From: an uncultured Alphaproteobacteria bacterium
Lineage (GTDB): Bacteria; Pseudomonadota; Alphaproteobacteria; UBA7985
Reading direction: 5' to 3'
Length of the DNA: 64,000 nucleotides
Assembly (NCBI GenBank): GCA_905479265.1
Contig: CAJQLX010000014.1
Location: 9,082 to 73,081 of the forward strand
Under the pieces are notes generated by a model that was not told the origin of the DNA, ran no database searches, and was given only the letters and a program-made list of their open reading frames with translations. The translations under genes and the position numbers were made by a program. Of this stretch, positions 1 to 64,000 are shown in pieces. Numbering within the stretch: position 1 is the stretch's first letter; every line of letters starts with the position of its first letter.

Positions 1-2
1 CA

Positions 3-395
3 TCAGGATTTGTTCCTCAATCGGGCGCGACCACGCAACAGCACCAAGCCTGTCACAGCCATCCCAAACAGGAAGATGAGAACAGGGCCGAACCAAAGCG
101 CAAAGGTCAGGGGCTTGAGCGGTGGGTTCATCAGGACAGCATCGCCATAGCGCTGGACAAACCAATCACGGATTTCCGCGTCCGACCGATTGTCGTTGAT
201 CAGCAGCACCACCTGCTCCCGCATATCCTGCGCCAATTCGGCGTTGGATTCAGCGATGGATTGCCCCGCGCAGACCACGCAGCGGAGCTCATTAAACAGG
301 GCTTTGGCTCGGACTTCGCCAATGCTTTGCGCGTGCGCCGACACGGTACTGGCGAACAGGAGAGCAAACAGGGAAAGCAAGGTGCGGCGCATCAT
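3..395 (-). CDS. ccmH: cytochrome c-type biogenesis protein CcmH
   Basis: ORF 3..413. Signal peptide, LRCVVCAGQSI (LRCxxC) motif and a C-terminal TM helix. The likely start is the ATGATG at 390-395, abutting the ccmG stop. Confidence 0.85.
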   Translation of the reverse strand: MMRRTLLSLFALLFASTVSAHAQSIGEVRAKALFNELRCVVCAGQSIAESNAELAQDMREQVVLLINDNRSDAEIRDWFVQRYGDAVLMNPPLKPLTFALWFGPVLIFLFGMAVTGLVLLRGRARLRNKS

Positions 396-952
396 TGCGA
401 AGCCGCCTCCCACGCATCAATGAACTGTGTCTTCAAGGCGCCGATCAACGGGCCGGGCGAGCGAAACAGCAAGGTTCCGTCCGCACCAAACACATAGGTT
501 TCCGGCACACCTGTTAGCCCAAAATTCAGTGCGTTCGTGCTGCCGGTGTCTGCGATGACTGCTGCATAAGGGTTGCCGTCGTTGGTCAAATAGGTTGCCG
601 CATCGATGGGGTCGTCGCGATAGGCCAAGCCGATCAGTGCGCCCGGGTTAGCCGCGCTGAATTCGAGCAAATACGGGTGCTCCAACCGGCAAGGCTGGCA
701 CCAACTGGCAAAGAAATTCACCACAAACGGCCCCTCAGCAGCGCGTCGTGCCGCGAGGACGTCAGCCGCGTCTTCATACCCCGGCAACGGCGTCCCTTGT
801 CCAAACGCGCTGAAATCTGGCGCAATGGCGGTGGAGGTGGGGAAGCTGGCGGGGCTTCGTTGGGGGTTCAGGCCGAACCAGAGCAATGACCCAATCAGCA
901 GGATCAGGACGGTTCCCAGAACGATAATCGCCAGTCGCAGTGCAATTCTCAT
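392..952 (-). CDS. ccmG: thiol:disulfide interchange protein CcmG/DsbE
   Basis: N-terminal TM anchor and the thioredoxin motif FFASWCQPC. Lies between ccmF and ccmH. Confidence 0.9.
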   Translation of the reverse strand: MRIALRLAIIVLGTVLILLIGSLLWFGLNPQRSPASFPTSTAIAPDFSAFGQGTPLPGYEDAADVLAARRAAEGPFVVNFFASWCQPCRLEHPYLLEFSAANPGALIGLAYRDDPIDAATYLTNDGNPYAAVIADTGSTNALNFGLTGVPETYVFGADGTLLFRSPGPLIGALKTQFIDAWEAASQ

Positions 953-959
953 GGTGTCG

Positions 960-2927
960 TCATGCTCTCCCTACGCGTCGCCAAGCGGCGATTGAACCCA
1001 GCAGGCCACCCAGCACCATCAGGATACAGCCAAAGTACAACCACGGGATCAGCGGCCGCCAACTGAGCGTCAGGATAAATCCGCCGTCAGGGGCTTGGGT
1101 GTTAAAGGCGAGAAAGATATCGCCCAGCCATGTCACGCGAATGTCAGCCTCGGTCGTGCTGTCTTGGCGCACGGGGTAAAAGCGCCGTTCTGGCGACAAG
1201 ATCGCCTTGGTCGCGCCCTGCCCCGTCAGCAAGGCAACGTCTGCGAATGCGGAGATATAGTTCCGCCCGATGCTTGGGTCCGCCTGTGTTTCCCGAACAC
1301 CGTCGAGGCGAAAGGTCAGATGGCCGACATCCACGCTGTCACCGGGTTTGAGGTTGACGGTCCGCTCTTGGACCATCGCAGAGCCAGCGATCAGGCCAAA
1401 CACGGCAATGCCCAGACCGGCGTGCGCCAGTGACACAGCCCAGCCGCTCAGCGCGACTTTGAACGGGCTTCGCACGGCCCGTGCCCGCTGGACAAACGTC
1501 AGCAGACCGCCACCGAGCAACCAGCCCGCCAAGATCATCGCAAGGCCCACAGTCAGTGACAGGCGTGGCTTTGATTGCCAGAGCAGCATCACAATCACGA
1601 TCGTGGCCAAAGCCATCGCCACCACCAGCAGCGTGATCAGGCCACGGACCCGGTCACCGGTCGAGCCCCGCAGGCGCTGCCACGGGACAAAGGGACCGAT
1701 GGCCATAAGCAACAGCAGCGGCACCATGAACGGCAGGAATGTCGCGTCGAAATAGGGCTTGCCCACCGTCAGCGGCTGGCCAAAGGCTTCGGTGATCAGC
1801 GGGAAGAACGTACCCAGCAGCACCACGCCAGCGCCGGTTGAAAGGAACAGGTTGTTGAGCACCAACGCCCCTTCGCGGCTGACCGGTGCAAAGCCGCTGC
1901 CGGGCTTGAACTGTGGCGCGCGCCACGCGAACAGGCCAAAGGCAACAATGACGCTCAACCCGAGAATCAGCAGAATGAACGCGCCGCGCGCCGGATCGAC
2001 GGCAAAGGCGTGCACCGAGGTCAGCAGGCCCGAGCGCACAACAAACGTGCCCAAGATTGCCAGAACAAAAGTCACAACGCCGAGGAACAGCGTCCAAACC
2101 CGCAAAGCGCCGGATTTCTCAACGACCATCAGCGAGTGGATAAACGCCGTCCCTGTCAGCCACGGCAGAAACGATAGGTTTTCGACCGGATCCCAAGCCC
2201 AGAAGCCACCCCAGCCTAACTCATAGTACGCCCACCAACTGCCCAGCGCGATCCCCGCTGTCAGTGTTGTCCACGCGAGCATGGCCCAAGGCCGCACCAT
2301 GCGCGCCCAGATGTGGTCTGCCTCGCCGCGCAGTAAAGCCGCCACGGTCAGGGCAAAGGTGATGGAGAACCCGACATAGCCGAAATAGAGCAACGGCGGG
2401 TGCAGCGCGAGGCCGATGTCTTGGAGCAAAGGGTTCAGGCCGCGCCCTTCGAGCGGCGCAGGAAGCACACGCTCAAACGGATTGGACGTGAAAAGCGTAA
2501 AGGCGAGAAACGCCAGTGTTATCAGCGCTTGGACCCCCAAAGCACGCACCCGCAGATCCCTTGTTTGCCCCTCCGTGCCCCGCAGCGCCAGCAACCCGCC
2601 AAAGACCGCAAGGATCAACACCCAAAGCAGAATGGACCCTTCGTGGTTCCCCCAAGTGCCCGAGATTTTGTACAGCAGCGGCTTGGCTGTGTGACTGTGC
2701 TCGAACGTGGTTTTTACACTGAAATCACCCGTCACAAAGGCCAGCACCAAGCCCAAAAAGGCCAGCGAAACCAGGGCAGCCGTGATCAGAGACACCGCGC
2801 GGACCACCGATTGCCTAAAGGCGTCAGACCAGCCCATTGGCGCGGCGGGCAGCAGAGCGATAACAGCCTGCATAAAGGCAAGCGGCAAAGCGAATACAAG
2901 GGCAAGATGCGCCCATTCGGACATCAT
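960..2927 (-). CDS. ccmF: cytochrome c heme lyase subunit CcmF
   Basis: 655-aa polytopic membrane protein with the Trp-rich WGGFWAWDPVEN motif. Confidence 0.95.
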   Translation of the reverse strand: MMSEWAHLALVFALPLAFMQAVIALLPAAPMGWSDAFRQSVVRAVSLITAALVSLAFLGLVLAFVTGDFSVKTTFEHSHTAKPLLYKISGTWGNHEGSILLWVLILAVFGGLLALRGTEGQTRDLRVRALGVQALITLAFLAFTLFTSNPFERVLPAPLEGRGLNPLLQDIGLALHPPLLYFGYVGFSITFALTVAALLRGEADHIWARMVRPWAMLAWTTLTAGIALGSWWAYYELGWGGFWAWDPVENLSFLPWLTGTAFIHSLMVVEKSGALRVWTLFLGVVTFVLAILGTFVVRSGLLTSVHAFAVDPARGAFILLILGLSVIVAFGLFAWRAPQFKPGSGFAPVSREGALVLNNLFLSTGAGVVLLGTFFPLITEAFGQPLTVGKPYFDATFLPFMVPLLLLMAIGPFVPWQRLRGSTGDRVRGLITLLVVAMALATIVIVMLLWQSKPRLSLTVGLAMILAGWLLGGGLLTFVQRARAVRSPFKVALSGWAVSLAHAGLGIAVFGLIAGSAMVQERTVNLKPGDSVDVGHLTFRLDGVRETQADPSIGRNYISAFADVALLTGQGATKAILSPERRFYPVRQDSTTEADIRVTWLGDIFLAFNTQAPDGGFILTLSWRPLIPWLYFGCILMVLGGLLGSIAAWRRVGRA

Positions 2928-3367
2928 TGACCGCTGGTGTCCTGCTTCTGCTCGGCATGGTCACGAAGCTCGCGCGGGACATAGGCCTCGTCATGCTTGG
3001 TCAGCAGCGTCTTCGCGGCAAAACCGCCTGAGCCATCGAGAACCCCCGTCGCGATGATCCCCTGACCTTCGCGGAATAAATCCGGCAAAGCGCCTTGATA
3101 ATCGACAACCTGCACGCCGCCGTCTTTGTCGGTGAGCGTAAAGGTGTGGGTGATCCCATCGGCGGTCGTGTAGGAACCGGGCACGATTTGCCCGCCCAAC
3201 CGCAGCGACTTACCGGGCGGAATGTCCATAGCCTGCAGTTGCGTCGGCGTGCGAAAGGCGTTCAGCTGGCCGGGCAAGGCAAAGACGATCAGCAGCACGG
3301 CACCCGCCGCCAACGCTGCGCCCAAACTGACCCAAATCAATCGACTGCGAACCCGCGAACTTTTCAT
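2924..3367 (-). CDS. ccmE: heme chaperone CcmE
   Basis: Internal Met (MKSSRVRSRL...) followed by a TM anchor and the LTKHDEAYVP heme-binding His motif. The ATG at 3365-3367 overlaps the ccmD stop (ATGA). The upstream part of ORF 2924..3493 is non-coding-frame read-through. Confidence 0.9.
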   Translation of the reverse strand: MKSSRVRSRLIWVSLGAALAAGAVLLIVFALPGQLNAFRTPTQLQAMDIPPGKSLRLGGQIVPGSYTTADGITHTFTLTDKDGGVQVVDYQGALPDLFREGQGIIATGVLDGSGGFAAKTLLTKHDEAYVPRELRDHAEQKQDTSGQ

Positions 3368-3507
3368 TGAGCGCTGTCCTGCTTGAGCTGCTCTAACTCT
3401 CGCCGCGCCCGACCGAGCACAAGGCGCGCAACGATCAGGGCGCCAATCATGGCCAGCCCAGCCGCGCCATAGCTTCCCCAGACAGCGATACAACGATCAT
3501 CAAACAT
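3364..3507 (-). CDS. ccmD: heme exporter protein CcmD (47 aa, below the ORF-track cutoff)
   Basis: My translation of the minus strand gives MFDDRCIAVWGSYGAAGLAMIGALIVARLVLGRARRELEQLKQDSAQ*. It has a single TM helix, sits between ccmC and ccmE, and its stop overlaps the ccmE start. Confidence 0.8.
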   Translation of the reverse strand: MFDDRCIAVWGSYGAAGLAMIGALIVARLVLGRARRELEQLKQDSAQ

Positions 3508-3519
3508 CCATTCGCCCCC

Positions 3520-4344
3520 CTATGTTCCGGTTGCTTCAGCAAGAAAAGCATGTGCCGCGCTTTGCTTGCGGCGTAAGGAGCGCAAGCGCATGCGGATCAG
3601 CTCGTAGCGCATCAGCCAAATGCCGATCGCCATGTAGAATAAATAGGTGCCCAGCATGGTGATCAGCAACGGCGGCACATAGACGCTGGCAATGCCGTCT
3701 TCTTCGACCGGCTCAGCAGCAATATCTTCCCCCCGCCCAAGCAGGTTCATCATCACGCGTCCGGTTAGCTCGACCACGTTCGCGCCGCTTGAGCCCTGAT
3801 GCAGGACCAAGAACCATTCGGTGACGAACTTGGAAAGCAGAACGGTAACCACACTGGCGACCAGAAAGATCGACCCAACCCGGCGACCCAGCGCGGGGTC
3901 GCGCTGTGACAAAACACGGACGAGGACGATGTAGATCAAGTATTGGAACAGCAGCAACAGCTCCAGAACCATGCGCGGATCGCGCCAGTCCCAATAGGTG
4001 TTCAGCGTTGGCTTGCCCCACAGCGCGCCCGTAACCAAGGCAACAATCGTAACAACAGCACCAACCGGCGCAGCGGCAAGACAGAAAATCTCAGGCAGGG
4101 GGTGACGCCAGACCAGCGCCACAAACGCGGCAATGGACATGCTGCCGTAGACAATCAGCGACAGCCCCGCCGACGGAACGTGAACGAACAAGGGCTTGAT
4201 CAGCTCCTGCATCTCTTCATCCGGCGGCACGGACAGCCCCCAAATCATCCCCCCGAACCCCAGAAGGATCCCGAGCGCAAGCAGGTAAGGCTGACAGGCT
4301 TCGGCCCAGCGCATGAAACGTGTTGGATTAGCGTACTTGTGCAT
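3520..4344 (-). CDS. ccmC: heme exporter protein CcmC
   Basis: Start at the internal Met MHKYANPTRF (ATG 4342-4344). WGKPTLNTYWDWRDPR tryptophan-rich motif and multiple TM helices. Confidence 0.9.
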   Translation of the reverse strand: MHKYANPTRFMRWAEACQPYLLALGILLGFGGMIWGLSVPPDEEMQELIKPLFVHVPSAGLSLIVYGSMSIAAFVALVWRHPLPEIFCLAAAPVGAVVTIVALVTGALWGKPTLNTYWDWRDPRMVLELLLLFQYLIYIVLVRVLSQRDPALGRRVGSIFLVASVVTVLLSKFVTEWFLVLHQGSSGANVVELTGRVMMNLLGRGEDIAAEPVEEDGIASVYVPPLLITMLGTYLFYMAIGIWLMRYELIRMRLRSLRRKQSAAHAFLAEATGT

Positions 4345-4503
4345 AAACACCGATATGACCGTTTTTTGCCGTGACTTCAAATCGAAGGATGCCGCATCTG
4401 GTGCGGTGGTCCTCTGCGTTTGGGGAAACCCAAGGCAATAATGCGCATGCTGCCGCGACTTGGAACGGTTGTAGAAGCCTTCCGTGTCAGGCAAAAGGCA
4501 AGC

Positions 4504-5103
4504 ATGACCCACGCATCTTCACCATTGTTACACGCTGACCGCTTGAGCGTTGCGCGGGGCGATGCTCTTTTGATCGAAGAACTGAGCTTTGCTTTGCAGC
4601 CCGGTGAGGCGTTGCATGTGTTGGGTGAGAACGGCGCGGGTAAATCGACACTGCTGCTTGCGCTCGCAGGGCTGATCCCGCTGGCATCAGGAACGGTTGC
4701 GGTGGACCGGGACGCCCTCGCCTTTCTCGGCCACGATAATGGTCTACTGCCGGATTTGAGCGTGGCGGAAAACATGGCGCTTTACGCCGGAAGCGGTGTT
4801 GTTGCTGATCCCCAGACCTGTGAGGCCTTGGGGATCTCCAAACTCAGCGCCAAGCCCGCCCGCACCCTGAGTTTTGGCCAAGCGCGCCGCGTCGCGCTGG
4901 CGCTGACGTGCTTGCCAGAAAAAGCGCTGTGGTTGCTGGACGAGCCTTTTGCGGGCTTGGACACGCAGACCGCCCAGACGCTGGAACGCGTGCTGGCACA
5001 GCACACCGCGCGCAGAGGCGCCGTGGTTTACACGTCCCACGAACGCGGCCTTGCCCAAGCGCGAAATCTGACGCTGGCCCCTCGGGGAGATGAGGATGTT
5101 TAG
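4504..5103 (+). CDS. ccmA: heme exporter ATP-binding protein CcmA
   Basis: Walker A GENGAGKST, LSFGQARR signature and Walker B LWLLDEP. Start at MTHASS (ATG 4504). Divergent from ccmC. Confidence 0.9.
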   Translation: MTHASSPLLHADRLSVARGDALLIEELSFALQPGEALHVLGENGAGKSTLLLALAGLIPLASGTVAVDRDALAFLGHDNGLLPDLSVAENMALYAGSGVVADPQTCEALGISKLSAKPARTLSFGQARRVALALTCLPEKALWLLDEPFAGLDTQTAQTLERVLAQHTARRGAVVYTSHERGLAQARNLTLAPRGDEDV

Positions 5104-5734
5104 CGCTGGATTACGGCTGGAACTGCGGTTGCGGTTGCGCGGGGGGCTAACGGCCCTTGGTGCGCTGGGGTTTCTGGCTGTGGCGCTGACCGCCGTTGGA
5201 TTGACGCTGGGACAGTTTCCCGAGCGCCTGCGCCCGGCTGGTCCTGCAATCGGCTGGGCTATGATTGTGCTGGCATTCGTCTACGCCAATGCCGATTGGT
5301 GGTTGGATCAGATTCAATCCGGCCTCAACCAGCGCTTCCGCGTAATGGCGGCTGACGCCGCTGGGTTTGTCTATGGACGGGCCGTCGGGGGCTGGTTGGC
5401 TTCCCTGCCGTGGTTTTTGATCGCGGCCTGGCTAGTGACACTATTTTACTCGCAACCCACCAGCGCCTTTAGCGCGCTTGCCGCTGGCTTGCTGATCAGC
5501 GCCAGCGCCCTGACCGCGCTGTCCGCCTTTGTTTCCGCGCTCCGCACGCTGCTTGGCAATGTTGGCGTCTTCCTTGGCGCGATGGCCCTGCCCTTTGCCC
5601 TGCCGTTGGTGGTTTTGGGCGTGGGTTTGGTGGATAGTTTTACGCTCGCCTCTTGCGCCTTTATGCTCGGCGTCTCACTTCTTCAAACACTGGTGTTTAT
5701 TGTCGCAACCCGTTGGGTGCTGTCTCTGGTTTAA
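5096..5734 (+). CDS. ccmB: heme exporter permease CcmB
   Basis: Polytopic membrane ORF overlapping the ccmA stop. GGGGAGA Shine-Dalgarno (SD) sequence ahead of ATG 5096; ATG 5090 is an alternative start. Confidence 0.85.
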   Translation: MFSAGLRLELRLRLRGGLTALGALGFLAVALTAVGLTLGQFPERLRPAGPAIGWAMIVLAFVYANADWWLDQIQSGLNQRFRVMAADAAGFVYGRAVGGWLASLPWFLIAAWLVTLFYSQPTSAFSALAAGLLISASALTALSAFVSALRTLLGNVGVFLGAMALPFALPLVVLGVGLVDSFTLASCAFMLGVSLLQTLVFIVATRWVLSLV

Positions 5735-5745
5735 GGAAACTGCTC

Positions 5746-6324
5746 TTGTCCACTCTCGCTTTTCTGCAAACGCGCCGCTCTGTTAAAGCCGCTGATATGC
5801 CCACGGGCCGCCCCGAAGCGGGAGAGCTGCGGGAGATTATCGCGGCAGGTCTTCGCGTGCCTGATCATGGCAAGATCGCGCCTTGGCAGATCGTTATCTT
5901 CGAAGGCGACAGCCGCCGCGCCTTTGGTGAGCAAGTCATCCGACCCGCCTTTGCCAAGAACCAGCGCCCCGATGCGCCGGAAAGCACCCTGGATCTCGAA
6001 GCCGCACGGTTCGAGCGCGCTGGCGTTGTGCTCGCCGTGCTTTCAACACCGACAATCCCGCACAAAATCCCCGCTTGGGAACAGCATTTGTCGGCGGGAG
6101 CGGTCTGTCAAAACATCATGGTTGCTGCACAGTCCGAGGGCTACGCGACGCAGTGGCTGACCGAGTGGACCGCCTTTGATCCTGATGTCAAAGCCGCCTT
6201 GGGCTGTAAGACAGAGCACGATCAAGTCGCGGGCTTAATTTATATCGGAGGCAAACTGACCAACACCGACGACCGCCCGCGTCCCAACTTCGATGCGGTC
6301 GTTTCTCACTGGTCAGCGGGCTAA
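5746..6324 (+). CDS. nitroreductase family protein
   Basis: Nitroreductase-like sequence (FLQTRRSVKA..., HGKIAPW, QNIMVAAQSEGYATQW). The likely start is TTG 5746 after AAGGAA; the exact start is uncertain. Confidence 0.7.
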   Translation: MSTLAFLQTRRSVKAADMPTGRPEAGELREIIAAGLRVPDHGKIAPWQIVIFEGDSRRAFGEQVIRPAFAKNQRPDAPESTLDLEAARFERAGVVLAVLSTPTIPHKIPAWEQHLSAGAVCQNIMVAAQSEGYATQWLTEWTAFDPDVKAALGCKTEHDQVAGLIYIGGKLTNTDDRPRPNFDAVVSHWSAG

Positions 6325-6368
6325 GCTGCTCCTAGTTTGAGCGGCGCAAGAACTGGAGAGCCGAACCC

Positions 6369-7229
6369 ATGACGCTGGAATTCCCCGCTTACGACACCAT
6401 CGCGGTCGAAATCGCCGACCACGTGGCGCACGTCATCCTCAACCGCCCCGAAAAGCGCAACGCGATGAGCAAGGCGTTCTGGGTTGAGTTTCCCGATGCC
6501 ATCAACCGCATCTCGAACAACGCCGCCGCGCGGGTAATCGTTGTTTCCAGCACGGGAAAGCACTTCACAGCAGGCATGGACTTGGCCGTCTTTGCCGAAG
6601 GCGCGAATTCGATCATGGGCGGCGAAACCGACCCCCATATCCACGCGGACGCTTTTCGCACCCACTTGCACCACCTGCAAGAAACCTTCTCCAGCCTCTA
6701 TAACGCGCGCCAGCCCGTTCTGGCCGCGATCCAAGGCGGGGCTTTGGGGGCTGGTGTGGATTTGAGCAGCGCTTGCGACATGCGCTACTGCACCGCGGAC
6801 GCGTACTTTACGATTCAAGAAATCAACATCGGCATGGTCGCGGACGTTGGCACATTCCCGCGCGTCATGCGTCAACTGCCTGACGGTTTGGTTCGCGAGT
6901 TGGCCTACACGGGCCGCAAGCTCGAAGCCGCAGAGGCGCTTGAACGCGGCTTTGTTAATCAGGTGTATGATAGCCAAGAAGACATGCTGACCGCCGTCAT
7001 GGCACTGGCACAGCAGATTGCCCGAAACTCGCCTTTGGCCGTGACCAGCTCCAAGCATGTCATGAACTACGCCGCCGACCACACGACCGAAGACACGCTG
7101 CGCTATCTGCAGGCATTGAACGGCGGCATTCTGGCGCATTCGCACATGATGGAAAGCGCGGCCGCAAAGATGCAAAAGCGGGAGCCGGTGTATCCGGACC
7201 TCAAAGCCGTCAATGGACCTTGGGATTAA
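6369..7229 (+). CDS. enoyl-CoA hydratase/isomerase (crotonase) family protein, dienoyl-CoA isomerase-like
   Basis: VILNRPEKRNAM and FTAGMDL crotonase motifs over full length. Confidence 0.85.
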   Translation: MTLEFPAYDTIAVEIADHVAHVILNRPEKRNAMSKAFWVEFPDAINRISNNAAARVIVVSSTGKHFTAGMDLAVFAEGANSIMGGETDPHIHADAFRTHLHHLQETFSSLYNARQPVLAAIQGGALGAGVDLSSACDMRYCTADAYFTIQEINIGMVADVGTFPRVMRQLPDGLVRELAYTGRKLEAAEALERGFVNQVYDSQEDMLTAVMALAQQIARNSPLAVTSSKHVMNYAADHTTEDTLRYLQALNGGILAHSHMMESAAAKMQKREPVYPDLKAVNGPWD

Positions 7230-7999
7230 ACCCCAAGGTCAAACACGGCGTAGGGCGCTTCCCCCAAGTCCACCGCACCACGGAATGCGAATGCGGCGGA
7301 AATCTCAGCCGGTAACTGCGAAAGCCCGATCAGGACACTCCGCCGTAAAGCGCTGATTGTTTCGTCATCAAAGCTGGCTGACGTGATCAGCACGGGCGCT
7401 GGACGGGGCGCGGTTTGGGCGATGACGCGAACGCCTGCTGTCAGCGTAGGAATAAACCTTTCGGCGAGCAAAAAGCTGAACGCATCAATGGCGGCGAAGT
7501 CGGCGCGACCGTCGGCGACGGCTTCAATCGAAAACCGATGCCCGCCGCTTTCCACCCCACGGTTGAGAGAGGGCTCAATATCCAGCAACGGACGCAGGCA
7601 ATGCACGCCCGATTGCGAGTCTGGATCATTGAAAGCAAAGGTCGCCTGCTCCAGCCCGTCGAGGGCGTGCAAGGGCGAATCGTTCGCCACGATGATCTTA
7701 CTATAATAGTGACCGTGGAGGTTGTCCGTCAGATCAAAGTTTGACGTTGCCAGATAGCGGGCGTGATGCCGATGGCTGCGATACCAGGGCGACCCGCACA
7801 GTTGGCTAAACACCACGCCATCGTTCATCCACGCCGACACGCGCTGTGGGCGATGATCCAAACCAACCGGCAGGTCCAGCCCTTCGTCCCGTGCCGCCCG
7901 CCGAATGCAGTCCCACGCTGCGTCCGTCAGGTGATGCAGCTCTGGCCAATCATAGAGCGGCATCATGGCGAGGCCGTTGATCGTCTTGAGTTGAGTCAT
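7226..7999 (-). CDS. PhnD/SsuA-like substrate-binding-fold protein with no obvious signal peptide
   Basis: 257-aa ORF with coding-like composition and weak resemblance to periplasmic-binding-fold proteins. The family call is tentative. Confidence 0.45.
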   Translation of the reverse strand: MTQLKTINGLAMMPLYDWPELHHLTDAAWDCIRRAARDEGLDLPVGLDHRPQRVSAWMNDGVVFSQLCGSPWYRSHRHHARYLATSNFDLTDNLHGHYYSKIIVANDSPLHALDGLEQATFAFNDPDSQSGVHCLRPLLDIEPSLNRGVESGGHRFSIEAVADGRADFAAIDAFSFLLAERFIPTLTAGVRVIAQTAPRPAPVLITSASFDDETISALRRSVLIGLSQLPAEISAAFAFRGAVDLGEAPYAVFDLGV

Positions 8000-8136
8000 G
8001 CGCCATCAATCTATGGCCCTGCCCGCGTCGTCAAGTTCGGCGATTGTATGGCAGAACCGACCCGTGGAGGTCGCTCTCAGTCGAACAGCCGGCACGCGAA
8101 GACGTATCTATGGGGGAAAGTCATCAACCGAGCTAA

Positions 8137-9291
8137 ATGCCCATGTCGTACCTTGAAAAAGTGCAGCAATCTGTCGAAACCGCGCGCGGCTTGCCCAACG
8201 CATTCTATACAGATTCAACAGTTTATGCCGAGGAAACCAAGCGGTTGCTTCACGGGCAATGGGCGGGCGTCGCGTTCGAAGGTGACGTGCCTGAAATCGG
8301 GGATGTCTACCCCGTTGATTTGGCCGGCGTGCCCCTGGTCGTTGTTCGCGACCGTGAAAACCAAGTGCGCGTCTATGAAAATGTCTGCCGCCACCGGGGA
8401 ATGATCCTTGTCAGCGAGCCGGGGAAAGCCAAGCAAGGCATGCGCTGTCCTTATCACAGTTGGACCTACGACCTCAGTGGCCGCTTGGTGGCAACACCAC
8501 TGGTTGGCGGTCCCGACGCCAACCATCACCCCTGCATCGACAAGCCCGAACTGGGATTGCTGGAGGTGCCGACACACGTTTATCTCGGCGTGGTTTATGT
8601 CAACATCAGCCGCGATGCTGGCCCCTTTGTCGAACTGCATTCGAAATTGCTGGACCGCTGGTCTGAATTCCAACAGCCGCTGTTCTTCGATCGTGACGTT
8701 TCTCAATTCACCTTGGATGTTGCCTGTAACTGGAAACTGGCTGTCGAGAACTACTGCGAAGCCTACCACTTGCCGTGGATCCATCCGGACCTGAACAGCT
8801 ACTCGCGGATCGAGGATCACTACAACATCGTTGAAAGCGACGCCTACTCTGGCCAGGGCACAACGGTGTTCAATCCCTCGCGGACCGAAGACGGTCGCTT
8901 GTTCGATACGTTTTCGGACCTGAGCGAGAATTGGTGGAACGGCCAGGCTGAGTATATCGTTCTCTATCCCAACGTTTTGGCGGGCGTGCACCGCGACCAC
9001 GTCTTTGCGATGCTGCTGCTACCACAAAGCGTAAGCCACACGCACGAGCGGGTTGGGATTTTCTACGCATCCGAAGAATCGATGAGCGACAGCTTCGCCG
9101 ACCTGCGACACGTCAATGCCAAGCAATGGCGCACCGTATTTGATGAAGACATCTCCGTTGTCGAAGGAATGCAGCGCGGTCGCAGCGCGCCCCACTTCGA
9201 CGGTGGCCGGTTCTCACCCGCCATGGATACGGCAACACATTGCTTTCACGCGTGGGTGGCGAAAGCCATGAGCGAGCCGTCCTCATCCTGA
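8137..9291 (+). CDS. Rieske [2Fe-2S] aromatic-ring-hydroxylating oxygenase alpha subunit
   Basis: Rieske motif CRHRG...CPYHSWTY and mononuclear-iron motif EAYHLPWIH. Confidence 0.85.
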   Translation: MPMSYLEKVQQSVETARGLPNAFYTDSTVYAEETKRLLHGQWAGVAFEGDVPEIGDVYPVDLAGVPLVVVRDRENQVRVYENVCRHRGMILVSEPGKAKQGMRCPYHSWTYDLSGRLVATPLVGGPDANHHPCIDKPELGLLEVPTHVYLGVVYVNISRDAGPFVELHSKLLDRWSEFQQPLFFDRDVSQFTLDVACNWKLAVENYCEAYHLPWIHPDLNSYSRIEDHYNIVESDAYSGQGTTVFNPSRTEDGRLFDTFSDLSENWWNGQAEYIVLYPNVLAGVHRDHVFAMLLLPQSVSHTHERVGIFYASEESMSDSFADLRHVNAKQWRTVFDEDISVVEGMQRGRSAPHFDGGRFSPAMDTATHCFHAWVAKAMSEPSSS

Positions 9292-9782
9292 GAAAACGCG
9301 TCAGATTGATAGAGTTTTTTATTAATTTTCTTATAATGTAATTTAATTATCGTTATGCGCCCGTTTTGGCACCGGACAACGCCGGTAAATCAAGGCCATA
9401 AAGCATCGCAGAGTGTTAGCTGAGGCGCATAATATTGTTACGTTTTTTAATTATCGTATTTTAACCAATATTATCAGTGGCTTCGGATAGAATCGATTTG
9501 AAGCAACTATATCGCTAAAACGCGACACATTAACGATTAATGGTTCAGTGTTCTGCTACCTTAAGAAGTTTGCCTGTTGCAAAGTCGTCACTGCAACGCC
9601 TGAGATTTGCAGGGTGAAACGACTTTAAATCATTTTGAGAAGTTCTTTTTCAGATTGATATCGGTATTGCTATGTCCGTGACGCACCGGGGCCGCCCAAC
9701 GCAAAACTGCTTTCAAGCGGCGCCGAGTGTCCGAAAACCGAAAAAAGCAACTAACTCGTCAAAATGACGAAGGAGACTCTTT
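9292..9782 (+). promoter_or_regulatory. ~490-bp AT-rich leader/promoter region upstream of the Gly/Ser/Asn-rich secreted protein gene
   Basis: Visibly AT-rich with long A/T runs, unlike the flanking coding DNA. TATAAT at 9332-9337. 12-mer TTTAATTATCGT at 9342-9353 and 9446-9457. 11-mer TCAGATTGATA at 9301-9311 and 9650-9660. Strong AAGGAGA SD just before ATG 9783. Confidence 0.6.
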
Positions 9783-10280
9783 ATGCGTAAGTTTGTTATC
9801 GCGATCGCTGCCCTGGCTATTTCTGCTGCTCCAGCGCACGCGCAGTTCGAAGATTTTGCTGGCTCCGAAGGTTTCGCTGGCTTTAACGGCAACACTGCTA
9901 ACGCAGGTTGTGTATCCGGTGCTTCCGGTTCCGCTATGTGGGGCATGGGCGCTACAGGCTGTACTGCTACCGCTGGTGGCGAATACCAGAGCCAGAACTA
10001 CAGCGTTCAGGGCGGCCAGATCGAAGGTCAAGTTGGCGGCGGTTACTCCAACGCTTCTGGCTTCAACTCTTCCATCAGCTCTGTCTGGAATGCAAACGGT
10101 AGCGGTGAAAAGACCGGCGGCAACACCATCGGTGGCTCCAACTCCGGTAGCTCAGCTAATGGCGTAACCTACAGCGGTTCCGTATGGGGTTCCTTCGAGC
10201 AGGGCAGCGCAAACAGCTTCTCTGGCTCTTCCAATGTCACCACGAATAGCTGGTTCAGCAACGCTGCTGGCGCTGACTAA
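9783..10280 (+). CDS. secreted Gly/Ser/Asn-rich low-complexity protein (165 aa precursor), function unknown
   Basis: Strong SD. Sec signal MRKFVIAIAALAISAAPAHA|QF. The mature part has about 32 Gly, 27 Ser and 15 Asn of ~145 residues (hand count), 2 Cys and a single basic residue. Ala codons are almost all GCT. Confidence 0.85.
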   Translation: MRKFVIAIAALAISAAPAHAQFEDFAGSEGFAGFNGNTANAGCVSGASGSAMWGMGATGCTATAGGEYQSQNYSVQGGQIEGQVGGGYSNASGFNSSISSVWNANGSGEKTGGNTIGGSNSGSSANGVTYSGSVWGSFEQGSANSFSGSSNVTTNSWFSNAAGAD

Positions 10281-10323
10281 TATGCTGGCATCTCAGCTCT
10301 TGGTCTAAAGGGCTGACGGTACG

Positions 10324-10354
10324 GGTTCCAGAGTCATTTGATGGCTCTGGAACC
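10324..10354 (+). terminator. stem-loop downstream of the Gly/Ser/Asn-rich protein gene (possible partial terminator or mRNA stabiliser)
   Basis: GGTTCCAGAG (10324-10333) pairs with CTCTGGAACC (10345-10354) across an 11-nt loop. There is no U-tract. Confidence 0.4.
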
Positions 10355-10571
10355 ATCACCCTTCACAGGCTCCCAAAGCCTGAAAAATGCAGCCAAACGC
10401 GCTGTGAACGACCCAAAAAAACAAGTCCGAAATCAGGGACCAAACCTTCCCGGCACACACAGCGACTCCCGATGTTAGCCAGATAGCACCGGGTCATTAA
10501 AGGCGTCGTCAAGAAGCCGCCAGATGAACAGTCGAGCCGATCGAGCGATCAGACAATTTCGGGGAACGAAA

Positions 10572-11081
10572 ATGACACATGCTTTAGTCCACCGCCACGG
10601 ACGCCGACCTCAACATCAGCAAAATTCAAGACGAAACATGGCTTTTGTTGTGAAATCCAAGCTTGTGTTGATTTTGATGGCGTGCTTCGCGACGCCGGTG
10701 GCCCAGGCTCAAACCGCTTCTTTTGCCTTTGGTCAGGGCGGTTTCGCACCAACGGCCTATGGCAGTGATGGCATATTCAACGAATGCGCTGGCGTGATCC
10801 ACGGATACGGCGCCAGCGAGTGTCTGAGCGAAACCTACCTCGAAGGGGGCCAAGGCGCTACCTTGACTCAGCACCAAACGCTGAATGGCACGGCTGGCTA
10901 TGTCCTGCCGATGCAAGGTGCGGCTGGGGCTGCGGCTTCGTTCAATCGCTATGGCAATGGCGCATCAGCGACGACGTGTGCGCTCTCACAAAATAACAGC
11001 GTCACAAATTGCACGACGGGGGCTTATGCCTCTGCCCACGGTGCATTCGCCAAAACATCCTTCGGATCTGCGAGGAACTAA
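10572..11081 (+). CDS. secreted Gly/Ala/Thr/Gln-rich protein with 4 Cys, function unknown
   Basis: ATG 10572 has a GGGGAA SD. The hydrophobic signal core MAFVVKSKLVLILMACFATPVAQA|QT begins at the internal Met at 10638, which is an alternative start. The stop lies 2 nt before the next gene. Confidence 0.7.
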   Translation: MTHALVHRHGRRPQHQQNSRRNMAFVVKSKLVLILMACFATPVAQAQTASFAFGQGGFAPTAYGSDGIFNECAGVIHGYGASECLSETYLEGGQGATLTQHQTLNGTAGYVLPMQGAAGAAASFNRYGNGASATTCALSQNNSVTNCTTGAYASAHGAFAKTSFGSARN

Positions 11082-11083
11082 AA

Positions 11084-12832
11084 ATGCTGAATAAGAAGAA
11101 TTTTTCCGTTCGGGCTTTGCTCGGCGCAGGCTTCCCCCTGCTCGCTTCCTTGACTTTTGCAGGCGCGCAAACGGTTCCTATCCATTCGTATTCCGCCGCC
11201 TCTTACCCCGCTACGACGCCCTATTATGCTCCCGTATCAACCGTGGGATACAGCACGATTTCTCCAACCATCGTACCCGCAACCGCGACCTACGATGTGC
11301 TGTACAATACCTATGCAGCCACGCCGCCGACTGCTGCGCCCATCCAACCGTGTCCGGTTTTGAATGACTATGACGCCTACTTTGCTCAGCTTTATGGACA
11401 TGCAAGTGGCGCCTCTGCAAACGGATGCGTAACCTCCAATCCAACCGTTTACCCCACTGTCGTTCCCTACCAGCCGCAACCAGCCCTTCCTCAGCCGCCC
11501 CTGCCCGTGGTGCACTATGGCCAATCTGTGCCGCAGCAAAGTTACGGCGTTGTCCAAGCGCCGGCTGTGCCAGTGCGCAAATTTGCGCCTCAACCGGTTG
11601 TGGTGACGACCACACAGCAACAAGCAGCGACAACCAGTGCCGCCGCTGTTGAAGCCGCCGTCGCCAGCGCCGTGCAATCTGCGCCAGAACCACAGGCCGC
11701 AGCCTCATCGCCGCAAAGCCGGTTCCGCTTTTCGACAAACCTGGCCCTGCAATTGGGGTACGAGGCGCGCTATGACATTCAACCCGCACCAACGCAGCTT
11801 CATTACGATGGCTTTGCCAGCCTTTCCATCGATCGGCGCAATGGCACTTACACCGCGCAAACGCAGGTTGAAGACCCCAACGCGACGCTGTCCAAGGCGT
11901 ACTTGAACGCTCAAGCGCCAAGTGCTGGCGACTTCGTGGCACAGGCAGCGCTGGCCGACCAATATGGGAACAGCTTGGACGTCTACCTCGACTCGCAAGG
12001 TGGCACTGTTCCAGTCACCATCGTCCGAAACCCGACCTCCCTCGCAGGAAGCAGCACAGCCAGTGCTACCGGCGAATACGTGGGCGATTCGTGGTCCGTC
12101 GGTGCGACTGTTGGTGTCGATTTCACACCGAGTTTCAGCGCCCAAGCCCCTACGCTTGCTTCCGCCAGTGCGTTCGTGAACACAAACTACGGAACCCTGA
12201 GCGTGGGTCGAGGCCTTGGTTTGCCGTACTCAACACGCGCCTATGAGGTGATTTCGGGCGGCGGTTACAGCTTTGCAGACTTGGGAACCTACCAAGCCAG
12301 CTACGTTAGCCCCGTTGTTGCCAATACCCGTGTTGGCGTTGTTGCAGGGCTCCAGACGCGGCAATTCGCGGGAACGGCTGAATATCAAACCACGCGCGGC
12401 AATAACCAATTCCGCGCCGGTGCTTACGCCGATACCGCGCGGTCCATTCAGGGTGAATTGGGCTACACCCGAGCGCTGGGCAACCAGCGTTTTGTCGGCG
12501 GAACCGTCTATGCCGGTCGCGACGGCAGCGGAGAGTCGTTCTACGGCGTGCAGGGTAACATCGACGTGGGTCGCCATTCATTGCAGGCCAACGCAACCCG
12601 CGTTCGGTCGAACAACCTGACGATTGCTTACGGCAGTGACGTTACCGAACAGGCTGTTTTAGGCGTTGAAATCAATGACAAGGAAAGCTTCAATCAGCAG
12701 AGCCAGCTAAACTTGGAATACAGCTTCCAGGCAACGCCAAACCTGCAGCTCTACGCCAACGCTGAATGGATTGACCACAAATACTACGGCTCCACTCAAG
12801 CAGCGGGCGGCGGCATTCGCGCGTCGTTCTAG
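11084..12832 (+). CDS. porin-like outer-membrane beta-barrel protein with a ~200-aa Pro/Gln/Tyr/Thr-rich N-terminal extension
   Basis: GAGGAA SD. Signal MLNKKNFSVRALLGAGFPLLASLTFAGA|QT. The low-complexity region includes VPYQPQPALPQPPLPVV. The C-terminal ~370 aa shows alternating amphipathic patterns and ends ...GGGIRASF, a terminal-Phe outer-membrane-protein (OMP) beta-signal. Confidence 0.8.
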   Translation: MLNKKNFSVRALLGAGFPLLASLTFAGAQTVPIHSYSAASYPATTPYYAPVSTVGYSTISPTIVPATATYDVLYNTYAATPPTAAPIQPCPVLNDYDAYFAQLYGHASGASANGCVTSNPTVYPTVVPYQPQPALPQPPLPVVHYGQSVPQQSYGVVQAPAVPVRKFAPQPVVVTTTQQQAATTSAAAVEAAVASAVQSAPEPQAAASSPQSRFRFSTNLALQLGYEARYDIQPAPTQLHYDGFASLSIDRRNGTYTAQTQVEDPNATLSKAYLNAQAPSAGDFVAQAALADQYGNSLDVYLDSQGGTVPVTIVRNPTSLAGSSTASATGEYVGDSWSVGATVGVDFTPSFSAQAPTLASASAFVNTNYGTLSVGRGLGLPYSTRAYEVISGGGYSFADLGTYQASYVSPVVANTRVGVVAGLQTRQFAGTAEYQTTRGNNQFRAGAYADTARSIQGELGYTRALGNQRFVGGTVYAGRDGSGESFYGVQGNIDVGRHSLQANATRVRSNNLTIAYGSDVTEQAVLGVEINDKESFNQQSQLNLEYSFQATPNLQLYANAEWIDHKYYGSTQAAGGGIRASF

Positions 12833-12838
12833 GCCGGT

Positions 12839-12886
12839 AAAAAACCCGCTGAGACGCGTTCTGCAAGATGCGTCTCAGCGGGATTT
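12839..12886. terminator. bidirectional rho-independent terminator between the barrel gene and dadA
   Basis: An A6 run, then the 13-bp stem CCCGCTGAGACGC (12845-12857) / GCGTCTCAGCGGG (12870-12882), then ATTT. On the minus strand the stem is followed by T6. Confidence 0.85.
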
Positions 12887-12914
12887 AGAAAGGGTGCACC
12901 GGCGCGGACAACGC

Positions 12915-14132
12915 CTAAGCTGCCATCCGGCTTCCAACCAAATCCGCGACCAGCGACGACGTCGCCGCAGACAGCGTCCACCCCAAATGCCCATGTCCAG
13001 TATTATAGAAGACACCTGGCGCGCGACCCGCACGAACCACCGGCATCATGTCAGGCATCATCGGGCGCAAACCAGCCCACGGCACATACGAGCGCGTGGA
13101 CATGTTCGGGAACAATTCCTGACACCAATCCAACAAGGGATCGATCCGAGCCTGTCGAATATCGCGGCTGAAACCATTGATTTCAGCGGTGCCAGCAACC
13201 CGGAAGCGATCCTCACCCAACCGGCTGGCAACAATCTTGGTTTCATCATCGAGCAGACTGACCCACGGCGCGGCGTCACGGTCGCTTTGTTCGCGCAGGT
13301 TTACGGTGATTGAGTACCCTTTAACCGGATAAACATTCAGCCGATCACCCAGTTGGGACGCAAATTTTCGGCTGGAAACGCCGCTGCACACGACAACGCC
13401 GTCATAGCGCGCTGAACCGTGCTCCGCCGTGCGCACTTCGACACCGCCATCTTTCAGATGCTTGAGCGCTTCAATGTCGCTGTTGAACTGCGCCTTCATG
13501 CCCTTTTTCTCGCAAACCTGCTCCAGCTGAGCGGTAAACTCATGGATGTCGCCGGTCATATCGGATTCGGTGAAAAATCCACCATGAAGCGCGCCCTGCA
13601 CGGTCGGCTCAATGGCGCGGATTTGGTCGGGTGAAATCGCCTGTCGATCCAATCCGCCTTCCGACAGCAAATCATTGACCCGCAAAGCGTGCTCATAGTT
13701 CTGACGCTGGCGATAAACATGCAGGATACCGCGCTTTTCCAAGGCAAAATCCAAGCCTTCGGCCTCGGCGATGCGCAGCAACTCTGCACGGGCTTCCAGC
13801 GCCAAGCGAACCGTGGACACCGTGTTGCCGCGGTAGTTCCGCATCGCCAGCAAAAACTCAGTCATCCATGCATACTTATGATAACTCGGCATGGGATTCA
13901 GCAACAGCGGCGCACCGGGCTGGACCATCCATTTGATGCCCTTGAGAATACTGGACCAGTGATTCCAAACCTCGGCGTTTGAGGCGGAAAGCTGTCCGCC
14001 ATTGGCGTATGAGGTTTCCATGGCGGCATAGCGCTGACGCTCAAAAAGCGTAACGTCAAAGCCGCGATTTAACAGTTGATAAGCCGTGGTTACGCCTGTG
14101 ATCCCGGCGCCAATAACAGCAATAGATGGCAT
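12915..14132 (-). CDS. dadA: D-amino acid dehydrogenase (DadA) family FAD oxidoreductase
   Basis: GAGITG dinucleotide fold, plus METSYANGGQLS and IKWM segments typical of DadA. Confidence 0.85.
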   Translation of the reverse strand: MPSIAVIGAGITGVTTAYQLLNRGFDVTLFERQRYAAMETSYANGGQLSASNAEVWNHWSSILKGIKWMVQPGAPLLLNPMPSYHKYAWMTEFLLAMRNYRGNTVSTVRLALEARAELLRIAEAEGLDFALEKRGILHVYRQRQNYEHALRVNDLLSEGGLDRQAISPDQIRAIEPTVQGALHGGFFTESDMTGDIHEFTAQLEQVCEKKGMKAQFNSDIEALKHLKDGGVEVRTAEHGSARYDGVVVCSGVSSRKFASQLGDRLNVYPVKGYSITVNLREQSDRDAAPWVSLLDDETKIVASRLGEDRFRVAGTAEINGFSRDIRQARIDPLLDWCQELFPNMSTRSYVPWAGLRPMMPDMMPVVRAGRAPGVFYNTGHGHLGWTLSAATSSLVADLVGSRMAA

Positions 14133-14350
14133 AGCTCAGTCCCCTTCGACCGCTATGCCCCCTCCGTCTTCTTTGCCTGAGAGTTTCGAACCAACACCCG
14201 TTGTGGGGCCAGCTCTTGCTCCTTCGGCGGGTGGTGCTCCACCTCTCTCCGGAGTGTTTTACCAAGGACGGTACGGGTGCCTGAGAGATTCCGGGGCGGT
14301 TGCTCCTTCGGCGGTTCCGGCAGGGCCGAAACGCTCTCCCATCCTTGGGG
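14133..14350 (-). promoter_or_regulatory. tandem glycine riboswitch (two aptamers plus expression platform)
   Basis: Minus-strand RNA aptamer 1 (14263-14348): CAAGGAUGGGAGAG...GCCGAAGGAGCAA...UCUCUCAGGCACC...UCCUUG. Aptamer 2 (14162-14254): CUCCGGAGAG...CGCCGAAGGAGCAA...ACUCUCAGGCAAAGAAGACGGAG. A GGCAUAGC...GCUAUGCC hairpin then encloses the SD and start codon. Confidence 0.9.
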
Positions 14351-14499
14351 ATGACTAAGGCGTAAACCAAACGTTCCGCGGCAGCAAGTCCAGCGTCAGC
14401 ATAAACGGCGAAAAGACCCAACACAGAGCCCGGCAACGCTTTCCCAACAGCTGCGCGCAAAAGGACGCACATCCTCTCAGCTTGCATTCGGAGTCGCAT

Positions 14500-14571
14500 T
14501 TTACACCTTTATGTAGCATTTCTCAATCTTATCATTAATTTCTATTTCTATACTTATTTTAGAGTTGTGAT
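14500..14571 (+). promoter_or_regulatory. AT-rich putative promoter region of the cadherin-domain protein gene
   Basis: A run of AT-rich sequence (...ATCATTAATTTCTATTTCTATACTTATTTTAGAG...) immediately upstream of ATG 14572. No defined -35/-10 can be assigned. Confidence 0.3.
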
Positions 14572-16188
14572 ATGCGATTTTTCAAAAAGTCAGGGGCTTC
14601 ATTGGCCCGCAGCGTTGTCCTGAGCCTTGGGCTGTTTTCCACGCATCAGCAGACCCTTGCCCGCACTGTTGATACCTTTGTCGAAATCAAAGGCGCGTCG
14701 CTGCTCACGCCGGGCCAAAGCGGGCTTCAGGTAATCCGTCTCAACGATCGCGCGACGTTGCAGGTGGAGCCTGAGGACATCGTTGTGCGCGACGGCACGG
14801 TGTTCTTAAAGGAACAGATTGCCCACTCAGCTGGAATTCCCAGCACGGACCTCGGCATGCTGTTGGAAATGGTGGAGGCGGAACAGGGCCATCAAACGGC
14901 GAGCCACGGTCAACTTGGCACGATCGCCTCAACGGTGGGTATGGTCGCGGGGACACTGGTGGTGTCCTCGGCTATGGACGACTTGTCAGACGATCTTTTG
15001 ACACTTTCCACCACCGCTTTGGATACCTTGAGCGACGACAGCGCAGAGGAAGCGTTGGACGCGGAAGAGGAAACCCAGACCGAGACTCCTGAGGAAACGC
15101 CGACCAATAACCCACCCACCTTTGGCGAAGCGCCAACGGGGGGCGCGGCCAGTGAGAGCGCGGCGACGGGGAGCGCGGTTGGTGCCGTGGTCCAAGCGAC
15201 TGATCCAGAAAACACAGCCATCGCCTATACAATCGCCGAGCAGGAGATTGATGGTGCGTTCAGCGTGGACGCCTTGAGCGGTGTTATCCGCGTCGCAGAC
15301 CCCAGCAAGCTGAATTTTGAAAGCAACGATGCGCTTGATGTCACCATCGCTGCCACGGATGCTGGCGGGGAAAGCGTCGAGCAGACCGTAACAATTGCCA
15401 TTTTGGACGACCCAACGGACACGCTATCCACCACGCCCCTTTCCGTGGTTTCCCACCCTGAGTTCAGCTCCGGCGCGCTTGTTCTCAGTGATGTTGACGA
15501 TGGCACTGTTTACTTTGGTCATGCAGGCATCGAAAGCACGAGCAATCAGGCGGAGATCGCGCTGTATGTTAGACCCTTCGAGTATCTCAACCGCGAGATA
15601 TATGGCCTTAACCCCGAATATGACCTAACGGCCCCCGGCTTTACGGCTTTGGCTGAAATCAATACCGGCGAGCTGCAAAACGGCCTGCTGACGCTGACCA
15701 GCACCGTGGAAAACCCAAACAACACGTTGCAATTCACCGTCGACACGGGTGATTTTAGCGGAGAAACCGCGTTCCTGTCCCCAGCGCGGATTAAGACGGT
15801 TGATCGGGGGATATCGGGCACCCCCGAGGAAACCTATACCTTGGCCGATGGCACCATCACGAAATTGGGCGACGGTGGATTCACCCAAACCAATGTCGCC
15901 TTTGATATTGGCGCTGGTGATCTTTGGCACTTGGCGGACATTTCAGGTGACGGCGTGGCTGATCTGATCATCAAAACAGCCGGGGTGGGCGAAGCGGTGG
16001 TTTATGAAAACCTCGGGACCACTTTTGACACGGATGTCATGAGTGAAACGCTGTTCACCGGCGTCGATCTTGACGCGCTGGCTGGGGGCCGGGCGCTCGA
16101 CATTTCTGTGCGCGAGCATTTCACGGACGGCAATCTCAGCGTCATGCTGTTGGGCGAGACTGAGACGTATCTGTACGAGCTAACCTAG
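14572..16188 (+). CDS. large secreted or surface protein with a bacterial cadherin-like repeat and an FG-GAP/VCBS-like C-terminal region
   Basis: N-terminal signal-like segment, an internal hydrophobic helix and an acidic linker (DDLSDD...EEETQTETPEETP). Cadherin hallmarks are NNPPTF, ATDPENTAIAYTI, FSVDALSGVIRVA and LDVTIAATDAGG...VTIAILDD. DISGDGVADLII resembles FG-GAP. Confidence 0.7.
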   Translation: MRFFKKSGASLARSVVLSLGLFSTHQQTLARTVDTFVEIKGASLLTPGQSGLQVIRLNDRATLQVEPEDIVVRDGTVFLKEQIAHSAGIPSTDLGMLLEMVEAEQGHQTASHGQLGTIASTVGMVAGTLVVSSAMDDLSDDLLTLSTTALDTLSDDSAEEALDAEEETQTETPEETPTNNPPTFGEAPTGGAASESAATGSAVGAVVQATDPENTAIAYTIAEQEIDGAFSVDALSGVIRVADPSKLNFESNDALDVTIAATDAGGESVEQTVTIAILDDPTDTLSTTPLSVVSHPEFSSGALVLSDVDDGTVYFGHAGIESTSNQAEIALYVRPFEYLNREIYGLNPEYDLTAPGFTALAEINTGELQNGLLTLTSTVENPNNTLQFTVDTGDFSGETAFLSPARIKTVDRGISGTPEETYTLADGTITKLGDGGFTQTNVAFDIGAGDLWHLADISGDGVADLIIKTAGVGEAVVYENLGTTFDTDVMSETLFTGVDLDALAGGRALDISVREHFTDGNLSVMLLGETETYLYELT

Positions 16189-17057
16189 CCCGGCAGCGTC
16201 GTTTGCGCGCCCATGACCCCGCACACGCGCGCAGCATAGGCGTTCGCCGTGGCCACCCCTGCGGCAAGATCTTCGCCAGCGGCGATCGCAGCGGCCAAAG
16301 CGCCAACAAAGGCGTCGCCCGCGCCGGTTGTGTCCACCACAGCTGTGGGAACCGCAGCGACAGAGATTGGATCAGCGCCCGCACGATACAAGCACGCCCC
16401 TTCCGCCCCCAACGTCAGCACGACAGCGCCAACACCAAGGCCAAGCAAACTGTTGGCTTTTTCCCCATCGCTCGCGTCGGCGGATGCTGGGGCTGCCATT
16501 GTGAGTTCGTGTTCGTTGACGACCAGAATATCGATGTTTGCAAGCTCGGCCCCGTTCAGCGCATGGGCCGGTGCTGCGTTGTGGATGACCGTCGAACCGG
16601 TTTGCTTGGCGGCGGCGTGCGCGGCAGCGGTTTGCGACCAACTGATTTCGTTTTGCGTCACCAAGGCATCGGATGTGGCCAATAGGGGCACGTCGGACGC
16701 AGCGGCACTGGCGTTTGCGCCGGAAACCACGACAATCTGATTCTCGCCTTTGGCGTCAACCGCGATCATGGCAAGGCCAGAGGCACCGTCGCGGGTTTTC
16801 ACCGCTGCGACATCGACGCCGTCAGCGGATAATTGACGCAGGGAAACCGCCTCTAAACCATCGGAACCAATGGCGCCAACCATGCTGGTGCGTGCCGCGT
16901 TTCGCGCAGCGGCCAGCGCTTGATTCGCGCCTTTGCCGCCGGGCAGCGCTTCATAGTGGTCGGTTTTGATGGTTTCACCCGGTCCGGGCAACCGCTCGAC
17001 CTGCGCGACGTAATCCACGTTCACTGAACCAAAGACGACGATTTTGCTCATGCTCAT
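16185..17057 (-). CDS. rbsK: ribokinase
   Basis: GSVNVDY, PGGKGANQA and DTTGAGDAF motifs. Confidence 0.85.
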   Translation of the reverse strand: MSMSKIVVFGSVNVDYVAQVERLPGPGETIKTDHYEALPGGKGANQALAAARNAARTSMVGAIGSDGLEAVSLRQLSADGVDVAAVKTRDGASGLAMIAVDAKGENQIVVVSGANASAAASDVPLLATSDALVTQNEISWSQTAAAHAAAKQTGSTVIHNAAPAHALNGAELANIDILVVNEHELTMAAPASADASDGEKANSLLGLGVGAVVLTLGAEGACLYRAGADPISVAAVPTAVVDTTGAGDAFVGALAAAIAAGEDLAAGVATANAYAARVCGVMGAQTTLPG

Positions 17058-17076
17058 TTTCTCCGCTGTGGCTGGG

Positions 17077-18024
17077 TCATCCGGCGCTCATGACGTGCAG
17101 GTAATGATCCAAGACAGCCGGTCCGTCCGCGCTCAAGCACACCTCAACCCGCGCCCGATTATCCCAGCCGTCCTGCGCCGTAAACCGCGTGTTAGGCTTT
17201 GCGATCGTTTTCCCCGCCGCAAAGCCTTGCGTCACCACACGAACCGAAGAGGCTTGGGCGGAAAAAAATTGGGGTCGCACGCAATAGATCAGCGCGCTCG
17301 GGTCGTGGAAGTGGCAGAAATCCAAGCCAACGACGTCCTGATGAAAGGCGAAATATTGCGCTGACGCCTGCTGCAAAAACGCGCCCAAATCGCCCCCTTT
17401 TTCAGCCAAAACAGCAACGCGCTCGCGGGTCAGTTTGACGTCGTGGGTCGCGTCCAAACCCAGCATGGCGACCTCCCAATCTGCGGCAAAGACGATCTCC
17501 GCCGCCTCGGGATCATCAATAATATTGGCCTCAGCCGCGGGTGTGACGTTGCCGTTGGCGTTGGCCGCACCGCCCATCAGCACCACGCGCTTGATCAGCT
17601 TGGGCAAATCGGGCTCTTTTTGCAGCGCCAGAGCGATGTTTGTCAGAGGGCCAATGGGCACCAAGGTGACGTCACCGGGGTTGGCACGTGCGGCTTGAAT
17701 GATGAAATCAACCGCATGCTCCTCCACCACCGAGCCGCTAACGGTTGCCGGAGAAACGCCGCCCATGCCGTCCTCGCCGTGGACCATCGCTGGATAGGGG
17801 CGGCACTCAATCTCCAATGGCCCTTCCGCGCCGCGCGCGACCGGACAGGCAACACCGGCCCGCTCAACCAGCGCCAGCGCGTTGTGCGTGGTTTGCGCGA
17901 TTGGGGCGTTTCCGTAGACGGTGGTAAGGCCCAAAACCTCAATTTCTGATGACCGCAGGGCGTAAAAAATGGCAAAGGCGTCGTCGATACCGGGGTCCGT
18001 GTCGATGATGATCTTTTCTGTCAC
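17077..18024 (-). CDS. nucleoside hydrolase (inosine/uridine-preferring family)
   Basis: IIIDTDPGIDDAFAI aspartate cluster. The likely start is GTG 18024, preceded by AAGGGAG. The track ORF extends to 18090. Confidence 0.85.
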   Translation of the reverse strand: MTEKIIIDTDPGIDDAFAIFYALRSSEIEVLGLTTVYGNAPIAQTTHNALALVERAGVACPVARGAEGPLEIECRPYPAMVHGEDGMGGVSPATVSGSVVEEHAVDFIIQAARANPGDVTLVPIGPLTNIALALQKEPDLPKLIKRVVLMGGAANANGNVTPAAEANIIDDPEAAEIVFAADWEVAMLGLDATHDVKLTRERVAVLAEKGGDLGAFLQQASAQYFAFHQDVVGLDFCHFHDPSALIYCVRPQFFSAQASSVRVVTQGFAAGKTIAKPNTRFTAQDGWDNRARVEVCLSADGPAVLDHYLHVMSAG

Positions 18025-18104
18025 AGGTCGCTTGCTCCCTTTACTTGCTGAACGGGACCGTGGCACAGCAGAAGACAAGTTTAAACCCAAGGGAAACTGA
18101 AACT

Positions 18105-19082
18105 ATGGCCGCCCAACCGCGTGTTTTGCTGACAACCCCCTGGCCCACACGCGCCGTCGAAGCGATGCGCGAACACTTCGAGGTGGATATCCACGACGGC
18201 CCCCTGCCTATGCCGGAAGCCAAGTGGCTGGACGCTGTGCAGGAATACGACGCCATTGCGCCGACAGTCATCGACCAAATCCCAGCAGCGGCCTATCACG
18301 GTGCGCAAAACCGGACCAAGATTCTTGGCAACTTTGGTGTCGGCTACAACCACATCGATATGGCCGCTGCGAACGCAGGCGGCGTGGTCGTCAGCAATAC
18401 GCCCGGCGTTCTGACCGATGCAACGGCGGATCAGGCTGTGGGCCTTATGCTGGCGGTTGCACGCGGGATTTCGCTGGGTGATTGGAAGATTCGTGCGGGG
18501 CAATGGAAAGGGTGGAATCCAACCGACAGCCTTGGCACCCATGTTACCGGTGCGACGCTGGGCATCATCGGTTTTGGGCGTATTGGTCAGGCGATGGCCA
18601 AGCGCTGTCACTTTGGTTTTGATATGCCTGTGGTCTTTCACAATCGATCCAAAATTGACCCGGCACTAGCCCAAGCGCTGGGGGCCAAGCAGCTGGACTC
18701 GATGGACGACGTGCTCAGCGCGGCTGATTTCGTTTCGCTGCATTGTCCCGGTGGCGGCGGCAACCGGCATTTGATGAACGCGGACCGGTTCAAGGCGATG
18801 AAGCCATCGGCTTTTCTGATCAACACAGCACGGGGTGATATTGTGGACGAGGCTGCCTTGGTCCACGCGCTCAAATCAGGCGAACTGGCCGGGGCGGGGC
18901 TGGACGTCTTTGAAGACGAGCCGCGGGTGCATCCTGAACTGCCCAAGCTGCTCAACTGCGTGCTAAACCCGCACCTAGGCTCAGCGACGGAATCCACGCG
19001 GACGGATATGGGGTTGATGGTCTTCAGAAACCTGCTTGCCTTCTTTAACGGACAGCCGCTACCCAACGCTGTGACCCAATGA
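18105..19082 (+). CDS. D-isomer-specific 2-hydroxyacid dehydrogenase (glyoxylate/hydroxypyruvate reductase-like)
   Basis: GIIGFGRIGQAMA NAD fold and a typical C-terminal catalytic domain. Start at MAAQPRVLLT (ATG 18105) after AAGGGAA. Confidence 0.85.
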   Translation: MAAQPRVLLTTPWPTRAVEAMREHFEVDIHDGPLPMPEAKWLDAVQEYDAIAPTVIDQIPAAAYHGAQNRTKILGNFGVGYNHIDMAAANAGGVVVSNTPGVLTDATADQAVGLMLAVARGISLGDWKIRAGQWKGWNPTDSLGTHVTGATLGIIGFGRIGQAMAKRCHFGFDMPVVFHNRSKIDPALAQALGAKQLDSMDDVLSAADFVSLHCPGGGGNRHLMNADRFKAMKPSAFLINTARGDIVDEAALVHALKSGELAGAGLDVFEDEPRVHPELPKLLNCVLNPHLGSATESTRTDMGLMVFRNLLAFFNGQPLPNAVTQ

Positions 19083-19089
19083 GGCGTCG

Positions 19090-19686
19090 ATGAGCACGAT
19101 GGAGGCAAAACCCACAAAGCGGCGGCCCGCGCTGTCGCCTGAACAGTGGTTTGAAGCCGCCCAAGAGATCCTTGTGTCCGAAGGGATGGAGGCGATCCGG
19201 ATTGATCGACTGTGTCAGACTTTGGATGTGACCAAAGGCAGCTTCTATTGGCATTTCACCAACAGAGCGGCGTTCCTTGCGGCTTTTCTCCACCATTGGC
19301 GCGACGGTGCGACCCTGTCTGTCATCGAGAATCTCAGTGGCCAAGGGCTGGATGCTGGAACGCGTCTGCAAACACTGCTGACCTTGCCCCAGCGCCCGCG
19401 CGCGCCGGCAGCTGCGTTGGTTGAGCAATCCATCCGGTCGTGGGCGCGGCAGGATCAGCAGGCTCAAGACGCGTTGAATGACGTGGATCAGATCCGGCAG
19501 TCTTTTATCCAACACATGCTTGAAGAACTGGGCTTTGCCCCGGCGGAAGCAATCGAGCGGGCGCGGATGGCCTATGCCTTCATGCTCGGTGACGCCATCC
19601 TGTCACGCGGTGAGACTGACACGGTCGAGCGCCCCATGCAGGACGCCTTACTCGCCTTGTTCACGCGACCGCTTCAGCCCAAATAG
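19090..19686 (+). CDS. TetR/AcrR family transcriptional regulator
   Basis: N-terminal HTH (IRIDRLCQTLDVTKGSFYWHF) with a variable C-terminal domain. Confidence 0.85.
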   Translation: MSTMEAKPTKRRPALSPEQWFEAAQEILVSEGMEAIRIDRLCQTLDVTKGSFYWHFTNRAAFLAAFLHHWRDGATLSVIENLSGQGLDAGTRLQTLLTLPQRPRAPAAALVEQSIRSWARQDQQAQDALNDVDQIRQSFIQHMLEELGFAPAEAIERARMAYAFMLGDAILSRGETDTVERPMQDALLALFTRPLQPK

Positions 19687-20627
19687 CGCGAGCCGCTTTT
19701 CTGGCTTTCCACGGCTTTGGCATAGCCGGCTTTTAATGCATTGATGATGTCAGCAACGGTTTCAGGCGCCTGCACCTGCCCCACACCCTGCCCAGCGCTC
19801 CACACCGTTTTCCAAGCCTTTGAACCGGCATGCATATCGCCGGAAAAGTCGATTTTGGCGTTGGATTGCATGTCGTCCAGCGACAACCCCGCAGCATTCA
19901 CCGAGGCCTTCATCCACAATCCCAGCGCCCCGGTAATGGCGCGAGAGGCAATCAAGTCTTCCATGACGCTGCGCCGCACCATTTCACGGTAAGGGTCAGA
20001 GATGAGCGTTTCCTGTGCTGCGAGGAAGCGGGTGCCAAGGTAGGCAAAATCAGCCCCCATGCTCTCAACCGCGCGCACAGCCTGTCCGGTCCCGATGCCA
20101 CCACCGACAATCAAGGGGCCATCAAAGAACTGTCGAACTTCCTCGATAAACGGCAGCATGGCGTATTCGCCCGTATGCCCACCGGCCCCAGCGCATACCA
20201 AAACCAACCCATCAGCCCCTTTGTCGATGGCTTTTCGGGCAAAGCTGGGGGAGTTGACGTCGGCAAAGACCAAACCGCCGTAAGCGTGGACCTGTGCGGT
20301 TACTCGGTGCGGGCCACCCAAGGCCGTGATGACCAAACCGGGTTGGTATTCCTCGACCAAGGCGAGTTCTTCGTCAAACCGGCCGTAGCTGCTGTGCGCA
20401 ATCATATTGAACGCCCAGGGTGCGTCGCGCTCGGTTAGGCTTGCATTGATCTGCTCAAACCACTGCCGCAGGTCTTCGATTGTGCGGGCGTTGGTGCCGG
20501 GAAAGGAGCCCATAACGCCGTTCTTGCACGCAGAAATCACCATCTCGGTGCCAGATACCAGAAACATGGGCGCGGCAATGGCGGGCAGCGCCATGCGTTC
20601 TTTCAGCGCGTCGATCGTTGTGTTCAC
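19674..20627 (-). CDS. nitronate monooxygenase (NMO / 2-nitropropane dioxygenase) family protein
   Basis: TIM-barrel FMN enzyme pattern (IAAPMFLVSG, GAGGHTG, GGGIGTG). Confidence 0.8.
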   Translation of the reverse strand: MNTTIDALKERMALPAIAAPMFLVSGTEMVISACKNGVMGSFPGTNARTIEDLRQWFEQINASLTERDAPWAFNMIAHSSYGRFDEELALVEEYQPGLVITALGGPHRVTAQVHAYGGLVFADVNSPSFARKAIDKGADGLVLVCAGAGGHTGEYAMLPFIEEVRQFFDGPLIVGGGIGTGQAVRAVESMGADFAYLGTRFLAAQETLISDPYREMVRRSVMEDLIASRAITGALGLWMKASVNAAGLSLDDMQSNAKIDFSGDMHAGSKAWKTVWSAGQGVGQVQAPETVADIINALKAGYAKAVESQKSGSRYLG

Positions 20628-20669
20628 CTGTTTGCTTTCCTGCTTGGTTTGCTGCTTGGTTTTTTGGGC

Positions 20670-22184
20670 CTAAGCCCCGAATGTCTGTTGAGCCTGCGCC
20701 CGCAAGGCAAGGCGGTCGAGCTTGCCGTTTGCGGTCAGCGGCAAGGCCGCTTCCACCACGATGTGAGCCGGAACCTTATAGGCGGCGAGGTGTGCTTCGG
20801 CATGGGCCTTAAACGCCGCTTCATCAACCGCTTCATTGGCCATAACAAAAGCGACCACAGCTTCACCAGCGCGTTCATCGGCAAGGCCAACCACGCAGGC
20901 TTGTTGCGCGCCGGGAACGGTCAGCAACGCCTCCTCCACCTCACGCGGGAAGACGTTGAAGCCCTTGTGAAAAATGACGTCCTTCTTGCGGTCGGTGATG
21001 ATGAGGAACCCGTCTTCATCCAGCATACCAATATCACCGGTGTAGACGAAACCATGACGCAGCGTGGCTGCTGTTTCTTCAGCGTTACCTTCGTAATGCT
21101 TCATCATGTGCGGGCCGTTGATGAGAATTTCACCCTTTTCACCCGCAGTGAGCCGCTGTTCCCCGGTCTCTAGGTCAGCAATCGCGACACCATTCCCCGG
21201 ACAGGGCATGCCTGCCGAACCAAAGCGCAGTCCGGCATGGGCCGTGTTGATCGAAATGGGCGCCATCTCGGTCATGCCGTAGCCTTCTGCGATCGTGAGC
21301 CCGGTCGCCGCTTGCCATTGCTGGTGCAGCGCCATCGGGAACGGCGCGCCGCCGCCGGGACAGACGCGCAGATGGGACAGGTCCGCGCTTTGGAAGTTCG
21401 GCGCGGCCAGAACGGCCTGATAAATCGCTGGTGGACCACCACCAAAAACAGTGACTCGATGCTCGGTCAGCATATCGACGACCAGCGCCGGCTGAAACTG
21501 CGGGGGTATGACAAGCGTTCCACCCCGCAGCAGCGGGTTGGTAACGCCCATGAGATAGCCGTAGATGTGCGTAAACGGAGCCACGGGCAGCCAAACGTCA
21601 CCGTCGCGGGTCGGCCAGCCCCACTCGATGCGATCCATCGCGGCGGTCATGGCCGTGTGTGAGTGGTTCAAGCGCTTCGGCAGGCCCGTTGTGCCGCCCG
21701 TAAACATCACGGCACAAACATCATCGCCCCGAACCGCAACGTCCTCTCGCGCTGGACCCGGCACAGCGGTTTGCGCCATGGCGAGAACGTCCGCGTCGCT
21801 GAGGTTCAGGACGTCAACGCCCTCGACCTGCTGATTGGTAATCGCAAGCGCTGGCGCGAGGTCTGTGACCAACTTCTGGACCCCAGCCAGTGGCGTGTTG
21901 ATGTTGATCAGCGCAGGGCGCGCTTGAGCGTGCAACAGGGCGTAATAGCCAGCGAGAAAAGCGAGGCCATTGGGCAAAAACAGGCCTACGTCCCGCCCCA
22001 TGACCTGCGCCCGCAGCCGCTCGCCCAACTGCGCAACCACGCCATAAAAGGCTTGATAGGTGATGTCACCGGCTTCACAGCGGACAAAGATGCGATCCGG
22101 ATGCTGGTGCGCTGTGCGCGCCAAACCGTGCATGAGGGTGGTATCTGAGATTTCCCAATCACTTTCGACCACGTTTGAACCCAC
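20670..22184 (-). CDS. AMP-dependent acyl-CoA synthetase/ligase
   Basis: MFTGGTTGLPKR AMP-binding motif plus GYGMTE and DRKKD motifs. Confidence 0.85.
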   Translation of the reverse strand: MGSNVVESDWEISDTTLMHGLARTAHQHPDRIFVRCEAGDITYQAFYGVVAQLGERLRAQVMGRDVGLFLPNGLAFLAGYYALLHAQARPALININTPLAGVQKLVTDLAPALAITNQQVEGVDVLNLSDADVLAMAQTAVPGPAREDVAVRGDDVCAVMFTGGTTGLPKRLNHSHTAMTAAMDRIEWGWPTRDGDVWLPVAPFTHIYGYLMGVTNPLLRGGTLVIPPQFQPALVVDMLTEHRVTVFGGGPPAIYQAVLAAPNFQSADLSHLRVCPGGGAPFPMALHQQWQAATGLTIAEGYGMTEMAPISINTAHAGLRFGSAGMPCPGNGVAIADLETGEQRLTAGEKGEILINGPHMMKHYEGNAEETAATLRHGFVYTGDIGMLDEDGFLIITDRKKDVIFHKGFNVFPREVEEALLTVPGAQQACVVGLADERAGEAVVAFVMANEAVDEAAFKAHAEAHLAAYKVPAHIVVEAALPLTANGKLDRLALRAQAQQTFGA

Positions 22185-22272
22185 CGAACTCTCCTACAAA
22201 CTTCGCTTCGTGTCTGGACAACATACCACATGGTATGGATAACTTGGTCCACAAATGTTGGAGGAGATAACC

Positions 22273-23439
22273 ATGAAAATCAGCGCAGAGGAACGAGATA
22301 TCATCCAGCGCATCCTGACGCATCACGCGCAGGGTACGACCGACATGACTCCGCAAATGATGAATAACCCCGTGGAGAACTACGCCTCGGACGCGGTGTT
22401 GGAGCAAGAGCGCACGACGCTGTTTCGGGAATTCCCCCTGATCCTTGGCCACAGCTCTGAGCTGCCAGACGCTGGATCGTTCATGACCAACAACGATACC
22501 GGCATGCCTTTGCTGATCACCCGCAATGGCGAAGGTGAGGTTCAGGCGTTCTTGAACGTATGTCGGCATCGCGGGGCGCGGGTTGAAGATCGACCGTGCG
22601 GCAAGGCGAGAGCCTTTTCCTGCCCCTATCACTCGTGGACCTACGACCTCAACGGCAAGCTACGAGGGTTGCCCGGTGCGGAAGGCTTTGAAGGGCTGAA
22701 CAAAGACGACCACGGCCTCGTTCCCGTTCCTGCCTTTGAGCGCTTTGGCATGATTTGGGTGCGCCCAACGCCCAGTGAGCAGCCCATCGACATCGATGCG
22801 TGGCTGCAACCTTTGGCCGAGCAACTCGACGGCTTGGATCTGGGTTCTCATTTCGTGTTCGAAAGCTGGAAACTGGATCGGGAGATGAGCTGGCGTTTGG
22901 CGTTGGAGGGCTTCCAGGAATCCTATCACTTCTGCCACGCCCACCGTGAAACGGCGTGCTCGAACTATCTCGACAACCAATCTGTCTTCATCCAGCACTA
23001 CCCCCACGTTCGCCATTCGGTTCCCCTGCCCCACGTGGTCGAGCTGGCCGACAAGGCACCGGAAGACTGGGAATACCGATCAAACTTTATGACCCAAAAC
23101 TACCTGTTCCCGGCTAACTTTGTGCAGGTGATGACGGACCACGTCTATGTCCACACCATCATTCCAACCGGTCCGGGGACGTGTATTTTCAAATGCCAGA
23201 TGCTGATTGCTGAAGCGCCAAAGGATGAAAAGACCGAACGGTATTTCCGCCGCAACTATGAGGTGGTGCGGTCGGTCTTTAACGAAGACTTTGAGATCGG
23301 CGAAAACATCCAGCGCGGGCTGAATTCAGGGGCCAACGTGAATTTCGTCTTTGGCAAGAACGAGTGCGCGCTGCACTACGGCCAAACCGCCATTACAGAC
23401 GCAATCGAAGGCCGCCTAAGCGTCCCACTAGCCCCTTAA
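22273..23439 (+). CDS. Rieske [2Fe-2S] oxygenase alpha subunit (paralogue of 8137..9291)
   Basis: CRHRGARV...CPYHSWTY and ESYHFCHAH motifs. GGAGGAG SD before ATG 22273. Confidence 0.85.
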   Translation: MKISAEERDIIQRILTHHAQGTTDMTPQMMNNPVENYASDAVLEQERTTLFREFPLILGHSSELPDAGSFMTNNDTGMPLLITRNGEGEVQAFLNVCRHRGARVEDRPCGKARAFSCPYHSWTYDLNGKLRGLPGAEGFEGLNKDDHGLVPVPAFERFGMIWVRPTPSEQPIDIDAWLQPLAEQLDGLDLGSHFVFESWKLDREMSWRLALEGFQESYHFCHAHRETACSNYLDNQSVFIQHYPHVRHSVPLPHVVELADKAPEDWEYRSNFMTQNYLFPANFVQVMTDHVYVHTIIPTGPGTCIFKCQMLIAEAPKDEKTERYFRRNYEVVRSVFNEDFEIGENIQRGLNSGANVNFVFGKNECALHYGQTAITDAIEGRLSVPLAP

Positions 23440-23636
23440 CTCGCTGATAAATAATCAGAATAAGCGCATCTCTCCACGGGGAATGCGCGCTGATTTGGCT
23501 ATAAGCCTAGAGCGCAGATATCTGCTCTTTGGAACGCTTTGCTCTGGCCGAGTTCCAAACTCCTGCGACTGTGCATACAGATCAAAACCCAAGCGATGAA
23601 AACAAACCTCCTCGCCCCCAAAGAAATCGAGTCGCT

Positions 23637-23669
23637 TAGGATCCCAAAATAACACATTTTGGGATCCTA
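23637..23669. promoter_or_regulatory. perfect 14-bp inverted repeat with a 5-bp spacer (candidate operator)
   Basis: TAGGATCCCAAAAT-AACAC-ATTTTGGGATCCTA, read directly from the sequence. Confidence 0.6.
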
Positions 23670-23700
23670 AAATAAATAAACATCGGTCAATTTGATGATC

Positions 23701-23793
23701 TTTTGGGAGTTATACCTTGATTTGGGATCCTGCACATGCCTGTATAGGCAACTTCAGGCATTTCAGCGCCTGAAATGGGTGTTTTTGGGATCC
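23701..23793 (+). repeat. further direct copies of the TTTGGGATCC half-site upstream of dctP
   Basis: TTTTGGGAG (23701-23709, degenerate), TTTGGGATCC (23721-23730) and TTTTGGGATCC (23783-23793). A separate 8-bp inverted repeat, CATTTCAG-CGC-CTGAAATG, lies at 23759-23777. Confidence 0.6.
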
Positions 23794-23838
23794 AAAACGC
23801 CTGTGTCATCCAGTGCTGAATTTTGAGGAGGAAACAAA

Positions 23839-24846
23839 ATGTTCAGTCAACTGCGGGCCACGTGCGTGGCAGCTGGAGTTCTCGTGCTTTCAACACACAC
23901 CGTGACTCAGGCCGAGGAGCTCAGTGTCGCGACCTTTGTTCCGCCGAACCACGAAACAAACGAAGTCATGTTCAAATGGTTTGGCGAAGAAATTGAGAAG
24001 CGCTCTGGTGGATCGCTGACCATGAAGTTGTATCCAGCTGGTCAGCTTGGTGCAGGCCCAACTCAGCAATATAAGCGCGCTGTCGAAGGCGTAGGTGACA
24101 TCACCTTAGGCGTTGCTGCTTACACCCCCACCCTGTTCCCGAAAACCATGCTGGCAATCCTTCCTGGCCGGGCCAACACCGCCGCGGAATCAACCGACCG
24201 TATTTGGCGCGTGTTCGATGAGTACATGGCCGATGAATGGTCGGAGGTCAAAGTTCTGGCCATTGGTAGCGTTGCTGGCAGCATCTTTGTCGGAAACCGC
24301 GATATTTCCACGATGGAAGGCCTGAAAGGCGCAAAGCTTGTTCCTTTTGCCCCATCAACGTCTCCGGTAATCGAAGCGCTTGGCGCCGTTCCGGTGATGA
24401 TGGAAATTACGGACATGTACACGGCACTGGACACCGGTACGGTTGATGTTCTCACAACCTCCTTCAACAGCCTGATGCCGCCTTGGAACCTTGAAGACGT
24501 TGCGACGCACGTTGCTGAGAACGTTCCTGCGAGCTTTCAAGTGCTGTTCGTCGCAATGAATAAGGAACGCTACGAAGGCCTTTCTGATGAGCACCGCGCA
24601 ATCATTGACGAGGTGGCTGGCCTGCCGATGTCGCAAATGATGGCCAAGTCCTTTGATAGTGCCGACGAAATCTTCCTGAACATGAAAGACGGCGCAGACC
24701 TCAAGTACGAGTGGAAAGTCGTCAGCGATGCAGAACGGGCCAAGATGGATGCTGCAGTTCGGCTGGGCATGGAAGAAGTCTACGCTGATTACGCTGCGCG
24801 CGGCGTGAGCAATGCCAAGGAAATCTACGAGGCTATGAACGACTAG
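23839..24846 (+). CDS. dctP: TRAP transporter substrate-binding protein (DctP family)
   Basis: Signal peptide, DctP-like sequence and a GAGGAGG SD. Confidence 0.85.
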   Translation: MFSQLRATCVAAGVLVLSTHTVTQAEELSVATFVPPNHETNEVMFKWFGEEIEKRSGGSLTMKLYPAGQLGAGPTQQYKRAVEGVGDITLGVAAYTPTLFPKTMLAILPGRANTAAESTDRIWRVFDEYMADEWSEVKVLAIGSVAGSIFVGNRDISTMEGLKGAKLVPFAPSTSPVIEALGAVPVMMEITDMYTALDTGTVDVLTTSFNSLMPPWNLEDVATHVAENVPASFQVLFVAMNKERYEGLSDEHRAIIDEVAGLPMSQMMAKSFDSADEIFLNMKDGADLKYEWKVVSDAERAKMDAAVRLGMEEVYADYAARGVSNAKEIYEAMND

Positions 24847-24915
24847 TCTGTCTCGTTTGAATTGATGCGCGCGGTGCGACAGTCGCCGCGCGCTACACTC
24901 TCGAAAGCCAAAAAA

Positions 24916-25677
24916 ATGGTCGTTGTGATCCCCACCAATAAAAGTGTTGAATCTTTCGAAGGACTGCACCTCTACCACGGTGCTATTTCAAACTGCTCGA
25001 TGCGCGTGCGCATGACCTTGATCGAGAAGGGGTTGGATTGGACCTCGCATCACCTCGATCTGAAGAAAAAAGAGAACATCACCAAAGAGTACTTTGGGAT
25101 CAACCCCAACGGTCTGGTTCCAACATTGGTCGATAACGGCGCCGTGCATATTGAGTCTAACGATATCATTGACTACCTCGACGAAACCTACCCCGAACCC
25201 TCTCTGCGCGCCCAAGATAACGCGGCAATGATGGAGTGGCTGGCCTTGGCCGCCGCGATTCACGTCCCTGCGATCAAACCCTACGTCTACGCTAATAAAG
25301 TGGCTGTAAAGCTGAAGAAAACCAGCGAGGAACAGTCTCGCTATGACGCGCTGCAGAAGAACCAAGAGCTCAAAGACTTTCACGATAAGCACAAAGGCAG
25401 CAGTACCTTTTCCGACGCGGATATTACCCGGGCCGAAACCATCCTGCGGGAAGGCTTTGACAAGCTCGAGCAGGCGCTGACGGGCCAAACGTGGATCATG
25501 GGCGAGCAATACACGCTGGCCGATATATCGTGGATCCCCATCCACTTCGTTCTGGTGGGCTGCGGCTATCCGTTTGACGGGTACCCGAATATTCGCCGCT
25601 GGGCCGACAACTTCCGCACCAAGCCGAGCTTTCAGGATGGTGTTCTGAAGTGGTGCCCTGACTTTTCGCTGGTTTAA
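24916..25677 (+). CDS. glutathione S-transferase family protein
   Basis: GST N-terminal thioredoxin-like fold (LHLYHGAISNCSMRVRMTLIEKGLDW, NPNGLVPTL, ESNDIIDYL) plus a helical C-terminal domain. Start at MVVVIPT. Confidence 0.8.
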   Translation: MVVVIPTNKSVESFEGLHLYHGAISNCSMRVRMTLIEKGLDWTSHHLDLKKKENITKEYFGINPNGLVPTLVDNGAVHIESNDIIDYLDETYPEPSLRAQDNAAMMEWLALAAAIHVPAIKPYVYANKVAVKLKKTSEEQSRYDALQKNQELKDFHDKHKGSSTFSDADITRAETILREGFDKLEQALTGQTWIMGEQYTLADISWIPIHFVLVGCGYPFDGYPNIRRWADNFRTKPSFQDGVLKWCPDFSLV

Positions 25678-25691
25678 GGACAAGAATAACA

Positions 25692-26231
25692 ATGGCTGAA
25701 CCCGCTGCCACCCCCCGGATCCTAAGCTGGGTCGATCGATTTCTCATCTGGACCTCACTGAGCTTGGGCGGTGTTACGCTCGCAGGGATGACCGTTCTGT
25801 CAGTTTGGAACGTTCTGATCATGCGCAAGGCGTTCAACAACCCGATCCAAGGCGCCGAAGACGTCCTGATCGTCATGCTGGTCTCAATTGTGGCTTTGGC
25901 CATTCCACTGGGCGCCCGAACCGGCTCGCACATCGAAATTGAGGTTCTAGAATCACGGATGTCGCGCGCCTTTGCCAAGTGGTCCTATCTGCTGACAAAG
26001 GTGCTGAGTGTGGCCGTGCTGCTGATCATGACGTGGCGGCTTTGGCACGCCGGGCAAGGCGCCGTGCGTTTTGGCGAGACCACGCAGCAACTGATGATCT
26101 CCTACGAACCCTTTTATTACCTCATGGCTGTTTCAGTCTTCCTCTACGCCGTCGTTCTGATCATCGAAATCGGGCAGTTGGTGCAGGGCAAGGCCGTAAT
26201 GCGGCTACGGACAGAGAGCCAGACACTATGA
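25692..26231 (+). CDS. dctQ: TRAP transporter small permease (DctQ family)
   Basis: About 4 TM helices, located between the GST gene and dctM. Confidence 0.8.
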   Translation: MAEPAATPRILSWVDRFLIWTSLSLGGVTLAGMTVLSVWNVLIMRKAFNNPIQGAEDVLIVMLVSIVALAIPLGARTGSHIEIEVLESRMSRAFAKWSYLLTKVLSVAVLLIMTWRLWHAGQGAVRFGETTQQLMISYEPFYYLMAVSVFLYAVVLIIEIGQLVQGKAVMRLRTESQTL

Positions 26232-27586
26232 TTTCCATGACATTACTGGGCATCGTTGGCCTGCTCGTTCTATTTGTGCTTCTGGCTCTGCGCATGCCCG
26301 TGGCGCTGTCAATGCTGGGTGTCGGCTTTGTGGGGACGATTATAGCCAACGCCAATAAGTTCATCGCAATTGGCATGAGCAGCGAACAGGCTTGGGGCCG
26401 GGGTTGGAAGATCGCGTTCTCCAACATCGCGGGCGAAACCTTTGAAGCGGCCTCTAACTACAATCTGCTGGTGATCCCCATGTTTGTCCTCATGGGCAAC
26501 TTGGCCGGGGTATCGGGTCTGTCGTCCGATTTGTTCAACACCGCCTATCGATGGCTAGGACATCTCAGGGGCGGCTTGGCGTCGGCAACCATCGCAGCCT
26601 GCGCAGGCTTTGCGGCGCTGTCTGGCTCATCCTTGGCATCAGCGGTTACCATGGGCCGCGTGGCCTTGCCGCAAATGAAGAAGCACAAGTACGAAGACGG
26701 CCTTGCTACCGGTTCCGTCGCAGCGGGCGGAACCCTTGGGTTCCTCATTCCCCCTTCCGGCGGGATGATCATTTACGCCATTCTGACCGAGCAATCGATT
26801 GGCCGTCTGTTTATGGCCGGGATCATTCCCGGGATCCTGCTGACGCTGCTGTTTATTGGTGCGATTTATCTCGTCGTTGCGCGACGTCCGGAAAGCGGAC
26901 CGCCGGGCGAGAAATCCACGTTAAAAGAGCGGATGGTGTCCCTGCGCCTGGCCTTACCCATCGTCGCGGTGGTGATCATCACCATTGGCGGGATGTACAC
27001 CGGCTTTTTCACGCCAGTCGAAGCATCCGCCGTCGGCGCCTTCCTGACCTTTGTGGTCGCCTTGGCCCGACGCTCGCTGAGCTGGGCCAAAATGCGGACC
27101 GTGGTGCTGGACACCATGAGCGCGACGGCCACCGTGTTCCTGATCATCATCGGTGCTTTTGTCTTCATCCCTTTCATGTCCCTTACAGAACTGCCGGCTC
27201 AGATCGTCACCATCCTGACATCCCTGCCCGTTGGCAGCTTAGGCATTCTGCTGATTATCATCTTGATCTACATGTTCCTGGGCATGTTCCTTGAAGGTAT
27301 CGCCATGCTGGTTTTGACCATTCCAGTGGTGATCCCAATCGCCATGGGCATGGGCTGGGATCTGGTTTGGTTCGGCATCATCGTTGTGGTGGTGTTAGAG
27401 ATGGGGATGATAAGTCCGCCCGTGGGGATCAACGTCTTTGTGGTCAAATCGATTGCCCCAGACGTACCAATGGGAACGATCTTCCGAGGCATCTGGCCGT
27501 TCTGGTTCGCTATGGCGTTTTTGCTGGTCCTACTGGTCGCCTTCCCACAAATCGCACTGTTCCTACCCCAAGCATTAGTAGGCTGA
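26228..27586 (+). CDS. dctM: TRAP transporter large permease (DctM family)
   Basis: Start at MISMTLLGIV (ATG 26228) overlaps the dctQ stop (ATGA). Polytopic membrane protein. Confidence 0.9.
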   Translation: MISMTLLGIVGLLVLFVLLALRMPVALSMLGVGFVGTIIANANKFIAIGMSSEQAWGRGWKIAFSNIAGETFEAASNYNLLVIPMFVLMGNLAGVSGLSSDLFNTAYRWLGHLRGGLASATIAACAGFAALSGSSLASAVTMGRVALPQMKKHKYEDGLATGSVAAGGTLGFLIPPSGGMIIYAILTEQSIGRLFMAGIIPGILLTLLFIGAIYLVVARRPESGPPGEKSTLKERMVSLRLALPIVAVVIITIGGMYTGFFTPVEASAVGAFLTFVVALARRSLSWAKMRTVVLDTMSATATVFLIIIGAFVFIPFMSLTELPAQIVTILTSLPVGSLGILLIIILIYMFLGMFLEGIAMLVLTIPVVIPIAMGMGWDLVWFGIIVVVVLEMGMISPPVGINVFVVKSIAPDVPMGTIFRGIWPFWFAMAFLLVLLVAFPQIALFLPQALVG

Positions 27587-27639
27587 CGCCGACGCCTCAG
27601 ACTGTTTCCAAACGCAACCTGTCCTAGGAGGATAAAGGC

Positions 27640-28821
27640 ATGGCCAGCATCGGTACTGACTTGATCTCGCAGAGTACTAAGCCCGCTTTCTTCAAAGTCG
27701 CCAACGGCGAAGACCTGGGCATAGCCCCGCCAACAAACCGGCTTGGTGACGCGGTACGAACCTCTGTACGATCGTTGAGCGGGTTTCAGAAAGAAGCCTT
27801 GGTCAGCTCGGCCTTCAGCGGTGACACGTGGCGTTTCGTTAGCGACGAAGGCGCCTACCTCAACGGCTATGATGCCGCGTGCTGCCCGCTGGCCTTTCTC
27901 TCCTGTGGGATGGCGGCTAGCTACATGAATGAGATCAGGGCGCTTGCGGCGCTGCGAGGCATCACCATCCGCAGCCTGAAACTTACGCTCGACAACTATT
28001 ACACTATGAAGGGATCCATGCCGAAGCGGACGATGGTCGGCGGCGCGGAAAACCCAGAGCTACAGGTCGACATTGATTGCGACCTTGATGATGCTGCGCT
28101 GAACCAATTCCTGCTTGATGCGACCTTTGCATCGCCGCTGAATGGATTGATGCGCGGACAGGTAAAAAGCCTGTTCAAACTAGCAAAAAACGGCGTACCG
28201 TTGCAGCCACGCAAGGCGCACGAGCTGAATGGCTTACACCTGCCGGATCCGGGCGTTCTGTTCGAGCCCGCAACCGCCGCACCTTCCGATTTCACCTTTC
28301 TGGGCAAGGTCGGGCCGACGCCAAAGAAGGCCGTGGCCGACGGTACTACGGCGCAAGCCTCCTCGCTCAGTGATGAGCAAAACCGGCGCTTGAACATCGG
28401 TGCCATTGCCACCCTGCGCGATGATGGAATCTTGAGCATCCAACAGATGCAGTACTCGCCCTGGGGAACATCGTTCGAGCTGCTCAGCGCCGAAGACGGT
28501 CAGGCACCCAGCGCCAACGCGCTCATCAGCGCAGGCATCGGCTTTTGCTTCATGACCCAGTTCGGACGGTTTGTATCGATGCTGAAGCTCGATTTGCCAG
28601 ACTATCGGATCGTGCAGGACACGCACTTCAGTCTAGGCGGCGCTACAGGAAAAACGGGCAAGGCTGGCAGTGCCGATCCAGTTGAAACGCACGTGTTCCT
28701 GCAAACCTCGGAATCGGACGACACCGCCAAGGACATGCTGGATATCGCCGAGCAAACCTGCTTCTTGCATGCCTTCTGCGGGACTGATCTGAAGACGAAG
28801 CTGCGCGTTAAGCGGGTCTAG
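27640..28821 (+). CDS. tandem OsmC/Ohr-like two-domain fusion protein, function unknown
   Basis: AGGAGG SD. Domain 1 has an FVSDEGAYLNGYDAACCPLAFLSCGMAAS-type core. Domain 2 has SANALISAGIGFCFMTQ and IAEQTCFLHAFC, which resembles the AExxCP motif of OsmC/Ohr. Confidence 0.6.
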   Translation: MASIGTDLISQSTKPAFFKVANGEDLGIAPPTNRLGDAVRTSVRSLSGFQKEALVSSAFSGDTWRFVSDEGAYLNGYDAACCPLAFLSCGMAASYMNEIRALAALRGITIRSLKLTLDNYYTMKGSMPKRTMVGGAENPELQVDIDCDLDDAALNQFLLDATFASPLNGLMRGQVKSLFKLAKNGVPLQPRKAHELNGLHLPDPGVLFEPATAAPSDFTFLGKVGPTPKKAVADGTTAQASSLSDEQNRRLNIGAIATLRDDGILSIQQMQYSPWGTSFELLSAEDGQAPSANALISAGIGFCFMTQFGRFVSMLKLDLPDYRIVQDTHFSLGGATGKTGKAGSADPVETHVFLQTSESDDTAKDMLDIAEQTCFLHAFCGTDLKTKLRVKRV

Positions 28822-28846
28822 CCCCGCCCGCGTCGGGCTTTAGCTG

Positions 28847-28985
28847 TTAGGCCACTGGATCTTCGCAGTAAAATGTCAGCTTGTTGCCGTCCGGGTCGCG
28901 CACGTACGCATAGTGCGTAGGGCTGTCAGCCAGACGGGGACCGGTCCAAATCGTTGGTGCCGATCATCAGATAACCAATCATCAT
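28847..28985 (-). pseudogene. relic of a VOC (glyoxalase/bleomycin-resistance) family gene with an internal deletion and frameshift
   Basis: GAGGAA SD followed by MMIGYLMIGTNDLDRSPSG*, a VOC-type N-terminus. A different frame reads ...YAYVRDPDGNKLTFYCEDPVA*, a VOC-type C-terminus. Only ~139 nt remain. Confidence 0.5.
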
Positions 28986-29066
28986 GCTCGTTCCTCTATG
29001 AATCATGATCCTTGCATAGTCACTTAGTCTCATGCGGAGACCAAGGACTAAGATATCGTTGCGCCG

Positions 29067-30200
29067 TCAGTCCTTGCGCGCCTTGACCGGTGGATTACCG
29101 GGCACCGGCTCACCGCGCAGCGCCCGGCTTGAGCGCATGTACTGCGGAGCAAAGGTTGCTTCGGCATCCAGAGCTTCGGCGGCATGCCAAGCCCAGCGAG
29201 GGTTGAACAGCATACCGCGGCCCAGCGCGACGATATCTGCCTGACCCGAGCGCAAAATAGCTTCCGCCTGCTTTGGTTCGGTAATCTGCCCCACGGCCAT
29301 CGTCGGTATCCCAACATCACGCCGAATCGTCGCGGCGAACCCGGTCTGATAGCCGGGGCCAGCCTCGATCTGCTGAGCGGGTGAGCTGCCGCCGCTGGAA
29401 ACATCGATGAAATCCGCGCCAGCTTCGTAAAGCGCCGCGGTGAAGCGGCTGGCTTCCTCAACCGTCCAGCTGGATCCCTCGACCCAGTCCGTTGCGGAAA
29501 TGCGCACGCCGAGTGCTTTGTTCCGGGGCCACGCCGCACGGACGGCAGCAAAGACCTCCAGCGGGAACCGCATTCGCCCCTCCAGCGCGCCACCATAGGC
29601 GTCGTTGCGCTGGTTGCTCAGGGGTGAGAGGAACTGGTGCAGCAAATACCCGTGTGCCATGTGGACCTCGACCACGTCAAAGCCGATCTCTTCAGCCCGG
29701 CGCGCAGCGGCAACGAAGTCATCGACGATCTTGGCCATGCCTGCTTCGTCCAGCGCGGTGGGCGTGTCGAAAGCATCACTGTAGGGCGCAGCAGAAGGCG
29801 CGACCGTCTGCCAGCCTCGCGGATCTGACGCCGGAATCGGCGCGCCGCCGTACCACGGCAAGTCCGTTGAGGCTTTGCGCCCTGCGTGGGCGAGCTGAAT
29901 GCCCATGGTGGTGTTGCCATAGTCCTTGCAGAACCCCAGCACCCGGGCGAGTGCATCCTGATTCGCATCTGACCACAGCCCCAAGCAGCCCGGCGATATC
30001 CGACCTTCGGGGCTAACGCCCGTCGCCTCGACCATCACCAAGCCTACCCCGCTCACCGCGAACTGGCCCAAGTGCATCAGGTGCCAGTCGGTTGCGCTGC
30101 CGTCATCGGCGCTATACTGGCACATGGGCGCAACCGCGATCCGGTTGCTCAGCTCAATGCCGCCCAAAGTGATTGGCGAAAACAGACGTGAAGACCGCAT
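29067..30200 (-). CDS. NADH:flavin oxidoreductase (Old Yellow Enzyme family, YqjM/NamA-like)
   Basis: N-terminus LFSPITLGGIELSNRIAVAPMCQYSA and a full-length TIM-barrel flavoenzyme pattern. Confidence 0.85.
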   Translation of the reverse strand: MRSSRLFSPITLGGIELSNRIAVAPMCQYSADDGSATDWHLMHLGQFAVSGVGLVMVEATGVSPEGRISPGCLGLWSDANQDALARVLGFCKDYGNTTMGIQLAHAGRKASTDLPWYGGAPIPASDPRGWQTVAPSAAPYSDAFDTPTALDEAGMAKIVDDFVAAARRAEEIGFDVVEVHMAHGYLLHQFLSPLSNQRNDAYGGALEGRMRFPLEVFAAVRAAWPRNKALGVRISATDWVEGSSWTVEEASRFTAALYEAGADFIDVSSGGSSPAQQIEAGPGYQTGFAATIRRDVGIPTMAVGQITEPKQAEAILRSGQADIVALGRGMLFNPRWAWHAAEALDAEATFAPQYMRSSRALRGEPVPGNPPVKARKD

Positions 30201-30460
30201 GGTAGAAAATCCCTATCGAAGTGACGTGTCCGCTGAATCAGGCTGGTGGTGCAATCGCGCCAACTCAGTCTTGCCTTTAAGGTGCGTCAAATTCTGACGA
30301 GGACAACGGCAGATCAAGGGGCACAGCGAACGTGGGCGCTGTGCGTCGCGAAAGTGAGCCACAGGACGAGACCAGGCGTCCGCTCAATTTGGGCGGTGCC
30401 GGTGTCTGTTCGTATTTTTATCAGGGGTATTCAGGCCGCTTCGCCACCTCCCGAAGGAGG

Positions 30461-30536
<76 letters not shown>

Positions 30537-30751
30537 GCAGCGAAAAATCGACTGCAGCACTTGCGTGCCACCCTAGGACTGGCGTGTATCTAACCCGGTC
30601 TTCGAAGCGGCGCAAGAGACTTCTCATGCGCTTGTGTCGCGGGTGGTAGACGGGTTTAACTTGGCTCCGCCTTTTGCGCGGTCTATTCAACAGACCAATA
30701 TGGTTTAGCCTGCGCAAAGACCTTAATTCGCCCGTCCGGAGGGATAGTATA

Positions 30752-32923
30752 ATGAGCACCCAAATTTCGCTTTCAGGCCTCAAAGTTGATTCTGCGTTGG
30801 CCGCGTTTATCAATCAAGACGCTCTGCCCGGCACGGGTGTCAGTGAGTCTCAATTCTGGGACGGGCTGGCTGGTATCGTGAATGATCTGACCGACCAGAA
30901 TCTCGCTCTGCTGCAAAAGCGCGCCGATATCCAAGCACAGATGGATGACTACCACCGCGCCAATCCCGGCCCCATTGCGGATATGGCAAAGTATAAAGAG
31001 TTTCTCAGCTCCATCGGTTATTTGGTCGAACCCGGCCCAGACTTCGCCATCCAGACCGCAAATGTCGATCCCGAGATCGCATCGATCGCAGGCGCGCAGC
31101 TGGTGGTGCCCGTGATGAACGCCCGCTACGCGCTCAATGCCGCCAATGCGCGCTGGGGCTCACTGTACGACGCCCTCTACGGTACCGACGCCATTGCCGA
31201 AGACGGCGGCGCAGAACGTGGTGGTGCCTATAATGAAGTGCGTGGCAACCGCGTGATCGCCAAAGCGCGCGCTGTGTTGGATGACGCAGCACCGCTGGCC
31301 GCGGGCGCGTCTTTTGCCAACGCGACGGGCTTTGCTGTGACCGCTGGCGCGCTGGAGGTTGCTCTCGACGATGGTTCAAGCGCTGGTTTGGCGGAGCCGT
31401 CTCAGTTTGCAGGCTTCATGGGCGCAGCAGATGCGCCAACCGCCATTTTGCTCAAGAACAACAACCTGCACCTCGAAATCCAGATCGACGGCGCGCATCC
31501 CATCGGCAAGACCGACCGGGCGCATGTCAAGGACGTGCTGGTCGAAAGCGCAATCTCGACCATCATGGACTGCGAAGACTCCGTGGCTGCCGTGGACGCC
31601 GAAGACAAGATCGTGGCCTACACGAACTGGCTGGGTCTGATGCGGGGCGATTTGTCGGAGAGCTTCGACAAGGGCGGCCGCCTGATCACCCGCGCGCTGA
31701 ACCCCGATCGCGACTATACCGCGCCCGATGGGTCTACGACGCGGCTCAAAGGGCGCTCGCTGATGCTGGTTCGGAATGTGGGGCACCTGATGTCCAATCC
31801 GGCCATTCATGATGCTCAAGGGCGTGAGATCCAAGAAGGCATCATGGACGCGATGGTCACCACCCTGTGCGCCATGCACGACCTGAAGCGCGACAGCGGC
31901 AACTCCCTGCACGGCTCTATCTACATTGTGAAGCCAAAGATGCATGGTCCGGAGGAGGTCGCCTTCGCTGATGCGTTGTTTGGCCGTGTTGAGGATGCGC
32001 TCGGGTTGCCGCGCTACACCATGAAAATGGGCATCATGGACGAAGAACGCCGCACCACGGTGAACCTCAAGTCCTGCATTCGTGCCGCACAGCATCGGGT
32101 TGCGTTCATCAACACGGGCTTTTTGGACCGCACAGGCGACGAAATGCACACGGCGATGGAAGCCGGGCCAATGATCCGCAAGGTGGAGATGAAGGGCTCA
32201 GGCTGGCTCGCAGCCTATGAAGACTGGAACGTGGATACCGGCCTCGCCTGCGGTCTGCGCGGCAAAGCACAGATCGGCAAGGGCATGTGGGCCATGCCAG
32301 ACCTGATGGCTGCGATGATGGAGCAAAAGGTTGGCCACCCGAAAGCCGGAGCGAATACCGCATGGGTGCCCTCGCCCACCGCTGCCACGCTGCACGCGCT
32401 GCATTACCATCAAGTGTCGGTCTTCGATCGTCAGGATGAATTGGTTGCTGGCGGCCCGCGGGCAAAGGTGGAAGACATCCTGCGCATTCCGGTGGCCGAG
32501 GGCCAGAACTGGTCGCCCGAGGATATTCAGAACGAGCTGGACAATAACGCGCAGGGCATTTTGGGCTATGTGGTGCGCTGGGTTGATCACGGTGTTGGCT
32601 GTTCCAAGGTTCCGGACATCAACAACGTGGGCCTGATGGAAGACCGCGCAACCTGCCGGATTTCCTCGCAGCACATGGCCAATTGGCTGCACCACGGCAT
32701 CGCGTCTGAGGCTGAAGTGATGGCATCCCTGCAAAAGATGGCAGCGGTTGTGGATGGTCAGAACGCGCACGATCCGCTCTATCAGGCGATGGCGACGGAT
32801 TTCGATGGCTCCATCGCGTTTCAAGCGGCCTGTGACTTGGTGTTCAAGGGTCGTGAGCAGCCGTCTGGCTATACCGAACCCGTCCTCCACACGCGTCGTT
32901 TGGAGCTCAAAGCCGCCCGCTAG
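30752..32923 (+). CDS. glcB: malate synthase G
   Basis: ~724 aa from [13 protein letters not shown] (ATG 30752), with a typical GlcB sequence throughout. Confidence 0.95.
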
Positions 32924-32937
32924 CGCGCAGCAGCGGA

Positions 32938-32990
32938 GTCCCCCTTGTTTAAGGGGGACCAACGCCCCCCTCAAAGGGGCGTTGAGGGGG
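32938..32990. terminator. cluster of G5/C5 stem-loops between convergent glcB and rlmI
   Basis: Hairpin 1 is GTCCCCCTT-GTTT-AAGGGGGAC (32938-32959). It is followed by CAACGCCCC/GGGGCGTTG or, mutually exclusive, CCCCCTCAA/TTGAGGGGG (32960-32990). There is no clear U-tract. Confidence 0.45.
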
Positions 32991-33101
32991 TAAGACGGAG
33001 GCGACAGCCGACCGGCGGCGCAGCCGACGACCTGCTTGCGCGTGACGTTTTCGTAACCCGCGCAGCGGGTTAGAAAACGGCGCGCCACCCCCATTCAAGG
33101 G

Positions 33102-34301
33102 CTATTCGATCTCGATGGCCAAGCCCTTAAGATACGCGCCTTCACCGAAGCCAAAATCGGTCACGTGATCCGTCGCCGCCGCAAGGCGCTTGAGGATCCG
33201 CCCCCGGCGGTGGTTGTCGGACAAGGCCAGCGTCACCGATTTCTGGAACGCTTCTGGCGTCACGGCACCAGAGCACGAGAACGTCAGCATCACACCGCCC
33301 GGCGCCACCAATGGGATCCCGGCCCGCGCCAGCTTGCGATAGGCATGCAGCGCCCGCTCCACATGCGCGCCGGCTGACGCGAACTTGGGCGGATCAAGGA
33401 TCACGAGATCAAACACCCGCCCCTCATCGCGCAAGCTGTCCAAAGCCTTGAACACATCGCTGCACCAATGAGTAAATCGCTCGTCTTCCCCCAGACTGTT
33501 GCGCGCGAAATTCGCCGCAGACAAATCCAGCGCCGGTTGCGAGCTATCCACCGACACAACCTCCTTTGCGCCACCCAGCGCCGCTTGCACTGAGAACCCG
33601 CCGGTGTAGGAAAAGCAGTTCAGCACCCGTGCATCGCTTGACCATTCCCGCACCAAAGCGCGGTTCTCTGCTTGATCGAGGTAAAAGCCGGTTTTGTGGC
33701 CTTGAACCACGTCCACGCCGAACACCGCACCGAACTCGGTGATCTCGATGTCGGCATCCACAGCCTCGCCGCGGACCCACCCCACACGCTTGTCCAAGCC
33801 TTCCTTGCCGCGGTTGTCGCTGTCTGACCGCTCATAGATCCCGCGGGGGGACAAGGCGGCTTCCAGGGCGTTCAGAATCGTCTCCCGCCAGTATTCCATG
33901 GGGGAGCTGTTAATCTGCACCACCAAAACATCGGCAAAGCGATCCACCACCAATCCCGGCAACCGGTCGCCCTCAGCGTTGATTACCCGGCAGGCACCTT
34001 GGGGGTCCATCCGACCAATTTTCTCCCGCACCCCAATGGCGGAGCGAATACGGCGCTCAAAGAAAGCCGCATCGACCTCTTCACCTTCGTTCAGCGTCCA
34101 GACCCGGGCGCGCAGTTGGCTCTTGGGGGAATAGCCCACCTTGGCCACCCACCGACCGTCATAGGTGACGACGTCAGCGGTCCAGCCGGGCTGGGGACTG
34201 TCCTCGACACGCTCGATCGCGCTGGCGAAAATCCACGGGTGACCGTGACGAATATGCTTTTCCTTGCCGCCCTTGAGGACAAGTTTCGGGTTCAGGGGCA
34301 T
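33102..34301 (-). CDS. rlmI: class I SAM-dependent 23S rRNA m5C methyltransferase (RlmI family)
   Basis: N-terminal PUA-like segment (KGGKEKHIRHGHPWIF) plus a methyltransferase domain (VLNCFSYTGGFS, DPPKF). Confidence 0.8.
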   Translation of the reverse strand: MPLNPKLVLKGGKEKHIRHGHPWIFASAIERVEDSPQPGWTADVVTYDGRWVAKVGYSPKSQLRARVWTLNEGEEVDAAFFERRIRSAIGVREKIGRMDPQGACRVINAEGDRLPGLVVDRFADVLVVQINSSPMEYWRETILNALEAALSPRGIYERSDSDNRGKEGLDKRVGWVRGEAVDADIEITEFGAVFGVDVVQGHKTGFYLDQAENRALVREWSSDARVLNCFSYTGGFSVQAALGGAKEVVSVDSSQPALDLSAANFARNSLGEDERFTHWCSDVFKALDSLRDEGRVFDLVILDPPKFASAGAHVERALHAYRKLARAGIPLVAPGGVMLTFSCSGAVTPEAFQKSVTLALSDNHRRGRILKRLAAATDHVTDFGFGEGAYLKGLAIEIE

Positions 34302-34358
34302 GAACGCTCTCTGTTTTTATGGGGTTAGACGTCCTATCTACTCTGTATCAACCCTCAA

Positions 34359-36482
34359 GTGGAGCCGAACCACCGCATGTTTGACCTCAGCAAAGTCCCG
34401 ACCCCGCCCCGCGCCAAGAAAGTCCCCAGCAGCGAGAGCCACCACGGCCACACCCGCCACGACGACTACGGCTGGCTGCGGGTGGATAATTGGATGGACG
34501 TGATGGCGGATCCATCGGTTCTGGATCCAGAGGTCAAAGCCTACCTCGACGCCGAAAATGATTACACCAAAGCCGTCCTCGCCCCGACGGCCGATCTTCA
34601 GGAAGCGCTGTTCAGCGAAATCAAAGGCCGGATCAAAGAAGACGACCAATCCCCGCCAACCAAAGACGGCCCTTACGCCTATTACGTGCGATACCGCACC
34701 GGCGGGCAATACGCCATTGCCTGCCGCAAGGATCGCGACGACACGTCCGACGCCAGCGAGCAAATCCTGTTTGACGGCGACAAGGAAGCCAAAGACTTTG
34801 ACTACTTCCGCCTCGCCGGGACCAGCGTCAGTGACGACCACAGGCTGATGGCTTGGGCTGTCGATACCAAGGGCTCGGAGTTTTTCACCATCCGCGTGCG
34901 CGACTTGGCAACAGGGCAGGAGCTGCCAGACGCCGTCGAGCGCTCGGCTGGCGGCATCGCTTGGGCGCCCGATGCGCGCTCGTTCTTCTATACGTGGCAG
35001 GACGACAACCACCGCCCCTGCCGCGTCTACCAGCACTTTTTGGGACACCCACAGAGCGATGACGCGCTGATTTACGAAGAAATGGACCCCGGCTTCTTCA
35101 CCTCCGTCGGCAGCACCGCCGATGACCGCTTTTTGATCATCACGGCAAACGACCACGAAACGTCCGAAACATGGATTGCAGACTTCCACCAACCCGCCTT
35201 TGAGCTCAAATGCGTTGCCCCCCGCGAAACCGGTCATGAGTATGACCTCGAACGCGGCGGTGAGGGTTGGTTCATCCGCACCAACCAGGACGGCGCGGTC
35301 GATTTCCAGATCATGCGCGCAGACATCGGCAACGAAGAACGCGAGCATTGGCAGCCGTGGCAGGCACACGTTCCCGGCCGCTTGATCAAAGGCATGGACG
35401 GCTACAAAAACTTCTTCACCATCATTCAGGCGGAAAAGGCTCTGCCGACCATTGTTGTGCACAATTTGAGCGACGGCACATCCCACAGCATCTCCTTCGA
35501 CGAAGAAGCCTACGCCCTTGGCTTGCACGGCTCAGACGAATGGGAAACAACGGAAACCCGCTTTGGCTACGAAAGCCCCACGACCCCCGGCCAAGTCTTT
35601 GACTACGACATGGCCAGCCAAGCGCGCACGCTGATCAAAACCCAAGAAGTCCCCAGCGGCCACAGCATCGACGATTACGTCGTCCACCGGATCATGGCGC
35701 CCTCCCACGATGGCGTGCACGTTCCGGTGACCGTGATGCACCACCGCGACACCCCGCTGGATGGAACCGCACCGCTGTATCTGTACGGCTATGGCTCCTA
35801 CGGCATGTCCATGCCAGCGAGCTTTTCGATCAAACGCTTGTCTTTGGCAGATCGCGGCATGATCACCGCCACCGCCCACGTGCGCGGGGGGGCCGATATG
35901 GGCTACGGCTGGTATCTGGATGGTAAGATGGAGAAAAAGACCAACACCTTCATCGACTTTATCGCCGCGCGCGATGCACTGGTGGACCGGGGCTGGGTCG
36001 ATGGCACGCGTGTTGGCGCCGAAGGCGGTTCCGCAGGCGGCATGCTCATGGGCGCAATCGCAAACATGGCGCCAGAGAAATTTGCCTCCATCATCGGCGC
36101 GGTGCCGTTTGTCGATGTCCTTGCCACCATGCTCGACGAAACCCTGCCGTTAACCCCACCGGAATGGCCCGAATGGGGCAATCCCTTGGCGGACAAGGAA
36201 GCCTACGAGCGCCTTGCCAGCTATTCCCCCATCGACCGTGTGGAGGCCAAAGCCTACCCCGCCATTCTCGCCACCGGTGGCCTCACAGACCCCCGCGTTA
36301 CCTATTGGGAGCCCGCCAAGTGGGTCGCGACCCTGCGCGAACGGCGAACAGACAACGGCCTGACGCTAATGCACATGAACATGGGCGCAGGCCACGGCGG
36401 TGCTTCGGGGCGTTTTGACAGCCTGCGCGAGGACGCCCGCGATTGGGCCTTCATGCTCTGGGTGCTGGGCATCAAGGAGTAG
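34359..36482 (+). CDS. ptrB: S9 family serine peptidase, oligopeptidase B (protease II)
   Basis: Beta-propeller N-terminal domain and a catalytic domain containing GGSAGGML. Confidence 0.85.
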   Translation: MEPNHRMFDLSKVPTPPRAKKVPSSESHHGHTRHDDYGWLRVDNWMDVMADPSVLDPEVKAYLDAENDYTKAVLAPTADLQEALFSEIKGRIKEDDQSPPTKDGPYAYYVRYRTGGQYAIACRKDRDDTSDASEQILFDGDKEAKDFDYFRLAGTSVSDDHRLMAWAVDTKGSEFFTIRVRDLATGQELPDAVERSAGGIAWAPDARSFFYTWQDDNHRPCRVYQHFLGHPQSDDALIYEEMDPGFFTSVGSTADDRFLIITANDHETSETWIADFHQPAFELKCVAPRETGHEYDLERGGEGWFIRTNQDGAVDFQIMRADIGNEEREHWQPWQAHVPGRLIKGMDGYKNFFTIIQAEKALPTIVVHNLSDGTSHSISFDEEAYALGLHGSDEWETTETRFGYESPTTPGQVFDYDMASQARTLIKTQEVPSGHSIDDYVVHRIMAPSHDGVHVPVTVMHHRDTPLDGTAPLYLYGYGSYGMSMPASFSIKRLSLADRGMITATAHVRGGADMGYGWYLDGKMEKKTNTFIDFIAARDALVDRGWVDGTRVGAEGGSAGGMLMGAIANMAPEKFASIIGAVPFVDVLATMLDETLPLTPPEWPEWGNPLADKEAYERLASYSPIDRVEAKAYPAILATGGLTDPRVTYWEPAKWVATLRERRTDNGLTLMHMNMGAGHGGASGRFDSLREDARDWAFMLWVLGIKE

Positions 36483-36488
36483 CGGCTT

Positions 36489-37328
36489 TTGAACCGAAGA
36501 ACCGCGCTGAAAACGGTTGCTGGTGGTGCCGCCTCTGCGCTGATATTCGCCACGGGCAGCACCACCACCACAGCAACGGCCCAAGGCATCGGCCTAAGCC
36601 GCGCCTTTGTCTACCACCCCAAGGACTCTCCGGGCCGCCCTTGGCCCGGTCTGCCACCGTTTGAGACCCTGACCTATCAAGGCCGCGACGGTCAGCCCTT
36701 GGCCGCATGGTTCTGGCGCGGTTCCCAACCCGCTGGAACGCCGCTGACGGTGTTCTTTCATGGCAATGCTGGGAATTTTGAGGATTCGACCAAGTTTACC
36801 GCCGGTTTGATTGCGGCGGGATATCCGGTCTTGCTGCCCGAATATCGCGGCTACGGCGGTTTGCCCGGTAAGCCAACTGAAACCGGCCTGCGCGCCGATG
36901 CCCAAGCCGCTTTGGACGTTGCCCAAGGCCTTGGATGGCCGGCAAGCAACACGATCATCACCGGGCATTCGCTTGGGGGCGCTCTGGCCTTTCACGCCCT
37001 GCACGACCAGGGCCAAACCGCCCGAGGGGCCATCATCATGAGCACTTTTACCAGTCTGCCGGCTATGGCGGGTCTGGCCGGTTGGTTGATGGCCGACCAG
37101 TTCGACAATCTGGCCTTGGCGCCCCAAACCAGTGTCCCGGTCGCGTGGGTCCACGGCACCCGTGACCGCCTCATCCCCATTAAACACGGCCAACGCCTAT
37201 TCAACGCACTCCCCGCCAGCACGCCCAAGACATTCATCCCCATCGACGTCCCCCACGCCGCTGAGCACCGCACATACCAAACCGCCATGCTCCAAGCGAT
37301 GCAGTGGCACTTAACCCAACAGGGCTAA
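36489..37328 (+). CDS. alpha/beta hydrolase with an N-terminal export signal
   Basis: TTG start. N-terminus NRRTALKTVAGGAASALIFATG and the GHSLGG nucleophile elbow. Confidence 0.75.
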   Translation: MNRRTALKTVAGGAASALIFATGSTTTTATAQGIGLSRAFVYHPKDSPGRPWPGLPPFETLTYQGRDGQPLAAWFWRGSQPAGTPLTVFFHGNAGNFEDSTKFTAGLIAAGYPVLLPEYRGYGGLPGKPTETGLRADAQAALDVAQGLGWPASNTIITGHSLGGALAFHALHDQGQTARGAIIMSTFTSLPAMAGLAGWLMADQFDNLALAPQTSVPVAWVHGTRDRLIPIKHGQRLFNALPASTPKTFIPIDVPHAAEHRTYQTAMLQAMQWHLTQQG

Positions 37329-37356
37329 GCCTTAGCTAAGCCCGCGTTCCAGGACA

Positions 37357-37400
37357 GAAAAAAGGGCCGTCGCTCATGCTTGAGGACGGCCCTATTTCTT
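37357..37400. terminator. bidirectional rho-independent terminator (hydrolase gene / clpX)
   Basis: An A-run, then the stem AGGGCCGTC (37363-37371) / GACGGCCCT (37385-37393), then ATTTCTT. Confidence 0.75.
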
Positions 37401-37430
37401 GCGTTCACGGCGCACCGTTAAATGTGGATA

Positions 37431-38699
37431 TCAGGCCGAAGCCGGCTCCGCGTCGCTGCTGTTTTCTTCGGAGTAGACGAACAAAGGCTGCGCGCTTTTC
37501 TCGACCGCGTCCTTGTTCACCACAACTTCCTCAACACCCGCCATCCCGGGCAGATCGTACATGGGGTCGAGCAAGATGCTCTCCATGATTGACCGAAGGC
37601 CCCGTGCGCCGGTCTTCCGTTTGATCGCTTTGGCGGCCACGGCCTCCATTGCGTCATCGGTAAAGGACAGCTTGACGTCTTCCATCTCGAACAAGCGCTG
37701 GTACTGCTTGATCAGCGCGTTTTTCGGTTCGGTCAGAATCTGCATCAGCGCGGCCTCATCGAGGTCTTCAAGCGTCGCCACAACGGGCATCCGGCCAATG
37801 AACTCTGGGATCAGGCCATAGCGCTGCAGATCTTCTGGCTCCACATCGCGCAGGATTTCGCCTGTCCGACGCTCATCGGGGCTTTGCACCGTGGCACCGA
37901 AGCCCAGCGAGCTGCCTTGCGAGCGTTGGGAGATGATCTTCTCCAACCCGGCGAAGGCACCGCCTGCGATGAACAGAATGTTGGTCGTATCCACCTGCAG
38001 GAATTCTTGTTGCGGATGCTTGCGGCCCCCCTGTGGCGGTACAGAAGCAACCGTACCTTCCATGAGCTTCAGCAACGCTTGCTGCACGCCCTCACCCGAT
38101 ACATCGCGGGTGATAGACGGGTTCTCAGCCTTGCGCGTGATCTTATCGATCTCATCGATATAAACGATGCCGCGTTGCGCCTTTTCCACGTTGTAGTCAG
38201 CCGCTTGCAGCAGCTTGAGGACGATGTTCTCCACGTCCTCACCCACGTAACCAGCTTCCGTCAACGTGGTGGCATCCGCCATGGTGAACGGCACGTCCAG
38301 GATCCGCGCCAGCGTCTGCGCCAGCAAGGTCTTGCCGCAACCCGTCGGGCCGACCAGCAGGATGTTGGACTTGGACAGTTCAACGTCGTTAGACTTCTGC
38401 GCATGGTTCAGGCGCTTGTAGTGGTTGTGTACGGCAACCGCCAGCACGCGTTTCGCCTGTGCCTGACCGATGACAAAGTCATCGAGAATGCCGTAAATAT
38501 CGGTTGGTGTCGGAACCCCTTCGGAGGACTTGGCGAGACCGCCTTTGCTTTCCTCACGAATAATGTCCATGCACAGCTCGACGCATTCATCACAGATGAA
38601 AACGGTCGGACCCGCAATCAGCTTCCGCACCTCGTGCTGGCTCTTGCCGCAGAAGGAGCAGTAAAGCGTGTTCTTGCTGTCGCTTATTGTTCCGGACAT
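37431..38699 (-). CDS. clpX: ATP-dependent Clp protease ATP-binding subunit ClpX
   Basis: Zinc-finger CSFCGK...CDEC and Walker A GPTGCGKT. Start at [18 protein letters not shown]. Confidence 0.95.
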
Positions 38700-38818
38700 C
38701 GAAAATCCTAAATCCTTGAAAACACTGAACAGACTAGAAGTAAGCAGACGTTCTTGCAAGGCGCTCGGCACGCGGCCATTTAGCCACCTTTCGAGCGCCT
38801 TAGAGAGCGGCGCTTACC

Positions 38819-39505
38819 CTACTCTGACGGGTCAGCACGCTTGCTGACAATTTCGTCGATCAAACCAAAGGCCAGCGCTTCTTCTGGGTCCATATAGTTG
38901 TCACGGTCCATCGCCGTATCGATTTCCGACACCTTCTTGCCCGTGTGATGAGCATAGAGCGCGTTTAACCGCTCGCGGGTCTTCAGAATTTCACGGGCGT
39001 GAATTTCGATATCCGCCGCAGTGCCTTGGTAGCCCGACGATGGCTGGTGGATCATGATCTTGGAATTCGGCAGCGAGAAACGCTTATCCTTGTCCCCGGC
39101 CATCAGCAGGAAAGACCCCATCGACGCCGCCATCCCCACGCAAATCGTCGAGATCGACGGCTTCACGAACATCATGGTGTCGTACATCGCCAAACCAGCA
39201 GAAACCGAGCCGCCGGGAGAGTTGATGTAGATGCTAATGTCTTTGTCCGGGTTCACGCTTTCCAAAAACAAGAGCTGCGCGCACACCGAAGCCGACATCA
39301 TGTCGTTTACCACGCCGGAAACGAAAATAATCCGCTCCATCAGCATCCGCGAATAAATGTCGTAGACTTTTTCGCCGCGGTTGGTTTGCTCAATCACGTA
39401 AGGGATTGGCGTGGTCATTGTCGTTTGCGTTGGGCTCGTGAGCGGAGTCGCGTGAGGGCCAGCTACGACGCCAGAGTTGGCAAAAGGATCGTAAGGAAAG
39501 GTCAC
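38819..39505 (-). CDS. clpP: ATP-dependent Clp protease proteolytic subunit ClpP
   Basis: [19 protein letters not shown] and GMAASMGS (active-site Ser). The internal Met near 39418 is an alternative start. Confidence 0.95.
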
Positions 39506-39603
39506 TATCAGTCATCCATTGGTTCGAATACGGCACCGCTGCCATCAGTGGGCAACCGCGAGGGGCACAGCACCATAGCTGCGCTCCTGTGTTCTTGTTT
39601 CAG

Positions 39604-39632
39604 ATATGGGGGCTTTCGCGTCTTTCCGCAAC
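39604..39632 (-). promoter_or_regulatory. candidate sigma32 (RpoH)-type heat-shock promoter for clpP
   Basis: The minus strand reads GTTGCG-N15-CCCCATAT. The -10 matches CCCCATnT; the -35 is only CTTG-like. Confidence 0.35.
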
Positions 39633-39640
39633 CGGCGAGT

Positions 39641-40243
39641 TTATGCGTGCTCGCCCTCGGCCACCATCGCCTGATCAAAGCGCGCCATTGCGCCCGCCAG
39701 ATCAGCATGAATCACGGCCAATTTGCCGATAATCTGTTCGCGTTCTTCGCGCTGGCGGTCCACCGGGTCTTCTGACCCCTCTGGCACACTCAACATCGAC
39801 GCAAGAGAGTTCTCAGACTGGGGCACGACCGGTGTGATGGTTTGGAACAGTTCGCGGGTCTGGATGGCTTCTTCCGACAGGGTCTGCGCCGCTGTGGTGT
39901 TGGCAATATCCTCGGCTGCTTCGCGTTCTGCTTCCAGCTGATCCTGCTCCTCCATATCCGGTGGCAGGGTCATATCGTCCGACGGGGCTGGTGGTGCTTC
40001 GATACCGCCCTCACGCAACAAACGCTGCACACCGCGAATGGTATAGCCTTGCACGTACAGCAAATCACGGATGGTGGTGAGCAGTGACAGGTCTTCGGGA
40101 CGGTAATACCGACGGCGTCCACCCCGCTTCAGCGGCTGGATTTCTGGAAACTTGGTTTCCCAAAACCGCAGAACGTGCTGCGGAACGTCTAATTCCTCGG
40201 ACGCTTCGCGAATGTTCCGGAAGGCATCGTTTGCTTTAACCAT
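39641..40243 (-). CDS. MerR family transcriptional regulator (ihfA-linked type)
   Basis: N-terminal HTH (FRNIREASEELDVPQHVLRFWETKF...RRRYYRPEDL) and an acidic C-terminus. Confidence 0.8.
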   Translation of the reverse strand: MVKANDAFRNIREASEELDVPQHVLRFWETKFPEIQPLKRGGRRRYYRPEDLSLLTTIRDLLYVQGYTIRGVQRLLREGGIEAPPAPSDDMTLPPDMEEQDQLEAEREAAEDIANTTAAQTLSEEAIQTRELFQTITPVVPQSENSLASMLSVPEGSEDPVDRQREEREQIIGKLAVIHADLAGAMARFDQAMVAEGEHA

Positions 40244-40280
40244 CTTTGGCCCTCTGCTCTAACCTATGGACCTGCGCACC

Positions 40281-40622
40281 TTACTCGTCGTCGTCGCCTG
40301 CTTCAATGTAAGCTTCAAGCGGACCGCCCTTCCAGTCTTCAACAAGCGCCTGTTTCAGCACTTGGCTTGCTCGGAAGACCAGTACGCGACGCGGCGGAAT
40401 TTCGTGTTCCTCGCCGGTCTTTGGATTGCGACCAATGCGTTTCGCCTTTTCGCGCACTAGAAAAGTGCCGAACGACGCAATCTTTACTTGCTCGCCATCG
40501 ACCAGCGCATCAGAGACGTGATTGATGATACTCTCGACCAGGTCTGCGGACTCATTGCGGGATAGACCAACCTTCTCGTAGAGAGCCTCAGTCAGGTCTG
40601 CGCGCGTAATTGTTTTATCCAA
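40281..40622 (-). CDS. ihfA: integration host factor subunit alpha
   Basis: TTG start. [21 protein letters not shown]...[17 protein letters not shown], a bacterial DNA-binding-protein (HU/IHF) fold with the Pro arm. Confidence 0.9.
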
Positions 40623-40743
40623 CCGTCAATACCTTTGTCATCACCACTCCGGAGGGGTTGATAACCAACCCTATCCAAGGGGTCAACGCGACTCAGGCTT
40701 GCAAGGCCAAAAAATGCCAAAAACGACGCAAAAGAGCCTTAGA

Positions 40744-41400
40744 TCAAGGATTTGGCGCGTGATGGAGAGCGGTTATGAGCGCTGCACTCAATAAGAATCC
40801 GGCGCTCACCCGTTTGAGCCATTTCAAGGCGTTTGGTTGCGTGAACAACGAAGACAAGCGCCCACTTGAGTAGGCATAAGCCAAAGCGTTGGCACCGCCC
40901 ATCACAACAAACAATACGCCATAGACCGTCACTTGCGGCCAATAAGCGAGCGAGCGATCGACGAATTGTGGAATGAAGGCGAGGAAAAACACGATCCCTT
41001 TTGGGTTTAGGGCAGTGACAATAAAGGTCTGCTGAAACACCTTGGAAAGCGCAATTGAGTCGGCGATTTCCGGCGCGGTAGGATCGCTCCCCGGTTTCGC
41101 TGCGACGACGCGATTGCTTTCCCGCCACGTCTGCACAGCGACGTACACCAAGTAGGCAACACCCGCCCATTTTATCGCGTCATAGGCCGCCGGACTGACC
41201 GCCAACAGCGCGCCCAAACCCGTCAAACACAGGGTCACAGCCGTCAAATCACCCAGCACAACCCCCGCCGTGCTCGCCCAGATCGCCTTGCGACCCACGC
41301 GCAGGCCATAGGCAACCACGGTAAGAATGGTGGGACCGGGGATAACCAGCAGGATCCCTGCGGTCAGCAAAAAGCCGATAAGAGACGCGGTATTGATCAA
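40744..41400 (-). CDS. LysE/RhtB family amino-acid efflux translocator
   Basis: 218 aa, about 6 TM helices, with a typical N-terminus PGPTILTV. Confidence 0.8.
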   Translation of the reverse strand: MINTASLIGFLLTAGILLVIPGPTILTVVAYGLRVGRKAIWASTAGVVLGDLTAVTLCLTGLGALLAVSPAAYDAIKWAGVAYLVYVAVQTWRESNRVVAAKPGSDPTAPEIADSIALSKVFQQTFIVTALNPKGIVFFLAFIPQFVDRSLAYWPQVTVYGVLFVVMGGANALAYAYSSGRLSSLFTQPNALKWLKRVSAGFLLSAALITALHHAPNP

Positions 41401-41412
41401 CAGCCCGGAGCG

Positions 41413-42456
41413 CTATGCAGCGTCGGTATCGAGACCGAAGAGGTCACCGTTGTCGGCAATGGCTTGGGCAATCTTGGTCTGGAAGTCTCCAGCCATCAAT
41501 TCGACGGAAACGCTGACCGCGTTGGCAAAGCCAATATCGTCGGTGCCGCCGTGCGATTTCACACAGATCCCGCCCAAACCCAAAAACATCCCGCCGTTAT
41601 AGGTGCGGGGGTCCAAGCGCTGCCGGAGTCGCCCCATGGCGGGCATGGCGAACAGGTAACCGATGCGGCTAAAAATGCCGGACCGGAATGCTTCACGGAC
41701 CATGCCAGAGATCAACCGCCCCACGCCTTCTGTCGTCTTCAAGGCGACGTTTCCGGTAAAACCGTCGGTGACGACCACATCCGTTGTGCCAGCGGCGATG
41801 TCATCGGCTTCGATGAATCCCGCAAACGCCCCCGGTAACGACGCACTGTCGCGCATCAAATCAGCCGCAACCTGCAAGACCTCATGGCCCTTTTGCTCTT
41901 CCGAGCCGATGTTCAGCAGGCCGATGGTGGGATTGTCTTTACCAAACAAGAACCGCGCATAGAGTGCGCCCATGATGGCGAATTGCAGCAAGTTGCGCTC
42001 GTCACACTGGACGTTTGCGCCCAGATCGAGAACGACAGACTGGCCCTTGGCGGTTGGCAACGGTGATGCAATGGCGGGGCGATCGACGCCGGGCACCATG
42101 CGCAACAGAACTTTACCCAACGCCATCAGCGCGCCGGTGTTGCCCGCCGAAATGATCGCTTGAGCCTCGCCCTGCTTCACCGCTTCGATCGCGCGACGCA
42201 TGGAGCTGTCTCGTTTCCCGCCACGCAGCGCGTTTGCAGGCTTTTCGTCGCCACTGATCGCCACTTCGCAGTGCGTCAGGGTGTACCGACCGGACAGCAG
42301 CGGATGTTGATCAAACAGCGGGTTAAGCTGATCCTGATGACCAAAGACGAGAAAATGCAGGTTTGGGTGTTTTTCAGCCGCAATAGCCAGGCCGCTTACC
42401 ACGATGCCGGGCGCATCGTCGCCGCCCATGGCATCGACAGCCAAGGTTAAAGTCAT
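41413..42456 (-). CDS. plsX: phosphate acyltransferase PlsX
   Basis: LTLAVDAMGGDDAPG N-terminus. Start at the internal Met (ATG 42454-42456). Downstream of rpmF. Confidence 0.9.
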   Translation of the reverse strand: MTLTLAVDAMGGDDAPGIVVSGLAIAAEKHPNLHFLVFGHQDQLNPLFDQHPLLSGRYTLTHCEVAISGDEKPANALRGGKRDSSMRRAIEAVKQGEAQAIISAGNTGALMALGKVLLRMVPGVDRPAIASPLPTAKGQSVVLDLGANVQCDERNLLQFAIMGALYARFLFGKDNPTIGLLNIGSEEQKGHEVLQVAADLMRDSASLPGAFAGFIEADDIAAGTTDVVVTDGFTGNVALKTTEGVGRLISGMVREAFRSGIFSRIGYLFAMPAMGRLRQRLDPRTYNGGMFLGLGGICVKSHGGTDDIGFANAVSVSVELMAGDFQTKIAQAIADNGDLFGLDTDAA

Positions 42457-42614
42457 GCTCGTTGTCGCCCTCGTTCCCTGTTCGAAAGAGATAACCACTT
42501 TTGCATGGCCTTATGCAAGCATTGTTGGACGCAGGTTAGCTCTATCTTGTGGACAGCAAAAAGGGCCGTGGACTTTCGTCCGCGACCCTAAATCACTCAA
42601 GCAAGTGTTGCGAC

Positions 42615-42794
42615 TTAAACGTCTACCGCAACGACTTCCTTGGAATCGTAGTGACCGCAAGAGAGGCAAACGTGGTGCGGGCGCTTAAGCTCGCCGCAGT
42701 TCGAACACTCTGCGTGGTTGCCGAAGGAGATTGCATCGTGTGAACGGCGCATACCCCGGCGGGAACGAGAAATTTTGGACTTTGGAACAGCCAT
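42615..42794 (-). CDS. rpmF: 50S ribosomal protein L32
   Basis: [19 protein letters not shown]... with C-x2-C...C-x2-C, 59 aa, inside the longer track ORF. Confidence 0.9.
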
Positions 42795-42949
42795 CTTCGT
42801 ACATCCAAATAAAAAGGCAAAAGGAGGGGCGAAGGAGATCGCTCCAGAACATGAAGAGGGGCTATAGACGACCAAGAGCCGAGACGCCAAGCTTTTATCC
42901 CTCAAACCAGTCCTGCAAGGCCGCATGGCTGGTTATTGATCGCGTAACA

Positions 42950-43939
42950 TCAGAGATCCTGACGCAACAACTCAGCGACTTTCAAAGCGCCATAGGTCAG
43001 AACGCCGTCGGCCCCTGCGCGTTTGAAGGACAATAAAGTCTCTAACCACACCTTATCATGATCGAGCCATCCGTTTTGACACGCGGCCATGATCTGGGCG
43101 TACTCACCACTGACTTGATAGGCAAAAGTGGGGACTCCAAAGGTTTCCTTCACCCGAGTCACCATGTCGAGGTAAGGCAAACCGGGCTTAACCATCACGC
43201 TGTCTGCGCCCTCCTCCAGGTCCAACTCGACCTCTCTCAGTCCTTCCGCAGCGTTTGCGGTATCCATCTGATAGGTCTTCTTATCACCCTTGAGCGCGCC
43301 AGAGCTGCCGATGGCGTCCCGGAATGGGCCGTAGTAGGCACTGGCGTACTTCACCGCGTAGGAAAGGATGCCAACATTGGTATAGCCCGCCTCGTCCAGA
43401 CCATCGCGAATCGCGCCCACGCGACCATCCATCATGTCAGAAGGCGCGACGATGTCCGCGCCTGCGTCCGCCAGCGACAAGGCCTGACGAACCAGCGCGG
43501 TCACGGTCTCATCATTCACAATCACCCCCTCGACGAGATAACCGTCGTGACCTTTTGGGTTATAGGGGTCGAAAGCGACGTCTGTGATGATCCCCAAATC
43601 TGGAAACTCGCCCTTGATGGCACGAACAGCGCGGTTGACCAGATTGTCTTCACGCCAGCTTTCTGAACAATCCGGTGTTTTCAGGGCTGGATCCACTTCG
43701 GGAAAGAGCGCCAAGGCCGGAATACCAAGCGCCGCTGCACGCTCCGCCAGCTTCAGCGCATCATCTAAGGTGTTCCGATGCGTGCCGGGCATGGAGGCAA
43801 CTTCAGAGCTGCTTTCTGCATCTGTCACAAACACCGGCAAAATCAGGTCCGCCGCGCTCACGCGGTTTTCAGCCACCAGCGAGCGGATGAAAACTGATGC
43901 ACGATTTCGGCGAAGTCTGGTCCGTGGAAAGCTGGGCAT
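42950..43939 (-). CDS. hemB: porphobilinogen synthase (delta-aminolevulinate dehydratase)
   Basis: FPRTRLRRNR N-terminus and a full-length HemB-like sequence. ATG 43972 is an alternative start. Confidence 0.9.
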   Translation of the reverse strand: MPSFPRTRLRRNRASVFIRSLVAENRVSAADLILPVFVTDAESSSEVASMPGTHRNTLDDALKLAERAAALGIPALALFPEVDPALKTPDCSESWREDNLVNRAVRAIKGEFPDLGIITDVAFDPYNPKGHDGYLVEGVIVNDETVTALVRQALSLADAGADIVAPSDMMDGRVGAIRDGLDEAGYTNVGILSYAVKYASAYYGPFRDAIGSSGALKGDKKTYQMDTANAAEGLREVELDLEEGADSVMVKPGLPYLDMVTRVKETFGVPTFAYQVSGEYAQIMAACQNGWLDHDKVWLETLLSFKRAGADGVLTYGALKVAELLRQDL

Positions 43940-43972
43940 GGTGAGAAACCTAAAGTGAGCGAATTGTGTCAT

Positions 43973-44380
43973 CGAAACCTAAACCGATGCATCCATTTCC
44001 CCAACCCCTAGATCCGAGTGATATCAAATTTGATATACACGTTAAGATTTTCTTTCGAGGTAATTACAAAACCTATCAAATCTGTTTTGTTAGCCTTTTT
44101 GCTAGCAATTAGAGTGTTTTGCCGTCAAAATCAGGCACTTTTCTAAACATTTATGCAAAAATATGCTCAAACGTGTGTGAAAAGTGAATTCGGCATGTTT
44201 TTTACCTTGATTAGATTAATTTTTATGGCACTTCTTGTCTCAGGTGGTTTTGGAAGCTCGCTTTATCGGCAGCTTCTCGGACAAAAATATAAAGTGCGAA
44301 AAGACTAGCGAAGTCAGGTTTTTTTTGCATCAAACAGTCGCTCGGGTTCCGCCCTTGAGCAAAGCGTAAAGGGGTCCATT
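43973..44380. promoter_or_regulatory. ~400-bp AT-rich divergent intergenic region (hemB / MarR-family gene) with a 16-bp perfect palindrome
   Basis: AT-rich, unlike its surroundings. ATATCAAATTTGATAT lies at 44021-44036 and a T8 run at ~44319-44326. Confidence 0.5.
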
Positions 44381-44863
44381 GTGAACCAAGATTACCTAGA
44401 TACGATCGCCGCCGTTGAGCGCCTTCACCGTCGCTGTCTCGAAGTGATCAAAACGGAGCTCGACCGCTCTGGTGTTCGCGACATCAACAACATTCAGTCG
44501 CTGATCCTCTTTAACATCGGCGATGAAGAGTTGACGGTGGGCGAGCTGACCCTTCGCGGCTGCTACCACGGCTCAAACGTGTCGTACAACCTGAAGAAGC
44601 TGGTTGATTTTGGTTACGTCTCGCACCGTCGCAGCGCACATGATCGCCGCTCCTACCGCGTCAAGTTGACGGACAAGGGCGTGAAGATCCGGGGATTGCT
44701 GCAGGACATGTTCGGTCGCCACGCTGATTCCCTGAGTGGCTTCAACATGGATTCCGATGTGTTTTCAAAGACAAACGACGTGCTTCTGCGCCTCGACCGT
44801 TTCTGGGCATCGCAATCTGACGCCTACGGTATGTCCGACAAGGCCTTGAGCCGCGTCGCTTAA
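44381..44863 (+). CDS. MarR family winged-helix transcriptional regulator
   Basis: GTG start. wHTH segment (LTVGELTLRGCYHGSNVSYNLKKLVDFGYVSHRRSAHDRRSYRVKLTDKG). Confidence 0.8.
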   Translation: MNQDYLDTIAAVERLHRRCLEVIKTELDRSGVRDINNIQSLILFNIGDEELTVGELTLRGCYHGSNVSYNLKKLVDFGYVSHRRSAHDRRSYRVKLTDKGVKIRGLLQDMFGRHADSLSGFNMDSDVFSKTNDVLLRLDRFWASQSDAYGMSDKALSRVA

Positions 44864-44906
44864 TAGGCTTTTTGGGAGGCATCGAAACTCACACGCGGAT
44901 ATCGCG

Positions 44907-45341
44907 ATGAAATTGTTCTTTGCCTCAGACCATGCAGGTCTGAATTTACGGCGTGTTCTTATGGATCACGCCGTTTCTCTTGGTCACGAGATTGTGGACC
45001 TTGGCCCCGACGGCACCGCGTCGGTTGATTATCCTGATTTTGGCAACAAACTCGCCGATGCGCTGGCCACCGACCCCAGCGCGCAGGGCGTTGCTGTTTG
45101 CGGAACGGGCATTGGCATATCAATCGCCCTGAACCGACACAGCCACATCCGAGCAGCGCTGGTTCAGGACGTAACGACCGCAACGCTCACGCGCCTGCAC
45201 AACGACGCCAACGTCATTGCCTTTGGTGACCGTGTGATTGGTGTTGAAACCGCAAAAGACGCGTTGACCGCTTTCCTGACGACGGCATTTGAAGGCGGAC
45301 GCCATCAGAGGCGCGTCGAAAAGCTCACTCCCGCAAACTGA
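44907..45341 (+). CDS. rpiB: ribose 5-phosphate isomerase B
   Basis: MKLFFASDHAG... and CGTGIGISIALNR motifs. Confidence 0.9.
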   Translation: MKLFFASDHAGLNLRRVLMDHAVSLGHEIVDLGPDGTASVDYPDFGNKLADALATDPSAQGVAVCGTGIGISIALNRHSHIRAALVQDVTTATLTRLHNDANVIAFGDRVIGVETAKDALTAFLTTAFEGGRHQRRVEKLTPAN

Positions 45342-45444
45342 TACTCTCCGCTATTGCAGCATTGAGAGGCGCTTTTGAGTGTTCTACTTGCCCCGCAAAG
45401 ATGCTCATATGCGCGCACACCCTTTCTTCCGGAGACCCCTAGTA

Positions 45445-46725
<1,281 letters not shown>

Positions 46726-46740
46726 GGAAGAAGGAAAAGC

Positions 46741-47199
46741 GTGCGCTGCCCGTTTTGCGGAAATATTGATACGGCTGTAAAAGATAGCCGCCCGTCGGAG
46801 GACAACACGTCCATCCGACGCCGGCGGCAATGTCCAGCCTGCAGCGGACGCTTTACGACTTTTGAACGCATTCAGCTCCGCGAGCTGACGGTGATCAAAT
46901 CCAACGGCACGCGTGAGCCGTTCGACCGCGACAAGCTCGCCAAATCCCTCATCATCGCCCTGCATAAGCGTCCGGTGGACAGCGAACGCATCGAGCGGAT
47001 CGTCTCCGGCATCGTGCGTCGATTGGAGCATGGTGGCGAGGCCGATATTAAGACGCGAGAAATCGGCGAGATGGTGATGGAAGCCCTGAGCGGTCTGGAT
47101 CAAGTTGCCTTCGTCCGCTTTGCCAGCGTGTATCGCAACTTCGAAGTTGCTGAAGAATTCCAAAGAATCCTCGACGAAATGGATGATCGCGGTGAGTGA
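46741..47199 (+). CDS. nrdR: transcriptional repressor NrdR
   Basis: GTG start. (M)RCPFCG...[12 protein letters not shown] zinc ribbon plus an ATP-cone. Confidence 0.9.
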
Positions 47200-48205
47200 C
47201 ACCGACATCATGCGCGTGGCGCTGGCGCTGGCCAGACGCGGGCTGGGTCGCACGGCGCCGAATCCCACGGTCGGCTGCGTGATCGTCGCGGCCGATGGCA
47301 AGGTTTTGGGACAGGCACGCACGGCGGACGGGGGACGTCCCCACGCCGAAACGCAGGCGCTGGAACAGGCGGGAGCCGCAGCCAAGGGCGCAACCGCTTT
47401 TGTCACTTTGGAACCTTGCGCGCATCAGGGGCAGACCGGCCCCTGCTCGCGCGCTTTGATCGATGCACAGGTGGCGCGGGTGGTGATCGCGACGCTGGAT
47501 CCGGACCCGCGCACCGCTGGCAAGGGCGCGACGATGCTGCGCGAGGCTGGCATTGATGTGACGGTGGGCGTGATGGAGAGCGAGGCCAAGCAGGTCAACG
47601 CCGGATTCATGAAGCGCATTACTTCAGGGAAGCCTTACCTGACGCTCAAGCTGGCTTTGTCGCTCGATGGCAAAATCGCGCTTGGGAATGGTGAGAGCCA
47701 ATGGATCACAGGACCAGCGGCCAGAGCGCGGGGGCATTTGCTGCGGGCTGAATCGGACTTTCTGCTCACCGGCGCAAAAACAGTGCTGAAAGACCACCCG
47801 CGCTTTACCGTGCGGATCGCGGGTCTGGAAGCCTATTCACCGCGGGTTGGCGTGGTCTATGACGCGGAACGCAGCAACCAGGAAATTGTCAAATGGGTTC
47901 AGGACCAGCGCCCGAATTGGATGCTCTTGCCCGGCTGGGATTTTCAGGCGCATCTGGCGCGGATTGCAGACTCTGGCGCGACACGGGTTCTGGCTGAGGC
48001 TGGCGGCGGCGTCGCTCGGGCCTTGCTGGCAGACGGCTTGGTGGATGAAATTGTGGTGTTTCGCGCCGGCAAAGTGCTGGGCGGCGACGCCCGCGATGGG
48101 GTTGGCGTTTTCGACTTCCATTCTTTGGACCAAGCCCCGCACTTCAAGCGGGTTGAAAGTCTGGTGCTGGGCGAAGACTTTATGGAAGTATGGCGTCAAA
48201 GCTGA
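47183..48205 (+). CDS. ribD: bifunctional riboflavin biosynthesis deaminase/reductase RibD
   Basis: [24 protein letters not shown] and HAE...EPC...C deaminase zinc motifs. The start is ambiguous (ATG 47183, GTG 47192 or ATG 47210) and overlaps the nrdR end. Confidence 0.9.
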
Positions 48206-48248
48206 GGGCGCAGGATTTCTGTCCAGTTCAGGGGAGCAACGGGCACAC

Positions 48249-48890
48249 ATGTTTACGGGCATCATCACGGACGTGGGTCACGTCGTGCATCGCGAAGACC
48301 GGGGCGACACCCTGTTCCGCATCGAAACGGCTTACGCAGCGGACACCATCGATCTGGGGGCGAGCATCTGCTGCAATGGCGCCTGTATGACTGTTATTGC
48401 GCGCGAGCAAGTCAGCGACGATCGGGCGACATTTGACCTCGAAGCCAGCGCGGAGAGCCTGTCAAAGACGACCATGGGAACATGGAATGTTGGCTCACTG
48501 ATCAATTTGGAACGCAGCTTGGCCGTCGGCGACGAGCTGGGCGGGCATTTGGTTTCCGGCCATGTCGATGCCGTGGCGGACGTTGTTGCACTGGTGACAG
48601 AGGGCGACAGTTGGCGCCTGACCATTCGCCCACCTCAAGCCCTGATGCCATTCTTTGCGCCCAAGGGTTCGGTTGCGCTAAACGGCGTATCGCTGACGAT
48701 AAATGAGGTGGACGACGCCACCTTTGGCATCAACATGATCCCGCACACCCAACAGGTGACAGCGTTCTCCGCCCTGGGCACCCTTGTGATTTCGGAGGCG
48801 AGCCCTGCGCCGATCAACTTGGAAATTGACCAGCTGGCTCGCTATGTTCACCGCCAGCTACAGTTTTTACCGCAAGCCCAAGGTTCCTGA
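48249..48890 (+). CDS. ribE: riboflavin synthase (alpha chain)
   Basis: MFTGIITDVGHV start (ATG 48249) with two lumazine-binding repeats. The track ORF is N-terminally over-extended. Confidence 0.9.
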   Translation: MFTGIITDVGHVVHREDRGDTLFRIETAYAADTIDLGASICCNGACMTVIAREQVSDDRATFDLEASAESLSKTTMGTWNVGSLINLERSLAVGDELGGHLVSGHVDAVADVVALVTEGDSWRLTIRPPQALMPFFAPKGSVALNGVSLTINEVDDATFGINMIPHTQQVTAFSALGTLVISEASPAPINLEIDQLARYVHRQLQFLPQAQGS

Positions 48891-48893
48891 TCC

Positions 48894-49973
48894 ATGGTCG
48901 AGACGTTCCACGAGTTTAAATCTACGATTCCAGAAATCATCGAAGAGGCCCGCAACGGACGGATGTTCGTCCTCGTGGATGATGAAGATCGGGAAAACGA
49001 AGGCGATATCATCATTCCCGCCCAGATGGCGACGCCTGAGGTTATCAATTTCATGGCAACCTTTGGCCGTGGATTGATCTGCTTGGCCATGCCGCCAGCA
49101 CAGATTGGGCGGCTGGATCTCCCGCTGATGCCCCAGCGGCACGAAAGCCGGTTTGGTACGGCCTTCACCGTGTCGATCGAGGCGGCGACCGGCGTAACGA
49201 CGGGCATTTCTGCGCCAGACCGCGCGCGGAGTATTGCCGTTGCAATCGATCCCAGCGTGCAGCCCGGCGACATCCAAACCCCCGGCCACGTCTTCCCCCT
49301 GCTCGCGCGCGAAAATGGCACGCTGGAGCGGACAGGACACACGGAAGCCGCCGTCGATATCGCTCGGCTGGCTGGTCTGAACGCGTCTGGCGTTATCTGT
49401 GAGATCATGAATGACGATGGCGACATGGCCCGCCGCGATGATCTGGTCGCCTTCTGCAAGAAGCACGGGCTCAAGATTGGCACCATTGCCGACTTGGTGG
49501 CCTATCGCCTTGCGATGGAAAGCCTGATCGAGCAAGTCAGCGAAGAACCGTTTGAAACGGACTTCGGGCAAGGGTTCAAGATCATCACCTTCCGGGAGCA
49601 AGAAGACCCGCAAGCGCCGGAAATTCTGGCGCTGGTCAAAGGACAAGTTTCCGCCGATATCCCAACACTGACTCGCGTCCACGCGCTGAACATGCGCCGT
49701 GATCTGTTGGGTGGTGGCGGGAAAAGCAGCCTGCCCGCTGCGATCCGCGCGGTGAACGACGAAGGGACAGGCGTGATCGTCCTGATCAACTCCCCCGACA
49801 GCATGGAAAAGCTGCCCCCAGACCAAGCGCTCCGCACCTATGGCCTCGGCGCGCAGGTTTTGGTGCAATTGGGCGTGCGGGATATGACACTGCTTTCCAA
49901 CGCAAGCCGCGAACTGGTCGGACTCGAAGGGTTTGGCTTGCAGGTTGTCGGTTACCGTGGTCTGAGCGACTAG
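48894..49973 (+). CDS. ribB: 3,4-dihydroxy-2-butanone-4-phosphate synthase fused to a degenerate GTP cyclohydrolase II-like domain (RibBX type)
   Basis: DHBP synthase motifs (DDEDRENEGD, GHTEA). The C-terminal domain reads RVHALNMRRDLLGGGG where active RibA carries its zinc-binding Cys residues. Confidence 0.8.
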   Translation: MVETFHEFKSTIPEIIEEARNGRMFVLVDDEDRENEGDIIIPAQMATPEVINFMATFGRGLICLAMPPAQIGRLDLPLMPQRHESRFGTAFTVSIEAATGVTTGISAPDRARSIAVAIDPSVQPGDIQTPGHVFPLLARENGTLERTGHTEAAVDIARLAGLNASGVICEIMNDDGDMARRDDLVAFCKKHGLKIGTIADLVAYRLAMESLIEQVSEEPFETDFGQGFKIITFREQEDPQAPEILALVKGQVSADIPTLTRVHALNMRRDLLGGGGKSSLPAAIRAVNDEGTGVIVLINSPDSMEKLPPDQALRTYGLGAQVLVQLGVRDMTLLSNASRELVGLEGFGLQVVGYRGLSD

Positions 49974-49998
49974 AACATTCAAAGGAAAACGAAGACCC

Positions 49999-50433
49999 AT
50001 GTCTGCATCTCCGCACATCCTGATCGTAGAAGCCCCCTATTACACCGACATTTCAGTCGCGTTGAAAGAAGGGGCTGAAGACTACTTGAAGGGCGAAGGC
50101 GTGACCTTCGAAACCGTTACGGTCCCGGGCGCGCTTGAAATTCCAGCAGCGATTAAGTTTGCAGCGTCCAGCGGGTCATTCGATGGCTTCGTTGCCCTTG
50201 GCTGTGTCATTCGTGGCGAGACAACGCACTATGACTATGTTTGCAGCGAAAGCGCACATGGGTTGCAGGTGCTGGCCATGACCGATGGCCTGTGCATCGG
50301 TAACGGCATTCTCACGACCGAGAACCGGGAACAGGCTTGGGTCCGCGCGGACCGGGCACAGAAGAACAAGGGCAAAGATGCCGCCGAAGCCGCCCTGTCG
50401 CTTGTTCGACTGAAGCACCGGTTTGCGAACTGA
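49999..50433 (+). CDS. ribH: 6,7-dimethyl-8-ribityllumazine synthase
   Basis: 144 aa with VPGALEIP and GCVIRGETTHYDYV motifs. Confidence 0.9.
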   Translation: MSASPHILIVEAPYYTDISVALKEGAEDYLKGEGVTFETVTVPGALEIPAAIKFAASSGSFDGFVALGCVIRGETTHYDYVCSESAHGLQVLAMTDGLCIGNGILTTENREQAWVRADRAQKNKGKDAAEAALSLVRLKHRFAN

Positions 50434-50434
50434 T

Positions 50435-50926
50435 ATGAGCACCCCCGAATACGTCAACATTTCCCACACCCTCGGCCATCGCACAGCCGCACGCTTTGCG
50501 GTGATTCAGGCCTTGTACCAAATTGAAACCACCGACGAGGTTTTGCTCGAACCAGTGCTGAAGGGCTTTCTGCGGCACTTTAACAGCGTTGATCTCGATG
50601 GAATGGAGCTGGGTGAATACGACCAGCAGCTGTTTCAATCGATCCTTGAGGGCATCTCCCGCGTTGCCAGCGATTTGGACGACATGATCTATGGTTCCTT
50701 GTCGGAAAAATGGTCGCTGGCCCGGCTCGACAGCGTCATGCGCGCTATTTTGCGGGCGGGCACCTTTGAACTCAGCGAGCGGCTGGACATTCCCGTCAAG
50801 GTCACGATCGACGAATACGTCACACTGGCCAACCTGTTCTTCTCCGGCAAAGAGCCTGCGATGGTCAACGGCACCCTTGTCACCATCGCTGAGACGCTTC
50901 GCCCCGAAGAACTGAACGAAAACTAG
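50435..50926 (+). CDS. nusB: transcription antitermination factor NusB
   Basis: RTAARFAVIQALYQ N-terminal helix and a conserved position after ribH. ATG 50435 lies right after the ribH stop. Confidence 0.85.
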   Translation: MSTPEYVNISHTLGHRTAARFAVIQALYQIETTDEVLLEPVLKGFLRHFNSVDLDGMELGEYDQQLFQSILEGISRVASDLDDMIYGSLSEKWSLARLDSVMRAILRAGTFELSERLDIPVKVTIDEYVTLANLFFSGKEPAMVNGTLVTIAETLRPEELNEN

Positions 50927-50940
50927 CGGCGACCAGAGCG

Positions 50941-51831
50941 GTGTCAGAGTTCGGCTTCATCAATGATCTCCGGCCCCTCGCGGACCGGGATCATGCGCTG
51001 GACTTTCAGGACGACGCCGCGACCATGCCGCCCGCAGACGTCATCTGCACCGATACGCTGGTTGAAGCGGTCCATTTCTTTGGCTCGGAACCCGCACGCG
51101 ACCTTGCCCACAAAATGCTGGCTGTGAACGTGTCGGACGTGGTTGCCATGAACGCGCGGCCAACCCACGCTTTGCTAAACCTAAGCCTGCCCCGCCGCTG
51201 CGATGCGACATGGCGTGCTGATTTCGTGGCTGGGCTGACCGAGGCTTGCACCCATTTTGACCTCCGATTGCTGGGCGGAGATACGACCAGCGCGCCAGAA
51301 TCGCTGGTGTTGACCGCAACGGTCATGGGCGCACTCGATGGTCGCACGCTGTGGCGACGGAGGGACGCGCGTGTGGGCGATCGGATCTGTGTGGGCGGCG
51401 CGATTGGCGCAGGAGCTTTGGGGCTGCGTGACATGCACAGCGGCGACTCAGACACAGCCTTGGCACAGCACTTTCGCCGCCCCATGCCGCGCGTGGACCT
51501 GCTCGGCGCCGCCGGCGTGGGTGGCTGCGCCGACGTGTCTGACGGACTGATCGCCGACCTCGCCCATATTTGTCGCGCCAGTGCCGTCACCGGCATGCTT
51601 GATCTCAGCCGCGTACCCTATGCCGACCCCCGCGCCGATTGGGCCGCGCAAGTGACCGGCGGGGATGACTATCAGCTGGTGTTCACACTCGCCCCCTCAG
51701 CCCCCGTTCCACGTGGCTGCACAGTCATCGGTGAGGTTGCCTTGCAGCAGCCAGAACAACCGGTGATTCTCGACGGTCCAGCCGCTGTGATCCGCGCCGC
51801 GCACGAGAAATTGGGCTACACCCACTTCTGA
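50941..51831 (+). CDS. thiL: thiamine-monophosphate kinase
   Basis: GTG start. EFGFI...DDAA...D..VE.VHF AIR-synthase-like fold and GGDTT. Confidence 0.85.
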   Translation: MSEFGFINDLRPLADRDHALDFQDDAATMPPADVICTDTLVEAVHFFGSEPARDLAHKMLAVNVSDVVAMNARPTHALLNLSLPRRCDATWRADFVAGLTEACTHFDLRLLGGDTTSAPESLVLTATVMGALDGRTLWRRRDARVGDRICVGGAIGAGALGLRDMHSGDSDTALAQHFRRPMPRVDLLGAAGVGGCADVSDGLIADLAHICRASAVTGMLDLSRVPYADPRADWAAQVTGGDDYQLVFTLAPSAPVPRGCTVIGEVALQQPEQPVILDGPAAVIRAAHEKLGYTHF

Positions 51832-51939
51832 GCCTTTCATATGGCGAAAGGAGAGCTGCAATAGCCGCGTTTGACCCCTCGCGCTAGCTCTGTCACACCG
51901 CGTCCTGAAATCACTAATCTGTTGTAAGAGCTGACCGTT

Positions 51940-52464
51940 ATGGATCTGTCTAAAATCTCCCGTGGTGAGAACCCGCCTGTCGATATCAATGTCGTCATCG
52001 AAGTCCCAGCGAACTCCGCTGTGAAGTACGAAATGGACAAGGAGAGCGGGGCTGTATTCGTCGACCGCATCCTGTTCACCCCGATGTTCTACCCTTGCAA
52101 CTACGGCTTCATGCCGAACACGCTTTCTGACGATGGCGATCCAGTTGATGTGCTGGTCGTTGGTCGTCATGAGCTTGCGCCGGGTTCCGTGATCCGCGCT
52201 GTGCCTGTTGGCGTGCTGATGATGGAAGACGAGAAAGGCGGCGATGAAAAGATCGTTGCAGTTCCGCACAAGAAAATTGACGCATTCTATGATGGCATCA
52301 CGTCCTACACGCAGTTGCCGCAAAACCTGATCGACCAGATCGGCCACTTCTTTGAGCATTACAAAGACTTGGAGCCGGGCAAGTGGGTGAAAGTCACCGG
52401 TTGGGGTGACGAAAAGCAAGCTGCCAAAATGATCGAAGAAGCGATGGCTCGCGTCGACGGTTAG
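51940..52464 (+). CDS. ppa: inorganic diphosphatase
   Basis: NVVIEVPANSAVKYE and DGDPVDVLV motifs. Confidence 0.95.
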   Translation: MDLSKISRGENPPVDINVVIEVPANSAVKYEMDKESGAVFVDRILFTPMFYPCNYGFMPNTLSDDGDPVDVLVVGRHELAPGSVIRAVPVGVLMMEDEKGGDEKIVAVPHKKIDAFYDGITSYTQLPQNLIDQIGHFFEHYKDLEPGKWVKVTGWGDEKQAAKMIEEAMARVDG

Positions 52465-52508
52465 TCCCTGCGCGTCCCACGGGACGCCAAGGCCACATGA
52501 TTGAAAAA

Positions 52509-52545
52509 GCCCCGCGCGCGTTCCTGCGCCGGGGCTTTTGCTTTT
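52509..52545. terminator. rho-independent terminator after ppa (probably bidirectional with bamE)
   Basis: AAAAAGCCCCGCGC...GCGCCGGGGCTTTTGCTTTTT. Confidence 0.8.
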
Positions 52546-52586
52546 TCTTCAGGATGGCGTGCCGGGCGGTGGCAGGTGCGGGCGTC

Positions 52587-53045
52587 TTACTTGAAACCCA
52601 CGGATCCAAAGATATTCCGGAAGAATTCCTGCGCCGCGGAACGGTCAGGCCCGTAGATCTTTGAGCTCTCAGGATCAGGCCGGAAACTGGTATCCCCTAC
52701 GATCCCGTTTTTCACGCTCATATCCGCCACCAGCTCCTCCGCGTCGAAGCTAATCACAACAATGCGCTGCCCAATGACATCAGGCGGGCTGAGCGGCAGG
52801 GGGCGCAGGTCTTGTTTGACGTAGTACCAAATGTTCGGATCTGCGGAACCGATCGTGATCGGCAGTCCGAAGCGCTCTTGAATGTCTTGCTTCGTATCCA
52901 CACCCCGACGCACGGTGGCAAGGTCTTCATCACTGGGCGCACTACCCCGGACATCGACCTGCGCGGTGCAGCCGATCATCAGCAGCGCAGACAAGCTGAG
53001 CAACAGAAACAAAACAAAGGCGCGAACCTGTCGCGTGACAGACAT
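52587..53045 (-). CDS. bamE: outer membrane protein assembly factor BamE (SmpA/OmlA lipoprotein)
   Basis: Lipobox LLMIGC followed by an RGSAPSDEDLATVRRGVDTKQDIQERFG SmpA-like fold. Confidence 0.8.
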   Translation of the reverse strand: MSVTRQVRAFVLFLLLSLSALLMIGCTAQVDVRGSAPSDEDLATVRRGVDTKQDIQERFGLPITIGSADPNIWYYVKQDLRPLPLSPPDVIGQRIVVISFDAEELVADMSVKNGIVGDTSFRPDPESSKIYGPDRSAAQEFFRNIFGSVGFK

Positions 53046-53101
53046 CCATTCCATCCCATATCAGAAGACAACAATAACCGCTGTCGGTTGAGACAACTAC
53101 C

Positions 53102-53626
53102 ATGACCAATTTATTGCGGCGACTCTTGGGTCGCGGAAATACTGATAATTTACGCACCCAAACCCAACGCCGTCTGGAAACAGCGAAGCAAGCCGCCTTG
53201 CACCCCACTTTATACGCGCAATGGGGGGTGCCGGATACCTTTGACGGGCGTTTCGAGGCTTTGCTGTTGATGGTTTCCGTTGAGTTTGGCCGGTTGACCA
53301 GAGCTGACAATGCACCGGCGGCAGATTCGCTGCTCTCCGCGTTTATGCAGGACGTCGAACTCGCGCTTCAAGCGAGCGGCGTTTCTGAGGCTGGGATGCG
53401 CAAGAAGATGCGGCAGGTTGAAACGGCGTCCTTTGCCCGAGTCGAGCAAATCGGCGCGTCCTTGCGGTCGGACCGCTCCACGCGGCAAGACATCCTCAAT
53501 GCCATGTTCAGTGGACAGGACAGCGCGCAGGATACAGCGTCACGACTAGACAGCCTGCTGCACCGCCTGTACGCCGACGAGCAAGGGCTGGAGTCAGCCG
53601 TCGCCGCTATTGAAGAGTTGAGTTGA
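53102..53626 (+). CDS. ubiquinol-cytochrome c chaperone (Cbp3-like) family protein
   Basis: YAQWGVPDTFDGRFEALLLMVSV, typical of the bacterial Cbp3/UQCC family. It sits in the conserved bamE-adjacent position. Confidence 0.65.
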   Translation: MTNLLRRLLGRGNTDNLRTQTQRRLETAKQAALHPTLYAQWGVPDTFDGRFEALLLMVSVEFGRLTRADNAPAADSLLSAFMQDVELALQASGVSEAGMRKKMRQVETASFARVEQIGASLRSDRSTRQDILNAMFSGQDSAQDTASRLDSLLHRLYADEQGLESAVAAIEELS

Positions 53627-53629
53627 GCC

Positions 53630-54181
53630 ATGAAACGCGCCCCCGAACTGACTGACCCGATCGAATGGCCCAATGACGGCTGGATCGATACCTTCAAGAT
53701 CCGCGATGACCACGCCGCAACGGTGCAGGCGCGTATGGAACTGACCGAGGTGCCAACGGATTTGGCCTTGGCCGTGGACTATTCTCTATCGGGCAAAGGC
53801 AAGGAGCTGGTGATCAAGCTGGGGCTGACCGGAACCGTGACGCAAACGTGCGTCGTGACGCTGGAGCCCATTCAGACAGCCGTTGATGAAACCTTTATCC
53901 GCCGTTACCGCGAGGGTGAGTTTATCGATCAGACAGAGGTGGATATTGATGTCGCTGACGGGGACATCGCCACGATGAATGAAGATTTGGAGCCGTGGCT
54001 GCGGTCGGCTGACGAGCGTCCATCCCTGCTGGACTTTGCGATAGAGCAGCTGGGCCTGATCCTCGATGCCTTTCCCCGCAAAACAGGCGCAGAAGTCGAA
54101 GAAGCGCTGTTGATTGATCCCTTGGATCGCCCCGAGACCATGAGCCCCTTTGCCGCTCTCGCAGCGCTTAAAAAGGACTAG
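53630..54181 (+). CDS. YceD/DUF177 family protein
   Basis: Acidic ~180-aa protein with ...TCVVTLEP... and a C-terminal SPFAALAALK segment. Confidence 0.7.
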   Translation: MKRAPELTDPIEWPNDGWIDTFKIRDDHAATVQARMELTEVPTDLALAVDYSLSGKGKELVIKLGLTGTVTQTCVVTLEPIQTAVDETFIRRYREGEFIDQTEVDIDVADGDIATMNEDLEPWLRSADERPSLLDFAIEQLGLILDAFPRKTGAEVEEALLIDPLDRPETMSPFAALAALKKD

Positions 54182-55710
54182 TCGTTGGCGCGGGATCGGG
54201 CGACGTTTATCGCTTCGCTGGCGGCGCGGAACATGGCGGCGGACTTGTGTTCGCACTCCGCTTGCTCCATCGCTGGTACAGAGTCGGCGACGACCCCTGC
54301 CCCTGCCTGGACGTAGAGCTTACCGTCCTTCACCACACTGGTTCGCAGCGCGATGCACGTGTCCAACTCGCCGGTGGCTGAGATATAGCCCACAGCGCCC
54401 GCGTAAACGCCCCTCTGGGACGGTTCCAGTTCGTCGATGATCTCCATCGCCCGAACCTTTGGCGCGCCAGAGACGGTGCCAGCGGGGAAGCCTGAGCCCA
54501 GCGCTTCAAACGCATCCACATCATCCCGCACTTGCCCAACAACGTTTGAGGTGATGTGCATGACGTGGCTAAACCGCTCCACAATCATCTTTTCCGTAAC
54601 GCGGACAGACCCGATCTTCGAAACCCGGCCCACATCGTTACGGCCAAGATCCAGCAACATCAGGTGTTCGGCCAGCTCTTTGGGATCATTGCGCAGCTCT
54701 TCTTCCAGCGCCAAATCTTCAGCGATGGTCTTGCCGCGTGGTCGCGTCCCGGCGATCGGGCGAATCGTAATTTGCCCCTCTCGCACACGCACCAGAACCT
54801 CGGGGCTGGCCCCAACGATGCTAAACCCGCCCATGTTCAGGTGGAACATAAACGGTGACGGGTTTACCCGACGCAAAGCGCGGTAGAGGGCGGCGGAGGG
54901 CAGATCGAAGTCGGCTTCAAACCGCTGCGACAGCACCACCTGAAAGATATCGCCCGCAATGATGTACTCCTTGGCGACTTCAACCATCTGCTCGTATTCC
55001 GATGGCGTGAAGTTGGAGACCTTCTCGGGCAATTCCAGCAGCTCAGTTTTTCCGCGCGTGGATTCTTCGTAAGCGGCTGGCACCGGCGCTTGCAGTTTTG
55101 CGCGGACCTCGGCGAGACGGCGTTCAGCAGCGCCAAAGCTAGCCGCAGGCGTTTGATCGTCATCCGCCCACAGGGGCGCGACCAAGTAGAGCGTATCAAA
55201 GGCGCGGTCAAAGACCACGACAGTTCGGGGCCGGACCAGCATTGAGTCCGGCAGGTTCAAATCGTCGGGATTCAGGTGCTTGGACCGCTCAAAATGCTGG
55301 ACCATTTCGTAACCGAAGAAGCCAAACACGCCCGCAGACATGGGCGGCAAGTGCGCCGGGATCTCGGCCCGCGACGCATTGGAAAAGGCGCGCAGACTTT
55401 CCAGCGGGTTCAGGGACTCGCGCTCATTCGCCCAAGTGATCGCGCCGGATTCGTCTCGGTCCCCGATCTGGGTCTGGCCGTCTTCATGCCGCCAAACCTT
55501 GTCCGGATCGATACCGATAAAGGAATAACGCCCAAGGCTTTCACCGCCCTCGACGCTCTCAAACATCAAACCAAACTCGTCAAAAGCGCCCAGCTTCAGC
55601 GCCGCTGCGACGGTCGTCTCAAGCTCTGCGGAAATGGTTTCCCACAGCAGAAAGCCCTGCCCCGCATCGCGTGCGGTTACGTAAGTGTCAAAAGCGCTTT
55701 TTGCCGTCAT
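54178..55710 (-). CDS. trpE: anthranilate synthase component I
   Basis: Full-length chorismate-binding enzyme (LESVEGG-like FESVEGGESLGRYSF, GAVGY, GAGVVADS). Confidence 0.9.
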   Translation of the reverse strand: MTAKSAFDTYVTARDAGQGFLLWETISAELETTVAAALKLGAFDEFGLMFESVEGGESLGRYSFIGIDPDKVWRHEDGQTQIGDRDESGAITWANERESLNPLESLRAFSNASRAEIPAHLPPMSAGVFGFFGYEMVQHFERSKHLNPDDLNLPDSMLVRPRTVVVFDRAFDTLYLVAPLWADDDQTPAASFGAAERRLAEVRAKLQAPVPAAYEESTRGKTELLELPEKVSNFTPSEYEQMVEVAKEYIIAGDIFQVVLSQRFEADFDLPSAALYRALRRVNPSPFMFHLNMGGFSIVGASPEVLVRVREGQITIRPIAGTRPRGKTIAEDLALEEELRNDPKELAEHLMLLDLGRNDVGRVSKIGSVRVTEKMIVERFSHVMHITSNVVGQVRDDVDAFEALGSGFPAGTVSGAPKVRAMEIIDELEPSQRGVYAGAVGYISATGELDTCIALRTSVVKDGKLYVQAGAGVVADSVPAMEQAECEHKSAAMFRAASEAINVARSRAND

Positions 55711-55777
55711 TTCCCGTCCAGAAGTTCGAAGGCTGAGTCAGAGTTTTTTGTTGCGATGGCGCTGGCGAGCGGGGGAC

Positions 55778-57787
55778 TTAGATCCCCGCACCCGCTGTAC
55801 CACCTGCGCCTGCACCATTACCTTCAAGGCGGACTTCACCGGTTCCGCCGGAGCGGAGATCGAGATAGGCATTCAAACCAGACGTGATGGCCCGCTCAAA
55901 TACCTTTTCGTTGATGTTGACGTTGACGGTCTCACGAACCGCAGCCCGGTAAGCGCGCTGCAACTCGTCGTCATATTGGCGTGCCAACTGGAACTCGATG
56001 CCTTCCAGCGCTTCTGCATCCAACTCAGGATCCGCTGCGCGCGCATCGCGTACCAAAACGATATTGAAGCCTGTGTTCGTGACACCGCTGACAACGTCGC
56101 CCGTCGAAGCGTCTTTTACCACGTCAACCGGGATGGACAGACGCCGCAGGTCGGCGAGGGTCTGGCCGTCTTCTTTCTTCAGTTCAACACCGTTATCGAG
56201 GATGTACTGCGTGAAGCTGGTTTGATCGCTGATCGACGACAGAGCGGTTTCGCCGAGGTTATTCAGCAAATCAGACCGGGCTTGTGTGTTGAAAGCGGTG
56301 GTGAGCATGGGTGTCGCTTCATCGAATGTCATCGGACGGGTTTCTTCCGCACCATCGACACGCACGATAAACAAACCTTCATCGCCAAAGGAATTCCGGA
56401 AACCCGTTTGTCCGATAGGTGCTGAGAAGATTTCGCTGGTGATCTTGGTGTTCACCGGCAGGCCTTCGACCCGCGAATCAGGGCCAGAGGCCGCGACACT
56501 GCCAGAGACCAGCGAAAGCTCGACTTGCGCTGCTGCGTCTTCCAGCGACAACGTGCCGATCAAACCATCCAGTTCATTAAAGCGCGCATTCAGTACGGTC
56601 GCCGCTTGCGGAGCTGCAATTTCGCGGATGGCTTGGTCTCGGTACTCTTCCAAGGCCAAAACTTCGGGCTTATCGACCTGATAGACTTCGATCAGGGTAA
56701 AGCGGTCATTGTCTGCGATTGGATCAAGCATGCCCGCTTCCGTCGTCGCGGTGAATGCCGCGTTTACCGCATCGCGACCGTAGCTGTAAGATCGTGGACC
56801 CAGATCCAAAGGCGTGCCTTGGTCGTTGGCAGCAGCAGCTTCGTCAAACGATTGCCCGCCACGCACAGCGTCCACAATGGTCTGCGCGACGTCGCTATCA
56901 TCGACAAACAGTTGGCGTAGGCTCCACTCGGTCGCAAGGTCCGAGCGCGCAACGTACTGGTCGTAGGTTTCTTGGATGTCTTCTTCTGAAACATCGATGG
57001 ATGGAATCATGTCTTCGGGCGTCAGGAAGATCCCCACGAAATCACGATATTCCGGGCGCTGGTAGTCGTCGGGGCTTGCATCCAAAATCGCCTTGAGCTC
57101 GTCATCGGTTGGCGAGGCCAACTCGATGCCATTGGCGCTGATGGCGAAGTAGGACACGTCATAGCGGCCCCAAGCAGCGTTAAACTGCGCCATGAGTGTG
57201 GACTGTGGAACCTCGGCAATCTTCAAACCGGTCGAATCGTCCAAAATCAAGTCATCGGCGGCTTTGAACAGCCGGTCGGATGCCAGTTCTTCGCTGATAT
57301 CGCGCAAGTACGCGCGCTCGGTCAGGCCATTGGCCGCCAACGTACGGGCCATCGAACGCTCGCTGTAGACGCCCGTTACCGGGTCTTTGAACGTTTCCTG
57401 AATGCTCGCGCTCAGGTCAGTTTGCGAAGCGGTAAGGTTGAGCTTCGCAGCTTGCGCTTTGAACGCAATTTCGTTGACCAAGCGTGCCTGTGTTGCGTCG
57501 CGAACCTGATCCATGAAGCCAAGCCGATCAAAGGCCTCTCGCGAATCAAGTTGCTGACCAAACTGGCCAAACGTCTGCCCAAGCTGGTAAAAACTGCCAC
57601 GTGCTTCCTGCGCAATTTCCAACTCGTTGACATTCTGGCCATCTGCCTGAATGCCCGAGCTAACGCGCGAGCTGGTGAACAGGCTTATCGAACCCACGAT
57701 ACCTGAGCCGAGCAGCATGAAAGCCAAAAAGACCAAAACCGCTTTACCTGCGAACGACTGCGCAAACGCGCGAAGACCACCCATCAT
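55778..57787 (-). CDS. PpiD-like periplasmic chaperone (SurA N-terminal domain protein), membrane-anchored
   Basis: N-terminal TM anchor (KAVLVFLAFMLLGSGIV) and a long periplasmic domain. It sits in the conserved trpE/tpiA neighbourhood. I did not positively identify a parvulin domain. Confidence 0.6.
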   Translation of the reverse strand: MMGGLRAFAQSFAGKAVLVFLAFMLLGSGIVGSISLFTSSRVSSGIQADGQNVNELEIAQEARGSFYQLGQTFGQFGQQLDSREAFDRLGFMDQVRDATQARLVNEIAFKAQAAKLNLTASQTDLSASIQETFKDPVTGVYSERSMARTLAANGLTERAYLRDISEELASDRLFKAADDLILDDSTGLKIAEVPQSTLMAQFNAAWGRYDVSYFAISANGIELASPTDDELKAILDASPDDYQRPEYRDFVGIFLTPEDMIPSIDVSEEDIQETYDQYVARSDLATEWSLRQLFVDDSDVAQTIVDAVRGGQSFDEAAAANDQGTPLDLGPRSYSYGRDAVNAAFTATTEAGMLDPIADNDRFTLIEVYQVDKPEVLALEEYRDQAIREIAAPQAATVLNARFNELDGLIGTLSLEDAAAQVELSLVSGSVAASGPDSRVEGLPVNTKITSEIFSAPIGQTGFRNSFGDEGLFIVRVDGAEETRPMTFDEATPMLTTAFNTQARSDLLNNLGETALSSISDQTSFTQYILDNGVELKKEDGQTLADLRRLSIPVDVVKDASTGDVVSGVTNTGFNIVLVRDARAADPELDAEALEGIEFQLARQYDDELQRAYRAAVRETVNVNINEKVFERAITSGLNAYLDLRSGGTGEVRLEGNGAGAGGTAGAGI

Positions 57788-57993
57788 TCTTTAATCTGCC
57801 TACCGCCAGTGTATTTTTTCGCCAGACGCCCACGGCCCTAAAAACCGCGTGTCATCCCGCTCATTTGGTTATTCCGATGCCAAGCTGCAAATAACGGAGT
57901 CGTTTGCGAGCAGAGCTTTCGCGTGACAGACCACAAAACGGGCGTCTAAACAAGGTGAAGCAGCATTTCAAAAACCTAGGAGGAGGCTCGCGC

Positions 57994-58731
57994 ATGTTTA
58001 TTGCCGGTAATTGGAAGATGAACGGTACGGTTGCACAGGCACGCGACCTCGCGCAGGCACTGGTCAATGGCCTGCCTGATGGTGCACCAGCAACGGCCAT
58101 TTTCCCACCAGCAATCCACCTCGCAGCCGTCCACGACATCATCAAAGACAGCCCCATCTTCATGGGTGGCCAAGACTGTTCCAGCGCGGAAAACGGCGCG
58201 CATACCGGTGATCTGTCGGTGGCGATGCTGGCCGACATCGGCGCGCGCGGCGTGATCGTTGGCCATTCCGAGCGAAGAACGGATCACGGCGAGAGCAACG
58301 AAGCCATTCTGGGCAAGGTCAAGGCCGCACAGAGCGCTGGTTTAGGCGCGGTTCTGTGTGTGGGCGAAACGTTGGATGAACGGCAGTCCGGACGGGCTGA
58401 GACGGTGGTCCAGTCACAGCTGGCGGCCTGCCTGCCGACCACTTTCGATTCTGGTAGCGTTGTTATCGCCTACGAGCCCGTTTGGGCCATTGGAACCGGC
58501 ATGGTCGCCACCGTGCAGGACATTTCCGCGATGCACAGCATGATCCGCCAGTGGCTCCAAGCCCATCGGCCTGAAATCGCTGACACGTTTATCCTCTATG
58601 GCGGCTCGGTAAAAGCCGCCAACGCCGCTGATGTCTTTGGCGCGGATGAGGTTGGTGGCGCGCTTGTGGGCGGTGCCAGCCTTAAAAGTGATGACTTTTT
58701 GGGAATTATCGCAGCAGCCATGAAGGCTTAA
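57994..58731 (+). CDS. tpiA: triose-phosphate isomerase
   Basis: AGGAGGAGG SD, MFIAGNWKMNG, GHSERR and AYEPVWAIGTG. Confidence 0.95.
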   Translation: MFIAGNWKMNGTVAQARDLAQALVNGLPDGAPATAIFPPAIHLAAVHDIIKDSPIFMGGQDCSSAENGAHTGDLSVAMLADIGARGVIVGHSERRTDHGESNEAILGKVKAAQSAGLGAVLCVGETLDERQSGRAETVVQSQLAACLPTTFDSGSVVIAYEPVWAIGTGMVATVQDISAMHSMIRQWLQAHRPEIADTFILYGGSVKAANAADVFGADEVGGALVGGASLKSDDFLGIIAAAMKA

Positions 58732-58808
58732 GCGTCTCAGACCCTTCCCTTCTGGCGTCTCTTGGCTTACCTACGGCTCAAACATTTAGTGAAAACGAGA
58801 CTTGCGGC

Positions 58809-59270
58809 ATGGATATCCTCACCGGTCTTCTTCTGACGACCCAGATTCTTGTGGCTTTTGCCCTGATTGCTATCGTCCTGATCCAGCAAACCGATAACTC
58901 TGGTTTGGGTTTGGCGGGTTCTGGTGGCGGCGGCGACGGCGGTTCACTGCTTCAAACGCGCGCTTCGGCGTCTTTTTTGACGCGTGCCACGTCGGTTCTC
59001 GCAGCGGCCTTTATCCTGATCAGCTTGGCGCAGGGCGTTGTTGCGGGGGGCTACGGCTCCTCTGGCGGCTTTATCTCCAACTCCTTGGGCCTGACCACGC
59101 CGGCTTCCGAAGTGGATAATTCCGCGCTGGCAAACCCCATCGTCTTTGATGACGCGCCCACCGGCGCAACGGACACGTCCAACCTGCTGTTCGATCCAAA
59201 CATTGGCCTCGATACGTCGGCAACCGACGACTCCGCGCCAGCAGACGACGCAGCAACTGACTCGCAGTAA
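58809..59270 (+). CDS. secG: preprotein translocase subunit SecG with an acidic low-complexity C-terminal tail
   Basis: MDILTGLLLTTQILVAFALIAIVLIQQ...GLG...GGGG SecG pattern. Confidence 0.85.
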   Translation: MDILTGLLLTTQILVAFALIAIVLIQQTDNSGLGLAGSGGGGDGGSLLQTRASASFLTRATSVLAAAFILISLAQGVVAGGYGSSGGFISNSLGLTTPASEVDNSALANPIVFDDAPTGATDTSNLLFDPNIGLDTSATDDSAPADDAATDSQ

Positions 59271-59347
59271 CAGCACAGCTGCTGTCCAAACCCGAGGGGG
59301 CGACTCTTGAAGACTCTTCTTGCGTCGCCGCCGACTCATGCGCATAA

Positions 59348-60988
<1,641 letters not shown>

Positions 60989-61098
60989 TTGCCAAAGCAC
61001 CGAGGTAGGTCATGCCGCGCTTGCGTTGAGTGACCTACCAAAATGCCGCACAGACCGCTAAACAGAACCAACCATTTTCCTCCACCACACACTGATAA

Positions 61099-62463
<1,365 letters not shown>

Positions 62464-62493
62464 GCCGGCCTAGAAAGAAAGGAAAGGCACACA

Positions 62494-63702
62494 ATGAACT
62501 GCGCTGCTCTCCTGCTTGCTGCTGGGTCGGGAACGCGGTTCAGTGCCGAACAGCCCAAGGTTCTTGCGCCGCTGAATGGACGGCGTGTGGTGTCTTGGGC
62601 GCTGGAAGCACTCGTCGGCTCTGATTCGATCAATCATATCGTCGTTATGGTGTCAGAAGACACGATGGACGCCGTTGCTGATCTGGTCGAAACGCTGGAA
62701 ACAGACAAAATCCTGGACATTGTCCTGGGTGGTCGCGAGCGGCAGGAAACGGTCTATCGTGGGTTGGAACACCTGAGTGACGAGGAAGCGCCGGATTACG
62801 TCCTGATCCATGATGCAGCCCGTCCCGGTTTGATGACCAGCGACGTTAATCGCATGGTTCAGCGGCTGGTCCGAATGGAAACAAAAGGCCTGACAGCCGG
62901 TCTTCCGGCGTCTGACACCCTTGTTCGCCTTGACCGTACATCGTCCTACCTCAGCGTCATCGAACGCTCTGAAGTCTACCGCGTGCAAACGCCGCAAGGC
63001 TTCCCCTTTGCGGCTATTCTCGCTGCGCACCAAGCGCTGGAAGAGACCATCTTCACCTGTGATGCGACGCTTTATCAGGATCATGGCGGACAGGTGGAAA
63101 TCATCACTCTGCCCCACCCCGATCGGCTGATGAAACTCACCTACAGCGATGATCTCGACGCGCTAGCCAACGTCCTCGACCGTCGTCCGGCGCAAGACAC
63201 GCTGGAGCCGCGGATGGGAACGGGTTTTGACGTTCACGCCTTTGGCGACCCGGACACCGATGGCGCGCTGTTTCTGTGCGGGGTTGAGTTACCCGGCGAG
63301 CGCCCGCTCAAGGGGCACTCCGACGCTGACGTGGGATTGCATACCATCACAGACGCGGTTTACGGCGCACTGGCGGATGGCGACATCGGCCACCACTTTC
63401 CGCCCTCTGACCCACAGTGGAAGGGCGCGGCGAGCCCGCAGTTCCTCGAGCACGCAACCGAGCGCGTGCGGGAGCGTGGCGGACGCATCGCGCACGTCGA
63501 CCTTACGCTGATCTGTGAAACGCCCAAGATTGGCCCGCACCGCGACGCCATGCGCGCCCGTGTTGCCGAGATCATGGAATTACCGCTCTTGCGGGTCTCA
63601 GTTAAAGCGACAACGACGGAAAAACTGGGTTTTACCGGACGTGGCGAAGGCATTGCCGCGCAGGCTGTGGTGACGCTCATGCTGCCCGGAGACGAGCTGT
63701 GA
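62494..63702 (+). CDS. ispDF: bifunctional MEP cytidylyltransferase / MEcPP synthase IspDF
   Basis: N-terminal LLAAGSGTRF (IspD). The C-terminal part has GTGFDVHAF...GHSDADV (IspF). Confidence 0.92.
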   Translation: MNCAALLLAAGSGTRFSAEQPKVLAPLNGRRVVSWALEALVGSDSINHIVVMVSEDTMDAVADLVETLETDKILDIVLGGRERQETVYRGLEHLSDEEAPDYVLIHDAARPGLMTSDVNRMVQRLVRMETKGLTAGLPASDTLVRLDRTSSYLSVIERSEVYRVQTPQGFPFAAILAAHQALEETIFTCDATLYQDHGGQVEIITLPHPDRLMKLTYSDDLDALANVLDRRPAQDTLEPRMGTGFDVHAFGDPDTDGALFLCGVELPGERPLKGHSDADVGLHTITDAVYGALADGDIGHHFPPSDPQWKGAASPQFLEHATERVRERGGRIAHVDLTLICETPKIGPHRDAMRARVAEIMELPLLRVSVKATTTEKLGFTGRGEGIAAQAVVTLMLPGDEL

Positions 63703-64000
63703 GCAGCAACAGCACCCGTGCACGCGCTGTTATCGCGCAAATGAGCGCCCGTGGATGGCGGCTGGCACTGGCGGAGAGCTGCACCGGAGGCTTGATCTCG
63801 GCAACCATCACCGGCGAATCCGGTGCGTCCCGCATTCTCGAAGCCTCGATCACGGCCTACGCCAACGAAGCAAAAGAAGCGCTGTTGGGTGTTCCAAAGC
63901 AGATGATGATCGATCATGGCGCGGTCTCAGCCCAAGTGGCCCTGCACATGGCACAAGCCGCACGCGCGGCCACGATGTCAGATGTGGGTCTCGGAGTAAC
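63699..64000 (+). CDS. CinA-family nicotinamide-nucleotide amidohydrolase (PncC domain), 3'-truncated by the window edge
   Basis: GTG 63699 overlaps the ispDF stop. LALAESCTGGLISATITGESGAS...AYANEAKEALLGV is typical of the CinA C-terminal domain. Confidence 0.75.
   Translation, partial: MSSNSTRARAVIAQMSARGWRLALAESCTGGLISATITGESGASRILEASITAYANEAKEALLGVPKQMMIDHGAVSAQVALHMAQAARAATMSDVGLGV

Follow-up and report, generated by a model that had tools for sequence, protein, structure and literature searches.

The window, the whole stretch of 64,000 nucleotides analysed here, carries a genuine two-aptamer glycine riboswitch upstream of a flavoenzyme gene. Taken as a whole, this unit is best explained as an ON switch for a single gene, encoding an enzyme of the DadA6 type that would deaminate glycine to glyoxylate, and we regard this explanation as very probable. 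In this genome, where it is the sole glycine-sensing switch, the best explanation of the unit is that it stands in for the absent glycine cleavage system as the regulated outlet for glycine. The unit is not new in itself, but an ordinary member of a widespread and already catalogued pairing of riboswitch and gene. The features discussed below are collected in Table 1.

Table 1. Location of the riboswitch unit and of associated features in the window.
Feature	Position	Strand	Evidence
Glycine riboswitch aptamer 1 (5′ aptamer)	14259..14351	-	RF00504, 59.9 bits, E 1.8e-12, model positions 1-94
Glycine riboswitch aptamer 2 (3′ aptamer)	14154..14262	-	RF00504, 65.4 bits, E 2.4e-11, model positions 1-94
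Expression platform hairpin, outer stem 8 bp (GGCAUAGC / GCUAUGCC), inner stem 4 bp (GGUC / GACU)	14128..14159	-	Sequence, MFE and centroid folds
DadA6-type FAD-dependent glycine dehydrogenase/oxidase (predicted), 405 aa, ATG at 14132	12915..14132	-	NF009074, 660.6 bits; Pfam DAO
Two sigma-70-like promoter candidates (weak)	14498..14585	-	AT-rich divergent intergenic region
Malate synthase G, likely downstream glyoxylate consumer, not part of the riboswitch unit	30752..32923	+	NF002825, 1248.7 bits

The tandem riboswitch and its flavoenzyme gene

The original prediction of tandem aptamers with near-canonical cores is confirmed. The expected core motifs are present in each aptamer, and a search with the glycine riboswitch model RF00504 (cmscan against Rfam 15) places both above the gathering score of 32 across the full model. 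A scan of the whole window lists aptamer 2 alone; aptamer 1 is suppressed by a 4-nt overlap between the two matches, so it was scanned separately, and both were recovered when the entire genome was searched with RF00504. That search finds one glycine riboswitch in total in this 2.89-Mb, 96%-complete genome. The two aptamers abut, lie on the same strand as the dadA-like gene and share one expression platform, with 21 nt between the 3′ end of aptamer 2 and the ATG of the gene. The P3b loop of aptamer 2 carries a long insertion. Both aptamers can be expected to bind glycine.

The protein encoded downstream was proposed to be a DadA-family FAD enzyme. It is indeed a flavoenzyme of the DAO family (238.9 bits against Pfam DAO), but not a DadA of the E. 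coli type: it scores 341.2 bits on that model (NF001933, PRK00711), under the cut-off of 383, and belongs instead to the NCBIfam equivalog NF009074/PRK12409, whose cut-off of 494 it clearly exceeds, with residues 1-403 aligned to positions 1-407 of the 410-position profile. Its N-terminus, MPSIAVIGAGITG, agrees with the PRK12409 family consensus. The ThiO glycine oxidase model (TIGR02352) gives 142.2 bits for a cut-off of 250.8 and covers residues 120-400 only. The PRK12409 model bears the name "D-amino acid dehydrogenase", as do all of the homologues at 57-65% identity that are plentiful in Alpha-, Beta- and Gammaproteobacteria, for example in Comamonas, Cupriavidus, Paraburkholderia, Bradyrhizobium, Sinorhizobium, Stutzerimonas, Spiribacter and Rhodobacteraceae. 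No alanine racemase was found beside the gene.

The function of the family is best approached through DadA6 of Cupriavidus necator. On glycine, the dadA6 transcript is up-regulated about 200-fold; deletion of dadA6 abolishes growth on glycine, while deletion of the cleavage system leaves it intact, and expression of dadA6 allows an E. coli glyoxylate auxotroph to grow on glycine (Claassens et al., bioRxiv 10.1101/2020.03.11.987487). The gene was located by searching the published colony-PCR primers (PMC11879842) in 78 Cupriavidus genomes, where they bracket one gene on the 2.9-Mb replicon of a 7.4-Mb Cupriavidus genome. Its product scores 754 bits on the PRK12409 model and aligns with the window protein over 403 aa at 61% identity and 78% positives. 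Immediately 5′ of dadA6 lie two RF00504 aptamers (62.3 and 41.8 bits); no mention of a riboswitch was found in the DadA6 literature examined, including the two sources cited above. The C. necator H16 and window units thus have in common the PRK12409 equivalog, full-length similarity, a monocistronic gene and two upstream aptamers. They differ in the leader, which is longer in C. necator (84 nt separate the last aptamer core from the AUG, against 51 nt in the window), and in their genomic setting: C. necator keeps gcvTHP under a second riboswitch, whereas the window genome is without gcvTHP, and C. necator routes glyoxylate into the glycerate pathway. Because this studied orthologue, of the same equivalog and under the same tandem riboswitch, has been found, the proposed glycine-induced FAD-dependent oxidation of glycine to glyoxylate gains support, and by analogy with DadA6 the window enzyme would use glycine as substrate and release glyoxylate in this organism as well.

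The pairing of a glycine riboswitch with such a gene is not unusual; for the PRK12409 family it is the rule. Among 80 loci encoding family members, taken from species-representative genomes of Alpha-, Beta- and Gammaproteobacteria, a motif search finds glycine-riboswitch cores no more than 270 nt upstream of the start codon in 78, usually as two cores about 100 nt apart, and in a sample of 16 loci cmscan found RF00504 in 15. The two loci without cores are one whose contig breaks off 66 nt upstream of the gene and that of Mesorhizobium delmotii. The M. delmotii locus (L065, NZ_FUIG01000062.1) is the sole DadA6-type locus fetched with its full upstream region in which neither motif search nor cmscan detects a riboswitch. 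In the converse survey, which asked what follows RF00504 in sampled relatives outside the window's genus, 20 of 22 downstream genes form one BLAST cluster (three members were scanned, and all are GcvT), one of the 22 riboswitches precedes a glutamine-synthetase-like gene, and the last has an unassigned gene behind it. A gene of this last kind (L015:1840-3099, on G057:C1) lies 3′ of a tandem glycine riboswitch at 120062-120263 in another alphaproteobacterial genome, which holds a second tandem glycine riboswitch elsewhere; its product scores under the cut-offs for both GlnA and gamma-glutamylputrescine synthetase.

The pairing has been on record since at least 2007. In the supplement of Kazanov, Vitreschak and Gelfand 2007 (PMC2211319), dadA (COG0665) figures among the genes controlled by glycine riboswitches, and according to the main text such genes were already known to stand under this riboswitch. 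The principal survey of the contexts of glycine riboswitches (PMC6944388) covers only cleavage-system and transporter contexts, and our literature search found no paper that discusses the pairing of a glycine riboswitch with dadA or a glycine oxidase in its main text, the 2007 supplement being the only source. The units of Kazanov et al. show the identical riboswitch-dadA pairing, but they constitute a catalogue entry, with no enzyme function, expression platform or link to loss of the cleavage system.

Expression platform and mode of switching

The predicted hairpin around the translation start is present in the sequence and in both MFE and centroid folds, and is lengthened by an inner 4-bp stem. 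Its 6-nt loop and the adjoining positions hold the SD (AAGGGG), and the AUG lies within the 3′ arm. As originally stated, no intrinsic terminator is present: no terminator-like site was found between aptamer 2 and the start codon. The fold of the leader as a whole is no more stable than those of shuffled sequences (z -1.53). The outer stem is invariant, and hence uninformative, in 7 sequences of the clade, and one position of the inner stem appears as G.U, A-U or U-A in 7 closely related sequences, including one double compensatory change. Upstream, a consensus scan for promoters returns 2 sites where shuffling predicts 1.2, which is not significant.

A useful comparison is provided by the tandem glycine riboswitch of Bacillus subtilis gcvT-gcvPA-gcvPB, reportedly described by Mandal et al. 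in 2004. It resembles the window unit in having two aptamers and one expression platform, and its cooperativity, ON logic and glycine-consuming function match what is predicted for the window unit, but it operates through antitermination of transcription and has the glycine cleavage system as its target. In contrast, the window leader has no terminator, its cargo is a flavoenzyme and its platform encloses both SD and AUG.

In the classical ON switch of translation, an aptamer that has folded around glycine makes the anti-SD strand unavailable. Most leaders of the family appear to be built in this way: the SD region has a potential pairing partner in the segment immediately 3′ of the last aptamer core, and a stable spacer hairpin separates the two, as illustrated by CAGGUCCAGAAC in C. 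necator, where the 3′ part of aptamer 2 provides a clear anti-SD helix. The window design differs. The leader of its clade is shorter, in a layout common in outline to Jiella, Aurantimonas and Aureimonas, where the hairpin begins right after the 3′ strand of P1 and the start codon sits in the 3′ arm. P1 of aptamer 2 and the hairpin share hardly any nucleotides in the window's clade. A weak pairing between GGCAA, in the J3/1 segment of the aptamer, and codons 3-5 (UUGCU) may add to the structure of the apo state. Other anti-SD candidates in the window leader (the 5′ leader UCAUCCCC, the core CUCAG against the CUGAG that precedes the AUG, and the P3b insertion) were set aside; they offer just 4-5 bp, and the CUCAG/CUGAG pairing is not retained in the relatives L018 and L041. 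In the gcvT leaders of the same genus (L036-L039), P1 of aptamer 2 runs into GGGGGCAUCA; its pairing partner UGAUGCCC follows about 45 nt downstream, and the two surround a GC-rich inner hairpin; the motif that follows P1 there resembles that of the dadA leader.

How strongly glycine binding would be felt by the hairpin can be gauged from predicted opening costs. The hairpin is predicted with or without the P1 helices, and when both P1 helices are imposed, the predicted opening cost drops by just 1.4 kcal/mol (15.5 to 14.1), so that modelling of secondary structure reveals no clear switch. As a rough proxy for switching, we compared the cost of opening positions -14 to +3 with the segment 3′ of the last aptamer core present or removed. 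For the window, this cost falls from 13.8 kcal/mol with the segment free to 9.9 with it removed (change 4.0); over 70 leaders the median falls from 11.0 to 4.9 (median change 4.9), and in C. necator the fall is from 15.8 to 4.3. The change in the window thus has the same sign as in the family and fits an ON switch, but the effect is small: at 9.9 kcal/mol, about twice the family median, the ribosome-binding site is predicted to be buried in both states. The original proposal of translational control through the hairpin therefore stays plausible, while its coupling to glycine binding is only weakly predicted.

Altogether, these folds and the family comparison suggest a model with ON logic, in which the hairpin would be coupled to the aptamers and glycine would act mainly on translation initiation. 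At high glycine, both aptamers would fold around their ligand, and the 3′ part of aptamer 2 would then not be free to reinforce the structure that buries the ribosome-binding site. Translation of the enzyme would rise, and transcript stability or Rho-dependent read-through may rise with it. The DadA6-type FAD enzyme would then oxidatively deaminate glycine to glyoxylate, to be taken up by malate synthase G.

The ON switch could also act mainly on transcription or on the fate of the mRNA, for example through Rho-dependent termination in the leader when the aptamers are unfolded, the hairpin being a constitutive damper of translation. Such a mechanism would accommodate a hairpin that is predicted regardless of the state of P1 and a ribosome-binding site that stays costly to open even in the ligand-bound proxy; the induction of dadA6, moreover, was measured at the transcript level. 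However, the leader holds no intrinsic terminator, and the clear pairing of the 3′ part of aptamer 2 with the SD region in most family members points to translation; we consider control mainly at the level of the transcript unlikely, though a contribution of Rho is conceivable.

Two further readings concern the sign of the response and the substrate. Repression of the gene by glycine would have a precedent in the OFF-type glycine riboswitches that precede transporter genes (PMC6944388), and a hairpin that abuts P1 could in principle gain stability by stacking. Yet the orthologous C. necator unit is strongly induced by glycine, the family platform keeps its anti-SD strand inside the aptamer, which is ON logic, and an enzyme that consumes glycine is expected to be induced by it, which leaves an OFF switch barely credible. 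The enzyme might instead be a true D-amino-acid (D-alanine) dehydrogenase, for which glycine is a regulatory signal or a minor substrate only, as every database name in the family would have it and as the match to the E. coli-type DadA model might suggest. That match falls under its cut-off, though, the gene adjoins no alanine racemase, the orthologue DadA6 oxidises glycine in vivo and is required for growth on it, and it is difficult to see why a D-alanine enzyme should almost always be controlled by a riboswitch specific for glycine; a D-alanine dehydrogenase is thus quite improbable. The preferred reading is still that of a glycine-induced, glyoxylate-forming enzyme switched on mainly at translation initiation.

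Absence of the cleavage system and origin of the unit

The original wording placed the riboswitch-controlled gene "instead of the glycine cleavage system", and this proves literally true: GcvP, the GcvT equivalog and a true GcvH were not found in the 2.89-Mb, 96%-complete genome. Within the genus, the two systems are distributed in a complementary manner. Six genomes (G000, which is that of the window, G002, G003, G005, G006 and G007) carry riboswitch-dadA without gcvTHP; four (G001, G004, G009 and G010) carry riboswitch-gcvT-gcvH-gcvP without a dadA orthologue; and G008, which is 72% complete, has neither. Malate synthase G is 87-96% identical to that of the window in the dadA-type genomes and 79-85% identical in the gcvTHP-type genomes. 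The dadA-type genomes are each other's closest kin, and the complementarity is therefore best counted as one replacement event rather than six; the pattern probably reflects a single evolutionary event. In G004 (82% complete, 4% contamination), malate synthase G at C1:295935-297984 is spread across three frames and contains an internal TGA, and gcvH (G004:C10:536095-536444) comes in two pieces; both may be assembly errors or pseudogenes.

Beyond the genus, a GcvP match (E<=1e-50) is missing in 10 of 40 other genomes with riboswitch-dadA6 units. These genomes (L042, L044, L046, L054, L089, L091, L093, L099, L113 and L069) include complete or high-quality isolates, for instance Jiella pelagia, whose genome is complete, Aureimonas jatrophae and three Ancylobacter.

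The dadA unit lies within a segment of about 6.8 kb (window ~9270-16030) that also holds small secreted proteins, a cluster for an orphan outer-membrane barrel and a cadherin-like gene. The gcvTHP-type genomes are without this segment; there, the same conserved flanks enclose about 1.6 kb of unrelated DNA. The GC content of the segment is slightly lower (0.49-0.58) than that of its flanks (0.59-0.62). An in-situ swap of gcvTHP for dadA was rejected on three grounds: the operon occupies another locus in the gcvTHP-type relatives, the genes that flank it there map to two separate contigs in G000, G005 and G003, and the dadA unit sits in a segment that those relatives do not have. In a maximum-likelihood tree of 69 tandem riboswitches, the window clade groups with the dadA riboswitches of Jiella, Aurantimonas and Aureimonas (Aurantimonadaceae), with support of 99/98, and the gcvT riboswitches of the same genus join their gcvT counterparts from its family and order (98/93). 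It would follow that the riboswitch travelled together with its gene; the window clade stands on a long branch, however, and an AU test does not reject a tree that unites both riboswitch types of the genus (p 0.27).

Glyoxylate consumers, glycine sources and significance

The window was also said to encode two glyoxylate consumers, and malate synthase G is found where predicted. It lies 16.6 kb from the dadA gene, has no riboswitch of its own and occurs in genomes of the genus of either type, dadA or gcvTHP; the idea that it was acquired together with dadA as a partner was rejected on that account. The supposed glyoxylate/hydroxypyruvate reductase-like enzyme (ORF 18045-19082) is a D-2-hydroxyacid dehydrogenase, conserved in both genome types, but it falls under the cut-off of the glyoxylate reductase equivalog (291 against 455 bits). 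A route from glycine through glyoxylate to malate thus keeps two plausible glyoxylate-consuming enzymes, but their closeness is not specific evidence for a pathway, because both are core genes found in the gcvTHP-type relatives as well. In SAR11 (Pelagibacter), likewise a marine alphaproteobacterium in which the level of glycine is tied to glyoxylate metabolism, the riboswitch controls a consumer of glyoxylate, the malate synthase gene glcB, whereas the window riboswitch controls its putative producer.

As for the source of the glycine, the window genome contains 20 GCV_T-domain matches (e.g., C1:33293-34111 and C22:72419-73216), 13 of which lie in open frames of 790-1030 aa that resemble dimethylglycine/sarcosine dehydrogenase and sarcosine oxidase alpha types. 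Because these 20 genes are mostly of dimethylglycine/sarcosine-dehydrogenase size, the genome probably makes much glycine from methylated amines. The set is unusually large for a 2.9-Mb genome and fits a methylated-amine lifestyle. A fuller scenario can tentatively be drawn, about which we remain slightly more doubtful than convinced: the DadA6-type enzyme would have fully replaced the cleavage system as the only riboswitch-controlled sink; all surplus glycine, derived largely by demethylation of betaine, dimethylglycine and sarcosine, would leave through glyoxylate and malate synthase G; and the cassette of riboswitch and gene would have arrived in the 6.8-kb variable segment with a short, Aurantimonadaceae-like platform in which the start codon is paired.

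The present analysis adds three things: it ties the riboswitch explicitly to DadA6, makes a case for PRK12409 as a glycine-oxidising family and brings out the clean split between cleavage system and DadA6 within one genus. Given the riboswitch, the roughly 200-fold induction of dadA6 by glycine that metabolic engineers have reported can readily be explained. The near-universal riboswitch, together with the DadA6 experiments, argues that the PRK12409 family is better read as a glyoxylate-forming glycine dehydrogenase/oxidase, a reading that affects pathway reconstruction in many Proteobacteria. About one quarter of the sampled genomes with the unit have no GcvP, that of the window and half of its genus among them. 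In these organisms, oxidation to glyoxylate is likely to be the main regulated means of glycine disposal, which matters for models of the turnover of methylated amines and glycine in the sea.
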